64,000 bases of DNA from Phycisphaerae bacterium (GTDB lineage: Bacteria; Planctomycetota; Phycisphaerae; UBA1845), in the NCBI GenBank assembly GCA_963666835.2, contig CAXXGO010000006.1:1376001-1440000 (forward strand), in the 5' to 3' direction. The stretch's first letter is position 1, and each line of letters begins with the position of its first letter. A model generated the notes under the pieces. It saw nothing but the letters and a program-made list of their open reading frames with translations. It ran no database searches and was not told the DNA's origin. Shown one piece after another: positions 1 to 64,000 of the stretch. Both the position numbers and the translations under genes were made by a program.

Positions 1-2580
1 TTGTGGACCAGTGCCTATCCGGCCATAGTCGGGGTCAACGGCGACGGGTCGCTGGAGATCCAGGACGCCGACCGGATGAACAACAGCAGTGCGACTTTGG
101 GTATGGGGGCCGGGGCGGTCGGCACGGCCTCGATCTGGGGCACCTGGACGAACAACGGTATCCTGACCATCGGCGATGGCGGGACCGGCACTATGTCGGT
201 GTACCACACCGTTACCAACACCGGCGACGCCTACATTGCCAAGAAGCCCGGGTCGGTCGGCACGGTGAACGTAGCGCCGGATTGGGAGCAATCTTACGAC
301 CCCCAAGGCTGGCAGTGCGAGGGTTCGCTGTATGTCGGCGGAGATGATCAGTCGCCCGGTGGCACCGGCTCAATCACCCTCAGTGAGTCCGGATTGATCC
401 AGGTAGAACAGGAAACAACGGTTTGGAGTTCGAGTTCGATTGGCGTAAGCGCCGGGACCTTCCAGGCTAACGATGTGAACATCAGAGGCGGCGGCACGGT
501 CTCGGTGGGCGGTGTCCTGGGGGATTGGATGGCCGCGACTTTTAACTGCACGAACCTGGAAATCTGGGCCGGCGGCATTCTCGATATTAACAGCGCTGAT
601 GGGCACGTCGATTGCGACACGCTGCACTCGCTGGGGATGACCGAGGTTACCGGCGGGCACCTGCACGTTACCGATCAGTTCAGCGCGACCCCGAGTAGTG
701 TGGTCCGTCTGTTACATGGCACGATCGCTGTTCCATCGCTTTCGGGTTTCCACGGAAGCCTCGTTTGGCAAAACGGCACCGTGAACGTCACGGCCGACGG
801 AGTGGTCATCGATGACGGGGAGCCGCTGGGCAACGATCTCTCCATCGGTACGGCCACATCCCTTTCGGTTGCCGGCGAACTGGGCGTGGGCTCAGTTTCG
901 AACGGAGTTATGACCATCACGTCCGACGGAGCCGTCACCAGCGGCACGGGCGCGGTGGGGAGCCTCTCCGGTGACGCCGTTACGGGCTACGCTGAAGTCT
1001 CCGGTCCCTTCGCAAGCTGGACGATGATCGGTGACCTGAGGGTCCGTGGCGTCAATGACGCGCGACTGTCATTACTCGACGGTGCGACCATGTCCAACGG
1101 CAGCGCGCACTTGGCCTCCAAAACGGGAACGACGGCAGAGGTCTCGCTCGACGCCGTGGGCACCGAGTGGAATTGTAGCGGCGCGCTGTACGCCGGAGGC
1201 GATTCGGCCACGGCCGGCGGAACGGGTACGCTCGACGTCGGCTACGGCGCCGCAGTTACCGTTGCCGGGAACATGAAGGTCTGGGATGACTTCGTCGTCG
1301 AGATCGACGACGGTACTATCATCACGACCGATCTCGACATCGCCGGCCAGGTCCACTCGTACAATACCGGTATGCTCGATATCCGCGGCGGCCGGGTCGA
1401 CATCGACGGCGCCGGGACGCTGGACAGTATGATCCTCGGCAACGGCTCGACTTCCGTGTTCCTTAACGATGCCGATGCGAGTTGGTCCATGCCGGGGCCG
1501 CTGTTGGTCGGTGCCACCGTTCAAGGCGTCGGACATGTCAATGAGTTGACACTTAGCCCCGGTGCCACAGTAACCGCGGCCGCTCAAGTTACCGTCCCGG
1601 ACAACGCCAAGCTGGCTCTTGCCGGCGGGACGATCAACGCGGCCGTTATCAACCTGTATGACTCCGACCTTATGGACCACGGCACGCTCAACGGCGATTT
1701 CCTGACAACCGGCTCGGTTCTGGCTACCGGCGATCTGGTGATTGGTGACGCCGATAGTAGCAGCGGTGTGCAGATCGGCGGCGAGATCGAGACCGGCAGC
1801 CACCGGGTAACCCTCCGCAAGCAGGGGGCACTGCTCGTCTCCAATCCGATTAGTATCGGCGGCGGCACGCTGACCGTGCCCGATGGTCTCAGGTTGACCG
1901 GCGGGGCCAATGTTACCGGCTTCGGCGTCATCGATACCCCTGACGATCCTGCAACACGGCTGATCAACGACGACTCCATCGTGGGGAGTTGGACCAGCCA
2001 ACGTATCGAGCTGACCGGATACGTTACGGGGCTGGGCTTGCTGAACAACGTGACTATCTTAGGCACCGACGATCCCACCTTCGCCGATCCGTCCGCCGTG
2101 GATCGTGGAAACGTGGATTACGTGGGCAAGCTCATCCTCTCAATCGAAGGTCTTATTGCCGGAACCCAATATGATCAGATAAACCACAGCGGTATCGCCG
2201 GGCTCGGCGGCGAGTTGATCGTTGAACTGATGAACGGCTTCGAGCCGCAGCCGGGCGATAGTTTTACGATTCTCACCTACGGCAGCCATACCGGCCAGTT
2301 CGACGTGTTGTCCCTGCCGGCGTTGATGGGCGATCTTTCGTGGCGTGTCGTCTACGGTCCGACCAGCGTCACGCTGACCATCGACGGCCCGCTCCCGGGC
2401 GACTGTGACACGGACGACGACGTCGATCTTGACGACTACGCGGGTTTCATGAACTGTCTCGCTGGTCCCGATACGGAGGCGCAGCTCGACTGTGCGTGCT
2501 TCGATGTAAACAACAGCGGGACCGTGGACCTGGCCGACTTCGCGCTGCTTCAAGCGTCATTCACCGGGGCCGGTTCTTGA
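1..2580 (+). CDS. 5'-truncated large secreted beta-helix protein (T5SS/PEP-CTERM-associated-repeat-like) with C-terminal dockerin-like/EF-hand pair
   Basis: Frame open from window edge; Gly-rich repeats (GxGTxTV, LYVGGD); YDQI...LGG.L.V.L...F.P..GDSF.I module; tail GDCDTDDDVDLDDY...FDVNNSGTVDLADFALLQ. Confidence 0.75.
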   Translation: MWTSAYPAIVGVNGDGSLEIQDADRMNNSSATLGMGAGAVGTASIWGTWTNNGILTIGDGGTGTMSVYHTVTNTGDAYIAKKPGSVGTVNVAPDWEQSYDPQGWQCEGSLYVGGDDQSPGGTGSITLSESGLIQVEQETTVWSSSSIGVSAGTFQANDVNIRGGGTVSVGGVLGDWMAATFNCTNLEIWAGGILDINSADGHVDCDTLHSLGMTEVTGGHLHVTDQFSATPSSVVRLLHGTIAVPSLSGFHGSLVWQNGTVNVTADGVVIDDGEPLGNDLSIGTATSLSVAGELGVGSVSNGVMTITSDGAVTSGTGAVGSLSGDAVTGYAEVSGPFASWTMIGDLRVRGVNDARLSLLDGATMSNGSAHLASKTGTTAEVSLDAVGTEWNCSGALYAGGDSATAGGTGTLDVGYGAAVTVAGNMKVWDDFVVEIDDGTIITTDLDIAGQVHSYNTGMLDIRGGRVDIDGAGTLDSMILGNGSTSVFLNDADASWSMPGPLLVGATVQGVGHVNELTLSPGATVTAAAQVTVPDNAKLALAGGTINAAVINLYDSDLMDHGTLNGDFLTTGSVLATGDLVIGDADSSSGVQIGGEIETGSHRVTLRKQGALLVSNPISIGGGTLTVPDGLRLTGGANVTGFGVIDTPDDPATRLINDDSIVGSWTSQRIELTGYVTGLGLLNNVTILGTDDPTFADPSAVDRGNVDYVGKLILSIEGLIAGTQYDQINHSGIAGLGGELIVELMNGFEPQPGDSFTILTYGSHTGQFDVLSLPALMGDLSWRVVYGPTSVTLTIDGPLPGDCDTDDDVDLDDYAGFMNCLAGPDTEAQLDCACFDVNNSGTVDLADFALLQASFTGAGS

Positions 2581-2695
2581 GAGGGGTTGTCGAAAGGGGA
2601 CTCATTCTTAGCCCGGATCGCTGACCCAAGCGAACTCAAGGCCGCAATGGACCGAATCGCACGAAAACGTGACACGCGCGTGACTCGCGGGACCA

Positions 2696-3460
2696 GCCCG
2701 CCAGGGCGGCAGCTCTGCCTAGCCCGCGGCGTGAGCCGCGGGATCGCGTCGCCATGTTGGCTTCAGCCCCGTCAGGGGCGGCACTTCGATACTCGAACAG
2801 GTCCCGGTGATCGCCAACATGCTTTCCCTATGATGCCGAATCACCGGCGTCCGATCCAAACCTCGATGTTCTCTGCCGCCCGCAAAATCTTGGCGCGAAA
2901 CGCCCGGACGTTTCCCCAAGCCTACGCCGTGGGGCTACAGGACGTGTCGCCCCAAGGGGCTGTCCGCCGCCGGCGTATGTTCGGAAGATGCACGTCGCGC
3001 AAGGGCTGCAAGGATGCCTGCGCTACGCGGAGGCAACGGCAGGTCTCGTGCCTCGACCGTGCCCTACCCCTGGCACCGCGGCTCTACCTACGCCGAAGGC
3101 GTTACGTCCTATAGCCCAGGGTTGCCGCGCAGCGGATACCCTGGGATCACGGCCACATAAAAGATGGACCCCAACGGGGTTGCGCCGTTGTTCAAGCCGG
3201 TTCGGGGTTAGCGCACCGGGGGGCTTTGTCGTGAAGCGCCGGCGTACGTTCGGAAGATGCACGTCGGGCAAGGGCTGCAAGGATGCCTGCGCTACGCAAG
3301 GGCTGCAGGCAAGGATGCCTGCGCTCCGCGGAGGCAACGGCAGGTCTCGTGCCTCGACCGTGCCCTACCCCTGGCACCGCGGCTCTACCTACGCCGTTGG
3401 CACTACGCCCAACCCGTGGGCGAGATTCGCTCCCTGGGCGCTTCCGTTCCAAAGGGCCGC
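2696..3460. repeat. Cluster of REP-like palindromes with a ~128-bp direct repeat (2968-3095 vs 3237-3396)
   Basis: Palindromes such as TAGCCCGCGGCGTGAGCCGCGGG, AGCCCCGTCAGGGGC, AGCCCAGGGTTGCCGCGCAGCGGATACCCTGGG and GCAGGCAAGGATGCCTGCGCT; second direct-repeat copy has an internal ~31-bp duplication; lies between convergent genes. Confidence 0.75.
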
Positions 3461-3491
3461 CGGGCGCGAGGCTCTCGTTTCCGCAAAGCCC

Positions 3492-5312
3492 CTATTCGCA
3501 ATCGCAGGGGGCGCAGAACGGGTAGGGGCTGCCTTCGAACGCCCTCACCATTATCAGGATGTCCGCCATGTTTACCCACTCCATCAGATAGTAGATGCTG
3601 CACCAGGTTACCGGGGGGCGGTTGTCGTGCCATTGGAACGTTTGCATGGCGGCCATAAGGTCGTTCATATTCACGACCCCGTCCGGGACCTGCCAAACGC
3701 CGTCGAAGCCGCCGACGCAATCGCACCAGTACTTCGGATAGGGACTCGGGGTGGTGTCGATCGAAAGCGGATCCGATCGGCTGATAGGCTCCGTGGGGAC
3801 GACCGCCCTTATCCGGTAGCTCGCGGCCGGGACGATTCGGCAATCACCGACGCGCGCTATCGGCTCGGGCCAGAAGCGATAGATCGGCTCCGGGACTACT
3901 CTCGAGATCAAAGAGTTTTCGGGATCCGGAATGTCAACGTAACCCACCACGCCCGTGCAATCGGGGAAGAAGCTGCTATCCACCAGCTCCACCTGATACG
4001 CTACCGCGATATCGAGATCGCCGGGGACGAAAGAGATGAAACGGTTCTTGACCACATCATCCGGCCAGGCGGGCATGGTCGGCGGGGCAAGCTGACACTC
4101 GTCCGGTACCCCATCGGCGTCGCTGTCCGGGGAGCTTTCATCGGTCACGTCACAGCCGTCGAGAACGGTGTTTTGGTTACAGTCGTCGCACCACGGACTG
4201 CCGTCGCAATCGGCCAGATCGGTTTCGTCGGGGATGCCGTTGTGGTTGCAGTCCACCATTTCGCATTCGTCGGGAATGCCGGTTTCGTTGACATCCCACG
4301 AGGTTCCTTCGGCGATATCGCACTCGTCGGGAATGCCGTTAGGCTGGCAGTCAACGCTCGTAGCCTCAGCAATGTCGCAACTATCGGCCACGCCGTTTTC
4401 GTTGCAGTCCGGCTCGCACTCGTCGGGGATGCCGTTTCCGGTGCAATCCTCACTGGTGCCCGCGGCGATATCGCAATCGTCGGGGACGCCGTTGTCATTA
4501 CAGTCGGGTTCTTCGGGGCATTCGTCGGGAACGCCGTTGCCGTTGCAGTCTGCGCTGGTTCCATCGGCAATATCGCATTCGTCCGGAATGCCGTTGCCGT
4601 TGCAGTCTGCGCTGTCGCCTGCGGCGAGGTCACAGAAATCCCAGACCCCGTTCGCATTGCAGTCAGGGCGGTCTTCGGTTTGGCAGACGGCTCCGACGGT
4701 GATGTACTCTACGCTGAAGGTCCCGTCCAAATAGGGGCCGTTGGTGGCGTCTCCGAACGCGATCGTACTGTTGGTGCCGTAACTTGGGTATTCCAGCGCC
4801 AATGCGCCGTCGACGAACATAAAGGCCCGGTTGTTCGCCAGGACTTCCAGGCGATAGTCGTGAAAGGCGTCCGTCGTATCCATGGCCGTTGAATCGCTCA
4901 GGTCGCCCCAGCCGATTTCGTCCTCGTCGAAGTACAGAAGCTGTCCGCGATACGGCGCGCCCCACGGAGAGGTGAAACCGCCGAAGAACCCGATCGGGGC
5001 GTCATAGGCGTTGTGCGGGTCCGCAACGGCAATGACCCTCAGCCGAATCTCGATTGCGTAGCCGGCGGCCGGGTCGATGCCCACGTCGCGATAGAAGGTC
5101 ATCATCGGCTGACTGAGCGACGGCATTCCGATGGTGTTGAGGGTTAGCGCGGTTCCGTCCGTGGATACATCCAGCGGTCCGACGATCGTCGTGTGGTAAT
5201 CCCACCCTTGGTCCTGGGGCAAGGTCCCGCCGTCCAGGACGACGACATCCGCAAACGTCGCGGTCGCGACCATAAACACGGCCAAACTCGAAACTGCGAT
5301 AAGGCGAATCAT
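3492..5312 (-). CDS. Secreted protein with tandem Cys-rich DCNxNGxPDxCD repeats and divergent dockerin-like C-terminus
   Basis: Signal peptide MIRLIAVSSLAVFMVATATFA; GGAGG RBS upstream of ATG 5312; about ten DCNxNG-type repeats; C-terminal PDGVVNMNDL...VNMADIL pair. Confidence 0.75.
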   Translation of the reverse strand: MIRLIAVSSLAVFMVATATFADVVVLDGGTLPQDQGWDYHTTIVGPLDVSTDGTALTLNTIGMPSLSQPMMTFYRDVGIDPAAGYAIEIRLRVIAVADPHNAYDAPIGFFGGFTSPWGAPYRGQLLYFDEDEIGWGDLSDSTAMDTTDAFHDYRLEVLANNRAFMFVDGALALEYPSYGTNSTIAFGDATNGPYLDGTFSVEYITVGAVCQTEDRPDCNANGVWDFCDLAAGDSADCNGNGIPDECDIADGTSADCNGNGVPDECPEEPDCNDNGVPDDCDIAAGTSEDCTGNGIPDECEPDCNENGVADSCDIAEATSVDCQPNGIPDECDIAEGTSWDVNETGIPDECEMVDCNHNGIPDETDLADCDGSPWCDDCNQNTVLDGCDVTDESSPDSDADGVPDECQLAPPTMPAWPDDVVKNRFISFVPGDLDIAVAYQVELVDSSFFPDCTGVVGYVDIPDPENSLISRVVPEPIYRFWPEPIARVGDCRIVPAASYRIRAVVPTEPISRSDPLSIDTTPSPYPKYWCDCVGGFDGVWQVPDGVVNMNDLMAAMQTFQWHDNRPPVTWCSIYYLMEWVNMADILIMVRAFEGSPYPFCAPCDCE

Positions 5313-6204
5313 GATATGACCTCCCTGAGTTTGCACATGTTGCGGATTGGGGCAAACACGGACGTGGCCCGGCCTTTGGTCGGCCGGGCGAATCGCGTTG
5401 CCGCAATCTCAACCATAGCGAGCAGCCGCCGCGTCGGTTTCCGACTTCACGTTCCCCGCTCGGCAAACCGCTCGGCGCACTGTACCGCGCGTATTTGTAC
5501 GACTCAAGCGAAATAAGCTTGTTCAGAGCCGTTCAAGCCCCTCGCGCCTGGCTCGGAAGCCCGAGTGTAGGCTGGTGCGGCGATGATCGGCACGAGAGCG
5601 GACAGCTCGCAGACCAAGCCTACGCCGTATACGCCTTAGTGGGGTCTGCTCATCTGCAAAACGGGCACTCCGGACGGATTTTCTCGGATGTTCTCTTGGC
5701 AACGTCCGTTTTCGTGCCTACTATGTTCATGGGTGCCTATTGCTCGGGACCGAATGACGGGCTCGGCCTTCTTATTCGGAGAGCAGAGCGCGTTGGGGAC
5801 TTTAGGTGGGCATCCGGTAAGTGGTGACGCGCGCCCGGTCGCGAGTCTGGCAGGCATGCACTCGGATCGGCGTCCCGGTCGGTGGAATCCGGCTGGTGGG
5901 GGGTTCTTGTCGAGTCGAAGGTAACGCGCTGTCTTTTCTTTGGCGGAGCATTCCGCGCTTGGGCGCTAGGGGTACGGAGTGGTCGAGCTATTCATCCTCT
6001 CATTCGGAAGTTGCGGTCGACAACGGCATCGTACGCCACGAATACCTCCCACGCGGCGTCTTTCCGAACTCGGAATCGCAGCAACTCAATCCCGCCCGGC
6101 GCGATGCCGGCAAACGTTACGTATTGCCCAGCGGATTGTGGTGATTCGGGGGGCGCGGATTACGGAAGATACGTCACAGACTCTCGTCATTTATCATAGG
6201 GGGC

Positions 6205-8229
6205 ATGAAGATGATCTACGACAAGTGCGGTATTGTCATGTTGGGACTGATGGTCGTCACGATTGAGGGTGCTTTCGCTGCCTCGGCCGAGGAGGTTCCA
6301 TGCGCTTCGTGCCCGGCGATTTCGACGGCGAGTGACACTATCGACAGGGACATCTCTCTGAACGAGTGCGTTAGCAATGAGAGGCCGCGCGATGGCCTTA
6401 TCGCCGATTCTGGTTCCGGCAATCGAAGCGATGAGGTGCTTAGTCTATGGCGATATGTCGATGACGATGCCGCGCCAGGGGGCGACGGACTCACCTGGGG
6501 AACTGCCTTTACGCACTTGCAGGACGCCCTTGCCGCCACGGGTGGGTCGATTAGGGTGGCCGAAGGAGTTTACCGACCCGACCGTGATGAAGCCGGCAAC
6601 GTGACCCCCGGCGATCGGATGGCCACGTTCCTGCTGGCTGATGACGTTGTCGTGGAGGGCGGCTACCGCGGCTGCCCCGGCGGCGATTGCGCCGGCGGCG
6701 ATCCCGACGAAAGAAACACTGCTTTGTACGCGACGATTCTCAGCGGGGATTTGGCCGGGGGTGACGCGGACGTGTTTTCGCCTGGTGATCTGTTGGATGA
6801 GCCGACGCGGGCGGAAAACTGCTATCATGTTGTCACTACCGCCGGCAAGAGCGTGCTTGACGGCGTTACGATCGTCGGCGGCAACGCCAACGAGCCGCAC
6901 CACGATGAGGGGGGCGGGATCTTCAACGGCTCTTGCGGTGCCCCTACGATCCTCGGCTGTACAATCACGCGGAACTCGGCCGCGTCCTCCGGCGGGGGGA
7001 TGCACAATTACCACGGGAACGCCACCTTGGAGGATTGCGTCTTCTCCGACAACTCGTCCGGCAACACCGGCGGCGGGATGCGCAATTGCGGCTATGCCCA
7101 CCCGACGCTCACGGACTGCCGGTTCCTCGGTAATATGGCTGTTGAAGGCGGAGGGATGAGCAACGATGACTGCGCGAGCCCGACCATAGAGGATTGTGTC
7201 TTCTCGGATAATTCGGCGACGCGCACCGGTGGTGCAATGGACAGCCGCGGCCTCAGTCAGCCTACGCTTTCGGGCTGTACGATTCTGCGGAACGGAGCCG
7301 GCACAACCGGGGGCGGGCTGTATAACTGGGATAGCGACCCGATCTTGACGAACTGCGTTTTCTCAGGGAATTCAGCGGGGCACGGTGGGGGGATGGACAA
7401 CTTCAGCAGTCACCCGCGGGTGAGCTTCTGCACGTTTTCGGGGAACATCGCCCGCCAATGGGGCGGCGCTCTGTGCCTGCGCAATGGCAGCGTCGCAACC
7501 CTACGCAGCTCCATTCTCTGGGGAGATCTACCCGATGAGATCTCCATGGGCTCCTTGGCCGGCACGAGCGCCAAGTGTATCAACGTCCAGGGCGGCTGGC
7601 CGGGGGAGGGTAACATCGGCGAATTGCCCCGGCATGATCCGCTTTTTGTTGCAGCCGGCTATTGGGATGACAACGGCACTCCGGGGGACGAGACTGATGA
7701 TTCCTGGGTGGAAGGAGATTATCATTTGCGGCCCGGCTCGCCGTGCATCGACTCCGGGACTCTTGCGGGGGTACCGGCCACGACGACAGCCGACTTCGAG
7801 GGCAACGATCGCGTTCAGCACTGCCGACCCGACATGGGAGCCGATGAAACCGCCTATTTCCGGGACTGCAACGATAATGGCGTGGGTGACGCTTGCGATC
7901 TTGAGGACGAAACCAGCTTCGACTGCAATGGCAACGGCGTTCCCGATGAGTGCGACCTCGAAGACGCGACGAGTCTCGACTGCAATGATAATGGCACTCC
8001 CGACGAGTGCGAGACGATTGACGGCGGCGACTTCGACGTCGACTACGACGTGGCTTTGACCGACTACAAAGCTTTCGCCGGATGCCTGGGCGGTCCGAGC
8101 GAGACGCCCACCGCGGACGCGGCCGAGTGCATAGGCGCCTGCCGGGCGGCGTTCGACTTTGACGTCGATCGCGATGTGGACTTAGCCGACCTCGCGGAGT
8201 TTATGATCGTGGTAACCGACGTACGGTAA
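6205..8229 (+). CDS. Secreted right-handed parallel beta-helix (pectin-lyase-like) protein with DCNxNG repeats and dockerin-like tail
   Basis: Signal peptide; YVDDDA..GGDG.TW.TAF..LQDAL motif; repeated N.A..GGGM.N....PT...C.F..N; DYHL..GSPCIDSG; tail GDFDVDYDVALTDY...FDFDVDRDVDLADLAEF. Confidence 0.8.
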   Translation: MKMIYDKCGIVMLGLMVVTIEGAFAASAEEVPCASCPAISTASDTIDRDISLNECVSNERPRDGLIADSGSGNRSDEVLSLWRYVDDDAAPGGDGLTWGTAFTHLQDALAATGGSIRVAEGVYRPDRDEAGNVTPGDRMATFLLADDVVVEGGYRGCPGGDCAGGDPDERNTALYATILSGDLAGGDADVFSPGDLLDEPTRAENCYHVVTTAGKSVLDGVTIVGGNANEPHHDEGGGIFNGSCGAPTILGCTITRNSAASSGGGMHNYHGNATLEDCVFSDNSSGNTGGGMRNCGYAHPTLTDCRFLGNMAVEGGGMSNDDCASPTIEDCVFSDNSATRTGGAMDSRGLSQPTLSGCTILRNGAGTTGGGLYNWDSDPILTNCVFSGNSAGHGGGMDNFSSHPRVSFCTFSGNIARQWGGALCLRNGSVATLRSSILWGDLPDEISMGSLAGTSAKCINVQGGWPGEGNIGELPRHDPLFVAAGYWDDNGTPGDETDDSWVEGDYHLRPGSPCIDSGTLAGVPATTTADFEGNDRVQHCRPDMGADETAYFRDCNDNGVGDACDLEDETSFDCNGNGVPDECDLEDATSLDCNDNGTPDECETIDGGDFDVDYDVALTDYKAFAGCLGGPSETPTADAAECIGACRAAFDFDVDRDVDLADLAEFMIVVTDVR

Positions 8230-8300
8230 CGTGCCGCCGGTTTCGCGCGGCCGAGGTGCCTCGCGGTGTTCCGTTTCCCGAAAAGGTGATTGCGTCTCTT

Positions 8301-8332
8301 TCTCCCCTCCTTGCCAAGGAGGGGCTGGGGGG
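8301..8332. repeat. REP-like hairpin (CCCCTCCTTG-CCAAGGAGGGG followed by G-rich tail); degenerate relative near 28031-28060
   Basis: Inverted repeat visible in sequence; similar CCTCCT..AGGAGG-GTCCGGGGTGGT after bamA. Confidence 0.5.
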
Positions 8333-8792
8333 CTCTGCGTCTTGACGCCCCCTCCATCGAGGTTGGAGGGCGGCGTTTGCCAATGACGTCTGGCCAGCGG
8401 CACCAAGTGCCGGTGATGGGGTGCTACATAAGACCCCACAGATCGGTTGATCGGAGCCGGTAGAGTACGTTATCACGGAGCCGGCGGGTTTGGATTAGGC
8501 GGATTGCGGTGGTGTGGTGGGGTAGTCGAGCGTTGCGGATTGTTCGCAGGCTGAATCGGACGGGAGACGTTTCCAGGGGGATCCTACCAACGAGCACGCC
8601 CAGTCCCAGGGGGCGAGCAGGGTAAGGCGCGAAACGGTCTGGGATTACGGGCAAGGGGGGGCGGTAGAAGCAAACGACCCGTAGTTCTGGGACTTACCCT
8701 TGACGCGACGACGATACGATTGATACCATGACTTCATCCCGCAGTCCGCCGGCGGGCAGCTCACGATACGCAGAGGAGAAACGCGGCCGTAT

Positions 8793-8828
8793 TTGACTTG
8801 ATCCGAGGTTTAGATATAAGTAAACTCC
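8793..8828 (+). promoter_or_regulatory. Putative sigma70 promoter with overlapping palindromic operator for the TAC operon
   Basis: TTGACT (8793-8798), 16-bp spacer, TATAAG (8815-8820); inverted repeat GTTTA-N8-TAAAC spans the -10; ATG at 8830 close behind, with no SD (possibly leaderless). Confidence 0.5.
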
Positions 8829-8829
8829 A

Positions 8830-9228
8830 ATGAGCAAGGGTGCCGATTCCATAGTACTCGTCGGGAACATGCGGACGATCGAGTACGCGATCTGAGCCGA
8901 CGGGTCGATGCCCGCCAAGGAGTTCATCGAGAGGCTGGACGAAAGCGAGCAGCGGCGGCTGGACACCTTGTTTCGCCGAATGGCGGACACAGGGAAGATA
9001 TTCAACCGAGAGCAGTTCAAGCAGGTGGAAGGTAAGATATACGGGTTCAAGCGGTATCAGACGCGCGTCGCGTGTTTCCGGATCGAGAACCGATGGGTTC
9101 TGACCCACGGTTTCACCAAGAAGGGCGATGGTTGGCGAAAGAGCGAAATAGAACGCGCGGAGCGAATTATGAAGGAGCATCTGGCACGGGAGGCCGCCGA
9201 GAAGGAGAAAGCGGGGAGGGCACGATAA
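8830..9228 (+). pseudogene. RelE/ParE/HigB-superfamily (Gp49/DUF891-like) toxin interrupted by in-frame TGA at 8893-8895; residual ORF 8908-9228
   Basis: Frame from ATG 8830 reads MSKGADSIVLVGNMRTIEYAI*ADGSMPAKEFIERL...FKQVEGKIYGFK...RVACF...VLTHGFTKK...EIERA. Confidence 0.75.
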
Positions 9229-9632
9229 TGAGGGCGGAAACGCTGACGGAGAAGCTGACGAAGACCGCTGAGGGGATGCGGTTGTATCAGCAGGAACGCG
9301 CGATCTTGGAGGTCACGGAGCACATTTGTGAGTTGATGGAAGAGTCGAACGTGAGCCGGTCCGAGCTTGCGAAACGCCTGGGGCGTTCGAAGGGATACAT
9401 CACTCAGCTTCTTGACGGCCGAGCTAACATGACCATACGGACGATTTCTGATGTTTACACGGCGCTTAATCGCGTTCTGCATTTTCAGGATGGCGACATT
9501 GAGGCTACTGTCAGCGCCAAGCCGTTGATGACTCTGCGCGAGAAGGCGGCATGGCCGATGCAAAAGGCGTGGCCAGTAAACATGCAGATCACGAGCGATC
9601 CTACAACCCGCCACCGGGGCATTGCGGTCTAA
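9228..9632 (+). CDS. Xre/HigA-type HTH antitoxin with C-terminal extension
   Basis: TAATG overlap with toxin stop; GGGAGG RBS; HTH VSRSELAKRLGRSKGYITQLLDGRANMTIRTI; ~45-aa tail after the HTH. Confidence 0.85.
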   Translation: MRAETLTEKLTKTAEGMRLYQQERAILEVTEHICELMEESNVSRSELAKRLGRSKGYITQLLDGRANMTIRTISDVYTALNRVLHFQDGDIEATVSAKPLMTLREKAAWPMQKAWPVNMQITSDPTTRHRGIAV

Positions 9633-10156
9633 TGGCAACGAAGAAGAAAGCGAAGAAGCCTACACCTTCCCTCATGGATTTGGCGGCACCCGTCTCCGAA
9701 CGGATCGAGATCCTGGAGATCCTCCTCGTGGACTCCAAGGCGAAGAGGACGGCCGCCAGGGACCACCTGCCAGCTAAGATCACGTTGAATGTTGATACGC
9801 AGACGTCGGTAGAGAAGAAGGCGAAGATTATTACCGTCAGTGCGCGTTTCGCCATGAGCGCCGAGTACGAAGGGGCTGAGGATGAACTACTCCGCATCGA
9901 GGCGAGGTTCGATCTTCGTTACCGCGTGCCTTCGTTCGAGGGTTTACTGAAAGCGAACTACGATGCTTTTGGGGAAGTGAATGGCGTCTACAACGCGTGG
10001 CCATATTGGCGCGAGTACGTGCAGTCAACCACGGTCCGCATGGGCTTGCCGGCCCCGCCCGTTCCGGTTCTTCGCCCACAACAGATCGCAGCACTAGTCA
10101 AGGAAGCGGCCGTGCGGGAGAAGCAGCCCGCAGGGGGCAGGAAGAAGTCAGGTTGA
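9632..10156 (+). CDS. SecB-like chaperone
   Basis: TAATG overlap with antitoxin stop; beta-rich N-half followed by SecB signature helix FGEVNGVYNAWPYWREYVQSTTVRMGLPAPPVP. Confidence 0.8.
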   Translation: MATKKKAKKPTPSLMDLAAPVSERIEILEILLVDSKAKRTAARDHLPAKITLNVDTQTSVEKKAKIITVSARFAMSAEYEGAEDELLRIEARFDLRYRVPSFEGLLKANYDAFGEVNGVYNAWPYWREYVQSTTVRMGLPAPPVPVLRPQQIAALVKEAAVREKQPAGGRKKSG

Positions 10157-10325
10157 CATGCGTTGCTGACATTCCCCGGACCCCTCTTACACAGCTAATC
10201 GAGTGCTGTACAATCGGCACCTGCGATGACCGCTGAGAAGTCCACCGACTATTGGTGCTGCAACCACGGCACCCTTGCTGAGGCAACCGCTCGCCATGAC
10301 GGCGAGCGCAGCATCTACCCCGGCA

Positions 10326-11507
10326 CTACGAAGCGCCGACGACAGGCTGCTGTATAACGTCCAACGGATCAGTTAATCGAAGCCGGTGGAGCACGTCGTC
10401 GCCGAGCCGGCGGGTTTGTGTTAGGTGGATTGCGGGGGAGTCGTTTATCTGGGCAGCGCCTGTTCCGCCGTAGGCCGTCGGAGCGTCGCGTCCACCGATT
10501 AGTTTTGGGGCGGTGAATATGTAGGCTTCGTCTACCAACCGGGCCTCGATGAATGCGGTGAGCAAGGTCGGGCCGCCTTCGAGCAGCAGGTTGGTAACGC
10601 CCATAGCGGCCAGCTTTGCCAAGCCGGCGGACAAGTCCAAATGCCCTCGCCTTCGCCGGCACGCCACAACCTCTGCACCCCGGTTGCGCAGGCGTTGTGC
10701 CTTGGGTGACGCAGCGCTGTCTGCTCCGGTTATAACCAGGGTGGGAATCTCGTTAGCAGTGTCGATAAGTTGACACTGATTCGGGGTTCGCAAACGCCCA
10801 TCGAGCACTGCGCGCCGAGCCGTACGAAGTACCCGTACTCCGCGGGCCGTTAGCAGAGGGTCATCACGCTTGACCGTGCCTGAGCCGACGAGCACGGCAT
10901 CGACGCGAGCCCGCAGCTTATGCACCAGCCGCCGCGATTCCTCTCCTGAGATCCACTGGGAATGACCGGTGCGCGTGGCCAGTTTGCCGTCGAGGCTCTG
11001 TGCCCATTTGGCGATGACGTAAGGGCGGTTGCGAAGAATCCGGGTCAGGAACGGGGCGATCAACTCGGCCGCCGCCGCCTGTTCGACCCCCGAATCCACG
11101 GTAATTCCCGCCCGGCGGAGTCTCCGGATTCCCCGGCCGTCGACCTCGGGACTGGGATCGCGCAGTCCCACCACCACCCGGGCGACCTTCGCCGCAATAA
11201 GCGCGTCCGCGCACGGCGGGGTCTTGCCGTAATGGCTACATGGCTCGAGCGAGACGTATACGGTTGCTCCTTCAGGGGGTGAACTGCAGGACCGCAGGGC
11301 TTCGACCTCGGCGTGCGGACCGCCGAAGCGCCGATGATACCCTTCCCCGATGATCTTCTCACCACGTGTGATTACGCAGCCGACCATCGGATTCGGTTCG
11401 ACCCGACCGATTCCTTTGCGGGCCAAGCTGATCGCGCGGCGCATCATCTTCCGGTCGATGTCGCTTGAATTCTCAGCGACTGGTCGGCCTTTGCTACGCG
11501 AATTCAC
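10326..11507 (-). CDS. ribD: Bifunctional diaminohydroxyphosphoribosylaminopyrimidine deaminase / reductase
   Basis: PNPMVGCVI, HAEVEAL, SLEPCSHYGKTPPC, KWAQSLDGK, LLEGGPTL motifs; exact start uncertain. Confidence 0.96.
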   Translation of the reverse strand: MNSRSKGRPVAENSSDIDRKMMRRAISLARKGIGRVEPNPMVGCVITRGEKIIGEGYHRRFGGPHAEVEALRSCSSPPEGATVYVSLEPCSHYGKTPPCADALIAAKVARVVVGLRDPSPEVDGRGIRRLRRAGITVDSGVEQAAAAELIAPFLTRILRNRPYVIAKWAQSLDGKLATRTGHSQWISGEESRRLVHKLRARVDAVLVGSGTVKRDDPLLTARGVRVLRTARRAVLDGRLRTPNQCQLIDTANEIPTLVITGADSAASPKAQRLRNRGAEVVACRRRRGHLDLSAGLAKLAAMGVTNLLLEGGPTLLTAFIEARLVDEAYIFTAPKLIGGRDAPTAYGGTGAAQINDSPAIHLTQTRRLGDDVLHRLRLTDPLDVIQQPVVGAS

Positions 11508-11536
11508 GGTGGCAATCCCCCCGTGGTGTGGGCTGT

Positions 11537-12274
11537 CTATTCGTCCTGTTCGCTACGGCGCCCCGACCAGGACGTGCAAAGCAGAGCCCCGACTCCGCAA
11601 ACCAGCGCCGCGTCCGCAATGTTGAATACCCAAGGCCAGATGTCCCGCCCGGCCAAGCGCGGTACCCAGGCAGGGAACTTCGGGACAAACTTGATGAAAT
11701 CGCGGACGATACCCTGTTGGTGAACCTCGATGTCATCGCGCGCGAAGCGGCGCGGATGTTCCCCGTCGGGCCAGCTACCTATGTACACGTATTTGTCGTT
11801 CGTGGCACGGTCGACGATCTTGCCCGGAAGCCGCCCGGTCTCTCCCGTCGGCCCCCCTTTGAGGATCACGATGTCAGCTTTCATTGTCGCGCGATCGTAG
11901 AGGTTTCCCAGCGCTCCCGCCAGGATCAGGCCAAGGGCAAGATGCATGAACCACTGATTGCGGCGGCTGCACGCGAAAAGATAGAACACAAAAGCGAAGG
12001 CGAACAGAGAGGCCACGATGAAGAGCCCGACCTGTCCGGTGAAGAACCCGAAGACGGCTCCGTCGTTAATGGAACGGCGCAGCTCGAAAAGATGTCCGAG
12101 TATCGGGCGTGATTCCTGAGAGTCCTGCGTTGCGAAGACGTGCTGTTTCGACCACAAATCCAGCGCCAGCACGGCAATCGCCATGAGCCAGAATCGAACA
12201 TGCGAGACGACGTGGGTGATTGCCGCTTGCGGCGGCAGCCAGCTCGAACTCGTCTTGTTAGGGCAACGCGTCAT
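11537..12274 (-). CDS. lspA: Lipoprotein signal peptidase II
   Basis: DLWSK, NDGAVFG, GALGNLYDR, VRDFI, WVFNIADAAL motifs; carries a ~60-aa insertion. Confidence 0.92.
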   Translation of the reverse strand: MTRCPNKTSSSWLPPQAAITHVVSHVRFWLMAIAVLALDLWSKQHVFATQDSQESRPILGHLFELRRSINDGAVFGFFTGQVGLFIVASLFAFAFVFYLFACSRRNQWFMHLALGLILAGALGNLYDRATMKADIVILKGGPTGETGRLPGKIVDRATNDKYVYIGSWPDGEHPRRFARDDIEVHQQGIVRDFIKFVPKFPAWVPRLAGRDIWPWVFNIADAALVCGVGALLCTSWSGRRSEQDE

Positions 12275-12288
12275 TGTCCGTGGCCGGC

Positions 12289-13110
12289 TCAGCGCACTCG
12301 ACCTTCCTCCAAAGCCCGAGCATGCTCGATGCAGAACTTTGCCCAGGGTTTGGCTCGCAAGCGAGCTTTGCTGATCCGTTTGTGCGTCGCCAGGCAGACC
12401 CCATAGGTCTCGTTCGCGATCCGGTCGAGGGCCTCGTCGATCTCCCGAATGCGAACCTGTTCATTCTCAATAAGGCCCAGAGTGAACTCATGTTCCCAAT
12501 TGTCCGAGCCAAGATCGGCCATGTGGATCGGCATCGAGGAGTGAGTGCCCCCACCCGAGTTACGATTGTCCAGCGTCTCCCGGCTGAGGTTCCACACATC
12601 CCCCGATAGCTCCGCGCGCTTGGCCAGCAGCAGCTCCTTGAACTCCTGCAATTCTGCCGGCGACAAACGTGTTTTCGGCACCGCTGCCACGGGCTTCTCC
12701 TCTTCAGGTGCCGGGGGCGTTTTCTTACTCGCTACGAGCGGTTTCCCTTCTGATGTCGGCTTCTTCGCGGTCTTTTTGGTGACCCCGGCGGTCTTGGCTG
12801 CGGAAGCGCGTCCCGGGGTGATTGACTTGGCGACTGTTGCCGTCCTGCTCTTGGTTACCTTCTTGGCGCCGACGCCCTTTCTCACGGCCTTCTTAGCAGA
12901 GGCCTTCTTCACCACCTTCTTAACAGCCTCTTTTGTTGTTCTCTTTGCGCTCTTTTTTCCAACAGGCGCCTTCTTTGCGGTCTTCTTTGCCCGGCTGGAA
13001 GAACTCGCGGCTTTTCCGGTATTGGCCCCCTTTGGGGAGGGCTTACCAGCAGCTTTGGGCGTAGCGCTGCTTTTATTCGTTTTTCGCTTGCTTTGTGCCA
13101 CCGAATCCAC
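12289..13110 (-). CDS. TraR/DksA-family regulator with long Lys/Ala-rich N-terminal extension
   Basis: PIHMADLGSD coiled-coil tip, EIDEALDRI...YGVC...ISKARLRAKPWAKFCI; start may be GTG 13101. Confidence 0.88.
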   Translation of the reverse strand: MDSVAQSKRKTNKSSATPKAAGKPSPKGANTGKAASSSSRAKKTAKKAPVGKKSAKRTTKEAVKKVVKKASAKKAVRKGVGAKKVTKSRTATVAKSITPGRASAAKTAGVTKKTAKKPTSEGKPLVASKKTPPAPEEEKPVAAVPKTRLSPAELQEFKELLLAKRAELSGDVWNLSRETLDNRNSGGGTHSSMPIHMADLGSDNWEHEFTLGLIENEQVRIREIDEALDRIANETYGVCLATHKRISKARLRAKPWAKFCIEHARALEEGRVR

Positions 13111-13207
13111 CGAATATCAGGGAGAGTCGCGGCCCCCCCTGGCCCCTTGATAAATAAAGAGGAACACGAATCGAAGCGGTGAAGTATAGGAACGCCGAAT
13201 CTCGCTG

Positions 13208-14983
13208 TCAAGCGCCATCGAAGTTGGCCGGGCGTCGAACAAGCACCTCAACGACCGTTTCATCCCGGATCGTATCGGGGAGTTGGAAGAGCAAGTTGCC
13301 TGCTTTCTCGGTAATGTCGTCGAAGATCAGGTGGTTTACGTAGACCCACGCTTCGCCCCCTCCGACGCCGGTGATTTCAAAAGCCGGAGAGAACAGCGGG
13401 TGTTCCCGACCGTCCAGGACTGCCCGGATTCGGCCTTGGTCGGGCCGGAGCCGGTAGCAGCCGAGGCGGTGGTCGAAACCGGACGCATCGACGGACTCTT
13501 GCTCATCTCCGTCAACGGATCCGAGGGCGAGGGTAAGGCGGCCGGGGTTGGCAAAGTCGAACGCTCGGTCTTCGGCCTCTTCCGAGGGTAGCTTCGCGGT
13601 CTGCCCGAGCAAGATCCCGCAACGCCATTCCTTGATGGTCGAATCGGGTGGGTCGGTGACGGCCACGAACGACATTCGCTGCAGGTCACGATCGAATTGC
13701 TCGATCACCCGTGCGGATGGGGATTCATCGGCGAGGGCGAAGAGGAGGGAGGTGTCGGTCGAGCGGTTTCGGGCCAGGGCGTACGCGGGACAGCCGGGCA
13801 GCGCCGTGGAGTCTGTGGGTGAAACCGTGTAGGTCTCGAGATGCTCATTATCTCCCGCGACCAGAGTGACGGCCAGCCCCAGTTGGTCGGGTATCCACGT
13901 GGGTGTTGCTGCGGTGCAGCTCACCGTAGCGTAGACCTGGCCGGTGCGATAGACGGTATAGACCCAGCGTTGGAAGGGGCGGTCTTCCGCCGGGGCCATA
14001 GGGTCGTCGACGAAACGCCATTCGCACGAGACGACGATACGTACTTCGTTCATCTCGAGGATTCTGGGACGGGTAAGGACCGCCTCGCCGAGCGAGCCGA
14101 AGTCGGCGACCGGTTCGTCGGACGACACCACTACGACCGGGCTGGGGCCCAAGGTTGTGCCTAGAACGAGGTTCCGCAGACGGTAGGGGTCCGCCGCGAG
14201 ATTAAACCACTGGACGATCTGTCCGTTGGCGAAGGTCAACTCGAACCGCCCTCCGGCGCCGATATTCCATCGTTTTCCCGCCCGCTGGACATACAGGCGG
14301 CCGTCGCGCGCGCGGGAGTCGCCCAGCAGGTCCTGACGGTTACCGGTTAAGATGACGTCGTCCAGAAGAACTTCGGCCGGATTCTGCAGCCCGGAGACCG
14401 AAAGCCGAAGTTCGTGGATGTCGTCAATCGCCAGGTGCTCGCCGATCTCTCCGACATCCAGCCGGACGACATTCCAACCCTCTTCGAGAGCAAGTGAGGT
14501 CTCGACGGCCGCGCGGTCGGTTGATGCTCCCGCCCCGACTACGACGTCGAGACTCAATCCGGATCGAGGTGAATGAACCGCCATCAGCAAGAGATCGTAA
14601 GGCCGCCAATCGCGTTTGAGTGACCAGCGCACGGCATTATTGTTGTTGATGATGACCACGTCGTCCGCGGAGCCGGTCGTGAGTTGCAGGCACCGACGTC
14701 CGGTTTCCCGGCGGCCTTTCTTGTCGTTCAAGACGCATTTTCCCTTGGCGGAGGCTCCGGAGAACTGCACTAACTCCATGTGGGCGTCGTCTTCGAAATC
14801 CGCGATGACCGCGAAGCGACCGGAACTCAGCTCCGGATACTCGCCGACGAGAATGTCCGAACGCGTTGCGGGGGAGGCCGACGTGTTTCCGGGGAGCCGG
14901 CACGCCGTACTGGAACATGCCAATAGCATTCCGAGGAAACCGAAGTTGGTGATTCTGCTAGTGGGGATAATCTTAGTAGTCAT
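13208..14983 (-). CDS. Hypothetical lipoprotein/exported protein, possible N-terminal carbohydrate-binding-like domain
   Basis: Long ORF with hydrophobic stretch ending in lipobox-like LLACSSTAC; IADFED...DWRPYDLL...L.EGWN pattern. Confidence 0.6.
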   Translation of the reverse strand: MTTKIIPTSRITNFGFLGMLLACSSTACRLPGNTSASPATRSDILVGEYPELSSGRFAVIADFEDDAHMELVQFSGASAKGKCVLNDKKGRRETGRRCLQLTTGSADDVVIINNNNAVRWSLKRDWRPYDLLLMAVHSPRSGLSLDVVVGAGASTDRAAVETSLALEEGWNVVRLDVGEIGEHLAIDDIHELRLSVSGLQNPAEVLLDDVILTGNRQDLLGDSRARDGRLYVQRAGKRWNIGAGGRFELTFANGQIVQWFNLAADPYRLRNLVLGTTLGPSPVVVVSSDEPVADFGSLGEAVLTRPRILEMNEVRIVVSCEWRFVDDPMAPAEDRPFQRWVYTVYRTGQVYATVSCTAATPTWIPDQLGLAVTLVAGDNEHLETYTVSPTDSTALPGCPAYALARNRSTDTSLLFALADESPSARVIEQFDRDLQRMSFVAVTDPPDSTIKEWRCGILLGQTAKLPSEEAEDRAFDFANPGRLTLALGSVDGDEQESVDASGFDHRLGCYRLRPDQGRIRAVLDGREHPLFSPAFEITGVGGGEAWVYVNHLIFDDITEKAGNLLFQLPDTIRDETVVEVLVRRPANFDGA

Positions 14984-15287
14984 AGTGCCCGGCAAGGCTA
15001 GCGGGTAGCACGCGTTCATGCAATGAGTCCGGTCGGTAGGTCGGGGGCCACGCTTTGCTCGCCACGGGCGTTGTTCTCGGAATCGCCGGTGCGGCGCAAT
15101 GTCGCCAAAGCCGCCGCCCGAGTAACCTCTTATCGGCTCTGATGTTCCGCTCTCTCGCGGGCTTATCCACGATGGCGATCTGACCGACAACGGCAGTACC
15201 GCGACAGCCCTGGGTGAGGTTCGTACGAGCCCCGGGCGGGTTGCGTTCCGGCCGGAGTCGCCCGGTTGACTCGCTGGAGGATTCTAG

Positions 15288-15734
15288 ATGGCAAATGCCG
15301 ACATGGTGGTGATCGGTCCGGGTGAGCTCGGTCTCGTTACCGAGCTATACAATGAAGTCTTCAGCCCGACCGTCGACCAGGAGCACTTCCGCCGCCGATT
15401 CCAGGGGCGGCACAATGTCAGCATGATAGTGGCCATGCTCGACGGGGCTCACGTCGGAATCATCGTCGGCTTCGAGCTTATCCCCACAACGTACTTCGTG
15501 TGGCTGTGCGGGGTACTGCCGGATTTTCGTCGGCTCGGCATTGCCACCCAGCTTCTCGATGCTCAGCAGGCTTGGGCGCAGGAACACCATTACCAGATTA
15601 TCCGCTTCGAGTGCCAGAATCAGCATCGACCGATGCTGCACCTTGCCATTTCGGAGGGATATGATCTTGTGGGGATCAGGTGGGACTCGGCCGTCATGGG
15701 CAACATGGTAGTGTTCGAGAAGGAACTGCACTGA
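15288..15734 (+). CDS. GNAT family N-acetyltransferase
   Basis: GGAGG RBS; acetyl-CoA motif A GVLPDFRRLGIATQLL. Confidence 0.9.
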   Translation: MANADMVVIGPGELGLVTELYNEVFSPTVDQEHFRRRFQGRHNVSMIVAMLDGAHVGIIVGFELIPTTYFVWLCGVLPDFRRLGIATQLLDAQQAWAQEHHYQIIRFECQNQHRPMLHLAISEGYDLVGIRWDSAVMGNMVVFEKELH

Positions 15735-15832
15735 CCCGCCCGGTCGGCGACACTTGATTGCATGTCCGCCGCTGTTCCGATTGCCATTGCCCGCAAGCGG
15801 GGGGTGGCGGGCAGCCGATATCCACTAGTGAT

Positions 15833-17719
15833 ATGACCGCGATCCGTGTTCCACCTGCGTTGGCGGCTTTGGTCTTAAGCCGCAATGCCGCCGTCGATGC
15901 GACGTTGGCCGAAGTCCTCCCTCATGTGGGCGTTGCCGTTCGCCCGCTTGTGTTCGAGCTGCTGGCAACGCGAGGTCGGGGGAGAAGCCTAGCTACCGTA
16001 GTCGGGCGTTTCTTCCAATACGATGCTGATCTGCAGGAGTCCGTCGTTCAACACGTTAACGGTTTGTTCGGCGGAGTACGGCTGGCGATCGAATCGCCCG
16101 AGTTCGCAGCTCGGGCGGGTGCGATTGAAATAGTGGTGCGGAGCGATTGCGGACCGCTAGTCTACCTTCTGGCCGACGCCCTTCGTTCGACCTGTCACCG
16201 AACTCGACAGTTGGCCGCGAATGGACTACGGCTGATGACGGATCGGTTGTTCCGGAGGTTGGAGGCGGAGCCTCCGGCAACTGAGATCGAGGCGGTCGAG
16301 TCTCTATATAACTACCTCGCCGAAGCCCTGAAGAAGGCCGTCCGGCGGTGGGAAATCCACTTGCAGCCACAGGTTCTGGAGGCGGCACTGTGGATGGGCA
16401 GCCGGATCGAAACGGCCATCCGTCGGAAGCTCCAGGACCCCCGCACGAAGATCGCTCGTAAACTGAATGATCTGATCTCCGACGCGTCGAATCCTCGGTT
16501 AGCTGGTTTCACAGTGCAGGCTTTGGCGATGCCGGAACTGCGTGGGGTGGCCGGTCGGGCGATTGCCCAGGCGCAGGATGAGGCTTTTATCAAAGCCCTG
16601 TTGGCGCGCGATTGGCTTTTGGTAGACGCGGACATAGAGCAAGGGTGTCGGCGCATTCCTCCCGGGCGGTGGCTGCATGAGGGTGTTGATGAGATCCTCC
16701 GGCTTGAAGACGACTTGGGCGTGCGCGCGGTGAGGTTGCTGGCCATGACCGGCGGGTCTCACGATCGCAAGATCGCGCAATACCGAGCGTTGTTAGGTGC
16801 TGATCGCGAGCACCTGCACCGGGCGGTGGTTTGGGTTTTGGTTCAGGACAAGTCGGAGGATGCTACTGAGTTACTGCGGATGGTGGCCGCGAGGTCCGGA
16901 ATTGGGGGCAGCCTAGTTGCAAAGCGCGAATTGCGGCGACGATCCGCCGATCTCCGGGAACGGGGCATGGCGACCGGCGGAGCGGCGCTCCCGGAAGTGG
17001 GCATTCGGCACGAGTTCGAGGAATACTGGGAGTGCTTTGATAAGGACAATACGGAGTCGGTCTCCCTGAGGGACAAAGTCCGGAAAGATACGGGGGCGTT
17101 GCTTGTGTGCATCCGGGCGAAACTCGGCAGCTCGTCCGCGTTCGAACGAACTCGGGCTCTGCAAATGGGGAACGTGCTCGGTGTGTGCAAGGCGTTGGAG
17201 GAGCAGATCTACCGACTGGCTCATGATCCGGATGCCCAGGTGCGGAGCCAGGCGGTGGCTCTGCTCCGGAATCTGCCCGGGAGCACGGCTCGTCGACTTC
17301 TTCGTCAGGCGGTCGACGACCCGGACGAACGCGTTCAGGCCAACGCGATCGAAGCGCTGGATCTGCTTGACGTGACGGACCGCGAAAAAGAAACCAAACC
17401 CAAGCTGGAGTCGTTGGATAACCGAGTGCGAGCCAATGCGGTCAAGTCACTTCTGCGTCTCGACGTATATGAGGCCGGTGACGTTTTGCTGGATATGCTC
17501 GAGGATTCTTCTCCGGCCAATCGGCTCAGTGCTTTGTGGGTGATCGAGAAGCTTGGATTGGATGCCGTGCTGGCTCGGCTTGAAGTTCTTGGGACCAACG
17601 ATCCGGACAACCGAGTTCGACAGCGGGCAAAGCAGATTCTGCAGAGGCTGGCGGCTTCCGCAGAAGCCGGAGATCGAGCCGCCGGTCCCCAGGCGACGAC
17701 GGCGGGGGGACGGGCATGA
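15833..17719 (+). CDS. HEAT-repeat protein
   Basis: Repeats DPDAQVRSQAV, DPDERVQANAIEAL, DNRVRANAVKSL, DPDNRVRQRA; start approximate. Confidence 0.8.
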   Translation: MTAIRVPPALAALVLSRNAAVDATLAEVLPHVGVAVRPLVFELLATRGRGRSLATVVGRFFQYDADLQESVVQHVNGLFGGVRLAIESPEFAARAGAIEIVVRSDCGPLVYLLADALRSTCHRTRQLAANGLRLMTDRLFRRLEAEPPATEIEAVESLYNYLAEALKKAVRRWEIHLQPQVLEAALWMGSRIETAIRRKLQDPRTKIARKLNDLISDASNPRLAGFTVQALAMPELRGVAGRAIAQAQDEAFIKALLARDWLLVDADIEQGCRRIPPGRWLHEGVDEILRLEDDLGVRAVRLLAMTGGSHDRKIAQYRALLGADREHLHRAVVWVLVQDKSEDATELLRMVAARSGIGGSLVAKRELRRRSADLRERGMATGGAALPEVGIRHEFEEYWECFDKDNTESVSLRDKVRKDTGALLVCIRAKLGSSSAFERTRALQMGNVLGVCKALEEQIYRLAHDPDAQVRSQAVALLRNLPGSTARRLLRQAVDDPDERVQANAIEALDLLDVTDREKETKPKLESLDNRVRANAVKSLLRLDVYEAGDVLLDMLEDSSPANRLSALWVIEKLGLDAVLARLEVLGTNDPDNRVRQRAKQILQRLAASAEAGDRAAGPQATTAGGRA

Positions 17720-18189
17720 TCAGTTTCCTGGCCACCCAGACTCCGCCGCTCACTGAGATCCAGCGAGCGGTCCGTGACCACTTCCAGAAGGGCGGGTCCT
17801 TCGGTGCGATTGCGGTGGTGGTGCTAGTCGTTGTTCTGGGGGTGATCATCACATACGTAGTCACCCGCCGGCTACGCACCGTGACCAAGGAGGTGGAACT
17901 CGACAGTCCGGGAAAGTTGTTCCAGGAGATGCTCCTGAAATTGCAGCTTCCGGTTGTTGAGAGGCACGTGTTGGCCACGGTGGCCAAGGACCTGCACTTG
18001 GAGCATCCCGCGGCAATGTTGATTAGCTCGGTGTTGTTCGACCGTCATGTAGGTGAATGGCGGTCAGATGGGCGGGGCAGCGGCGTTGACGCGAAACTGC
18101 TCGCGCAATCCCGGCAGCGGCTTTTCTCAACTTCTGTCGACTTATCTCTGCCCGAGCGGGGCGCTCGTGCGACGCCGAGTGCGCGTTAG
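17716..18189 (+). CDS. Hypothetical single-pass membrane protein
   Basis: ATGA overlap with HEAT gene; one hydrophobic helix followed by RRLR. Confidence 0.7.
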   Translation: MISFLATQTPPLTEIQRAVRDHFQKGGSFGAIAVVVLVVVLGVIITYVVTRRLRTVTKEVELDSPGKLFQEMLLKLQLPVVERHVLATVAKDLHLEHPAAMLISSVLFDRHVGEWRSDGRGSGVDAKLLAQSRQRLFSTSVDLSLPERGARATPSAR

Positions 18190-18265
18190 GTCTGATTCTC
18201 CGTGCGCCGATCGTTGAGCCGGCCCGGATTGCTCACGACGCTTACATGAACGCGCGTAAGTCGCT

Positions 18266-18342
18266 GTAGCGTCACCCAATCTTGTGGGTGACGCCATTGA
18301 AGCACGGCGTGTTTCCACTCCAGGGACAAGCCCCGGCGTTAC
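18266..18342. repeat. GTAG-type REP-like pair between convergent genes
   Basis: GTAGCGTCACCC-AATCTTGT-GGGTGACGC on + strand and GTAACGCCGGGGCTTGTCCCTGG on - strand. Confidence 0.5.
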
Positions 18343-18384
18343 ATTGGTTTACGGGCGGCACTTCGCTTGGGTGAATAACCCGGG

Positions 18385-18588
18385 TTAAAGGTCCTCGAGT
18401 TCGTCGGCAAGCCAATCGGCGAAGCTGATATCGTCGTCCTCTTCGTCAAGCGAGTTGGCCGCAGCTTCCAGCCCAACTATCACCGCTTGGATCTGCGACG
18501 AGCTACAACTGGTCCCCCACACGGTGCCGACGACGCCGAGGCACACGCCCAGCCGCCACAACCGGTCCACGGAGCTGAGTTCCTTCAT
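18385..18588 (-). CDS. Small putative lipoprotein
   Basis: AAGGGG RBS; hydrophobic segment then GTSC; acidic tail DDISFADWLADELEDL. Confidence 0.55.
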   Translation of the reverse strand: MKELSSVDRLWRLGVCLGVVGTVWGTSCSSSQIQAVIVGLEAAANSLDEEDDDISFADWLADELEDL

Positions 18589-19006
18589 GGCTAACCCCTT
18601 GCGTAAGGTCGATTCGGATCATCCCAGGGCACTGTTATCGGGCATGCCGCTGTGATTCCTGCAGACAAAACGCCGCCATATTGCCCATTTTGATATTGCG
18701 CGGGCGGGATGGTAGTTTTGCGGCTTTTTTGGTGTATTCCCTGCCAGCTTGACTTGGCGTTCGTATCTGCTACCTTGCCCGTTCAGGCGAGTTAGAATCT
18801 CTCTCGCAGCCCTTGGGGCGATGTCGGTGGTGCCTGTTTCGGTGCAGGTGCCGGCAAGTGGGCGTTCCTCTTCGCGGCGGAGCGTTCAGGCCTCGGCTGG
18901 GGGACCGCCGCCGCGATCCTTTCCTGATCGGTGCGGCCTTGGCGAGTTCGTACACAGGCCTGTGGGTTTACGTGTTGTGCCGGTTGTCTGCCGGGGCAGC
19001 GTTGAA

Positions 19007-19078
19007 TACCCGGTGGTGTAATCGGTAACACACCAGGTTTTGGTCCTGGCGTTCCAGGTTCGAGTCCTGGCCGGGTAG
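19007..19078 (+). tRNA. tRNA-Gln (TTG)
   Basis: Cloverleaf: acceptor TACCCGG/CCGGGTA, D-arm GTGT/ACAC, anticodon arm CCAGG-TTTTGGT-CCTGG, T-loop TTCGAGT; CCA not encoded. Confidence 0.97.
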
Positions 19079-19160
19079 TGCTCGGTGGCTCCTCTCCGGT
19101 GGAGGTATACGGGCTGCGATAGAGGCATCGACCGGTTCTGGTGAAAGAAGCGAGAGTCGC

Positions 19161-20135
19161 GTGGGCGATACGGCAGCCATAATCTTAGCGGCAGGCAAGA
19201 GCACGCGGATGAACAGTGAGCGTGCCAAGGTCTTGCACGAGATCTGCGGGCGGCCGATGCTGAGTTACGTGGTGAACGCTTGCCGCTTGGCGGGTGTGAA
19301 TAAGATTGTGGTGGTGGTTGGCTACGGCAAGGACGACGTAGTTCGGTCTCTCGGTGACGATCCGGGCGTTGAATGGGTGGAGCAGGCTGAGCAGAAGGGC
19401 ACCGGGCACGCGGTGCAGTGTTGTGCGGAGGCTTTGAAGGGCTTTTCGGGCAGTGTTCTGGTGATCGCGGGCGATATGCCGCTGGTTCGGCGGGTGACGC
19501 TTGCCGGGCTGATCCAGTCTCGGGAGAAGTCCGGTGATTCCGTGACCCTGGCTACGACCCATCTGGATGATCCCACGGGTTACGGTCGGATCGTTCGGGA
19601 CGGTCAAGGACGCTTGGAGGCGATTGTCGAGCATCGCGACTGCACGGAGTTGCAGCAGCAGATCCGAGAGGTCAATCCCAGCTACTACTGCTTTGACAGC
19701 GCGCGGTTGTTCGAGGCGTTGAATGAGGTTCAGGTGAGTCCCGACACCGGTGAATACTATGTGACCGATGTCGTGCAGGTTTTGCGGAAAGCGGGGCACG
19801 GCGTATCTGCCACGATTACCGTACCGGCGGAGGACGCGCGCGGGATCAACTCCAGGCTCGATCTGGCGATGGTCGGGCGCGTCATGGAAGACCGGATACA
19901 GTTGTCCCTTATTAGCGAAGGGGTGACGATCGTGGATCCGGACAACACCTGGATTGAGGCCGACGTGACGGGCGGCTGTGACTCGGTCATCTATCCTTTC
20001 TCCTTCGTCAGCGTTGGCGCGACGCTTGGGGAAAGATGCCGGATCGGTCCTTTTGCGATGATCGTTCCGGGCGAGGTGGTGCCCGACGGGGCGGTCGTCC
20101 AGCCCGTGTTGAGTCGTGGCGCGGGAGCTTCCTGA
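19161..20135 (+). CDS. glmU: UDP-GlcNAc pyrophosphorylase, short GlmU with truncated acetyltransferase domain
   Basis: ILAAGKSTRMNS..AKVLH, Q.EQKGTGHAV, GDMPL, PTGYGRIVR, EYYVTD; only a few hexapeptide turns at C-terminus. Confidence 0.88.
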   Translation: MGDTAAIILAAGKSTRMNSERAKVLHEICGRPMLSYVVNACRLAGVNKIVVVVGYGKDDVVRSLGDDPGVEWVEQAEQKGTGHAVQCCAEALKGFSGSVLVIAGDMPLVRRVTLAGLIQSREKSGDSVTLATTHLDDPTGYGRIVRDGQGRLEAIVEHRDCTELQQQIREVNPSYYCFDSARLFEALNEVQVSPDTGEYYVTDVVQVLRKAGHGVSATITVPAEDARGINSRLDLAMVGRVMEDRIQLSLISEGVTIVDPDNTWIEADVTGGCDSVIYPFSFVSVGATLGERCRIGPFAMIVPGEVVPDGAVVQPVLSRGAGAS

Positions 20136-20142
20136 GACTGGG

Positions 20143-21111
20143 ATGAGTGGAATGTCACCAGACTTACATCCGGAAGAGATTGTAGTATTCGGCGGGACCG
20201 CGAGCACGGTTCTGGCCGAGCGCATTTGCGAGTATCTTGACCTGCGCCGTGGGCGCGCGGTGGTCAGTAAGTTCCCCGACGGGGAGACTCTGGTCAAGAT
20301 CGAGGACGACGTTCGAGGGCGAGACTGCTTCATCGTGCAGTCCACGAGCCCGCCGGTGAACGACAACTTGATGGAGTTGTTGATTTTCATCGATAGCCTG
20401 CGGCGGGCCAGTGCCAAGCGAATCACGGCGGTCATTCCGTATTACGGTTATGCTCGACAGGATCGCAAGTCGGAAGGACGCACGCCGATTACGGCCAAAC
20501 TGGTTGCCAACATGGTCGCCAAAGCCGGAGTCAACCGGGTGCTGACGATGAACTTGCACGCCGACCAGATTCAGGGGTTTTTCGATATCCCGCTGGATCA
20601 CCTGACGGCGGCGCCGGTTCTTTCTCACCATTTTCTGGACAGGAATTTGGGTAATGCCGTTTTAGTGTCACCCGATGTGGGCAACATAAAGTTCGGAAGC
20701 GATTTCGCCGCGCGCATCGGGCGGGAGCTGGCCGTCATTCATAAGCGGCGGCTCACGGGTGACTCGACGGTGGCAGTGAACATCATCGGCGACGTTAAGG
20801 ACAAGAACGTGATGATGTTCGACGATATGATTGCAACGGCCGGGACGGTTTGCGAGGCGGTCAAGCTGGTGCGCAAACACGGGGCGCGGGATATTTTCGT
20901 CGGCGCCACTCATGCGGTGCTCGCGGGCCCGGCGATTGAGCGGCTGAATGCGGCGGAGATCAATGAGATTGTCGTAACCGATACGATTCCGCTTTCGTCG
21001 GAGATCAAGGCGAAACTGAACAATCTCACGGTACTTTCGGTGGCCGACCTGGTCGGTGAGGCGATCCGACGGATCCACGAGCATAGATCGGTCAGCGCAT
21101 TGTTTTGCTAA
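20143..21111 (+). CDS. prs: Ribose-phosphate pyrophosphokinase
   Basis: FPDGE, PYYGYARQDRK, LHADQIQGFF, SPDVG, DDMIATAGT. Confidence 0.97.
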   Translation: MSGMSPDLHPEEIVVFGGTASTVLAERICEYLDLRRGRAVVSKFPDGETLVKIEDDVRGRDCFIVQSTSPPVNDNLMELLIFIDSLRRASAKRITAVIPYYGYARQDRKSEGRTPITAKLVANMVAKAGVNRVLTMNLHADQIQGFFDIPLDHLTAAPVLSHHFLDRNLGNAVLVSPDVGNIKFGSDFAARIGRELAVIHKRRLTGDSTVAVNIIGDVKDKNVMMFDDMIATAGTVCEAVKLVRKHGARDIFVGATHAVLAGPAIERLNAAEINEIVVTDTIPLSSEIKAKLNNLTVLSVADLVGEAIRRIHEHRSVSALFC

Positions 21112-21135
21112 GAGCAACTGGAGACTGATACAGCG

Positions 21136-21780
21136 ATGGAGAATCTGACACTAAAGGCGGAGACGCGAACTGCCACGGGAACGCGTGCAGTGCGCAAGCT
21201 GCGCGAGACCGGGCAGTTGCCTGCGGTGATATACGGCCACGGGGAGCCGCCGGTGAGCATTTCCTTGTCTCAGCATGACGTGGAATTGGCTCTGACTCAC
21301 GGCGCTCGTACTCTGGATGTGGCGGTCAAGGGGGATAGCAAGCCGTACCTGATCAAAGAAGTGCAATACGATCATCTGGGGCATCTGCCGATCCACCTTG
21401 ACTTGGCGCGGGTTGATCTCAACGAACGGGTAACCGTGTCGGTCGGTATTGAACTCCGCGGAACTCCCGTGGGAGTCAACGAAGGTGGGATCCTCGAGCA
21501 GAATGTGCAGAGCGTGGAGGTCGAATGCGTAGTAACGAATATTCCCGAGACGCTTCGTCCGCTGGTGAGCAGTCTCGCCCTGGGTGAGTCGCTACTCGTC
21601 AAGGATCTGGAGCTGCCCCCGGGAGTCCGGTGCCTGACAGACGGTGACGAGCGCATCGCGACGGTGCGGGCACTCGTCGAAGCCGCCGAACCCGAGCCGG
21701 GCGAGGAAGGCGAAGAGGAAGCCGCGATGCCCGAGCGGATCGGACGGGTACGCAAGGACGAGGGTGGGGCCGAAGGCTAG
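21136..21780 (+). CDS. rplY: 50S ribosomal protein L25/Ctc
   Basis: LRETGQLPAVIYGHG, IKEVQYD...HLD, G.P.GV..GG.L; syntenic prs-rplY-pth. Confidence 0.95.
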   Translation: MENLTLKAETRTATGTRAVRKLRETGQLPAVIYGHGEPPVSISLSQHDVELALTHGARTLDVAVKGDSKPYLIKEVQYDHLGHLPIHLDLARVDLNERVTVSVGIELRGTPVGVNEGGILEQNVQSVEVECVVTNIPETLRPLVSSLALGESLLVKDLELPPGVRCLTDGDERIATVRALVEAAEPEPGEEGEEEAAMPERIGRVRKDEGGAEG

Positions 21781-21805
21781 TCTTCGGCCCGGGTGATTTC
21801 GCACC

Positions 21806-22375
21806 GTGAAGCTGATCGTCGGCTTGGGAAACCCCGGGGCGAAGTACGCCGGAACCCGGCACAACGTGGGTTACGACGTAGTAGACCTGCTGGCGGTGAG
21901 GTGCGGAGCGGACCTGAAGGTCGAGAAGTTTCACGCGTGGTTCGGGCAAGGGCAGCTCGGCGGTCAGCGCATTGTGTTGCTGAAGCCGACCACGTTTATG
22001 AACCGCAGCGGGCAGGCGGTTGTCGCGGCCGGGCGGTTCTATAAGTTGGAGTTGGAGGATCTGGTCGTTATTGCGGACGACATGGCCTTGCCGCTCGGGC
22101 GGCTCCGCTTGCGGGCGGGCGGCTCGTCGGGTGGTCATAACGGGTTGCAGAACGTTATCGATCGCGTCGGCTCGGATCAATGGAGTCGGCTGCGAGTTGG
22201 CATCGGAGAACCCATTGGGGTGCCGACGGTGCACGTGCTGACCAGGTTTGACGAAGTGGAAGAGGAGACGATGCGGCGAGCGCGGAGCTTGGCCGCGGAA
22301 GCTGTTGAGTGTTGGGTGGAGAACGGCGTGGATTTGGCGATGACGCGCTACAACGGCGATCCGCCACCACCGTAG
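21806..22375 (+). CDS. pth: Peptidyl-tRNA hydrolase
   Basis: LIVGLGNPG..Y..TRHNVG, KPTTFMNRSG, GSSGGHNGL, RLRVGIG. Confidence 0.97.
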   Translation: MKLIVGLGNPGAKYAGTRHNVGYDVVDLLAVRCGADLKVEKFHAWFGQGQLGGQRIVLLKPTTFMNRSGQAVVAAGRFYKLELEDLVVIADDMALPLGRLRLRAGGSSGGHNGLQNVIDRVGSDQWSRLRVGIGEPIGVPTVHVLTRFDEVEEETMRRARSLAAEAVECWVENGVDLAMTRYNGDPPPP

Positions 22376-22435
22376 TCGAGCAGCGAATGGTCGCCGCATG
22401 CTGCTCGGTGCGAATAACGTAGGAGATGACAGACG

Positions 22436-22978
22436 TTGAACCAGTATGAAGCCATGTTCCTGTTCGACCCCGCCTTTGGGGATTCGTTCGAGAATTGCGA
22501 ATCGGAGATTCGCCGTCTGATGGAGCGGGCGGACGCGGAGCTTCTCTTTTGCCGGGTTTGGGACGAGAGGCGTCTGGCCTACCGGGTGAATGGTCGGAAG
22601 CGGGGCGTCTATGTGTTGACGTATTTCAACGCCCCGCCCGACAAGATTGCCGGTATGGAACGCGACGTTAAGCTCGGTGAGAATACTCTGCGCGTCCTGA
22701 TTGTCAGGGCTGACGGGGTGACCCCGGAAATGATGGACCGGATGTGCTCCGCGCGAGGTGAAGAGCGGCCGGCTGAAGGCGAAGAGGGTGAGGATTCCGG
22801 GACGGAGTTCCTGGATGATGACGAATCTTCGGTAGATGGCGAGCCCGTCGTCGTTGTTGCCGCCGGCAAAGGCGCGGTGGAGCCCTCGGGTGAGGGAGTT
22901 GCCGCGGTAGCCGCCGAGCCGGAAGACGACGCGGATGACGAGAAGATCGCCGAGTCGGGCACGGCCGCACCGGAATAA
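22436..22978 (+). CDS. rpsF: 30S ribosomal protein S6 with long acidic tail
   Basis: TTG start after AGGAG; YEAMFLFDP, WDERRLAYRV....GVY.L. Confidence 0.93.
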   Translation: MNQYEAMFLFDPAFGDSFENCESEIRRLMERADAELLFCRVWDERRLAYRVNGRKRGVYVLTYFNAPPDKIAGMERDVKLGENTLRVLIVRADGVTPEMMDRMCSARGEERPAEGEEGEDSGTEFLDDDESSVDGEPVVVVAAGKGAVEPSGEGVAAVAAEPEDDADDEKIAESGTAAPE

Positions 22979-23018
22979 CGCTGTTCGTTCGCCTTTGTCT
23001 TCATTGGAGGGTGGCATT

Positions 23019-23474
23019 ATGGCTAGCTACAACCGTGTGGTCTTGATGGGGAATCTGACGCGCGACCCGCAATTGAGCTATACCCCGGCCAACACCGCGA
23101 TGTGTAAGTTCGGGCTCGCGACGAACCGCAAGTGGAAGGATCGGGACGGCAATCTCCAAGAGGAGGTCTGCTTTGTCGATTGCACTTTGTTCGGGCGCGG
23201 GGCCGAGACCTTCAACCAATATATGGCGAAGGGACGCGGGGTTTTGGTCGAAGGACGTTTACAGTACGACCAGTGGACGACTCCGGAGGGTGACAAGCGG
23301 AGCAAGCACGTAGTTGTTGTTGAGACATTCACGTTCGTCGGAGGACGTGACGGTGGTAGCAGCGGTGGTCCGCCGAGAAACGATGAGTTCCGAGGAGCGG
23401 CGCCGGTGGCGGCGGCTCCTCCTGTTGCGTATGAGGCGCCTCCGCCTCCTTCCGACGACAACATCCCGTTCTAG
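23019..23474 (+). CDS. ssb: Single-stranded DNA-binding protein
   Basis: GGAGG RBS; NRVVLMGNLTRDP, VEGRL...W, C-terminal DDNIPF. Confidence 0.97.
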   Translation: MASYNRVVLMGNLTRDPQLSYTPANTAMCKFGLATNRKWKDRDGNLQEEVCFVDCTLFGRGAETFNQYMAKGRGVLVEGRLQYDQWTTPEGDKRSKHVVVVETFTFVGGRDGGSSGGPPRNDEFRGAAPVAAAPPVAYEAPPPPSDDNIPF

Positions 23475-23604
23475 TTCGCGGCAGACGGGATTGGGACGGG
23501 GTTGGCGGCCCGGACCGATGATCGCGGCGGCGAGATGAGGTTTATAGAGTGTTGTGTACCCCGCGGATGCGGGCCTGCGAACTTAGAGAGTTGAGAACCG
23601 GACG

Positions 23605-24126
23605 ATGAAGCTGCTTCTGTGTAAGAACGTCGACAAACTGGGCATCGTGGGTGACGTGGTTGAAGTCTCCGCCGGCTATGCCCGCAACTACTTGGTACCG
23701 ACCGGGCTGGCTACTGAGCCGACCGAGGCGAACATGCGAGCGCTGGCCGAGGAGCGCCGGATTGCCGAGCATGAGCGTACGCGCAAGCGCGCGGAGCTGC
23801 AGGCTCTGGCCGAGCGAATCGAGGGCGCGGAGGTTACGATACGGGCGCGCACGAACCAGGATGGAGTGCTGTACGGTTCGGTCGGACCGCGCGAGATAGC
23901 CACGGCTCTGGAGGAGGAGGACTTCTTCATCGATCCGGCTCAGATCGTCCTGGACCGCCCCATTCGCCATTTGGACACGGTTTCGGTAGAGGTGAAACTC
24001 GCCGACGATCTTCGCAGCACTATCAAGGTGTGGGTTGTTCGCGAGAAGACTGAAGAGGACGAGGACGAAGAGGAAGTTGATGCCGACAGGGAGGTTGGCG
24101 CCGATGACGACCGCGCCGACGAGTAG
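23605..24126 (+). CDS. rplI: 50S ribosomal protein L9
   Basis: LGIVGDVVEVSAGYARNYLVP, G.LYGSV. Confidence 0.96.
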   Translation: MKLLLCKNVDKLGIVGDVVEVSAGYARNYLVPTGLATEPTEANMRALAEERRIAEHERTRKRAELQALAERIEGAEVTIRARTNQDGVLYGSVGPREIATALEEEDFFIDPAQIVLDRPIRHLDTVSVEVKLADDLRSTIKVWVVREKTEEDEDEEEVDADREVGADDDRADE

Positions 24127-25510
24127 TCCGTTGGCCCAAACGCGTTCGGAACGGCTTCCGCCGCAAGATCTGGACGCGGAGATGGCCTTGCTCGGCTCGA
24201 TGATGATGAGCCGCGACGCAATTAGCGAGGTCATTCCAATCATCGGGCGGGAGGAGAGCCATTGGTTCTACCTGCCCGTCCATCAGAGGCTGTTCGAGGT
24301 CCTCATCGACCTCTACGACGATCCGACCAAGGCGATCGACCTGATCATCGTCTCGGACGAGCTGCGTCGGCGGGAACTGCTCGAGTTCGTGGGCGGACAG
24401 GACTACATGGTCCAGCTCGCGGACAGTTTCGCCGAATGGGCCAACGCGGAGCATTACGCCAGAATCGTTCGCGATAAGGGTATGCTCCGTGACCTGATTC
24501 GCTGCGCCGCAGAGATCGCCGACGAGGCCTACAGCGGGATGGACGAAGCCCGTGAGATCCTCGACAGTGCCGAGCAGAAGATCTTCAATACGACCGAACG
24601 CCGGGTCGCCGGGCAGGCGGTCGGAATCCGCGACGTCGTTACGCGCTTGGCTCGGCTACTCCAAGACCGCTCGGAGGACTCGACTACCGGGCTGCATACC
24701 GGGTTTACCCAGTTGGATGAGTACACCGGTGGTTTCCAGCGGGGCGATCTAATCATCATGGCCGCCCGCCCCTCGATGGGTAAGACCGCTCTGGGGTTGA
24801 CCATCGCCCAGCACATGGCCTTGGTTGAGCGGATCCCGGTCGCGTTCTTCTCAATGGAGATGAGCAACGATCAGGTCGCGCAGCGGTTGATCTGCTCCCA
24901 TTCGGGCATCGACCTCCAACGTCTTCGCCGCCGAATGCTCTCAGACGAAGATATGAGGCAACTCCTCAACGCGTGCGCCGATTTCGAAGACTCGCCGTTC
25001 TATGTCGACGACACCCCGGGGATGACGGCGATGGAGCTCCGATCCAAAGCTCGGCGTCTCAAACAGCGGGCGGACATTCAGGCCGTGTTTGTTGATTACC
25101 TGCAGCTTATGCACACTCCCAAGGCCGAGAGCCGGCAAGTTGAGATTGCGGCGATAAGCCGGGGGCTCAAGGGGCTTGGGCGCGAGTTGGGTATCCCGGT
25201 TATTGCGATGGCCCAGCTTAACCGCATGTCGGAAGGTCGCCAGGACAAGCGCCCGCTGATGAGTGATCTCCGTGAATCCGGAGCGATCGAACAGGACGCG
25301 GATGTGGTACTGCTCATTCACCGCGAGGAGTACTACAAGCCGGAGGACGAGTCGGTCAAGGGCATTTCAGAGTTGATCATTGCCAAACAGCGCAACGGTC
25401 CGACCGGGACCGTTAAGGTCTGTTTTGACAAGAAGCTAACGCGTTTTACCAATCTATCCATGGTACCGGAACCGTACGCCGCCGCGGCCGGACCTGTGGA
25501 TCCTTTCTAG
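24104..25510 (+). CDS. dnaB: Replicative DNA helicase
   Basis: PPQDLDAEMALLG, AARPSMGKT, FSMEM, DYLQLM, QLNR, SDLRESGAIEQDAD, AKQRNGPTG; GGGAGG RBS before ATG 24104. Confidence 0.97.
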   Translation: MTTAPTSSPLAQTRSERLPPQDLDAEMALLGSMMMSRDAISEVIPIIGREESHWFYLPVHQRLFEVLIDLYDDPTKAIDLIIVSDELRRRELLEFVGGQDYMVQLADSFAEWANAEHYARIVRDKGMLRDLIRCAAEIADEAYSGMDEAREILDSAEQKIFNTTERRVAGQAVGIRDVVTRLARLLQDRSEDSTTGLHTGFTQLDEYTGGFQRGDLIIMAARPSMGKTALGLTIAQHMALVERIPVAFFSMEMSNDQVAQRLICSHSGIDLQRLRRRMLSDEDMRQLLNACADFEDSPFYVDDTPGMTAMELRSKARRLKQRADIQAVFVDYLQLMHTPKAESRQVEIAAISRGLKGLGRELGIPVIAMAQLNRMSEGRQDKRPLMSDLRESGAIEQDADVVLLIHREEYYKPEDESVKGISELIIAKQRNGPTGTVKVCFDKKLTRFTNLSMVPEPYAAAAGPVDPF

Positions 25511-25674
25511 CCCGCGAATACGAGCATCGGACGGGTGGCGTCTTCGGAGGGGTAGGGGCGTGCGCATGGCCGCGCCGTCGGGAGTGTGCCCTTTGCCGCG
25601 GGTCCGAACGGGTGGTAACATGCCGCTCGTTGGCGCGCCGAGACTTCGATCCCAATCGCGATCAGGATACAGCG

Positions 25675-27996
25675 TTGAAAACAGACAGAAACACAAAGCG
25701 TCGTTGGCTGCGGAACGTTCTGGGGTTTTGTTGTCTGGCGTTGGTGCCGGCGGCGATCGCCGAAGACGGAGTTCTCTCGATCAAGTCTGTGGAATTCAGC
25801 GGGTTAACCCGATCGAGCGAGGTCTATGTGCGCGACGTCGTTGAGGTGGAGGCGGGCGCGGCTTTCGACCCGGCGAAACTGGAGGAGGCGGTGGATCGCT
25901 TGCTACGCACCGGACGGTTTCTTTCCGCCCGGTATACCGTGGCGGAAGAACCGGACGGGATGCGAATCACGTTCGTCGTGGTCGAGCGGCAAGTGCTCAC
26001 GGCCATCCGTTTCGAGGGGAACACGAAGTTCAAGGACGCCCGGCTGAGCAAGGTCGTAACCGCGCAGGTCGGCGACCCGGTGGATCGATTCGCGGCGGTG
26101 ATGGGCGCCGAGGCGATTGCGGAGAAATACGAAACCGCCGGATACGGTGACGTATCGGTGACATACGATCGGGAGCTTCTCAATCAAACCGGTGAGCTGG
26201 TCTTCACTATTGTCGAAGGGGCTCGGGTTCGGATTCGCGAGATTCGCTTTGAGGGTAGCACGGCGTTTCCGGCGCGGGAGCTCAAGCGGCAGATCGAAAC
26301 GAAACAGGCGTTTCTGATCCTCTGGGTCGGGGCGTTCGACGAGGATCGGGTGGAGGCGGATCTTGCCAGGCTGCAGAAGTACTATCGCGATCACGGGTTC
26401 CTCGATGCCGAGGTGGGCTATCGAGTAGAGAATCGCGGGTCCGACACGGATATTGCCTTGGTGTTTGAAATCGAGGAAGGGGCGCAGTACTCGATCGAGA
26501 CCATCGAGTTCCGCGGTTCCGCGGTGTTCAGTACGGAGGAACTTACCGATCTGGTAGAGTCGAAAGTCGGCGCGGCGGTCAAACGTCTGAAGGTCGACCG
26601 AGACGTTGAGCGCGTGCGCGATGCCTATTGGGAGCAGGGATACATATACGTCACAGTTCGGGCAATCCGGGTGTTTTCAGAGGAGCCCGGATTGGTGCGG
26701 CTGACGTTCGATATTCAGGAGGGAGAGCAGTATCGGGTCGGCAAGATCGTCGTTCGCGGGAACGCCCGAACGAAAGACAAGGTCGCTCGGCGCGCCTTGA
26801 ACCTCTACCCTCCGGACGATCTGTTCGACATGACCGAGGCCAAAGAAGCTGAACGGCGCCTGCGTGATACGGGGGCCTTCAGTGCCGGGCGCGTTACTCC
26901 GGTCGGCGATGCCCCGGGGGTGCGGGACGTTGTCATCGACGTTGAGGAAGCGGATAAATCGGGCGATTTCCTCTTCGGGTTCGGGGTCACCAGCAACAGC
27001 GGCTTGGTCGGGACGTTGACGCTGGATCTGCAGAACTTCGATTACAGGGATTGGCCGCGAAGCTGGGGCGAGTTCTTCAGGTTCCGATCGTTCTTCGGGG
27101 CGGGGCAACACATGCGGATCGAGCTCCAGCCGGGTGCCGATGTGAATCGGTTCCGAATCGATTTCACCGAACCGTATCTAATGGACAAGCCGATCCGCTT
27201 CGACTGGAGTGCCTATCTGTTTGAGCGCGGGCGAGACGGGTACAACGAGCGCCGGGCGGGGACCACGCTCAGCCTCGGCAAGCGGTTCGAGCATGGCCGT
27301 CTGCAAGGCTGGTCCGGAGAGATGGCCCTCCGTCTGGAGTCCGTCAACATTGACGATATCGACCTGTTTGCGTCGGGCCAGGTCCGGGACGACGAAGGTT
27401 CGAACCTGTTGACCTCAGCGAAGGTCACTCTGGTAAGGGACCGTACGGATAACCGGTTTCTGCCGTCGTCAGGCGATCGACTGCGACTGAGCTACGAGCA
27501 GTTCGGGGTTCTGGGCGGCGATCACAATTTCGGCAGAGTGTCAGCGCGCTATCAGTGGTATAAGACGATCAAGACGGATCTGCTCGACCGCAAGAGCGTA
27601 TTGCAGCTCCGGGCGGAAGGGGGCGCAATCGTCGGCGATGCACCCGTCTTCGAGCGTTTCTACGCCGGTGGAACCGGTTCGATCCGTGGTTTCGAGTTCC
27701 GCGGAGTCGGCCCCCGGGACGGGATCGATGACACCAACGTCGGCGGAGACTTCCTCGTTCTGATGGGGGCTGAGTATAGCTACCCGATCTATACCGAGGC
27801 GCTTCGCGGTCACATCTTCCTGGACACCGGCACGGCCGGTACGGGCGGATATCGTGCATCGATCGGTACCGGAATCCGCTTGATTATCAGGGCGCTTGGG
27901 CCAATGCCTCTGGAATTGAACTTGGCTGTTCCGGTCTCGTCTGACAGCGGTGATGAGGAGCAAGTGTTCAGTTTCGTGATGGGCGGTATGTTCTAG
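25675..27996 (+). CDS. bamA: Outer membrane protein assembly factor BamA
   Basis: Signal peptide, POTRA repeats, FYAGG.GSIRGF motif, terminal Phe; TTG start assumed. Confidence 0.93.
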   Translation: MKTDRNTKRRWLRNVLGFCCLALVPAAIAEDGVLSIKSVEFSGLTRSSEVYVRDVVEVEAGAAFDPAKLEEAVDRLLRTGRFLSARYTVAEEPDGMRITFVVVERQVLTAIRFEGNTKFKDARLSKVVTAQVGDPVDRFAAVMGAEAIAEKYETAGYGDVSVTYDRELLNQTGELVFTIVEGARVRIREIRFEGSTAFPARELKRQIETKQAFLILWVGAFDEDRVEADLARLQKYYRDHGFLDAEVGYRVENRGSDTDIALVFEIEEGAQYSIETIEFRGSAVFSTEELTDLVESKVGAAVKRLKVDRDVERVRDAYWEQGYIYVTVRAIRVFSEEPGLVRLTFDIQEGEQYRVGKIVVRGNARTKDKVARRALNLYPPDDLFDMTEAKEAERRLRDTGAFSAGRVTPVGDAPGVRDVVIDVEEADKSGDFLFGFGVTSNSGLVGTLTLDLQNFDYRDWPRSWGEFFRFRSFFGAGQHMRIELQPGADVNRFRIDFTEPYLMDKPIRFDWSAYLFERGRDGYNERRAGTTLSLGKRFEHGRLQGWSGEMALRLESVNIDDIDLFASGQVRDDEGSNLLTSAKVTLVRDRTDNRFLPSSGDRLRLSYEQFGVLGGDHNFGRVSARYQWYKTIKTDLLDRKSVLQLRAEGGAIVGDAPVFERFYAGGTGSIRGFEFRGVGPRDGIDDTNVGGDFLVLMGAEYSYPIYTEALRGHIFLDTGTAGTGGYRASIGTGIRLIIRALGPMPLELNLAVPVSSDSGDEEQVFSFVMGGMF

Positions 27997-28283
27997 CGCC
28001 GTTCCCGAGAAGGTGGCTGCGGCTCCTCCTTCCTCCTCACTGAGGAGGGTCCGGGGTGGTTGTTTGCCGGTTCGAACAAACCCATCCATGCTCCGTGGCG
28101 CGCCGGTTCCTGTCCCGGGCGCGGGGTTCCGGCAGGGGTAGGTTCGCCGCGTACCCGGGGTGAGGGGTTTCCCGTTTGCGGTCCCGTGGGTACCGTGGTT
28201 CGCTGGGGGTTGTCCTGCGGGCGGTCGCGGCGACAATGCGGTTGATTTGATTCGTCATGATCCGAGTTGACAAGGAAATCGAA

Positions 28284-28925
28284 ATGATGCGGATGCTGGT
28301 TTTGTCGTGCATGGCGGCGGTTACGTTGATTGGGCAGCAGGTGGCCGTGGGGCAGCCGGTTGTTGCCGTGGTGAATGTGGCCGAGGTTTCAGAGCGATAT
28401 CAGAAGACGGGGGATCTGGAGGCGCAGTTCGACGAGATTAGGAAGCAGCTTAACGACAAGCGCGAGTCGCTGCGGCAGAGGATTGAACTTACAGTCCGGT
28501 CGCTACAGGAGGAGTTCAAGCCGGGAACCGATGACTATCGGCAGCGGCACAAGCAGCTCGCTCTCCTCGAGGCGGAGGAGAAGTACTTCGTGGAATCGGA
28601 GACGCGGGCGATCGAGCAGGGCATGGCCCAGTCTCTTCGCGCGATCTTTGATGACATCCAGGTGGCCGTGCAGCAGGTGGCGGAGGAGAAGGGTGTGGAT
28701 ATCGTTCTGGCTGCCGATCGGATGCCCGAAGGTGTGTCGGACTCTGCGGTGCAGGTTCGCCAACAGATCATGTTGCAGAAGGTGCTCTACTGGAGCCCCC
28801 AAGTGAGCTTGACTGACGCCGTGGTGACTCGCCTTAATGCTACATACGCGGCGAAGGGTGGCAAGGCGTCGCTTGACCCGGCTCCGGTGGCCGGCTCGGC
28901 GGGACAACCGCGCGAAACGAGATGA
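28284..28925 (+). CDS. skp: Skp/OmpH periplasmic chaperone
   Basis: Signal peptide, VAVVN, long coiled coil, VAEEKGVDIVL, LTDAVV; position between bamA and lpxD. Confidence 0.88.
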   Translation: MMRMLVLSCMAAVTLIGQQVAVGQPVVAVVNVAEVSERYQKTGDLEAQFDEIRKQLNDKRESLRQRIELTVRSLQEEFKPGTDDYRQRHKQLALLEAEEKYFVESETRAIEQGMAQSLRAIFDDIQVAVQQVAEEKGVDIVLAADRMPEGVSDSAVQVRQQIMLQKVLYWSPQVSLTDAVVTRLNATYAAKGGKASLDPAPVAGSAGQPRETR

Positions 28926-29971
28926 TTCGTAGGTACACAGTCCGGCAGTTGGCAAAGAGAGTTGGAGGCTCGGTCCGCGGGGACGACGGCGGGGTTATTG
29001 ATGGGGTGGCTTCGCTCGGCGATGCCGGCTCGAATGAGGCATCCTGGGTATCCAACCCAAAGTATGCCGCGAAGGCGGCGGACAGCCGGGCCGGGGTGGT
29101 GCTGGTGCCGGGTGGTTTCGGTCCGACGCCCATGCCGGCCATTCTCTGTGACCGCGTCGATCGGGCGGTTGGCCGGCTCTTGGAGTTGTTCGCGCCTGCG
29201 CCGGCTCGCCCGGAGCCGGGCGTTCACCCGGCCGCGATCGTATCGGAGTCGGCAAACGTTGGTACCGATACCGCGCTGGGCCCGTTCGTTGTGATTGAGG
29301 GTGAAGCCCGGGTCGGAGCCCGTTGCATCGTCCACGCGGGAGTTTTTATCGGTCGCGGCGCGGTGGTGGGGGACGATTGCGAACTCTGGCCGAATGTCGT
29401 TATCCGCGACGGATGTCGATTAGGAAGTCGGGTGACCATTCACCCCAACGCGGTCGTAGGCGCCGACGGGTTTGGTTTCTACTTCGATGAGGGGCGGCAT
29501 CATAAGGTCCCGCACATCGGCGGCGTGATAGTCGAGGACGACGTGGAGATCGGGGCCTGCACGTGTATCGATCGGGCCAAGTTCGGCGATACCGTGGTGG
29601 GCCGCGGTACCAAGATTGATAACCTTTGCCAGCTTGCCCATAATGTCACGGTTGGCGAGCACTGTGTGCTCGCGGCGTTTTGCGGGATCTCGGGTAGTGT
29701 TCGGATTGGGCGTTACTCGGTGTTTGGCGGACGTGCCGGCGCGGTGGACAATGTGGTAATCGGCGAGCGGACCAGATGCGCAGGCGGATACACGGTTGTG
29801 CAGAAGGATACGCCGGACGGGGTTACGTTGTCGGGTTGCCCGGCTCAAGATCACAGGCTGGAGCTGCGAGAGCGCGCCGCCTTGCGGCGATTGCCGGCCC
29901 TTACCGAGCAACTGAAGAGTCTGGCCACTCGGGTAGAGCGGCTTGAAGCATCAGAAGACCATAGCGACTGA
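28922..29971 (+). CDS. lpxD: UDP-3-O-acylglucosamine N-acyltransferase
   Basis: GADGFGF, DVEIGACTCIDR, KIDNLCQLAHNV, hexapeptide repeats. Confidence 0.96.
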   Translation: MIRRYTVRQLAKRVGGSVRGDDGGVIDGVASLGDAGSNEASWVSNPKYAAKAADSRAGVVLVPGGFGPTPMPAILCDRVDRAVGRLLELFAPAPARPEPGVHPAAIVSESANVGTDTALGPFVVIEGEARVGARCIVHAGVFIGRGAVVGDDCELWPNVVIRDGCRLGSRVTIHPNAVVGADGFGFYFDEGRHHKVPHIGGVIVEDDVEIGACTCIDRAKFGDTVVGRGTKIDNLCQLAHNVTVGEHCVLAAFCGISGSVRIGRYSVFGGRAGAVDNVVIGERTRCAGGYTVVQKDTPDGVTLSGCPAQDHRLELRERAALRRLPALTEQLKSLATRVERLEASEDHSD

Positions 29972-31262
29972 GGTGGAGCTAGAGGGACGCGGCCTGTTCA
30001 CCGGCGAGTCCGTGGCAGTGCGTCTGCGCCCCGGTGATCCGCACACGGGGATCTGGTTCGTTCGCACTGATCAGTCGCCGCCGATTCGCATTGCCGCGCG
30101 CTTGGAGAACGTGTCGAAGAGGTCCCGGCGAACGGCCTTGCGCAACGGTACGGTGGCTATAGAGACTGTCGAGCATTGTCTCGGGGCTTGTGCCGGGCTG
30201 GGCATCGACAATCTGCAGATAGAGCTTGACGCGAACGAGGTACCCGGTCTGGATGGCAGTTGCCTGCCTTTCGTGGAGAAGCTCACGGCCGCCCAGATCT
30301 GTGAGCAGGAAGCGGTCAGTGAGCCGTACGTGGTCACTGATATGGTGCGGGTGGCGGATGGGGACTCGGAACTCGTGGCCTTGCCTTCGCTTACCCCGGA
30401 ATCGGAGGTTATGGAGATCAGCTACGAGCTCGACTACGGTCCCGGCAATCCGATCGGGCATCAGAGTCTGCGCGTGGTGGTTACGCCGGAGAACTTCGTG
30501 GCCGAGGTGGCTCCGGCGCGGACCTTCTTGCTCGAGCGTGAAGCGGAGGAAATGCGGGCGGCCGGGTTCGGTCGGCACGTTACTTATCGCGATCTTCTGG
30601 TTTTCGGTAAGGACGGCGTTATCGAGAACCAATTGCGGTTTCCGGATGAGTGTGTCCGGCATAAGGTCCTGGACTTGATCGGGGATCTGAAGCTGTTGGG
30701 GCGTCCCATCGTGGGGCGGATCTTCGCCCGCAAGAGCGGGCACGCTCTCAATCAGGCATTGGTTCGGGAGATGCTCGGGCGATTCGAGGCCCATCGGCGC
30801 GAGACGATGCTCGGGCAACGTCCGAGCACGGACGTACATCGGGTCCAGCGGATACTGCCTCATCGTTACCCGTTCCTGATGGTTGATCGGATCGTCGAGA
30901 TTGAGGGTACCAGGCGGGTTGTCGGTTTGAAGAACGTGACGATTAACGAGCCGTTCTTCCAAGGACACTACCCGGGCGATCCGATTATGCCGGGCGTTCT
31001 GGTTATTGAGGCGTTGGCCCAGGTCGGCGGGGTGTTGCTCAGCCAGGAGCTGGAGCACAAGGGCAAGGTGGCCGTACTGTTAAGTCTTGACAAAGTTAAA
31101 TTCCGCAGGGCGGTCAGGCCTGGTGATCAACTTATACTCGAGGCAGAGGCTCTTCGAGTGCGGTCGACGACCGGGCACGTGAAGGGTCGGGCGCACGTAG
31201 CGGGCGAGCTGGTTGCCGAAGCCGAGATCAAGTTCATTCTGACGGACGCGGAATCCGTCTGA
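29943..31262 (+). CDS. lpxC-fabZ: Bifunctional LpxC deacetylase / FabZ dehydratase
   Basis: TVEH, P.LDGS, APARTF, HKVLDLIGD, GH (LpxC) followed by LPHRYPFLMVD, FFQGHYPGDPIMPGVL.IEA (FabZ). Confidence 0.96.
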   Translation: MKHQKTIATEVELEGRGLFTGESVAVRLRPGDPHTGIWFVRTDQSPPIRIAARLENVSKRSRRTALRNGTVAIETVEHCLGACAGLGIDNLQIELDANEVPGLDGSCLPFVEKLTAAQICEQEAVSEPYVVTDMVRVADGDSELVALPSLTPESEVMEISYELDYGPGNPIGHQSLRVVVTPENFVAEVAPARTFLLEREAEEMRAAGFGRHVTYRDLLVFGKDGVIENQLRFPDECVRHKVLDLIGDLKLLGRPIVGRIFARKSGHALNQALVREMLGRFEAHRRETMLGQRPSTDVHRVQRILPHRYPFLMVDRIVEIEGTRRVVGLKNVTINEPFFQGHYPGDPIMPGVLVIEALAQVGGVLLSQELEHKGKVAVLLSLDKVKFRRAVRPGDQLILEAEALRVRSTTGHVKGRAHVAGELVAEAEIKFILTDAESV

Positions 31263-31286
31263 CTGAGTGTGGAGTAACGATAGCCG

Positions 31287-32366
31287 GTGAGTATTCATCC
31301 GACAGCCATTGTAGACGAGAAGGCCCGAATCGGTCGTGATGTCGAGATCGGGGCTTGCAGTTTCGTAGGGCCGCACGTGGTCCTCGGGGACGGCTGCCGG
31401 TTGCACCATCATGCCGCGGTTGAGGGGCATACGTGTTTGGGGGAAGGATGCGAGGTCTTCCCGCAGGCGGTGTTGGGTACGCCGCCGCAGGATGTGAAGT
31501 ATGCCGGCGAGCGGACCACGCTGGAGATCGGCCGGCGCAACGTCTTTCGCGAGATGGTGACGGTACATCCGGGAACCGGCAACGGCGGCGGGGTAACGCG
31601 GATCGGTGACAACAACTTGTTCCTGGTCGGCGTGCATGTGGCTCACGATTGTCTTATCGCCGACAACTGCATCTTTGCCAACTACGTGCAGTTTGCCGGG
31701 CACGTTCACGTTGAGGCGAACGTCAATATGGGCGGGCACAGTGCGGTGCATCACTTCGCCACGATCGGCAAGCACGCATTCATCGGCGGTATGACCCGGG
31801 TCACGGCCGATGTGCCGCCGTTTATGATTGTGGTGGCCGCCCGTGGCACCCGTTCGGAAATCCGCATGATCAATGGCGTGGGCTTGCAGCGTAGCGGGTA
31901 CAGCAACGAGGACATCAACGCGCTCAAGGCGGCGTTCATGAGTCTGTTCTCGCGCCGCGCTCGAACCAACGGCACGGCCATTCGTGACCGGGTCGAGGCG
32001 ATTCTGAACTGCAAGCCGGTCAATCCGCACGTAAAGTATCTGGGAGACTTCCTGATGCGCTCATTCGCCCACGGGCGGCACGGGCGCTATCTCGAGTCTC
32101 TGCGGGCCGATCCCGTACATCGGGCGTCGTGGAAACCCGAGCAGAAGCACACCCTGACGGTCCGCGTCGAAGGGCGCGGCTCCGTAGAGCGGCAGGCCGG
32201 TCCCGCCGGCGACGAAGCGGGCGAGAAGTATGAACTTACGGCCAAGGCGCTGCCGGGCTGGTCGTTCGCCGGTTGGAACGGCGGGCTTGTAGGGTCTCAG
32301 AACCCGGCCAGTATCGTGCTTACGTGCGACAAGACGGTGACAGCTACCTTTACGGAAGAACTCTAG
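31287..32366 (+). CDS. lpxA: Acyl-ACP-UDP-GlcNAc O-acyltransferase with extra C-terminal InlB-B-repeat-like domain
   Basis: IHPTAIV, PQDVKY, RE.VTVH.GT, HVAHDC, AGHV, DVPPF; additional ~72 aa after the usual end. Confidence 0.93.
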   Translation: MSIHPTAIVDEKARIGRDVEIGACSFVGPHVVLGDGCRLHHHAAVEGHTCLGEGCEVFPQAVLGTPPQDVKYAGERTTLEIGRRNVFREMVTVHPGTGNGGGVTRIGDNNLFLVGVHVAHDCLIADNCIFANYVQFAGHVHVEANVNMGGHSAVHHFATIGKHAFIGGMTRVTADVPPFMIVVAARGTRSEIRMINGVGLQRSGYSNEDINALKAAFMSLFSRRARTNGTAIRDRVEAILNCKPVNPHVKYLGDFLMRSFAHGRHGRYLESLRADPVHRASWKPEQKHTLTVRVEGRGSVERQAGPAGDEAGEKYELTAKALPGWSFAGWNGGLVGSQNPASIVLTCDKTVTATFTEEL

Positions 32367-32387
32367 GAGCCAGGAAAGAGGTCCATC

Positions 32388-33425
32388 ATGCAGCAGCCTT
32401 TGCGAGTTGCCGTAGTCGGCGTCGGCCACATGGGGCGGCATCATGCCCGGGTATATAGCGAGCTGGAAGGATGCGAGCTGGTGGCTGTGGTCGATAAGAA
32501 CCTCGACCGGGCACGCGAGATTGCGGGCAAGCACGGCGGAGAGGCCGTGGCGCGGGTGGCGGACGTAAAGGGCGATCTTGATGCCGTTACCGTGGCAGTT
32601 CCCACGGTCTATCACGCCGAGGTGGCGATCCCGCTGCTGGAACGTGGCGTAGCGGTGCTGGTGGAGAAGCCCCTCGCCCCGGACCGCACCAGTGCCAAGC
32701 AGTTGCTCGACGCCACCCGCAAGCACAATACTCTTTTGCAGGTCGGTCATTCGGAGCGGTTCAACCCGGTCGTCCAGGCGATGCTGCGAATGGAACTGAC
32801 GCCCCGGTTTATCGAGACGCACCGGATCAGCCCGTTCACTTTTCGAAGCGCCGATGTGGGCGTGGTCTTCGATATGATGATCCACGACATCGACATCGTG
32901 CTGCATCTGGTCAAGCAGCGTAAGTACAGTATCGATGCCGTAGGCGTGGCAGTCTTGGGAAGCTGTGAGGACGTCGCTAACGCCCGGGTGCGGTTCGGCG
33001 ATCAGGCGGTGGTGAACATGACCGCCTCGCGTTTGGCCCTCAAGACCGAACGCAAGATCCGGGTGTTCGCTTCGATGGGCTACCTTTCGATGGACTATCA
33101 GAAGAAGAGCGGGGTGGCGATTCGCCTGGCGGACAATCTCGACCTGGTCCGAATGGCTCGGGAGCGCGACTTTGAAGACCTATCTCAGATGGCGAACTTG
33201 GATTACGGGTCGATGGTCAACATCGAACCGCTCCAGGTGGACGACGTGGAACCGCTGCGCAAGGAGATCGAGTCGTTCCTCGAATCCGCACGAACCGGTG
33301 CGGACATCGGCGTGAGCGCTGAAGAGGGTTACGCCGCCGTGGAGATGGCCGAGCGCATCACCAACGCCGTCCACGAGCAAGACTGGGCCAGCAAACTCCA
33401 ATCCGTAGACACGCCGGACGTGTGA
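32388..33425 (+). CDS. Gfo/Idh/MocA oxidoreductase, GnnA-like (possible UDP-GlcNAc 3-dehydrogenase)
   Basis: GVGHMG..H, VLVEKPL, VGHSERFNP, DMMIHDID; directly after lpxA. Confidence 0.85.
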   Translation: MQQPLRVAVVGVGHMGRHHARVYSELEGCELVAVVDKNLDRAREIAGKHGGEAVARVADVKGDLDAVTVAVPTVYHAEVAIPLLERGVAVLVEKPLAPDRTSAKQLLDATRKHNTLLQVGHSERFNPVVQAMLRMELTPRFIETHRISPFTFRSADVGVVFDMMIHDIDIVLHLVKQRKYSIDAVGVAVLGSCEDVANARVRFGDQAVVNMTASRLALKTERKIRVFASMGYLSMDYQKKSGVAIRLADNLDLVRMARERDFEDLSQMANLDYGSMVNIEPLQVDDVEPLRKEIESFLESARTGADIGVSAEEGYAAVEMAERITNAVHEQDWASKLQSVDTPDV

Positions 33426-33579
33426 AACGGGGCTACCGCCCTTTCGCCCTATTGCGCATGACCCCTGCGCTGACCACTCCTGCCAAGTCAGGATGGGACT
33501 CGATAACCTCATTCGTTCCCGGCGCACCAGAATGTGCGCCGGGTCGTTGGGGTTCGTAAGTCACCTTCGCTGCAGCCGA

Positions 33580-36432
33580 TCAGTCCGCCGCCATCCGGCG
33601 GGTCCCGAAGTAGACCTTTCCGGCCGAGAGCATGAGCAGTGCCAGCACGAGCAGGCCCCATTCCGACATCGTCGGGATAGCGGCGCCGCAGTTCGGTCCG
33701 TAGACCGTGTCGTCGACTCCCGGGCACATATCGCAAGGGTCGGCCACGCCGTCGCCGTCACTGTCCGTCGAGCAATCTTCGCCGATATGGAAGTTCTCGG
33801 CGGCGTCGGGGCAGACGGCCTGCAGGGTCAGATCGCACGTGCCTATCCCGTAGAGGTTGCAGCAGGCGTGACACAAACCGTTGTCCGGGTGAGTGACCGC
33901 TCCGGTCAGCTCGTTACAGATGTCTTCCGTACAGGGATCACCGTCGTCGATAACCGTGAGCGTGCCGTCCGTCGGATTACAGCAGTAACCCGCGGGGATC
34001 GGCTCGATTATCTCGATCACCTGTTCGCAGGTTGCCGGGATTCCGCACTCGTCCGTGGCCGTCCACACCCGGGTGGTGTTCGTAGTCGTGGGACAGTATT
34101 GCACGTGTACCGGGGCCTGGTCGGCGTAATCGATATCAGGCACCGTCCCGCAGTCGTCGTCGGCCGTTGCCTCACCGGTGGCACTCGGATCCGATGGATC
34201 CGGCAGAGTGACCGAAGCGTCGGCGGGGCACGTGATGTCCGGTGCGGTCGTGTCCTCGATGGTGAACGTGGCGGCCGTCGAGGCGTCGTTCATGCAGTCG
34301 TCGGTCGCGGTGAACGTGACCAAGGCCGCACCGGTCGCCGCGCAGCCCGCCGTCAGGCCGGCGTAGTCATCACTCCACGATACGCCGCCGCAGGCGTCAC
34401 TCGCCGCCGCTCCGCCGTAGGCCGTCAGCCAACCGGAAAGGTCAGCGGCGTTGCCGGCGCCGTCACACTCGACGGTAAGGTTGCCGGCGGCGGTATCGAT
34501 CGACGGGGAGGTAGTGTCGGCCACAGTTACCGTTGCCGAATGGGTCTCCTGGAGGCCGCAGTCGTCCGTTGCGGTCCACGTTACATAGGCCGACCCGGTC
34601 GCGCCGCAATCGTCACTTAAGGCGACGAAGTCGTTTGTAACGATCACTCCGGCGCATTGGTCGGTCGCGGCGGCACTGTTGAGCCAAGCCTGAACCTCGG
34701 CCGTGTTGCCGGATCCGTCGCACTCGAAGGTCACATTCGTCGGTGCGGTCGTAAACACCGGGGGAGTCGTATCGACTATCTGCACCGTCGCGGAGTGGAT
34801 GGTCTGCAGGCCGCAGTCATCTTCGGCCGTCCAAGTTACCAAGCTACCGCCGGTGTTGCCGCAACCGGGAGAGATCGCGACGAAGTCGTTTGTTATCATC
34901 ACTCCGCCACAGACATCGCTTGCGGCTGCGCTGTTCAGCCAAGCCTGGATGGCCGCGGTATGGTCGGTGCTGCCGCATTCGATAGTCAGATTCGTTGGGG
35001 CGAACGTGAAAGAAGGAGCCGTCGTATCGACCACTGTTACGGTGGCGGAATGAGTGTTCTGCACGCCGCAATCGTCGGTGGCCGTCCACGTTACGTAGGC
35101 CGAGCCGGTTGCCCCGCAGTCATCGCTCAGACCAACGAAGTCGTTAACCACGGTTACGCCGCCGCACGTGTCGCTGGCCGCGGCACTGTCGAGCCAAGCC
35201 TGAATCTGGGCGGTGTTGCCGGCCCCGTCGCACTCGAACCACACGTCGCCCGGTGTGGAAGTGAATACCGGCGGAGTAGTGTCAACGACTGTCACTGTTG
35301 CCGAGTGGAAGGCCTGGGTTCCGCAATCGTCGGTGGCGGTCCAGGTGACCATGGCCGAGCCGGTGGCCCCGCAGTCGTCGGACAAGCCGGTATAGTCGTT
35401 CGTGACGACTGCCCCACCGCAGGTATCGGTGGCCGCGGCACTGTCGAGCCAGGCCTGAATCTCGGCCGTGTTGCCGGCCCCGTCGCACTCGAAGGACACA
35501 TTCGCCGGGGCGGTGGTGAACACCGGGGGCGCGGTGTCAGTAACCGTCACCGTTGCGCCGCAGGACACGGGCGGCGATATGCCGTCGTCAACCGTGAGGG
35601 TGACGTTGCACGTGAGGGGGCAGGGCGTAATCGAGTCGACGGTCAGCGTCGGGTTGACGATGGTGTCGCTGTCAAAACTGCCGCCCGGGCAGTCCGTTTC
35701 CCACAGGTAAGTCAGGTGACCGCAGTCATCGCCGGACCCACTGCCGTTGAGCGGGATGTCAGTGGTTGCACCCTGACACTCTGCGCTGTACGGACCGCCG
35801 GCATCACAGGTGGGCGGGGTGTCCGATCGGTAGAACACCTCGAGATGGACATCGGATATGCAGGAGACCCCGTCGATCACGATGGCCAGTTGATTGACCC
35901 CACCGTAGTTGTAGCCGGTCATCCCGCAGGGCGAATCCGGTCCGACGATGGTGAACGGATCGCAGAACCCGCAGGGACAGGTGCCGGTCTGGAAGGCGTG
36001 CCCCAAGGCAATCCCGTTGATGTTCACGGTGGTCTCCCCGGTTCCGCCATATACGGTGGAACAGCCGACGCCGTTGACCGTGGCCTCGATGCGGGTGGCG
36101 TAGTGACCTGCCGGAATCGGGTCGACGAACCCGACCGAGGTCGGCCAGCCCCAGCCGGGATATGCAGGCAAATACGGCGAGCAGGCGTAGTCGCCCATCT
36201 CGTCGCAGACCCAGCAGTCCGGGTAGCCGGTGTGATACCCGTCGACCTCGATCACGACCGATCCGACGCCCGTTTCAATGCCTTCGTCCGGGTCGGAATC
36301 GATGTACGGGACGTTAGTACTGCCATCTCCCGTGCCTGCTGCGTTGTCACCCAGAGCCGGCGATGTGGAGCCTGCTACGCTCCAAAGCCCCAGCAACACC
36401 AAAGCCGCAATCTGCATCCGCGTTGTCTTCAT
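33580..36432 (-). CDS. Cell-surface protein with five ~85-aa HYR-like repeats and IPTL-CTERM sorting signal
   Basis: Signal peptide; GGAGGGAG RBS; repeats DTTPPVFT...ECDG.GN....AWL..AAA.D.CG...TWTATDDCG; C-terminus AIPTMSEWGLLVLALLML...RR. Confidence 0.85.
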   Translation of the reverse strand: MKTTRMQIAALVLLGLWSVAGSTSPALGDNAAGTGDGSTNVPYIDSDPDEGIETGVGSVVIEVDGYHTGYPDCWVCDEMGDYACSPYLPAYPGWGWPTSVGFVDPIPAGHYATRIEATVNGVGCSTVYGGTGETTVNINGIALGHAFQTGTCPCGFCDPFTIVGPDSPCGMTGYNYGGVNQLAIVIDGVSCISDVHLEVFYRSDTPPTCDAGGPYSAECQGATTDIPLNGSGSGDDCGHLTYLWETDCPGGSFDSDTIVNPTLTVDSITPCPLTCNVTLTVDDGISPPVSCGATVTVTDTAPPVFTTAPANVSFECDGAGNTAEIQAWLDSAAATDTCGGAVVTNDYTGLSDDCGATGSAMVTWTATDDCGTQAFHSATVTVVDTTPPVFTSTPGDVWFECDGAGNTAQIQAWLDSAAASDTCGGVTVVNDFVGLSDDCGATGSAYVTWTATDDCGVQNTHSATVTVVDTTAPSFTFAPTNLTIECGSTDHTAAIQAWLNSAAASDVCGGVMITNDFVAISPGCGNTGGSLVTWTAEDDCGLQTIHSATVQIVDTTPPVFTTAPTNVTFECDGSGNTAEVQAWLNSAAATDQCAGVIVTNDFVALSDDCGATGSAYVTWTATDDCGLQETHSATVTVADTTSPSIDTAAGNLTVECDGAGNAADLSGWLTAYGGAAASDACGGVSWSDDYAGLTAGCAATGAALVTFTATDDCMNDASTAATFTIEDTTAPDITCPADASVTLPDPSDPSATGEATADDDCGTVPDIDYADQAPVHVQYCPTTTNTTRVWTATDECGIPATCEQVIEIIEPIPAGYCCNPTDGTLTVIDDGDPCTEDICNELTGAVTHPDNGLCHACCNLYGIGTCDLTLQAVCPDAAENFHIGEDCSTDSDGDGVADPCDMCPGVDDTVYGPNCGAAIPTMSEWGLLVLALLMLSAGKVYFGTRRMAAD

Positions 36433-36911
36433 CGGTAACGCTCCCTCCGACTACCCGTGCGGCCGCCATCGAAACGACATGTCTACCGCGCCCTGCGGCG
36501 GCGGCTGCACAAAGCCATCCTGTTTCGCAAAGTATGAACTGCTCTTGATGCCCCTTACGCCCGAACAGCCTCCGCCGAATCGGCGGACGAGCCCGCTCGA
36601 ACGAGGCTTCAGCCTTCTTGCTTCCCGATCCCGAATGCCGCCAGTGCGCATTAAAGAACTGTAGACCGCGGCGGCCCTGTTCTCCCGATAACTAGGGAGA
36701 GCAACCTCCCGAATATAAGGAATCAGCGGCTGTGATTCAAGTAAAAGCGCAGATCTATCGTAAGTGCTGCTAAGGAATGTACTTACCGGAACCGGGCGGG
36801 TCCGCAAGATTAGGTTGGAATCGGGGTCTCGGCCGCAATCCGGGCTACCGCGCGCACCTCCCACCGGTCGGGCACATGCTGGGGTTAAGGAGTAAGCGAG
36901 CCTTAGGGTGC

Positions 36912-37190
36912 CTACTCTTCCGCCGGGGGAGCGACGTTGTCCTCTGGCTTCCAGTTGCGCTTGGTCGGCTTGACGACCAGGCCCATGCGGATGGCCTTGG
37001 CCGATACCTTGATGCGGCAGACTTTGCCGTCGACGACGGCGCGCACCCGCTGGATATTGGCTTTGAACTTGCGCTTCGTGATGCCGGTGGTCTTACGGCC
37101 GACGCCGCCCAGATACTTCGCCTTACCGCGCCGAGCGATCGAATTCCCTGCTCGGGTCTTCTTTCCGGTGAAGAAACAAACACGCGACAT
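36912..37190 (-). CDS. rpmB: 50S ribosomal protein L28
   Basis: GAGG RBS; MSRVC..TGK....GN...RRG.AK..GGVG...TG.TKR.FK.N.Q. Confidence 0.95.
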   Translation of the reverse strand: MSRVCFFTGKKTRAGNSIARRGKAKYLGGVGRKTTGITKRKFKANIQRVRAVVDGKVCRIKVSAKAIRMGLVVKPTKRNWKPEDNVAPPAEE

Positions 37191-37423
37191 ACAACACCTC
37201 AAGCCAATCGGATAACCAGTTCCAGCGTCTGCCCGGATACGGGCAGGACCAAGCACTATATCCGATCAGCCCGGCGTGGCAATAGGGGTGATGCGGACAA
37301 TTCACATTTGTGGCAAGTTATAGGACCTTGAGCCCGCCGTTTGTTTCTGCGGCAACGGGGCGGGTTCCCGGGCAACGCCAACCGGATTGGCTCGGGATGC
37401 CGCGGATTCAACGCTCGCGGGGG

Positions 37424-38428
37424 TCAGCGTTTGTCGTTTGGTGTTCCAGAGTACCCATGGGGGTGCGCGCGATGCCAGTTCCACGCGGTCTCGATGGTCT
37501 TGCGGATATCCGCGTATTGAGGATGCCAGCCCAGCTCGGTTTTCACCTTGGTCGGGTCGGCGTATAGCTCGGGTGGGTCGCCCTCGCGGCGGGGGGCGGG
37601 GACGGCCGGGATATCGTGACCCGTAACATCCCGGGCTACGTCGAGCAGCTCCTTAACCGTAACGCCCATTCCGGTGCCGACGTTGTAGCAGCGGAAAACA
37701 CCTTCCTTTTGGCTATCGGCGGCCACGCGATGCACTGCGGCCAGGTCTTCGACGTGGACGTAGTCGCGCACGCATGTTCCGTCGGCTGTCGGATAGTCGA
37801 GTCCGAAGATCTTCACCTCTTCGCGCTGTCCCAGCGCTACCTGCAGCACGACCGGGATGAGGTGAAACTCGGGATTATGATCTTCGCCCAACATGCCGTC
37901 GGCCGCGGCGCCGGCGGCGTTGAAGTAGCGTAACGCGGTGGACCCGAGTCCCCACATCGCGGCGCTGTCCTGCAGCGCCCATTCGATGACGAGTTTCGTT
38001 CGTCCATAAGGATTGATGGGATCTTTCGGCATGTCTTCGGTGATCGGCACGGACGCGGGGATGCCGAAGGTCGCACACGTTGAGCTGAACACGAGTTTCT
38101 TGACGTCGTGGCTGCGCATTAGCTCCAAAAGAGAGATTGTGTTCACTATGTTGTTGCGATAGTACTTGAGGGGCTCACGTACCGATTCGTTAACGTCGAG
38201 CAGGGCGGCGAAGTGCATTACCGCATCGAAGGCGCCTTCGGTGAACGTGCGATCCAGCGTCTGAGTCTCGGCCAGGTCGGCGACTACCAGTTTGGCTCGC
38301 GGATCAACCGCCTCGCGGTGTCCGCCCACGAGGTTATCGTACACCGTTACGGCATGCCCGGCGTCGCACATTGCCCGTACGCAATGACTGCCAACGTACC
38401 CTGCCCCGCCCGTTACGAGTAGATTCAT
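37424..38428 (-). CDS. galE: UDP-glucose 4-epimerase
   Basis: TGGAGYVGSH, HFAA, P.KYYRNN, PYGRTK, LRYFNAAGA, DGTCVRDYVHV. Confidence 0.96.
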   Translation of the reverse strand: MNLLVTGGAGYVGSHCVRAMCDAGHAVTVYDNLVGGHREAVDPRAKLVVADLAETQTLDRTFTEGAFDAVMHFAALLDVNESVREPLKYYRNNIVNTISLLELMRSHDVKKLVFSSTCATFGIPASVPITEDMPKDPINPYGRTKLVIEWALQDSAAMWGLGSTALRYFNAAGAAADGMLGEDHNPEFHLIPVVLQVALGQREEVKIFGLDYPTADGTCVRDYVHVEDLAAVHRVAADSQKEGVFRCYNVGTGMGVTVKELLDVARDVTGHDIPAVPAPRREGDPPELYADPTKVKTELGWHPQYADIRKTIETAWNWHRAHPHGYSGTPNDKR

Positions 38429-38784
38429 AGCTGCTTCCGTGCGTAAGATCGACCTGGAATGCCGTCTCCGCCTTGTTATTCCCGGTGCCCCGAACGGTTT
38501 CTGATCCCGTCCGCAGCGCACCGGTTATTTATCGGTTCTGGGGTGCTATTCCGAAGAACTCCGGGCTTCGCCTGATCGGCGGAACCCGCCCCCGCGATCA
38601 CGCTACTACGATACCGCGAGGGGTGCTTTGTTGCGATACCCCGATGGTTGGTTCGTTAGCCAGGCCGCACGGGCCTTGCGGTGCCGACGGCTCGACCACG
38701 GCGGATTCTGCTACGAAGGGCCTGCGTGAGGGCTCTGGCCGGGGCCTTACCTTTCGGGGCCGGCGCCCGGTGTCGCCGGGGCGG

Positions 38785-39057
38785 TCACTCCGTGACGATA
38801 TCGGCCAGCCGGGCGATGCTGATTACCGCCGACCGCATTACGACCAGGCGGCGCCGGTTGACGGCTACGCCGTCGCGGTGGGCTTCGGCCAGGTAGACTT
38901 CTTTGTTGGCGTGCCCATCGCGACAGTCGTGAATATCGGCATCGACCAGCACGAAGACCGCCTCGGTGGCCTCCGCCAACGTTCCGATGTACAGGATCGG
39001 GGTGACGGTATCGAGTACGACGGCCTGGTTCAACATTTCGTCAAGCGGCTCGCTCAT
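38785..39057 (-). CDS. Small hypothetical protein, possibly Sm/LSm-like beta fold
   Basis: 90-aa ORF with typical codon use; V.LDT....YIGTL......VLVDAD...LVVMRSAVISI pattern. Confidence 0.6.
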   Translation of the reverse strand: MSEPLDEMLNQAVVLDTVTPILYIGTLAEATEAVFVLVDADIHDCRDGHANKEVYLAEAHRDGVAVNRRRLVVMRSAVISIARLADIVTE

Positions 39058-39069
39058 CGTTCTAAATAG

Positions 39070-39851
39070 GGGACAGTCACCTATTTACCGGTTCCTTTCT
39101 GTATGACCGTCGTGCCTTCTCCGTTGGCACGTGGCTTCCTGGGGCGGCCCACGGGTAGGGGGCGGAGCCGACGGTTCAGCTTATGTTCAAGCTTACTCAA
39201 GAACGAGTCGCTGGCCAGCGGTCGTCCGCGGTGGGTGCATCTGCGCAGCTTGGTGGAGTCCTCCGGGTCGTCGGGCTCCCGCAGGACTTCCCGCCACTTC
39301 TCCGGCTTCCATTCGGCGGCCCAGGCGGTCAGATCAAGCTGGCCGCTGGGGTCCGGCTCGCCGACGTGGGCGGGCGCGCTCGACCACGGGTATCGCCACG
39401 GCAGGCGGACGATCTTCGCCCGGACGGGGTTCCGCTCGACGTACCGCATCGCCCGCCACAGGTGCAAGTCGTCGAGCGTGCAAGAGTAGAAGCGATTCTG
39501 CCACAGATGTCCGCTCCTGCGGTGGGTACGGTTGATGTATTGGGTATACCGGAAATGAGCCCGGCCGACGGCCTTGGCGAGCGACTCTTCGCGTGCGGGC
39601 ACGGCGATGAGGTGCAGGTGGTTGGTCATCAGGCAATAGCCGAGTACCGGAAGGCCGAATCGCTGCGACTCCTCTCGGAGCATTGCCAGATACACGCGGC
39701 GGTCATCGTCAGTGAAGAAGACGTCCTGCCGGTTGTTCCCGCGCTGGACCACATGGTGCGGCATCTGCGGCATCACGATTCTGGCAACCCGAGGCATAAG
39801 CTTGATCCTACGAGTTCCGGCAGGCAACGTCAAGAAATAGGTGACTGTCCC
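39070..39851 (-). mobile_element. Y1 transposase element bounded by perfect 17-bp inverted repeats (TIRtron-like)
   Basis: GGGACAGTCACCTATTT (39070-39086) and AAATAGGTGACTGTCCC (39835-39851) bracket the transposase; its stop codon lies inside the left repeat. Confidence 0.8.
39081..39797 (-). CDS. HUH Y1 (IS200/RAYT-superfamily) tyrosine transposase
   Basis: MPR.AR....PHHVVQRGNNRQ.VF, YCLMTNHLHL (HUH), HLWQNRFYS, catalytic YVERNPVRA, YPWSS. Confidence 0.93.
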   Translation of the reverse strand: MPRVARIVMPQMPHHVVQRGNNRQDVFFTDDDRRVYLAMLREESQRFGLPVLGYCLMTNHLHLIAVPAREESLAKAVGRAHFRYTQYINRTHRRSGHLWQNRFYSCTLDDLHLWRAMRYVERNPVRAKIVRLPWRYPWSSAPAHVGEPDPSGQLDLTAWAAEWKPEKWREVLREPDDPEDSTKLRRCTHRGRPLASDSFLSKLEHKLNRRLRPLPVGRPRKPRANGEGTTVIQKGTGK

Positions 39852-39860
39852 GGGTTTTTG

Positions 39861-40327
39861 GGAAATGAGCCCGGCCGACAGCCTTGGCGAGCGACTCTTC
39901 GCGTGCGGGCACGGCAATGAGGTGAAGGTGGTTGGTCATCAGGCAATAGCCGACAACCTGCAGGCCGAATCGCTGCGATTCCTCTCGGAGCATTGCCAGA
40001 TAGACGCGGCGGTCATCGTCAGTGAAGAAGACGCTCTGCCGGTTGTTCCCGCGCTGGACCACATGGTGCGGCATCTGCGGCATCACGATTCTGGCAACCC
40101 GAGGCATGAGCTTGATCCTACGAGTTCCGGCAGGCAACGTCAAGAAATAGGTGACTGTCCCGGGTTTTTCACGAGTTCCGGCAGGCAACGTCAAGAAATC
40201 GGTGACTGTCCCGGGTTTTTTCTGGCAACCCGAGGCATGAGCTTGATCCTACGAGTTCCGGCAGGCAACGTCAAGAAATAGGTGACTGTCCCGGCTTTTT
40301 GTCCCGGCTTTTTGTCCCGGCTTTTTC
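39861..40327 (-). repeat. Three nested partial copies of the transposase 5' end plus end motif, then micro-repeats
   Basis: 39861-40161 matches 39551-39851; 40171-40212 matches 39810-39851; 40220-40292 matches 39779-39851; followed by (GGCTTTTTGTCCC)x2. Confidence 0.92.
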
Positions 40328-41022
40328 CAGGAGGCCTCCGGTCGGACGTCCCCTGCCCAGTCTACGGGATTATCCTTAAGTGGATCCCCGGCACCCTCGT
40401 CGGCCCAATGGGACGTCTTCCGGAAGTTGCGAGTTGCCCCAACACATATGGGGTTTTCCTGGCAAGGGAATAAACTCTTTGACATATGCCTGACGCACAT
40501 ATAGCCGGTGACGCCGCAATATCGCCGTTTCAGTGACCCAGATGGAGGTGCCCGCCCGTTGAGGGCGGTGTATGGTAAAGGAGCCAAAAATAGTCGCCTT
40601 CCGGGACTGTTCAACTTGTGGCTGTCTTTCGACGAACTTGTTTATAGTCAAGTCCCGCGAAAGTCCAACTCCCGTGTTTAAGCGAGAGCAGACTTGATGG
40701 ACTCGGTTGTGTCGTTGTATGGGCCACTCATATGCCCTGCGGTTAGGAAAGACCGGGCCCAGAGGCGTGGGGACGGCAGAGCATTCGCCGAACTTGCTGA
40801 ATGCCCGAGCGAAGCCCATACGAATGACTCGGGTGTTGTTTGACGCGGCCCGTGGCGTCTATGGGGCGTTGTTCATACAGACCTGATATTCGCCGGGCAG
40901 TGCGGGGTCATGTTGTTGCACGGCCATATTCAGGCAAGAGGCTCGCGGAACATCCCGCGATCTCGGTTGATGGGGATCTTGCTAGAAAACCAGTCTCGTT
41001 TTGTGATAAAGGGGTTCGGATT

Positions 41023-43722
41023 ATGGCTACGAGTCTTACTATAGGGAAGAAGATCGGCTTGGGGTTTGGGGTGGTGTTGGCCCTGTTGGCGGCTGTGGTG
41101 ACGATCTCCTACAGGAGCGTTGTGAAGATCGGCGACAGTATTCCCGGTAAGATCCTCGATGGCAATTTGGCTCAGAATGAGGTGGACCACCTTAACTGGG
41201 CTAACGAAGTTAGTTCGTTGCTGACCCACGATGACGTTACCGAGCTGTCTGTCGAAACGGACGGGCACAAATGCGCTTTCGGGAAGTGGCTGTATGGCGA
41301 TGGTCGGCAGGATGCTGAAACGCTAGTCCCTTCGATTGCGCCGTTGTTGGCAGAGATCGAGGAGCCCCACGCAGAACTGCATGCTTCCGCTATCGAGATA
41401 GGTGAACACTTCAAGCAAGCTGATGCGACGCTGCCCGGGATTCTGGCGGAGCGTGAGGTGGATCATCTCATCTGTGCCGACAAGGTCAACCGCTTGTTTC
41501 TGAAGAACCTGGCCCAACTCGTTGATGTCCCCACGGACCCTCACAAGTGTGCGTTGGGGGTGTGGCTGGAAAGCGAGCAAGTCCGTAAGGCCTCAGAGGC
41601 CGACCCCGAGCTCGCCCGCTTGTTCGAAGCGCTGAAAGAACCGCACGCTAGAGTACACGCCTCCATCGCAGATATCCAGAATGCCTACAAGCCGGTGCAT
41701 CCCGGGTTGACCGACACCCTTAGGCTCCGACTCGACGATCACCATCGGTGGGCTGCGATGATTTCTGATGGGCTTCTCAATAACCAGAAGGTCGAAGTTG
41801 AAGTCGACCCGACCCAATGCGCCTTCGGCAGGTGGCTGGCGGGGGACGAGTGCAAGCGATTATGCGCCGAGTGGCCGGAATTCGATGCGGCCGTCAAAGA
41901 GATCACCGAATATCATAATCAACTGCACACCTCGGCCGGGCAGATTGCGCAGAAGTGGAGAAAAATCCACGCCGGACTCGAGGGGAAGCTGAAGAGTCAA
42001 CTCGACGACCATCGTCGATGGGCCGCGGAGGTAAGTACCGCGCTTTTGACCAACCGGAAGATCGACGTGCAGACCGACCCGACCAAGTGTGCGTTTGGTA
42101 TGTGGCTGGCCGGGAGCGAGTGCCGCGAGCTTTGCGATGAGTGGCCCGAGTTTGCCGACGTGATCGAAGAGGTGCGAGTACACCATGATAAACTCCATGC
42201 ATCGGCCGCCAAGATCGCCGAAACGGCGGATCGCGACGGCAAGATCAGGATCTACGAGCAGGAGACGCTTACCGAGCTGGATGCGGTCAGTGAGCATTTC
42301 GAAGAGGCGATTGCACTCGAGGACCGCAATGTGAAGGGTAGTGAGGAAGCGGAGCGGATCTACCGGACTGTGACCCTGCCTGCGCTGAGCGCTGTGGCCG
42401 AGTCCTTCGACCACGTAATCGGGCTCGAGGAGAAGTTGGTCGAGGCCAACCACAACGCCCAGGAGATCTTCGAGGGACAGACCCTGGTAGCGTTGGATCA
42501 GATGCGAGATGCGATCCACGAATGCCGCGACCACGCCGTGGATGCTCTCGAGGGCATGCATCATGCCCAGCATACCTTCGCGTTGAAGACTATGCCCAGT
42601 CTCCAGAATACGCAGAAGCTACTCCACAACATCCGCGAGGAGGTTAAGCGGAACGTCATGAGCGACGAGGCCGTGCTGGCTGCGGCCCGGGATACCAAGG
42701 AGAACGTCACCCTCGTTGGGGTCATTGCCGTCCTTGGCGGCGCTTTGTTGGCATTCTTCATCGCCCGCGGGATCATCAAGAAGTTGACCCGGATTATTGG
42801 CGGGCTCAACGATGGGGCGGATCAGGTCAACGCCGCCGCCGGGCAGGTGTCGAGCGCGTCCCAACAGCTTGCCGCAGGGGCGAGCGAACAAGCATCGTCG
42901 CTGGAGGAGACGTCCAGTGCCCTGGAACAGATGGCGGCTATGACTCGAACGAATGCAGCCAACGCCAAGGAGGCTAACGAATTGTCCGCGCGGTCTCATC
43001 GAGATGCCGGTAGCGGCAACGAGACCATGGGGGCGATCTCGGAGTCGTCCGGCCAGATCAGCAAGATCATCAAGGTGATCGAGGAGATCGCTTTCCAGAC
43101 TAATCTGCTGGCGTTGAATGCGGCCGTGGAAGCCGCCCGGGCCGGGGAGCACGGCAAAGGGTTTGCTGTGGTCGCGGATGAAGTTCGCAATCTGGCGCAA
43201 CGTGCGGCCCAGGCGTCTCGGGAGATCACCGGGCTCATCGAGGACTCGGTCAGCAGAGCGAAAGAGGGCACCGATGCGATGCAGGCGATCGTCGGCGGGG
43301 TGGCCAAAGTGAGCGAACTGATCGACGGTATTGCCACGGCCAGCGAGGAACAGGCCCAGGGAGTCGATCAGGTCAACACGGCCGTGTCCCAGATGGACAA
43401 GGTCACTCAGCAGAACGCGGCCGGAGCGGAGGAATCCGCTAGTGCGGCCGAGGAGCTCAGCGCGCAGGCGGCTGCAGTAAAGAGCATGGTGGACGAGCTG
43501 TCGGCGATGGTGGGCGGGAACAAACTTCGGAGTACGGCGCGCCCCGTACGCTCGCCGAAGCGGAACACGCCGGAGCGGCATTACGGCTCAATAGAGAGGC
43601 GATTGCGGCGGGGGCCGTGCGCCAAGGCGGCGGGCGATCTTGGCGAAACGAAGCTGATGGACCAAGGTGGATTCACTGATGAACCCCTCTTGGCGGACAG
43701 CGCGGAGCTGCAGGAATTCTGA
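41023..43722 (+). CDS. Methyl-accepting chemotaxis protein with four CZB-type motif sets
   Basis: TM1 [10 protein letters not shown]..., four H...C(A)(F/L)G.WL...H..(L/V)H sets, TM2 [10 protein letters not shown]..., signalling core [34 protein letters not shown]. Confidence 0.93.
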
Positions 43723-44024
43723 TAGAAGTTCTCAGAGTCATGGTCTTTGGGGGCGCCGGTTTCTCCGAGTTTCTCCGGCGTCCCCTTGGCCTGACCCTCG
43801 CGACGGGAAGCAGTCCCCGATTCACCCTTACCGATACCCGCCAGCCGTTGATCTCGTCACTTCGCGGAAGCACGCCGGATACTAGCCGCGTCAGCCCGGT
43901 CGGGTTCTGCCTACTGGGTTTGGCCAGCAGTGGCTTCTCCCTTGTTGTCGATTATCATGTATCGATCATAGAATGTCCTCTCCCCCGCCCAAACGTGATG
44001 GGGAGAGGCTGGGGAGTCTCACCG

Positions 44025-44888
44025 GTGCCTGACGAAACTGCCATTCCGGCTCGGATTCACGTTCTGCTTGCCCGGAACGCCTCCACGGGGGTAGTTATCC
44101 GCCGAGGGCCGTCGAAGAGGGTCTGCACTATCGGCTGGCATCGACGAACCGACGAGTTCAAGGTTGGTCAATGGCTCAAAGGGCGAATCTACGAACGGCG
44201 GAGCGACCTGTCGCCTGATGGAAAGTACCTCATTTACTTCGCTATGAACGGGGCGTGGAAGTCCGAGACGCAGGGGTCATGGACTGCCATCTCGCGGGCA
44301 CCGTATCTCAAGGCGGTCGGGCTCTGGGCCAAGGGTGATTGCTGGCATGGGGGTGGGTTGTTCACGGCCGACGATTCCTACTGGATCAACAGCGGCCCGT
44401 ACCCTTATCGCGAGATAAGAACGCCGGATTGGCTGTGTCGGGTGGGCGACTATCCTGGTCAAGGCGACTACGGTAGCGAATGCCGCGGGGTCTATTACCT
44501 GCGCCTGCAGCGCGATGGGTGGACACTCGTCGCTCAGTGCCGTGTTGCCAAACGCGATACGATCGACGTGTTCGAGAAACCGATAGATGCAACGTGGACT
44601 CTCCGGAAGCTTGCCCGAGTTAACGCAGACGATCGCGCCGGTAACGGCGGCTATTTCGATGAACACGAGCTGGTGAACCGGAATACGGGGGCCGCGACCG
44701 ATTGCCGTTCCTGGGAATGGGCGGATCTTGATGGGACGCGGTTGGTGTGGAGTGACGTCGGCAAGCTCTACGCGGGGCGGGTTACCGAGGATGGTTTGGG
44801 GCAAACCACGCTACTCTGCGATTTCAACCCGATGGAGTTTGAGCCTCTTACGGCACCGTATGATGTCGATGGCTACATGCGTGAGTGA
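44025..44888 (+). CDS. Hypothetical Trp/Gly-rich protein, possible beta-propeller
   Basis: GGGGAG RBS before GTG 44025; SDLSPDGKYLIYFA motif; protein-like composition. Confidence 0.65.
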   Translation: MPDETAIPARIHVLLARNASTGVVIRRGPSKRVCTIGWHRRTDEFKVGQWLKGRIYERRSDLSPDGKYLIYFAMNGAWKSETQGSWTAISRAPYLKAVGLWAKGDCWHGGGLFTADDSYWINSGPYPYREIRTPDWLCRVGDYPGQGDYGSECRGVYYLRLQRDGWTLVAQCRVAKRDTIDVFEKPIDATWTLRKLARVNADDRAGNGGYFDEHELVNRNTGAATDCRSWEWADLDGTRLVWSDVGKLYAGRVTEDGLGQTTLLCDFNPMEFEPLTAPYDVDGYMRE

Positions 44889-45348
44889 AACGGAACTCTG
44901 TCGAGGAACTGTCAGGGTGTTGACGGCCACTGCCCGTAAGTCTCTCTCCGGCACAACGTCAGCCCCGCCGAACTTGCCCCGGATATCGTTCATGGTTTGG
45001 TCGAATCGAGGGTCGGTTCCTGAAATACCGGATCTAAATAGGTGACTGTCCCGTGTTTTGTCGGGTTTTGTCCCGTCCCGGGTTTTGCCCCGGTTTTGCC
45101 ATAAATAGGTGACTGTCCCCGGTTTTCTCCGGTTTTCTACATGCGTGAGTGAAACGAAACTCTGTCGAGGAACTGTCAGGGTGTTGACGGCCACTGCCCG
45201 TAAGTCTCTCTCCGGCACAACGTCAGCCCCGCCGAACTTGCCCCGGATATCGTTCATGGTTTGGTCGAATCGAGGGTCGGTTCCTGAAATACCGGATCTA
45301 AATAGGTGACTGTCCCGGGTTTTGCCCCGGGTCTTGCCGGGTTTTGTA
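44873..45348. repeat. 180-bp direct repeat ending at the transposase end motif, with micro-repeat linkers
   Basis: 44873-45052 vs 45137-45316 with one mismatch; AAATAGGTGACTGTCCC at 45036, 45103 and 45300. Confidence 0.92.
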
Positions 45349-45370
45349 ACAGGCAATCGTTTGCGGGCGA

Positions 45371-48300
45371 CTATTCGTTTACGTCCAGCCCGCTGCCGAA
45401 GGCTTGCTGGAAGATTGCCAAATCCCGGAGATCCACGTCGCCGTCTTGGACAAAATCGATCCAGCCGCAGCAGGGATCGGCATACAGCGGAGGCTCGCAC
45501 GGCGAGGGGTCACACGGATCCGTTACGCACACGAGCCAAGAGGGCCAATCGGGCAGGTTGATGATGCGATCATCGCTGAAGTCGCCGCGCACGTCACATT
45601 CGTCGGGGTGGGCATTCTCGTTGCAGTCCGGTGCACCACCAATAACGATCTCCTCCGTATCACTTTGATGGTTACCGTTGCAGTCGTTGAAGCAGGTAAT
45701 GAGCATCTCTCCGCTGCCTTGGGCACCGTTGTAGCCGCCGATGCGGATCACATAATCGAAGCCCTCTTCAACCGGAAACTCGACAAGAGACCCGAGGCCA
45801 CCGCACTCGTCATCGTTGCATCTCCAAGCCGCCGGCGCCGTGGGACAGGCGCCTCCGTCGTACACTGCCAGCTTTGTGTTGTACGCGCTGGCGCACAGAT
45901 CAACGGTGGCTAGACCCTGGCAGGACGACGTATACCGGTACCATACGTCGTTCTCGACATGAGTGTATCCCGAGAACTCACAAGCTTCCGGTTCATCCGG
46001 TCCGTCGGTCGTGGCCCCCGTATTGCCGAAGAAGTAGTGGCCTTCCGTGAGGGAGGTCGCGTCGGCACAGTCATCGTTGCTCGGCCAGATACGCAGGGCA
46101 AAATCGCCGCCGGCGCACTCGGGATTCGTGATGTCGTTGTTGCACACGTCGGCGTGAATCGAATAATCGCCGGCCACTTCGGGGACTCCCGTCACCAGAC
46201 CGCCGAAGTGATGCACCTGCAGACCCGGCGGGACGCCATTGGCGGCAACAAAGCGCTGACCGCAGCTTCCATGGTACTGTAGCTGGGTCTCATACGGCTG
46301 CCCCTGGAATCCGTCGGGAAGCGTCCCACCGTAGACGGTAAGCGGGTCCGCCACCTCCGCCACCCGTAACGGGAATGTCCCCTGATACAACGGCTGCACA
46401 CCGTAACCGGCGACACGGATGCGGACCTCCTGATCCTGTAGGACGGAAGCGATGGCCGCCGAGCGAAGACCGCAGTCCACGGTCTGATCCGCGTAGTTGT
46501 CGTTACACGTGATCTCCGAGCCGCTGCAATCGTCGTAGAGACTGATCACGGAGTTGACGAGTGTGCCTTGATCGATCTGGCACGTATCCACCCACAGCTC
46601 GCCGTCGCAGCGCGGGGCGTAGGTAAACCACACGTCACTGCTGGTCGGAGCACAGTAGGTCCCGATCGTGCTCGTGTTGGCTCCGGTGTTGTCGGCGATT
46701 GTGGTCCCCTCGGAAACCGGGAAGGCCTCCTCGCATATTTCGTTGGCCGGGTTGCAGTTTACGTTCGGTGTGCAGGTTCGGCCCCTGGAGAGGTTCAGTC
46801 TGAAGGGGCCGGCTTCGTCCTCGTAACCGTGGACCAGAATGTGGTAGATCATCCCGGGGGCCGCGCACCAGGATACTGATGATTGCACGCCGCAGGCGTC
46901 GTTGTTGTACCCCACGCAGGTCAATCCGCCGCAGCCGCTGCAGAAGACCGTGATTCTAGTGTCGAAGTCCGCCAAACCGCAGGTTGAGGCAGTCATGGTC
47001 GTGCCCGTGCCCAGGACCTTGTACCACACGCCGGGAGCTGTCGGCACGGTATCGGGCTGGTCATCGCAGACGGCGCCCGTGTCCACGGTCATGCGGCCGG
47101 TATTGCCGGGTGTGACAGAGGGGATGGTCGTGACCTGAACGGCGTCGTCGCAGTCGTCGTTGATCGGCAGAAACTGGTGCTTGAGAGTCAAAGGGTATCC
47201 CTGGTCATCGGCCCCACCACCGACCTGGATGTAGTAGGTCTGGCCGGCATTCAGGCGCAATGCCGGAGGCATGACGCAGGGCCGGTCGCAGTCGTCGAGC
47301 TCGGGGCAATCGGTCGCGCAGATTATCTCATTGGACTCGGTTGCCGGGCAGCCGGTGTGCACGGCGATGAAAGGATCCAACAAGAGAGACCCGGTATCGC
47401 ACAGATTGAGGTAAAGATACCCCTCCACCGGGGCGCTGTACTTGTACCAGACGTTGACGCTTGGTTCGAACGAACTGGCGCAGCTATGGGGTGCGTCGCT
47501 TACGGCCTGGGTGGTTGATCCGGTGACCTCGTACACGCCGGTGAAGACGTGGCGCGGCAGCACCGTATGGTTCGGTGTGATGTTTTGGGCGCTGCCGCAA
47601 ACGTCGTTATCCGGCGGGTTGGGACGCAGGTCTGCCCACCAGATCCATTCCTGCCCATTGGGGTGAATTCCCCGTCCGGCCATTTGTTTACCGTCACCGG
47701 AGATACGAAACACGTCAATGAACTTCCATCCTGCTATTTTGGGAGCCAACCCGGCGGCTTGCAGCACCTGTTCGATGAGCTGCGGGGGGGGGCCGACAAC
47801 CGTTCCCAGATGACACCACGGCTGCCGGACGATCCCCCGATCAGCGAGCCGTCGCGGTTCGTGCAATAGGCTTTGCCGTGTATATCACCCGGCACGAACA
47901 GAGGTAGTATGGTCATAGCGCGTGTAGAGATGGTCCAGTATACGGGGTAATTGGGGTCGTGGTCGGAGTTGATGTAATGGCCCACGACGTAGGCGCCGTT
48001 GCCGGAGATGCCGGCGACAAGAGAACTGTCATCCGGCCCGCATGGACGGGTGTCCTCAAGCTTGTACAGCGTTCCACTGATCGACACGACAGGGCGAAAG
48101 TAATCGCCCAGTTCCCCGCTTACGCCCGCAATGACGCTTCCATCGTCTGAGACGGCGACCATGAAGGAGTCCTCATCGGCACCGTATCCGCAATCGCCGG
48201 CATCCAACCTGCCCAGGTCGGAGATGTTGCCGTTTTGCCACCGGACACCGCGGCGCCAGTACTGCATGAAGGCGGGAGATTCTTCATAGTCGTACCCGAC

Positions 48301-48753
48301 GACTACAGTACCGTCCGGAGTGCTGTCCTGCGGATAGGACTGATCATGCAGTCGCGGCCACTCTGTGAATCCACCTGTCTCATACACAAACGGCTTGACG
48401 TCGTCGATCGGCCAGTTGACCACATGATGCACGCCGGTTTGACAAGCCATGAAGATCTTCGAACCTGTCGCGTTTACTGCACGAGCGAGGCACCCCAGCC
48501 AGTCGGATGCCTGCGAAACGGGAAACGGAAGCCACTCGAGACCGTAAGTTGGCGTCCATCGAAAAGCCTCACGGGCTCCAGGCGCGGGTGACGGCCTGTC
48601 GCCGACAATCACTTGGCCGTTATCGGACAGACCGAAGCTGCGGCCTGCCGGGGAGTTGGGGACGACCGCACGGAAATCGGACGGGTACGCCTGCGTTCCT
48701 GCCAGTGCAGCCAGAATAGCCGCCACAATCGGGCACGGCCGTTTGTTACCCAT
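45371..48753 (-). pseudogene. Large secreted protein (HAF-like repeats + Cys-rich PPC-like modules + dockerin-like tail) frameshifted at a C9 tract
   Basis: ORF 47734-48753 has RBS, signal peptide and S.DG.V..G repeats; ORF 45371-47866 continues in another frame from the G9 run at 47784-47792 (+ strand); NDxCxxA, VWY and C ND modules. Confidence 0.8.
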
Positions 48754-48791
48754 CGCCTTGCTCCTCTTATCAGAATAACCGGAATAACCGG

Positions 48792-49180
48792 GGGACAGTC
48801 ACCTATTCACCGGCTCCTTTCTGTATGACTGTTGTGCCTTCTCCGATGGGGCGCGGTCTTCTGGGGCGACCCACGGGTAGCGGGCGGAGCCGACAGTTCA
48901 GCTTATGCTAGATCTTACTCAAGAACGAGTCGGTGGCCAGCGGTCGTCCGCGGTGGGTGCATCTACGCAGCTTGGCCGAATCTTCCAGGTCGTCGGGCTC
49001 ACGCAGGATTCCCCGCCGCTTTTCCAGCTTCCATTCGCTGGCCCATGCGGTCAGAACAAATTGATGGGTCTGGCCATGTCAACAAATCAGTGACTGTCGC
49101 GGGTTTAACGTAATGCCATAAATAGGTGACTGTCCCCGGTTTTGCACCGGTTTTGCACAGTCCCCGGTTTTGCACAGTAC
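48792..49180 (-). mobile_element. Internally deleted, degenerate copy of the Y1 element (3' gene fragment between end motifs)
   Basis: 48792-~49055 aligns with 39070-~39333 (includes an in-frame stop); variant motif at 49084 and full motif at 49120-49136 followed by CGGTTTTGCAC repeats. Confidence 0.85.
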
Positions 49181-49254
49181 CCAGTCGCAAACCGGTCCTA
49201 CGGACTTCCCCCACGGCTAAAGCCACGGGCCACCCGACCGAGGGTGACGTATTG

Positions 49255-51135
49255 CTAGTGCTTACTCTCAAACGGTATACGAAGGTGGTAGACGCCTCGT
49301 TCGAGGTCGCTTTCGACGGCGAAGCCGCATTTGTGGAAGACGCGGAGCATTCCGTGGTTCTCGGCCAGCACGTCGCCGGTAAAGCCGGCGATGCCGTTGA
49401 TGCGGGCGGCATCCACCAGGGATCTTACCAGAGCCGTTCCGACCCCTCGCCCCTGCCAGTCGTCGCGCACCAGGAAGGCCGCGTCGGCGAAGTTCGTGCG
49501 AAGGTCTTTCCCATAGTGGGCGATGCCGATGATCTCCCCACTGTCAGTGGAATCGGTGAGCATGACCAGGGCCATGTCCGCCGCGTAGTCGACCCGCAGG
49601 AACTCCTGCAGCTTCTCGTGGGGCAGGGCCTTGATCATTCCGAAGAAGCGATGGAGGACCGACTCGGGCGACAGCTTGTAGAACAGGTCGCGCAGAAGAG
49701 ACTCGTCGGTCAGCTTGAGCGGCCTGATGAACGCCTTGGCGGAGGCCTTCAAGGGCACCCACCGCTCCAGATCTTCCGGATAGACCGGGTTTTTCTCCGA
49801 CAGTTCCATCTGATCGGGGTAGACCAGGTTTCGACCCTTGGCCTCGGCCAGCAGCCACGACCGGAACTTGGGGTGAGCGACCTGAATGAGCGCCATCGCT
49901 CGCTCGCGAATGTTCTTTCCATGGAGGTAGGCCGCGCCGTACTCGGTGACTACGTAATGCACATCCCCGCGACTGGTGACCACGCCCGCCCCCTGCTTCA
50001 GGAAGGGGACGATGCGCGAGTACGTATCGCCGGCGGCCGTGGACGGCAGGGCGATGATGGGCTTGCCACCCTTGGATCGGGACGCGCCCCGCACGAAGTC
50101 GACCTGGCCGCCGATGCCGCTGTAGAAGAGCGTTCCGAGTGAGTCGGCGCAGACCTGGCCGGTCAGGTCGACCTCGATTGCGGCGTTAATGGAAATCATC
50201 TTGTCGTTCTGGGCGACGATGAACGGGTCGTTGGTGTACTCGGTGGGGTGAAACTCCACCTGGGGGTTGTTGCTGATGAACTCGTACAGTTTTTTCGACC
50301 CCATCACGAAGCTGGCCACGATCTTGCCGCGGTGGAGGGTCTTCTCCGTGTTGGTGATGACGCCCTGCTCCACCAGGGGGATGATGCCGTCGCTGAACAT
50401 CTCCGTGTGGACGCCGAGGTTCTTGAAGTCGCCCAGATAGTGCAGCACGGCGTCGGGAATCGTACCGATCCCGAGTTGCAGGGTCGCCCCATCCTCGACC
50501 AGATTGGCTATGTGCCGGGCAATCTGCTTGGCCAGGTCATCCGGCTCGCCCTGACGAGCCTCGAAGAGCGGCTCGTCGCTGGGTACCAGCATGTCGATGT
50601 CGCGAACATGAATGAAGCAGTCGCCGAGGGTCCGGGGCGCCTGACTGTTGACCTCTGCGATAACCACCCGGGCCGACTCGGCTGCGGATTTGACGATGTC
50701 TGTCGACACGCCATAGCTGCAGTATCCATGCGAATCGGGTGTACTGACCTGAATAAGGGCCACATCGATCACCACGCGCCCGGATCGAAAGAGGGCGGGA
50801 ATCTCGCTCAGGAAGATTGGGGTGTAATCTGCCCGCCCCTGGGCGACCGCGTCGCGCACGTTCGGGCCGATGAAATAGGCATTATGGCGGAACCGGTTGC
50901 CGAAGCGCGGTTCAGCATAGGTGGCCACCCCCAGGGTGAGGATGTGGACGATCTCGGTATCGCTGAGATCCTCCCGAGCGGACAACGCCGCGACCAGACT
51001 CTGCGGCTCACCGGCTCCGGAACCCACGAAGACCCGCTGTCCGTGTCGTACGGAAGCTACTGCCTGATCGGCAGTTACGATTTTCTCGGCGTACTGGTCC
51101 TGCCACGCTGGCGATTCCGTAAAGGTCCCGCTCAT
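49255..51135 (-). CDS. Acetyl-CoA hydrolase / 4-hydroxybutyrate CoA-transferase family protein fused to C-terminal GNAT domain
   Basis: GATLQLGIGTIP, GVHTEMFSDG, SGIGGQVDF.RGA, VVTEYG; C-terminal FIRPL...RFF...VRDDWQGRGVGT...VLAEN.GML.VF. Confidence 0.92.
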   Translation of the reverse strand: MSGTFTESPAWQDQYAEKIVTADQAVASVRHGQRVFVGSGAGEPQSLVAALSAREDLSDTEIVHILTLGVATYAEPRFGNRFRHNAYFIGPNVRDAVAQGRADYTPIFLSEIPALFRSGRVVIDVALIQVSTPDSHGYCSYGVSTDIVKSAAESARVVIAEVNSQAPRTLGDCFIHVRDIDMLVPSDEPLFEARQGEPDDLAKQIARHIANLVEDGATLQLGIGTIPDAVLHYLGDFKNLGVHTEMFSDGIIPLVEQGVITNTEKTLHRGKIVASFVMGSKKLYEFISNNPQVEFHPTEYTNDPFIVAQNDKMISINAAIEVDLTGQVCADSLGTLFYSGIGGQVDFVRGASRSKGGKPIIALPSTAAGDTYSRIVPFLKQGAGVVTSRGDVHYVVTEYGAAYLHGKNIRERAMALIQVAHPKFRSWLLAEAKGRNLVYPDQMELSEKNPVYPEDLERWVPLKASAKAFIRPLKLTDESLLRDLFYKLSPESVLHRFFGMIKALPHEKLQEFLRVDYAADMALVMLTDSTDSGEIIGIAHYGKDLRTNFADAAFLVRDDWQGRGVGTALVRSLVDAARINGIAGFTGDVLAENHGMLRVFHKCGFAVESDLERGVYHLRIPFESKH

Positions 51136-51582
51136 CCTCTGCTCCCCATGCGATATCAAGCCATGGCGAATGCGGTTGCGCGCCGCGCGCCACCGCCTTC
51201 TTACCCTACCCCGGGAGATTAAGCGGCAATCTTCATGCCGGACTGAGATTGGCTAGCCGTAATGGCTTGTTCGAATTCGGAGACCGTTAGGAGCTGCGGC
51301 ATGGAAAACAAGCCTGTAAAAAGCGGGGAAAGCCCTTAGCGGATGGGTGTGAATCCGGGACAGGCGCACTTGCCGTGGGTTGGGCGGGCGTTATGATGGC
51401 TTCGCAGGCTCCGGCGTGAGGCCGTCGCGGAACAAGTGACCGGCTCGGACGCCGGGCGCGTGGGCACCCACGCTGGTGGCGGTCGGTGCCGATGGGGGAG
51501 GTCCAACCCTCATCCACAACTCTGAAAAGTGATTAGTGTTTTGCGGTCCGCGACCCAGTGAAGGAGAAAGGGAGTATAACCC

Positions 51583-52953
51583 ATGATCAAATTCGGACCC
51601 GGCAACCTGCGGATCCCCCGGTTTGAGAAGCCGGTCTATCTGGTCGCAGGGGGTCTTACCGACTTCAGGAAGAAGTACCCGGAGAAGAACACTTCCGAGC
51701 TTTGCACGGAAGCTCTCCGGATGGCGGTCGAGGAGAATGACCTGAAGGTCTCCGCGGAGGAGTTTCGCCGCAAAGTGAACTGGTGCGTGTATTCCCAGTT
51801 CGCGGACCACTTCGGGGATCAGCTTCTGGCCGCCTCTAAGATCCATGACTATCTAGGATTCGACCCACTCGGCAACATCGAGGTCAAAACCGGCGGCGCG
51901 ACCGGCGGTTCTTCCGTGCTGGCGGCCGCGCAAGCGGTGGCCTCGGGCTACGCGGACTGCGTACCGGTCGTCGGCTGGGAGCGCATGGACGATGTCAGCA
52001 CGAAGGTCGGTAACTCGTACATCGCGAGTGCCGCGTGCAAGGATTTCGAGTCTGAGCTGGGCTGGATGTACGCGGCGTATTACGCGTTGATGGCTCAGCG
52101 GTATCAGTACGAGAACCAGGTGCCGCACGAGACGCTCGCCAAGATCGCCTGCAAGAACCGAGAGTACGCCGTGTATTCACCCTTCTCGCAGAGCCCGGGC
52201 AAGTACACCGTAGAAGACGTGTTGAAGAACGAGGTTGTGTCCGACCCGCTCACGTTCCTCGAGTGCTGCGTGATGAGTGTCGGATCAGCGGTTCTGATCC
52301 TCGCGGACGAGAAGACCGCATATGAGCTGACCGATACCCCGATTCGGCTTAAGGCGATCTGCGGTGGCTCGCACACATTGCGGACGGCCGACCGGCGAAA
52401 CATGCCGATCCTTCTGCTGCCCAATGAGACGGAAGAGACCTACAAGAACTACTTCAACGAGCGCTGCACTGAATGGCCGGGCTTCAGTTCGTTCTTGGCC
52501 GCCCGCATGGCGGCTTACCTGGCGTACAACATGGCCGGGATCAAGGACCCGGTAGAGGATTTCGACCTGCTGGAGACGCACGACGCGTTCACGATTAGTG
52601 ACATTCAGACATACGAGGATATCGGGCTGCGTCCTTACGGTCGCGGTCGCGAGTTCATTGAGTCGGGTGACGCGTACTTCGAGGGCAGGCTCCCGACCAA
52701 CCTATCGGGCGGTCTGATCGGCTCCATGCACGCGGTGGGTGCCACCGGGATTTTCCAGATCATCGAGGTGCTCTGGCAACTGCAGGGCAAGTGGGACAAG
52801 TTCCACGCAGACCCGGAGATGTGGACCCGGTTCGGCAAGAAGAAGCCCGCCGAGTTCCGCAGTTTGCAGGTGAAAGGCCCGAAGCGCGGCTGTGCAATCA
52901 GCCATGCCGGAACCGGTAGTCACGTAACGTGCTCGATTCTGGAGAAACCGTAG
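51583..52953 (+). CDS. Thiolase-family protein (archaeal/SCP-x-like type)
   Basis: GGGAG RBS; G.E.M, KN..YA, ETHDAFT, NLSGGLIGSMHAVGATG; paired with DUF35 gene. Confidence 0.9.
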   Translation: MIKFGPGNLRIPRFEKPVYLVAGGLTDFRKKYPEKNTSELCTEALRMAVEENDLKVSAEEFRRKVNWCVYSQFADHFGDQLLAASKIHDYLGFDPLGNIEVKTGGATGGSSVLAAAQAVASGYADCVPVVGWERMDDVSTKVGNSYIASAACKDFESELGWMYAAYYALMAQRYQYENQVPHETLAKIACKNREYAVYSPFSQSPGKYTVEDVLKNEVVSDPLTFLECCVMSVGSAVLILADEKTAYELTDTPIRLKAICGGSHTLRTADRRNMPILLLPNETEETYKNYFNERCTEWPGFSSFLAARMAAYLAYNMAGIKDPVEDFDLLETHDAFTISDIQTYEDIGLRPYGRGREFIESGDAYFEGRLPTNLSGGLIGSMHAVGATGIFQIIEVLWQLQGKWDKFHADPEMWTRFGKKKPAEFRSLQVKGPKRGCAISHAGTGSHVTCSILEKP

Positions 52954-53082
52954 GAACGGAATTCCGGACGCCCGACGGCGGGCAGGCCGGACGTCGGTCC
53001 GGCTGACACTTCGGTGTCATTCACAAGTGGAGTTTTCGCCGTCTGTCGTTCATGATTCGCTATTCATCGAGAGGTCAATACT

Positions 53083-53556
53083 ATGGCAATTGAATGGCCC
53101 ACCACAGCATGCGAAGTGCTGAACGATGATCCGTTGATCATCAAGAATGCCAAGACGTGGCATCACTCCCACAGCTACGGCGGCTGGGGGAAGTTCTTCA
53201 AGGGGCTGCGCGAGAAGAAGCTTTTCGCCACGCGCTGCACCAATCCTGAGTGTGAGGAAAACCGGCTGTGGCTGCCGCCCCGTTGCGAATGTGTCGATTG
53301 CTGGCACAAGACCGAATGGGTCGAAGCTCCCCAGCAGGGGCGGATATACACCTTCTCCACGGTGACGTACCCGGGCGAGCTATTCAAGCTCCCGGCCGGC
53401 ACGCCGCTGATCAGCATCGAGATCGAAGGGGTCTGCACCAAGCTGATGAGTTGGTTGAAGGAAGGCAAGCCCGAATTCGGAATGCCGGTGAAGGCCGTGT
53501 TCAACACTGCTAATCCGACGAACACGATCCTGGACCTGGCTTGGGTGCCGGCTTAA
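53083..53556 (+). CDS. Zn-ribbon/OB-fold protein (DUF35/ChsH2-like), thiolase partner
   Basis: FFKGLREKKL.ATRC...C......PPR..C..C, G.IYTFS, GMPVKAVF. Confidence 0.9.
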   Translation: MAIEWPTTACEVLNDDPLIIKNAKTWHHSHSYGGWGKFFKGLREKKLFATRCTNPECEENRLWLPPRCECVDCWHKTEWVEAPQQGRIYTFSTVTYPGELFKLPAGTPLISIEIEGVCTKLMSWLKEGKPEFGMPVKAVFNTANPTNTILDLAWVPA

Positions 53557-53593
53557 CGTCACCCTAAACGAATTGTGACGCAGGTAGCAGTTG

Positions 53594-53631
53594 ACGCCGC
53601 CCGGCAAGGGACCCTTGCCGGGCGGTGTTTT
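53594..53631 (+). terminator. Intrinsic terminator after thiolase-DUF35 operon
   Basis: Long GC stem ACGCCGCCCGGCAAGG / CCTTGCCGGGCGGTGT followed by T-rich run; between convergent genes. Confidence 0.75.
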
Positions 53632-53693
53632 GTTGACGTGATAGCTGATCCTGACGCCATCGCGTCCGGCCTTGCCTGCTTGATCCTCGTGTG

Positions 53694-54347
53694 TCAGAAT
53701 CGCTCGTTTCCGAATTCGGCACAGTACGGTTTTTGGCGTATCTGTGCGGACGTGCGGTTCAAAGCGTGAAGTACGTATCCTGGAAGCACGACCCTCCACG
53801 GGCCATCGCCACATAGGCCGAACTTGGGCAGCAATCTCGATTGTTGACCAGCCATCGGGTAGATGGCTGCGATGGTATGCCGGTCGACCTCAGGCAGTTC
53901 TGCCGCTTCGATCTTCAGCAACTCAATACTCACTTGGCGGTAACCGTCGAGGACAAACCCCACACAGCTATATCGGCGATACCTGCGCACCCGAGTGTTT
54001 GGATCCACCTCATCTTTCCAAGGCGGATCGACAACATATTGGCGCGTCCTTTCGGCTCCAGCAGTGTGATACTCGTCAGCGACCTCCGCGATCCATGCCG
54101 ATAGTTCCTTGATCTCATCACTGGTCAGCGGAACATGTCCTGCTACATGCACCTTCATTGCCTCTCCACGCCCGAGTGGCGGCCGCATGTGAACGGCGTA
54201 TACATCGTCCTCTGCTTCGGCAGAGCATCTATCTGCGTCGTGCAAACCAACGTGCGCTATCAGGCGACGTTCCTTGTCGGCATACATTCCGATTACATCG
54301 TACCTGGATAGGGTATGCGGCCCGCGGGCAAGATCAAGAATGGGCAT
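53694..54347 (-). CDS. Hypothetical protein, predicted permuted papain-like NlpC/P60 (YiiX/LRAT-type) cysteine enzyme
   Basis: GGAG RBS before ATG 54347; YDVI...HVGL...VH...QY...RYSCVGFVLDGY...I.L...VLPGY with His before Cys. Confidence 0.6.
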   Translation of the reverse strand: MPILDLARGPHTLSRYDVIGMYADKERRLIAHVGLHDADRCSAEAEDDVYAVHMRPPLGRGEAMKVHVAGHVPLTSDEIKELSAWIAEVADEYHTAGAERTRQYVVDPPWKDEVDPNTRVRRYRRYSCVGFVLDGYRQVSIELLKIEAAELPEVDRHTIAAIYPMAGQQSRLLPKFGLCGDGPWRVVLPGYVLHALNRTSAQIRQKPYCAEFGNERF

Positions 54348-54370
54348 TTGGCACTCCGGAATGCATAGAC

Positions 54371-55432
54371 TCAATCCGCCCCAAGCACATCAATCGCGCG
54401 GTTAAGCAAGGCGCGAGGTGCATCCGGAACCACAGCAGTTCGATTTGCCCAGACCTCTCGCAGTTCACACAGCTTGCGACGCAGCCGCCGCACGAACCAC
54501 GCGGCGCCCAGATCCCGGGCAATACTCACTACACGGCATGTTTCGCTACTTGCCATCGCGGCCAGGGCGTAGATGGCAAGGTGCGCCATGGCGGCGCTCT
54601 GGCTTACTGTAATGGCGTACCGATTCAGTAGGGACTCCGCGATCTGGGCAACTTCCTCTGCAAGATCCGCGTGCCGGTCCACATCCATCGGGGGCTGCGC
54701 TTCAAAGATGCGACCAAGCATCTTGACGGTCACGAGACTCGTCTCGACGGAATGACCCGGTTGCAGTAACGGGTGCAGAGAGTCGGCATCATCCGGGGCT
54801 AACATCGAGGCACCCGTGCGAATCGCAGCCAACACGACTGCCTCGTCGTGAGGGTCAGTGCTATCACGATACCGTTTCGCAAAGTTCAAGAACCAGGGCG
54901 CGAGTCGGCTGCTATCGTTAACGGTGAAGCTTGTGTCCTCAGCGAGCAGGATCATCTTACGCAATCGAGGCAGGTCTGATTGGGCATCCGCCTGGAGGAT
55001 CTCCGCAGCAAGTACCGCCGGAGCCCATAACGAGATGTCATCCGCATTGGTTTCGCTGTCCCGACCATGCAAAGGCCTCTCAACTGCGGCGGACTCCGCC
55101 AACACCATACCGGCAGCGGTCCTCTCGTCCCAACAACTGCCACGGTTCGACCTCCCGCATTGCTGCATCAATGCTACTATATCCGAAAGGCTGAATGCTC
55201 GGCTCGCCCCGTAAGATGGCGCGTCAATCCCGTCTGACTGGATGTCCCCGCCACGCTTCCGGATTCCACTTACTGCTCCCCACTCGCCTTCGACATGCAA
55301 TTGGTCTTGTGCAGGACTACAGAATCTATAGGGACCATACCCGTACTGCCAATCTGGCCCATCTGAAACCCGACGGCCTTCTAGTTCCGTTGATGGTGTT
55401 TGTCCCTTTTGACCTTCGATTGCATCAGACAT
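54371..55432 (-). CDS. Hypothetical protein, low-complexity N-terminus and alpha-helical C-terminal domain
   Basis: 353-aa ORF overlapping upstream stop (ATGTCTGA); Leu/Ala-rich amphipathic helices. Confidence 0.65.
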   Translation of the reverse strand: MSDAIEGQKGQTPSTELEGRRVSDGPDWQYGYGPYRFCSPAQDQLHVEGEWGAVSGIRKRGGDIQSDGIDAPSYGASRAFSLSDIVALMQQCGRSNRGSCWDERTAAGMVLAESAAVERPLHGRDSETNADDISLWAPAVLAAEILQADAQSDLPRLRKMILLAEDTSFTVNDSSRLAPWFLNFAKRYRDSTDPHDEAVVLAAIRTGASMLAPDDADSLHPLLQPGHSVETSLVTVKMLGRIFEAQPPMDVDRHADLAEEVAQIAESLLNRYAITVSQSAAMAHLAIYALAAMASSETCRVVSIARDLGAAWFVRRLRRKLCELREVWANRTAVVPDAPRALLNRAIDVLGAD

Positions 55433-56150
55433 CGCTCGGTCCCTTCTGCATACCGCGAGTCAGCGGAAGATTGGGGACACGCCCAGGCAGCCAAGTCTCT
55501 ATGGATTGACCGAGAACGTCGAGTTTGCCTTTTGCCTTCTTGGCCTTCTCTGCAACTTCTACCACCTGCTCGTATGTCAGCTCTGCTTCGAAGGACTTTG
55601 GCAATCCGTCCTCACCAGTGGCGATGATATGCAGACGCGTGTACGGCATCATCCCCTCAAGCTTCTCTCGATTCCGATCGAAGATCGGTCTTAAGTCGCA
55701 GATCAACTCGACCGTCTCAAGTTGCTGCCCGGTCGTTTTCGCCAGACGCTCGGCCTTGCGATAACGAACCAGAGCAGGGTAGGGTTGGATCAATTCACCC
55801 AAAGCTTGCGTCAACCGGGTGAGTGTGTCCTCGTCGCAGGGCGGATGCTCCTCGTCAATGGCCTGCTTCAAGTCTCCGATGATACGCTCCACGTCTGAAG
55901 GCATAAGGTTTCGGATTGCTCTTCCCACCGCGTCCGCCGACTTACGGTCTTGGATGACCTCGTGGATCGATGTGAGCAGACTTCTGAGATCTAGAAACCT
56001 ATCGGCTTTGGCCAAATGCTTCCGAATCCCTTGGATCTCTTCGTCCGATAAGCTAGCGATGGTCTTTAGGTCGTCCACCATGCCCGGGATGGAGCTTGGG
56101 CGCTCAAGGAACGGCGAGTAACCTCGGATGAACATGACTGGCTCTGGCAT
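55425..56150 (-). CDS. Hypothetical protein, COMMD-like architecture (helical N-domain + COMM-like C-domain)
   Basis: GGGGA upstream of ATG; helical first ~140 aa, then LETVELICDLRPIF / YTRLHII / SFEAEL strands and final helix TYEQVVEVAEKAKKAKGKLDVL. Confidence 0.6.
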   Translation of the reverse strand: MPEPVMFIRGYSPFLERPSSIPGMVDDLKTIASLSDEEIQGIRKHLAKADRFLDLRSLLTSIHEVIQDRKSADAVGRAIRNLMPSDVERIIGDLKQAIDEEHPPCDEDTLTRLTQALGELIQPYPALVRYRKAERLAKTTGQQLETVELICDLRPIFDRNREKLEGMMPYTRLHIIATGEDGLPKSFEAELTYEQVVEVAEKAKKAKGKLDVLGQSIETWLPGRVPNLPLTRGMQKGPSDV

Positions 56151-56457
56151 GATCTTCTATCCCCGGTTTTCGCCCTCGAAGCGGGCTCTTACCTTGTGTC
56201 CGATTGTGCAACGCTGTGAAATCTAAGTAATTCCGCCACATCACTCCGCCGAATACTAGGCCGCGTCGGACTTTTGGCAACCCCTCTGAATCATCCGACA
56301 GCGACGGTGTACATCGCAACAACAAACGACACAGATAGACGCCTGGGTCTGCGATCACCAAGAGGACCGCGGGAGCGTTGGCAGAAGCGAAGGCAACCGC
56401 ATTGCGCAACGGGCGTCTGATTTAGCTGATAGGCGTCGCGGCGTTCTCCTTTCTCGC

Positions 56458-57276
56458 CTACTTACCGCCGGCGCACATGGGGCGGAGGGCTTCGAACAGG
56501 CGGCGGCTTTCGCGGCAGGCGCAGTCGCACGGGTCACACACGAAGAACGCTCTATCGCCCCGGCCGCGGGTACGCCGAAGAAGCCGGCCGATCCTCCGTA
56601 CGCACTCTTCGGTTTCATCGGTGGCTTGGCTTGCGGCGGTGTTCACGATTACGACGTCGCTTTCGAGTAGTCCGTGGTACGGTTGTTGGAGCTGGACGCG
56701 TGTCGCCAGCTCGTCACCGAGCGGAGAACAGAGGAACGCCTTCATTTGCGATCGGGTGAGCATGTCACGCTGCTCGGGAGGTTGCGGCTCGTCCATCGTC
56801 GTGCCGGCGTCGAGCCCGAACATCTCCGAAGCGAACGCATGCGTGTCGTCCAGAATCCGCTCAAACTCGGTCGCCGCACGCACCGGGTCCCGGAACACGA
56901 CATCCAGTCTCGTCGGGGTCGGCATGACGAAGACCCGGTAGTCGTAGGGGTAGGCGTAGCGTAGGGCCGCGTCGGCGTCCGCCTCTACGGCCACAGACCC
57001 GAAACGGTCGACGCGATGTATGGCGGTCAGCGCGTCCGGCAGGACTTCGAAGACGTGATCCGCGTCGTAGTCGATCCACCGAGCGCTGGCGATACCCCAC
57101 TTTCGCGGAGAGCTGGCCCCCTTGGTCGGCGGGAATTTGTCGCCCCCTTTTCTGACCAGGCGGATGTAGTGTGGACGATGCGCCCACAGCCGATCGACCA
57201 TTGTCCGGATGACGGCGCTCTTTCCCGAGCGTCTAGGACCACTGACAAACGTTACACCCAAACCCATATTCGCCAC
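56458..57276 (-). CDS. Hypothetical P-loop NTPase-like protein
   Basis: N-terminal VTFVSGPRRSGKS Walker A-like motif; later VAVEAD and SDVVIVN strands. Confidence 0.6.
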   Translation of the reverse strand: MANMGLGVTFVSGPRRSGKSAVIRTMVDRLWAHRPHYIRLVRKGGDKFPPTKGASSPRKWGIASARWIDYDADHVFEVLPDALTAIHRVDRFGSVAVEADADAALRYAYPYDYRVFVMPTPTRLDVVFRDPVRAATEFERILDDTHAFASEMFGLDAGTTMDEPQPPEQRDMLTRSQMKAFLCSPLGDELATRVQLQQPYHGLLESDVVIVNTAASQATDETEECVRRIGRLLRRTRGRGDRAFFVCDPCDCACRESRRLFEALRPMCAGGK

Positions 57277-57557
57277 GCACTCCGCATTCCGTACGAACGT
57301 ACACCGCCGATTCTAAATCATAGGCGCCGAATCGGCCCCGAGCCACGCCGGTACGGGCAATGTTCCCGGACTCGCGGCACGATCATGTCACAACGGACGT
57401 GAAAGCTGTTATCCCGCAGAGTTATCGGAATGCCAGTTACTGTCCGGGTTGCGTTCATAGGGGAAAGTGCTCGACTCAGGACGCCGGCCGAATCGTTACC
57501 GGGGTGAGCCGTCCGGTTGTTTACCGATGCCGGGATGGCGGGCCTGCTCCCGGCAGT

Positions 57558-58178
57558 TCATGAGCCGGACGCTGCGAATCCTGCGGGCTGGTCTGCTTCC
57601 GACTTTGCTCGCCGCAGGGCGAGGATCAACTCGACCTCGCCGGTGGTGCGTTCGGCCTCGCGAGCGATATCCGCAATCGGCAATCCGCCGTCTGCCAGGC
57701 GATAGACGAGGGCATGTCGCTCGTCCGGCACCTCTTCCGTCGGGGGCGAGGCTGCTCCGTCGTCCTCGCTTACGGTTACGTCCAGCGCATCTCCGGTGCC
57801 GACGGTCCGAGCCAGGCGAGAGAGCTTCTCGATCCGCTCGTCGGCGTCCCGGATCACCGTCTCCAACTTGGCGAACCGCGTGTCGATTCGCCCATGAATC
57901 TGCCGGGCGAGCTGGTCCAATTCCAACATCACCCGCTCGACATCATGTCTGACGGCGGACTCTCTTTGCAGGTCGGCATACATCTCGCGTGCGGAGGTCC
58001 GCGGAGCCGTTCGGCGGACGCGCAGCCGGCGATACGTGGAGATCATTAGTATAGTCAGCCCTCCGACGGCGAGAGCCAGCATGATGAGCTGGGAAGTGCT
58101 CACCGGATTCGCCCCGAAGGATGCCGCCAAACCGGCAGAGGCCGCGTTAGAACTGGTCAACGGTATCGTGACGTCCAT
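57558..58178 (-). CDS. Membrane-anchored coiled-coil protein with C-terminal HTH-like motif
   Basis: One TM helix, coiled coil, tail VYRLADGGLPIADIAREAERTTGEVELILAL. Confidence 0.7.
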   Translation of the reverse strand: MDVTIPLTSSNAASAGLAASFGANPVSTSQLIMLALAVGGLTILMISTYRRLRVRRTAPRTSAREMYADLQRESAVRHDVERVMLELDQLARQIHGRIDTRFAKLETVIRDADERIEKLSRLARTVGTGDALDVTVSEDDGAASPPTEEVPDERHALVYRLADGGLPIADIAREAERTTGEVELILALRRAKSEADQPAGFAASGS

Positions 58179-58260
58179 GCCACACCTTCCGGTTCCTTCA
58201 ATGCCCGGGTCACATCCTCCGGCGACCCGTTTGATTGGCCGTTACTCGTACGTCCGCTTG

Positions 58261-59445
58261 TTAACCCGAGGGATCCGTCTTGGCGCTCCATGCTGCGTTG
58301 GCTGCGGCGACAACCTGACGGAGCGGCACTCCATGCCGCTCGGCGGCGGCTCGACAGTCCTCGTACTCCGGACTGGCGGTAATCAACCCGCCGCCCTCTC
58401 CGACTTTCATACGCAACTTGCCGTAGGTTGTTGACACGATCTCGTGGTGGCGGCACAGAATCGTACGTTTTGTCTCATGCCGACGTATACCGAACGTCGG
58501 CGTCTCGGCAAACAGGACCCTCTCCAGAGCCGAGACTCGTCCGGGTTCGCAAAGAACGGTCAATACCACGCCCGGACGGGACTTCTTCATCTGTATCGGC
58601 ACGGCATACGCGTCGAGTGCACCCTCGGCCATCAGACGCTCGATGCAGTAGCCGATCGTCTCCGCTGAGACATCGTCCAGATTAGTTTCCAGTACTGTTA
58701 CCCGGTTGGTGTCGGTATTGCCGGGGATGTCCCCGACCAAGACGCGCAGGATGTTCGGACGACCACGACCCTCCCGCGTGCCGGCACCGCAACCCACCGT
58801 CCGCAGTGTCATGGCCGGCGGCGGCCCGAATGCCGCCGCGAGAGTACTGAGCAACGCTGCTGCGGTAGGTGTGACCAGTTCGCCCACTTCGTCACCCGGA
58901 CAAACCGGTATATCCTTGAGCAGCTCGATCGTGGCCGGCGCCGGCACCGGCAAGGTGCCGTGGGCGCACTTGACAGTTCCCGAGCCGATCGCCACCGGGG
59001 AGCAAGTTACTTGTTCTACGCCGAGCAGCTCGAGAGCCAACACCGCTCCCACGATGTCGAGGATGGAATCGACCGCTCCAACCTCGTGGAAGTGGACTTT
59101 CTCGATATCCGAACCGTGTACCGCCGCCTCGGCTTCGGCCAGTCTCCGGAACACTCGGCTCGCTTTGTCCTTAACGGAATCGGACAGGGTGGAACCCGTG
59201 ATGATCCCCAGGATGTCCGCCAGGTGCCGGTGCGGCTGATCGGCCGGGTCCTCCAAGTCCACTTTGAAACGAGTCGCGGCGAAACCTTGCTTATTGGCTC
59301 GCTCGATTGAGAGCGTGTGCCCCCCGATCGCGAGACCGGATAGTCCGGCACACAACGCCTGCCTTGGCGCGCCGGCCGCTATCAGCGCGGCCACGATCAT
59401 ATCGCCGCCGGCGCCGCTAAAGCAGTCGAAGTGCGCGACTTTCAT
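58261..59445 (-). CDS. larC: Nickel pincer cofactor biosynthesis protein LarC
   Basis: DCFSGAGGDM, AEA.VHG...VHFHEVGAVDSI.DIVG, HG.LPVPAPAT, ELVTPT, LETNLDD, MKKSRPG, PEYEDC; no internal frameshift. Confidence 0.95.
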   Translation of the reverse strand: MKVAHFDCFSGAGGDMIVAALIAAGAPRQALCAGLSGLAIGGHTLSIERANKQGFAATRFKVDLEDPADQPHRHLADILGIITGSTLSDSVKDKASRVFRRLAEAEAAVHGSDIEKVHFHEVGAVDSILDIVGAVLALELLGVEQVTCSPVAIGSGTVKCAHGTLPVPAPATIELLKDIPVCPGDEVGELVTPTAAALLSTLAAAFGPPPAMTLRTVGCGAGTREGRGRPNILRVLVGDIPGNTDTNRVTVLETNLDDVSAETIGYCIERLMAEGALDAYAVPIQMKKSRPGVVLTVLCEPGRVSALERVLFAETPTFGIRRHETKRTILCRHHEIVSTTYGKLRMKVGEGGGLITASPEYEDCRAAAERHGVPLRQVVAAANAAWSAKTDPSG

Positions 59446-59461
59446 TTTGACCCTCGGTGTC

Positions 59462-61375
59462 CTACTTGCTCGCTACGTTCTTCGGATAACCGAGCTTGCT
59501 CAGAGACCCCGCTATCTCATCGAGAATCACGGGGTCATCGATCGTCGCCGGCATGCGATACTCGGTACCATCCGCAATCTTCTTCATGACCCCGCGGAGG
59601 ATCTTGCCCGACCGCGTCTTAGGTAGACGTTGAACGACGGTGGCGGTCTTGAAGGCGGCTACCGGACCGATCTTCTCGCGGACCATTTGAATCACCTCCT
59701 TGGTGACTTCGCTGTGATCGCGATCGACCCCGGCTTTCAGAACGATGAAGCCCACCGGGATCTCGCCCTTGAGTTGATCGGCCACGCCCATGACGGCGCA
59801 TTCCGCCACGTCCGGGTGGGAGGCCAGTACTTCTTCCATGCCGCCGGTGGACAGCCGATGTCCGGCAACGTTGATGATGTCGTCGGTCCGGCCCATGATG
59901 AACAGATAGTCGTCTTCGTCCTTGAAGCCGGCGTCGCTGGTGATGTAGTAGCCGGGGAATTCCGACAGATACGAGTCTTTGAACCCCTCGTCGTTATTCC
60001 ACAGTGTCGGCAGGCAGCCCGGCGGCAACGGTAGTTTGACCACGATATTGCCGATCTTTCCGGGCGGCAGTGTCTCGCCACCGTCGTCCAGTACTTGTAC
60101 GTTGAAGCCGGGAGCGGCCTTGGTGGGCGAGCCGGGTTTTACCGGCAGTCCTCCGAGCCCCATGCAGTTTGCGGCGATTGACCAAGCCGTCTCGGTCTGC
60201 CACCAGTGATCTATCACCGGTACCCCGAGCCTCTCCTTCGACCAGTTCAACGTATCCGGGTCGCACCGCTCCCCGGCCAGGAACAGGGTTCGCAGGCTCG
60301 ACAGGTCGTACTTCTTCATGTAATCGCCGGCGGCGTCTTCCCGCTTGATCGCCCGGATCGCCGTCGGCGCGGTGAACAGCACGTTGACTTTGTGATCTGA
60401 GACCACCCGCCAGAACGCTCCCGGGTCCGGTGTGCCGACGGGTTTGCCTTCGAAAAGAACGGTCGTGCATCCCTTCAACAGAGGTCCGTAGATTATGTAC
60501 GAATGGCCCACCACCCAGCCGATGTCGGACGCCGCCCAGTACACATCGCCTGCGTCCACGTTGTAGACCGTCTTCATGCTCCATTTCATTGCCACCGCAT
60601 GGCCGCCGTGGTCGCGAACCACCCCCTTGGGGATCCCGGTGGTTCCGGAGGTGTACAGGATGTACAGGGGGTCAGTTGCCGCAACGGACACGCACTCGGC
60701 CGGCTCGGCCCCGTCCAGAACCGCATCCCAATCGAGGTCCCGCCCGTCCATCATATTGGCCTTGGCCTGGGGACGCTGGCGGATGATGCAATGCGTGGGT
60801 TTGGACTCGGCGATCTCGATCGCCTCGTCCAGAAGCGGTTTGTATTCGATAACGCGTTTGCCTTCGATCCCGCACGACGCCGAGACGATGATCTTAGGCT
60901 TGGCATCGTTGATCCTGGTAGCGAGTTCCTTGGCCGCGAAGCCGCCGAATACTACCGAGTGTACCGCCCCCAAGCGTGCGCAGGCGTACACGGCCACGAC
61001 TGCTTCGGGGATCATGGGCATGTAGATGATGACCCGATCACCCTTCTGGACGCCCTGGCGGCGCAATGCCCCCGCGAACGCGGCGACCTCGTCGCGGAGT
61101 TCCCGATAGGTGTATTTCCGCACGGTTTCGGTGACCGGGCTGTCGTAGATCAAGGCCGGCTGCTCTCCCCGCCCGTTCAAAACGTGGAAATCGAGTGCGT
61201 TGTAGCATGTATTGATCATTCCGCCGGAGAACCAGCGGTAAAACGGCTTGTTCGAGTCGTCCAGTACTCGGTCCCATTTCCGATCCCAGTGAATATCCTC
61301 CGCCACCTCACCCCAGAATCCCGTGGGGTCGTCGATCGATCTGCGGTAGTAGGAGTCGTAAGCCGCTTGGTCCAT
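59462..61375 (-). CDS. prpE: Propionyl-CoA / acetyl-CoA synthetase
   Basis: AGGAGA RBS; YTSGTTGIPKG, DIGWVVGHSY..YGPL, DHWWQTE, LPKTRSGKILR; C-terminal PATIDDP. Confidence 0.88.
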   Translation of the reverse strand: MDQAAYDSYYRRSIDDPTGFWGEVAEDIHWDRKWDRVLDDSNKPFYRWFSGGMINTCYNALDFHVLNGRGEQPALIYDSPVTETVRKYTYRELRDEVAAFAGALRRQGVQKGDRVIIYMPMIPEAVVAVYACARLGAVHSVVFGGFAAKELATRINDAKPKIIVSASCGIEGKRVIEYKPLLDEAIEIAESKPTHCIIRQRPQAKANMMDGRDLDWDAVLDGAEPAECVSVAATDPLYILYTSGTTGIPKGVVRDHGGHAVAMKWSMKTVYNVDAGDVYWAASDIGWVVGHSYIIYGPLLKGCTTVLFEGKPVGTPDPGAFWRVVSDHKVNVLFTAPTAIRAIKREDAAGDYMKKYDLSSLRTLFLAGERCDPDTLNWSKERLGVPVIDHWWQTETAWSIAANCMGLGGLPVKPGSPTKAAPGFNVQVLDDGGETLPPGKIGNIVVKLPLPPGCLPTLWNNDEGFKDSYLSEFPGYYITSDAGFKDEDDYLFIMGRTDDIINVAGHRLSTGGMEEVLASHPDVAECAVMGVADQLKGEIPVGFIVLKAGVDRDHSEVTKEVIQMVREKIGPVAAFKTATVVQRLPKTRSGKILRGVMKKIADGTEYRMPATIDDPVILDEIAGSLSKLGYPKNVASK

Positions 61376-61717
61376 CCGTTCTCTCCTGTCTGGCTCCACG
61401 TTGTTGTCAATGCTCGGCGGTCCGTAGTCGGGCGCCGCGTAGCGTACAGAATACCGAGCCGGCGGCTGGTCCGCCAGGGTGTCGCGACGGAAGGTGCGGC
61501 GCAATCGGGTGATTCGGTTGGGGGGACGTCTCGCCGGCGGTTATGGACCGTACTTTGGCCGTTCGACGCGGGGACGGACGGGGATGCCCCGAGAGAGCTC
61601 TTAGGCCCTCCGACGATCCGGGCAGTACACCGGCCGACCGCTTCGGGCGGGCCGAACGGAACCGTTCTTACGGCAAAGTGACTATTTGCTGTCACTGGCA
61701 CCGCACTTAGGGTGAGG

Positions 61718-62374
61718 TCACGGACGAGCCATACCCTCGCGAATGGCGAAGCGAGTCAGTTCAACGCGGTCGTGGATTCCGAGTTTCGCCATCAGGTTCG
61801 CTGCGTGCCGATCGATGGTCTTCACACTGAGGTCCATTGTGGCGGCGATTTCCTTTTTGGCCAGTCCACGGGCGATGTACTGCAGGATCTCGTGTTCCCG
61901 GGGGGTCAGCGTCGAGACCCGCGTCTTGGATCGCTCGGCAAGCTTGATGGATCCGGAGTCGATAACGATGCGCGAGCGGACCTCCTCGGAGAAGAACGCT
62001 CCTCCGGCCGCGACCTCGCGGATGGCGGTTACGACAACCTCGGGCGGCTCGCGCTTGGTGATGTACCCGCTGGCCTTGGCCTGCAGGGCCTGCTCGATAT
62101 AGCGATCGTGGCAGAACGCGCTGAGGAAGATTATCCGCGCCCCGAGTTGGAAATCGACGATTCTCCGCGCCGCGTCGAACGGAATCAGGCCCGGCATGTC
62201 AATGTCCATCAGGACCACGTCGGGCTTAGAGTCCATGGTTTTCTCGATGGCCTCATCGGCTGTGCCGGCAGTTCCCACCACCGACATATCCGTCTCGCGG
62301 GAGAGTCTTTCCCGGACGGCCCCGCGCACCAGCGCGTGGTCGTCCACGATTAGAATGCGAATGTTGCTGTTCAT
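61718..62374 (-). CDS. NarL/FixJ-family response regulator
   Basis: IVDDH, PDVVLMDIDMPG, GYITK, LTPREHEIL...IA..M.LS.KTI..H. Confidence 0.95.
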   Translation of the reverse strand: MNSNIRILIVDDHALVRGAVRERLSRETDMSVVGTAGTADEAIEKTMDSKPDVVLMDIDMPGLIPFDAARRIVDFQLGARIIFLSAFCHDRYIEQALQAKASGYITKREPPEVVVTAIREVAAGGAFFSEEVRSRIVIDSGSIKLAERSKTRVSTLTPREHEILQYIARGLAKKEIAATMDLSVKTIDRHAANLMAKLGIHDRVELTRFAIREGMARP

Positions 62375-64000
62375 GCTTCGACCACAGCCTCCTCTACAGG
62401 TTCGGCGAACATAGATGCCGCCAGAGAAGTGAGCTCACCCATCTGAAAGGGCTTCCGCAATACGCATAGTCGTTTACCGAGTTCGTCAGAGAACTCCGGG
62501 CTTGTGCCTCCGGTGACGATGATGACCGGGAGATCGGGATAGGACGTTCGGATATCGCTCAGGCACGAGCGTCCGCTCTTCTTGGGCAGGTCCATGTCCA
62601 GCACCACCAGCCGCAAGCCCGGACCGTATTCCTCGACGAGATCCATAGCCTCGACCCCGTCCTTCGCCTGAATGACCTCGTGATGCTCCGCCCGCAGAGT
62701 TGAGGCCATGATTGACCGAATGTGCCACTCGTCCTCAACAAGCAGGACCAGCTCTCCCCGTCCGGAGGGCGTTCTGTCCTTGCGCGAACTCGGCACCACG
62801 TCCGGGGGGACCGTGCAGACTGGCAGCCAGACGGAGAAGCGCGTGCCTTTCTGACAAGCGGTCTTTACACCGATGTGCCCGCCATGGTCGGCCACGATGC
62901 TGTGGATGACCGACAATCCCAGCCCCGTACCTCTCCCGCGGCCCTTGGTGGTGAAGAACGGTTCGAAGATCCGGCCGACCTTGTCCGCGGGGATGCCGCA
63001 TCCGGTATCTTCAACCGCAAGAACCACGCCCGCGCGCCGATGGTCGGCGAAACCCAGCGGTACGCCGAGCTCCGCCCCATCCGACTCCGCGCGGACCGTG
63101 ATGTTCAAGGCGCCCCCGTCCGGCATGGCGTCGCGGGCGTTGAGCGCCATGTTCATGATGACCTGCTGAAGTTGCGTGGCATCGGCGTTGACCCACACCG
63201 CCGGTGCGGAGGCGGTATTGTCGGTGATCTCGATCCCGGCCGAGAGCACCCGACGCAGCAGCCGAGTGGACTCGCGCACCACACTCACCAGATCTACCAG
63301 GGCCTTCGTCGTAGGCACCTTATGAGCGAAGGTCAGCAAGGACTTGGTTACCCCGCTGGCCTGTTGGGAAGCCTCTTCGACGATGTCAAGCGAGCGCACG
63401 GCCGGATGCCCTTCGGGCAAGGTCTCTCTGGCCAGGTCCGTATATGCGAAGATCACGGTCAGCAAGTTGTTGAAATCATGAGCGATACCACTGGAGAGGG
63501 TGCCGACGGCATCCATCTTCTGGGCGTGCCTGAGTTGCTCCTCCAGTTCGATTCTCTCGCGGTCCGCCTGCTCGCGGGCGGTGATGTCTTGGGAGACCTC
63601 GATGACGCCGACGACTTCGTTTCGGTTGTTGCGTACCGGATGACCGCGTACGAGCCAAACACGGTCTTCGGAGATCTTCATCTTCGTTTCCTGCGACCGG
63701 CCCGTCCGGACGGCTTCAACCACGGGGCAACCTTCGCAGCTTACGCCCCGACCGTGCCACGCCTCGTAGCATTTCCTTCCGGTGACCTTCCCGCCTCTGT
63801 CACCGGCCATAGCCAGCGCCGTGCGGTTCGCCCAGATTATGTTCAGGTCCGTATCGTGATAAACGACGTATTCCTGCATTCCATCGAGAACCGCGGCCTT
63901 CTCGCGTTCGGCTATCCACAGGGCTTCTTCCGCCTGTTTGCGATCGGTAATGTCGCGAATGCTCGAACGGTGGCCGAGGCAATCTCCATCCGGGTTGAAG
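62371..64000 (-). CDS. 5'-truncated hybrid PAS sensor histidine kinase with receiver domain
   Basis: Frame open to window edge (IRDITDRK PAC motif); AHDFNNLL, NARDAM, DTGCGI, FEPFFTTK..GTGLGL; receiver LLVEDE...LDMDLP...KPF; ATGA overlap with regulator. Confidence 0.95.
   Translation of the reverse strand, partial: FNPDGDCLGHRSSIRDITDRKQAEEALWIAEREKAAVLDGMQEYVVYHDTDLNIIWANRTALAMAGDRGGKVTGRKCYEAWHGRGVSCEGCPVVEAVRTGRSQETKMKISEDRVWLVRGHPVRNNRNEVVGVIEVSQDITAREQADRERIELEEQLRHAQKMDAVGTLSSGIAHDFNNLLTVIFAYTDLARETLPEGHPAVRSLDIVEEASQQASGVTKSLLTFAHKVPTTKALVDLVSVVRESTRLLRRVLSAGIEITDNTASAPAVWVNADATQLQQVIMNMALNARDAMPDGGALNITVRAESDGAELGVPLGFADHRRAGVVLAVEDTGCGIPADKVGRIFEPFFTTKGRGRGTGLGLSVIHSIVADHGGHIGVKTACQKGTRFSVWLPVCTVPPDVVPSSRKDRTPSGRGELVLLVEDEWHIRSIMASTLRAEHHEVIQAKDGVEAMDLVEEYGPGLRLVVLDMDLPKKSGRSCLSDIRTSYPDLPVIIVTGGTSPEFSDELGKRLCVLRKPFQMGELTSLAASMFAEPVEEAVVEA

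Follow-up and report, generated by a model that had tools for sequence, protein, structure and literature searches.

A prokaryotic COMMD-like protein at the head of a three-gene cassette with candidate toxin–antitoxin-like partners in a Phycisphaerae bacterium

COMMD-like proteins of prokaryotes have been described in PMC13392464 (Liu et al., Nat Commun 2026), the main text of which reports 250 bacterial and 111 archaeal members that build 8- and 10-subunit rings and leaves their function open; the accessible text of PMC12962969 adds members in Asgard. In Myxococcota, the main text of the former places such genes beside T6SS-like or secretion-system genes and states that AlphaFold gave no complexes of the encoded proteins with their neighbors, and it treats CT584/Cpn0803 and Pur-alpha/Whirly as not strictly COMMD-like. 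This was the only publication on the genomic context of COMMD-like proteins that we found. Its main text contains neither the operon nor the toxin–antitoxin-like partners seen around the gene considered here, and its supplement file 2 holds no Planctomycete or Phycisphaerae entries. The arrangement of a COMMD-like gene with a tailed protein and a papain-like enzyme was not found in the literature searched, which took in few subscription papers and, of PMC13392464, the main text and supplement file 2, and no work linking the COMM domain to phage defense was found there. A second point of comparison is provided by toxin–antitoxin–chaperone (TAC) systems, in which, as outlined in the accessible part of bioRxiv 10.1101/2024.02.24.581848, the antitoxin has a disordered tail that is held by a SecB-like protein, itself able to sense phage proteins.

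We analyzed a stretch of 64,000 nucleotides from a Phycisphaerae bacterium (assembly GCA_963666835.2, contig CAXXGO010000006.1), hereafter the window, which carries the genes listed in Table 1. Because PMC13392464 and PMC12962969 already report proteins of this type, gene 1 is a further member of a published family; the protein is known in kind, and its genomic context, an operon with swappable partners, has no counterpart in the literature searched.

Table 1 Features of the cassette (positions in the window)
Feature	Position	Strand	Basis or remarks
Three-gene cassette, probably acquired horizontally	53694..56150	minus	GC, GC3, unshared flanks
Gene 1, COMMD-like protein, 241 aa	55425..56150	minus	ATG start; HN ~22-140, COMM 143-220
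Gene 2, 353-aa soluble protein, candidate antitoxin/inhibitor	54371..55432	minus	8-nt overlap with the end of gene 1
Gene 3, 217-aa permuted papain-like (NlpC/P60-type) Cys hydrolase, candidate toxin/effector	53694..54347	minus	Fold match

Gene 1 and the COMMD fold

Gene 1 almost certainly encodes a prokaryotic COMMD-like protein, a homology that single-sequence searches missed and that was found by profiles and structure. With the single sequence, Pfam returned no family, COMM_domain included, and phmmer against the PDB returned ApoE alone (E 0.14). A profile of 120 close relatives (A1) matched the solved bacterial COMMD-like protein 9q6a at E 3.6e-4, and a profile of 139 diverse relatives (A4) matched it at E 2.1e-12 over profile positions 14-225. 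PF07258 was touched weakly by 5 of 139 gene 1 relatives (best E 0.026), and an Atlas COMM_domain cluster (score 0.79, 23% of members) was treated as a lead only.

The AlphaFold2 model, built from a 120-row alignment (pLDDT 84.1, pTM 0.71), has predicted helices at residues 22-32, 36-47, 55-63, 69-81, 84-99, 107-120, and 125-140, then a COMM part of three strands (143-157, 164-178, and 184-191) and a helix (193-220), followed by ~20 low-confidence residues. Foldseek with this model, a comparison that the preliminary description had suggested, gave 12 matches at E ≤ 0.001, the first ten of which were all COMMD or COMMD-like chains, namely 9q6a/9q6c (TM 0.58-0.62) and human COMMD chains. In VIA comparisons, 200 residues of 9q6a could be aligned to model residues 15-228 (Z 12.3, rmsd 3.6); human COMMD proteins (COMM-only chains) reached Z 6.0-6.7, Cpn0803 6.0, and the rest at most 4.1. 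The preliminary description, written without database searches, had proposed a prokaryotic relative of COMMD proteins, and on this profile and structure agree; every motif it quoted is present in the gene 1 reading frame. It had expected ~140 residues of helices, three short strands, and a long terminal helix, of which the layout stands and the word "short" does not, two of the strands being 15 residues long. Both the three-strand, one-helix topology and significant COMMD matches, on which it had let the assignment depend, were found. It made no mention of the operon.

Like the described prokaryotic proteins (PDB 9q6a/9q6c/9q6d, MBK5214510), gene 1 combines HN and COMM domains in a chain of nearly the same length (241 versus 240 aa) and matches them by both profile and structure over its full length, at 15-19% identity to 9q6a; it is a single copy in the source genome (tblastn plus two profiles; genome 92% complete). 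The two-domain fold is also common to human COMMD1-10 of Commander/CCC (8f2r, 8p0w, 8esd, 6bp6; Foldseek E down to 6.7e-5), and COMM-only chains give TM 0.71-0.77 by target length, but identity is 12-17% and the whole-chain TM only ~0.3; moreover, Commander assembles ten paralogues into a heterodecamer whereas the source genome has one gene. A related sheet-plus-helix dimer unit occurs in chlamydial CT584/Cpn0803 (Z 6.0, far below 9q6a) and in Pur-alpha/Whirly (Z ≤ 4.0). In its predicted model, gene 1 resembles COMMD more than it does CT584/Cpn0803 or Pur-alpha (Z 12.3 versus 6.0 and 4.0), and by homology its product may form rings.

Homologs, third-position divergence, and the contig of a second study indicate that gene 1 is a real gene. 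At E ≤ 0.001 we obtained 157 homologs among 1021 candidates and 678 representatives (50% identity); against three related loci, divergence was 0.48-0.53 at third codon positions and 0.15-0.20 at second positions, and the second-study contig covers 52624-57128 of the window with 5 differences. Of 17 related genome loci, 14 bear the titles of Planctomycetota lineages, and two homologous proteins are named Desulfobacteraceae and Hydrogenedentes; the sampling of loci covered one phylum and one small phylum. The best conserved motifs in a diverse alignment (A5) are K132-A133-x-x-L136 and C151-D152-x-R154-P155, plus K209; the strands and helix carry conserved hydrophobic residues, which would be compatible with a buried interface. 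Seven gene 1 relatives have long N-terminal extensions, in which no Pfam domain was found.

The cassette and its partner genes

Gene 1 heads a mobile, translationally coupled operon. Both partners are kept in the same order in 44 of 45 close loci, the exception being L011, although this count overstates independence because it includes duplicate loci (e.g., L004/L035, L016/L069, and L060/L061); the 45 are those of 63 related loci with at least 1800 bases downstream, and the 18 dropped include L073, which has other partners. The same partners accompany gene 1 down to ~30% identity, with coupled starts and unrelated flanks. The GC content of the cassette is 0.567 versus 0.607 and 0.622 in its flanks, GC3 is 0.57-0.65 in its genes versus 0.72-0.81 in seven flanking genes, and 17 related loci yielded none of four flanking genes of the window; 24 of 24 family genomes carry the upstream flank gene. 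Within the phylum, COMMD-like profiles matched 10 of 401 genomes (4 of them by weak hits in long frames), 4 of 36 genomes of the same family (one weak), and 26 of 301 genomes of another class.

No empty site was found: among 29 flank-gene loci of relatives, none has a COMMD-like gene within 1.5 kb and none has the two flanks joined, and no contig joint skipping the cassette was seen. Searches of viral contigs, plasmids, and phages gave no match to the cassette, nor did viral structures at E ≤ 0.001. Insertion next to tRNA genes was considered as a general route and dropped, a tRNA gene being present at only 7 of 60 loci. By eye, the neighbors of related loci are mostly housekeeping genes. On one side of the cassette (56458-59445, minus) lie genes that by eye encode a P-loop-like protein of 272 aa, a membrane-anchored winged-helix-like protein of 206 aa, and a LarC-like protein, which remain grouped in many genomes, both of the family and of the order; on the other (51583-53556, plus) a thiolase-like gene (by eye) and a ChsH2-type OB-fold gene (Pfam E 1.6e-9) converge with it. 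At the close cassettes L047, L053, L055, and L187, one or another of genes 1-3 is split in two by stop codons or frameshifts, reflecting either decay or sequencing error.

Gene 2 has a variable N-terminal tail (~1-135) followed by a conserved C-terminal domain, and 152 homologs were found; column conservation is 0.23-0.36 at residues 1-120 versus 0.56-0.85 at 141-340 (aromatic residues 8.2% in the tail versus 5.7%). It had no significant match in Pfam, PDB, or NCBIfam. A complex prediction of one copy of gene 1 (15-228) with gene 2 (120-353, tail omitted) scored 0.00 in a run whose controls did not fold, and carries no weight for or against binding.

The longest reading frame of gene 3 starts from a TTG at 54374, and a GGAG precedes the ATG at 54347, which is the likelier start. 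The model of its product (pLDDT 94.3) was compared by VIA, the best matches being YiiX 2if6 (Z 9.4, rmsd 4.1, 148 aligned), 3kw0 (7.7), and TseH (7.1), followed by RID, a deSUMOylase, and PLAAT4; the top rows all have the same fold. Foldseek with this model returned nothing significant (E > 0.1), and no match to permuted papain-like enzymes was found at the sequence level. We take YiiX 2if6, 3kw0, TseH 6v98, deSUMOylase 2wp7, PLAAT4, and CLN5 to constitute the permuted papain-like NlpC/P60 group, with which gene 3 has the fold and the His-before-Cys order in common (His32/His53 before Cys128). In 108 rows C128 is invariant, H32 and H53 are at least 90% conserved, and M1-P2 is nearly invariant; H32 and C128 are also invariant across 12 diverse third genes. 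On its predicted structure, gene 3 is thus a permuted papain-like Cys hydrolase with a predicted catalytic Cys. Neither gene 2 nor gene 3 matched known toxin–antitoxin or defense families, apart from one weak PDC-S70 match (E 0.006), and hydropathy gave no transmembrane segments in the proteins of genes 1-3.

Partner exchange and pairs that lack gene 1

The COMMD-like gene is first in all 41 more distant loci, where one or two close genes on the same strand follow it. Third genes at these loci were labeled papain-type (18), MBL (7), PIN-like (3), ART-like (2), aspartyl protease (1), and DUF7689 (1); Pfam supports the labels MBL, DUF433, DUF5615, PIN, DUF5678, aspartyl protease, and DUF7689, several of them below the curated cut-off, the ART-like label was given by eye, and seven papain labels rest on a shared His...Cys alignment. 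Five of these seven form alignment A6, which matches A2 (probability 79%, E 1.5e-5). The remaining nine loci comprise two with a Q-D-C-D motif, one with DUF433 and no called third gene, two others, and four unknown. The gene 2 slot is occupied by DUF433 in three loci and DUF5678 in one, to both of which we ascribe an antitoxin role, and DUF433/DUF5615 is presumably an antitoxin/PIN toxin pair; the two families of gene 2 proper are not detectably related to each other. In a tree of 47 rows, several of them long-branched, the distribution of the papain label requires 7 changes, of which well-supported branches force 5, and L011, with DUF5678 and an aspartyl protease, groups inside the window's clade as the sister of the window plus L002 (support 98/84).

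Several individual loci merit description. At L011:768-2600, where the gene 1 relative (44%) has swapped partners, a convergent AAA ATPase and RloB-like pair (by eye) adjoins. COMMD-like genes at L077:2438-3441, L186:4665-5623, and L185:4743-5327 are followed by PDC-M32A/B-like proteins (weak PADLOC matches, E 0.004-0.05) and a third gene that is ART-like by eye. For MBL partners, PADLOC gave LmuA-type and 6A-MBL leads, the latter far below cut-off. An apparent insertion interrupts the MBL partner gene at L167:5491-8246, at L174:5340-6611 the gene after gene 2 encodes a DDE transposase (Pfam E 1e-15), and at L173 and L188 the partners of the COMMD-like genes fit no toxin–antitoxin pattern.

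The partner pair also occurs by itself. Within one class, a papain-type gene follows the COMMD-like gene at 16 of 32 places, a proportion that is partly circular because the peptidase profile was built from COMMD-linked genes, and a COMMD-like gene is missing ahead of 17 of 33 papain-type places; these are 32 of 34 and 33 of 36 places, one weak match and four fragments having been dropped. The DNA surrounding the 17 places gave no COMMD-like match, two of them lying at contig ends; at three, gene 2 belongs to the window family, and six have a different first gene of 155-256 aa. A family of ~250 aa, in place of a COMMD-like gene, occupies the first slot before gene 2 and the papain-type gene at L227:3861-4622, L229:3991-4752, L231:3997-4764, and L234:3955-4707 (minus). 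A resemblance of the alternative first gene to TIGR04255 was considered and dropped, with no match in NCBIfam, PADLOC, or PDB.

Tail length differs between these settings. In the window family, the gene 2 tail has 130-209 residues behind a COMMD-like gene (15 chosen loci) versus 78, 88, and 265 at three loci without it; in the second family it has 137-173 where a COMMD-like gene is first (5 loci), 69-102 behind another first gene (6), and 106-230 where gene 2 stands alone (4). This difference should be read as a trend and not a test because it depends on longest-ORF starts and related loci, and it is blurred by L221 (265) and the four stand-alone genes (106-230). Stand-alone gene 2 copies at L230:3519-4178 and L225:3339-3923 (minus) have N-termini that look by eye like classical antitoxin DNA-binding domains, that of L230 like a ribbon-helix-helix; the libraries run confirmed neither.

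Possible mechanism and relation to known systems

We see an even chance that an accessory COMMD-like ring controls a toxin–antitoxin-like inhibitor/effector pair. Genes 2 and 3 would form this pair in the cytoplasm, and the COMMD-like protein, an optional accessory subunit, would assemble, as 9q6a does, into COMM-domain dimers and rings of 8 or 10 subunits. It would bind the gene 2 protein at its variable N-terminal tail and thereby hold the gene 3 enzyme neutralized, the complex coming apart upon a stress or invader signal. This role may be likened to that of the SecB chaperone in TAC, where the genes stand in the opposite order and the chaperone has a different, unrelated fold. The fixed gene order, sporadic spread, swappable partners, occurrence of the pair alone, longer tails, the aromatic-rich tail, and soluble proteins support such a mechanism; window partners without a known toxin–antitoxin or defense family, no match found on phages and plasmids, the small share of loci with a tRNA gene, mostly housekeeping neighbors, the Myxococcota contexts with no complexes by AlphaFold, the partners at L173 and L188, and the narrow phylum sampling weaken it. 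The full version, with the ring as a tail-binding sensor, is doubtful. Equally tentative is the broadest version, by which many prokaryotic COMMD-like rings would be the sensor or chaperone of an undescribed three-part toxin–antitoxin class: the rings would hold an N-terminal addiction tail attached to unrelated antitoxins, a phage or stress protein would compete for the ring and free the toxin, the papain-fold enzymes would be a new toxin family, and the Commander ring would derive from a bacterial conflict scaffold that binds disordered tails.

One may alternatively postulate that the three proteins make up an enzyme complex formed constitutively, or a protease or deacylase module of the stress response, in which the COMMD-like ring scaffolds the enzyme via gene 2 as adaptor and no toxicity is involved. 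Third genes are mostly hydrolases (papain-type, MBL, and aspartyl protease), the C-terminal domain of gene 2 is well conserved, and eukaryotic COMMD rings scaffold partners according to the main text of PMC13392464; we nevertheless consider this unlikely, since the same slots are filled by PIN-like and DUF433 pairs, genes 2 and 3 are found without gene 1, and the distribution is sporadic. A secretion-system or membrane-trafficking role, as for the Myxococcota homologs or by analogy with Commander, is barely credible: T6SS-like genes do lie near Myxococcota COMMD-like genes in the main text of PMC13392464, and TseH, a T6SS effector, is among the fold matches of gene 3, but by eye neither the ORFs of 48000-64000 nor the surroundings of 17 related loci showed a secretion gene, and the same text reports no prokaryotic CCDC22, CCDC93, VPS26C, or VPS35L. 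No VgrG, PAAR, DUF2169, or OB-fold injection genes were seen by eye in 48000-64000, where the Pfam scan covered only 6 ORFs.

The leading position of the COMMD-like gene would also suit a protein that regulates the operon through transcription or nucleic-acid binding, uses the COMM sheet in the manner of PC4 or Pur-alpha, and is no chaperone. Such a function is improbable: it would draw on the invariant basic residues K132, R154, and K209, a fold that weakly resembles those of Pur-alpha and PC4 (Z 3.7-4.0), and a window gene 2 that has no recognized DNA-binding domain, yet the gene 1 protein is net acidic (34 K+R versus 39 D+E), COMMD-like proteins appear to have no nucleic-acid-binding surface according to the main text of PMC13392464, and the longer tails would be left unexplained. 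Finally, partners that vary widely and are mutually unrelated could mean that the COMMD-like protein acts alone, for example in defense or stress, while toxin–antitoxin pairs hitch-hike on or stabilize the cassette. We find this quite improbable given that the same two partners are retained to ~30% gene 1 identity, with coupled starts amid unrelated flanks, and that the COMMD-like gene is always first and closely coupled in the examined loci.

The question of function posed in PMC13392464 becomes approachable with a compact soluble cassette, a predicted catalytic Cys, natural COMMD-less versions, and a defined tail. If the reading of the COMMD-like protein as chaperone or sensor is true, the cassette would represent a non-SecB class of three-part toxin–antitoxin systems, and further eukaryotic machinery would be rooted in bacterial conflict systems; if it is false, gene 1 is one more member of the published family.

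The nearest functional parallel would be TAC (HigBAC, MqsRAC, and CmdTAC), as described in the accessible part of bioRxiv 10.1101/2024.02.24.581848. Like TAC, the cassette is a three-gene operon that joins an accessory protein, oligomeric in TAC and putatively so here, to a two-gene pair, the toxin–antitoxin nature of which is here putative; in both, the protein in the antitoxin slot carries a poorly conserved extra tail and the pair is swapped modularly. The accessory protein is SecB in TAC, whereas in the cassette it has a COMMD fold, and the TAC order of toxin, antitoxin, and chaperone with a C-terminal ChAD contrasts with an order of accessory protein, candidate antitoxin, and candidate toxin with an N-terminal tail. 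Because both fold and gene order differ, the cassette lies outside the TAC class.
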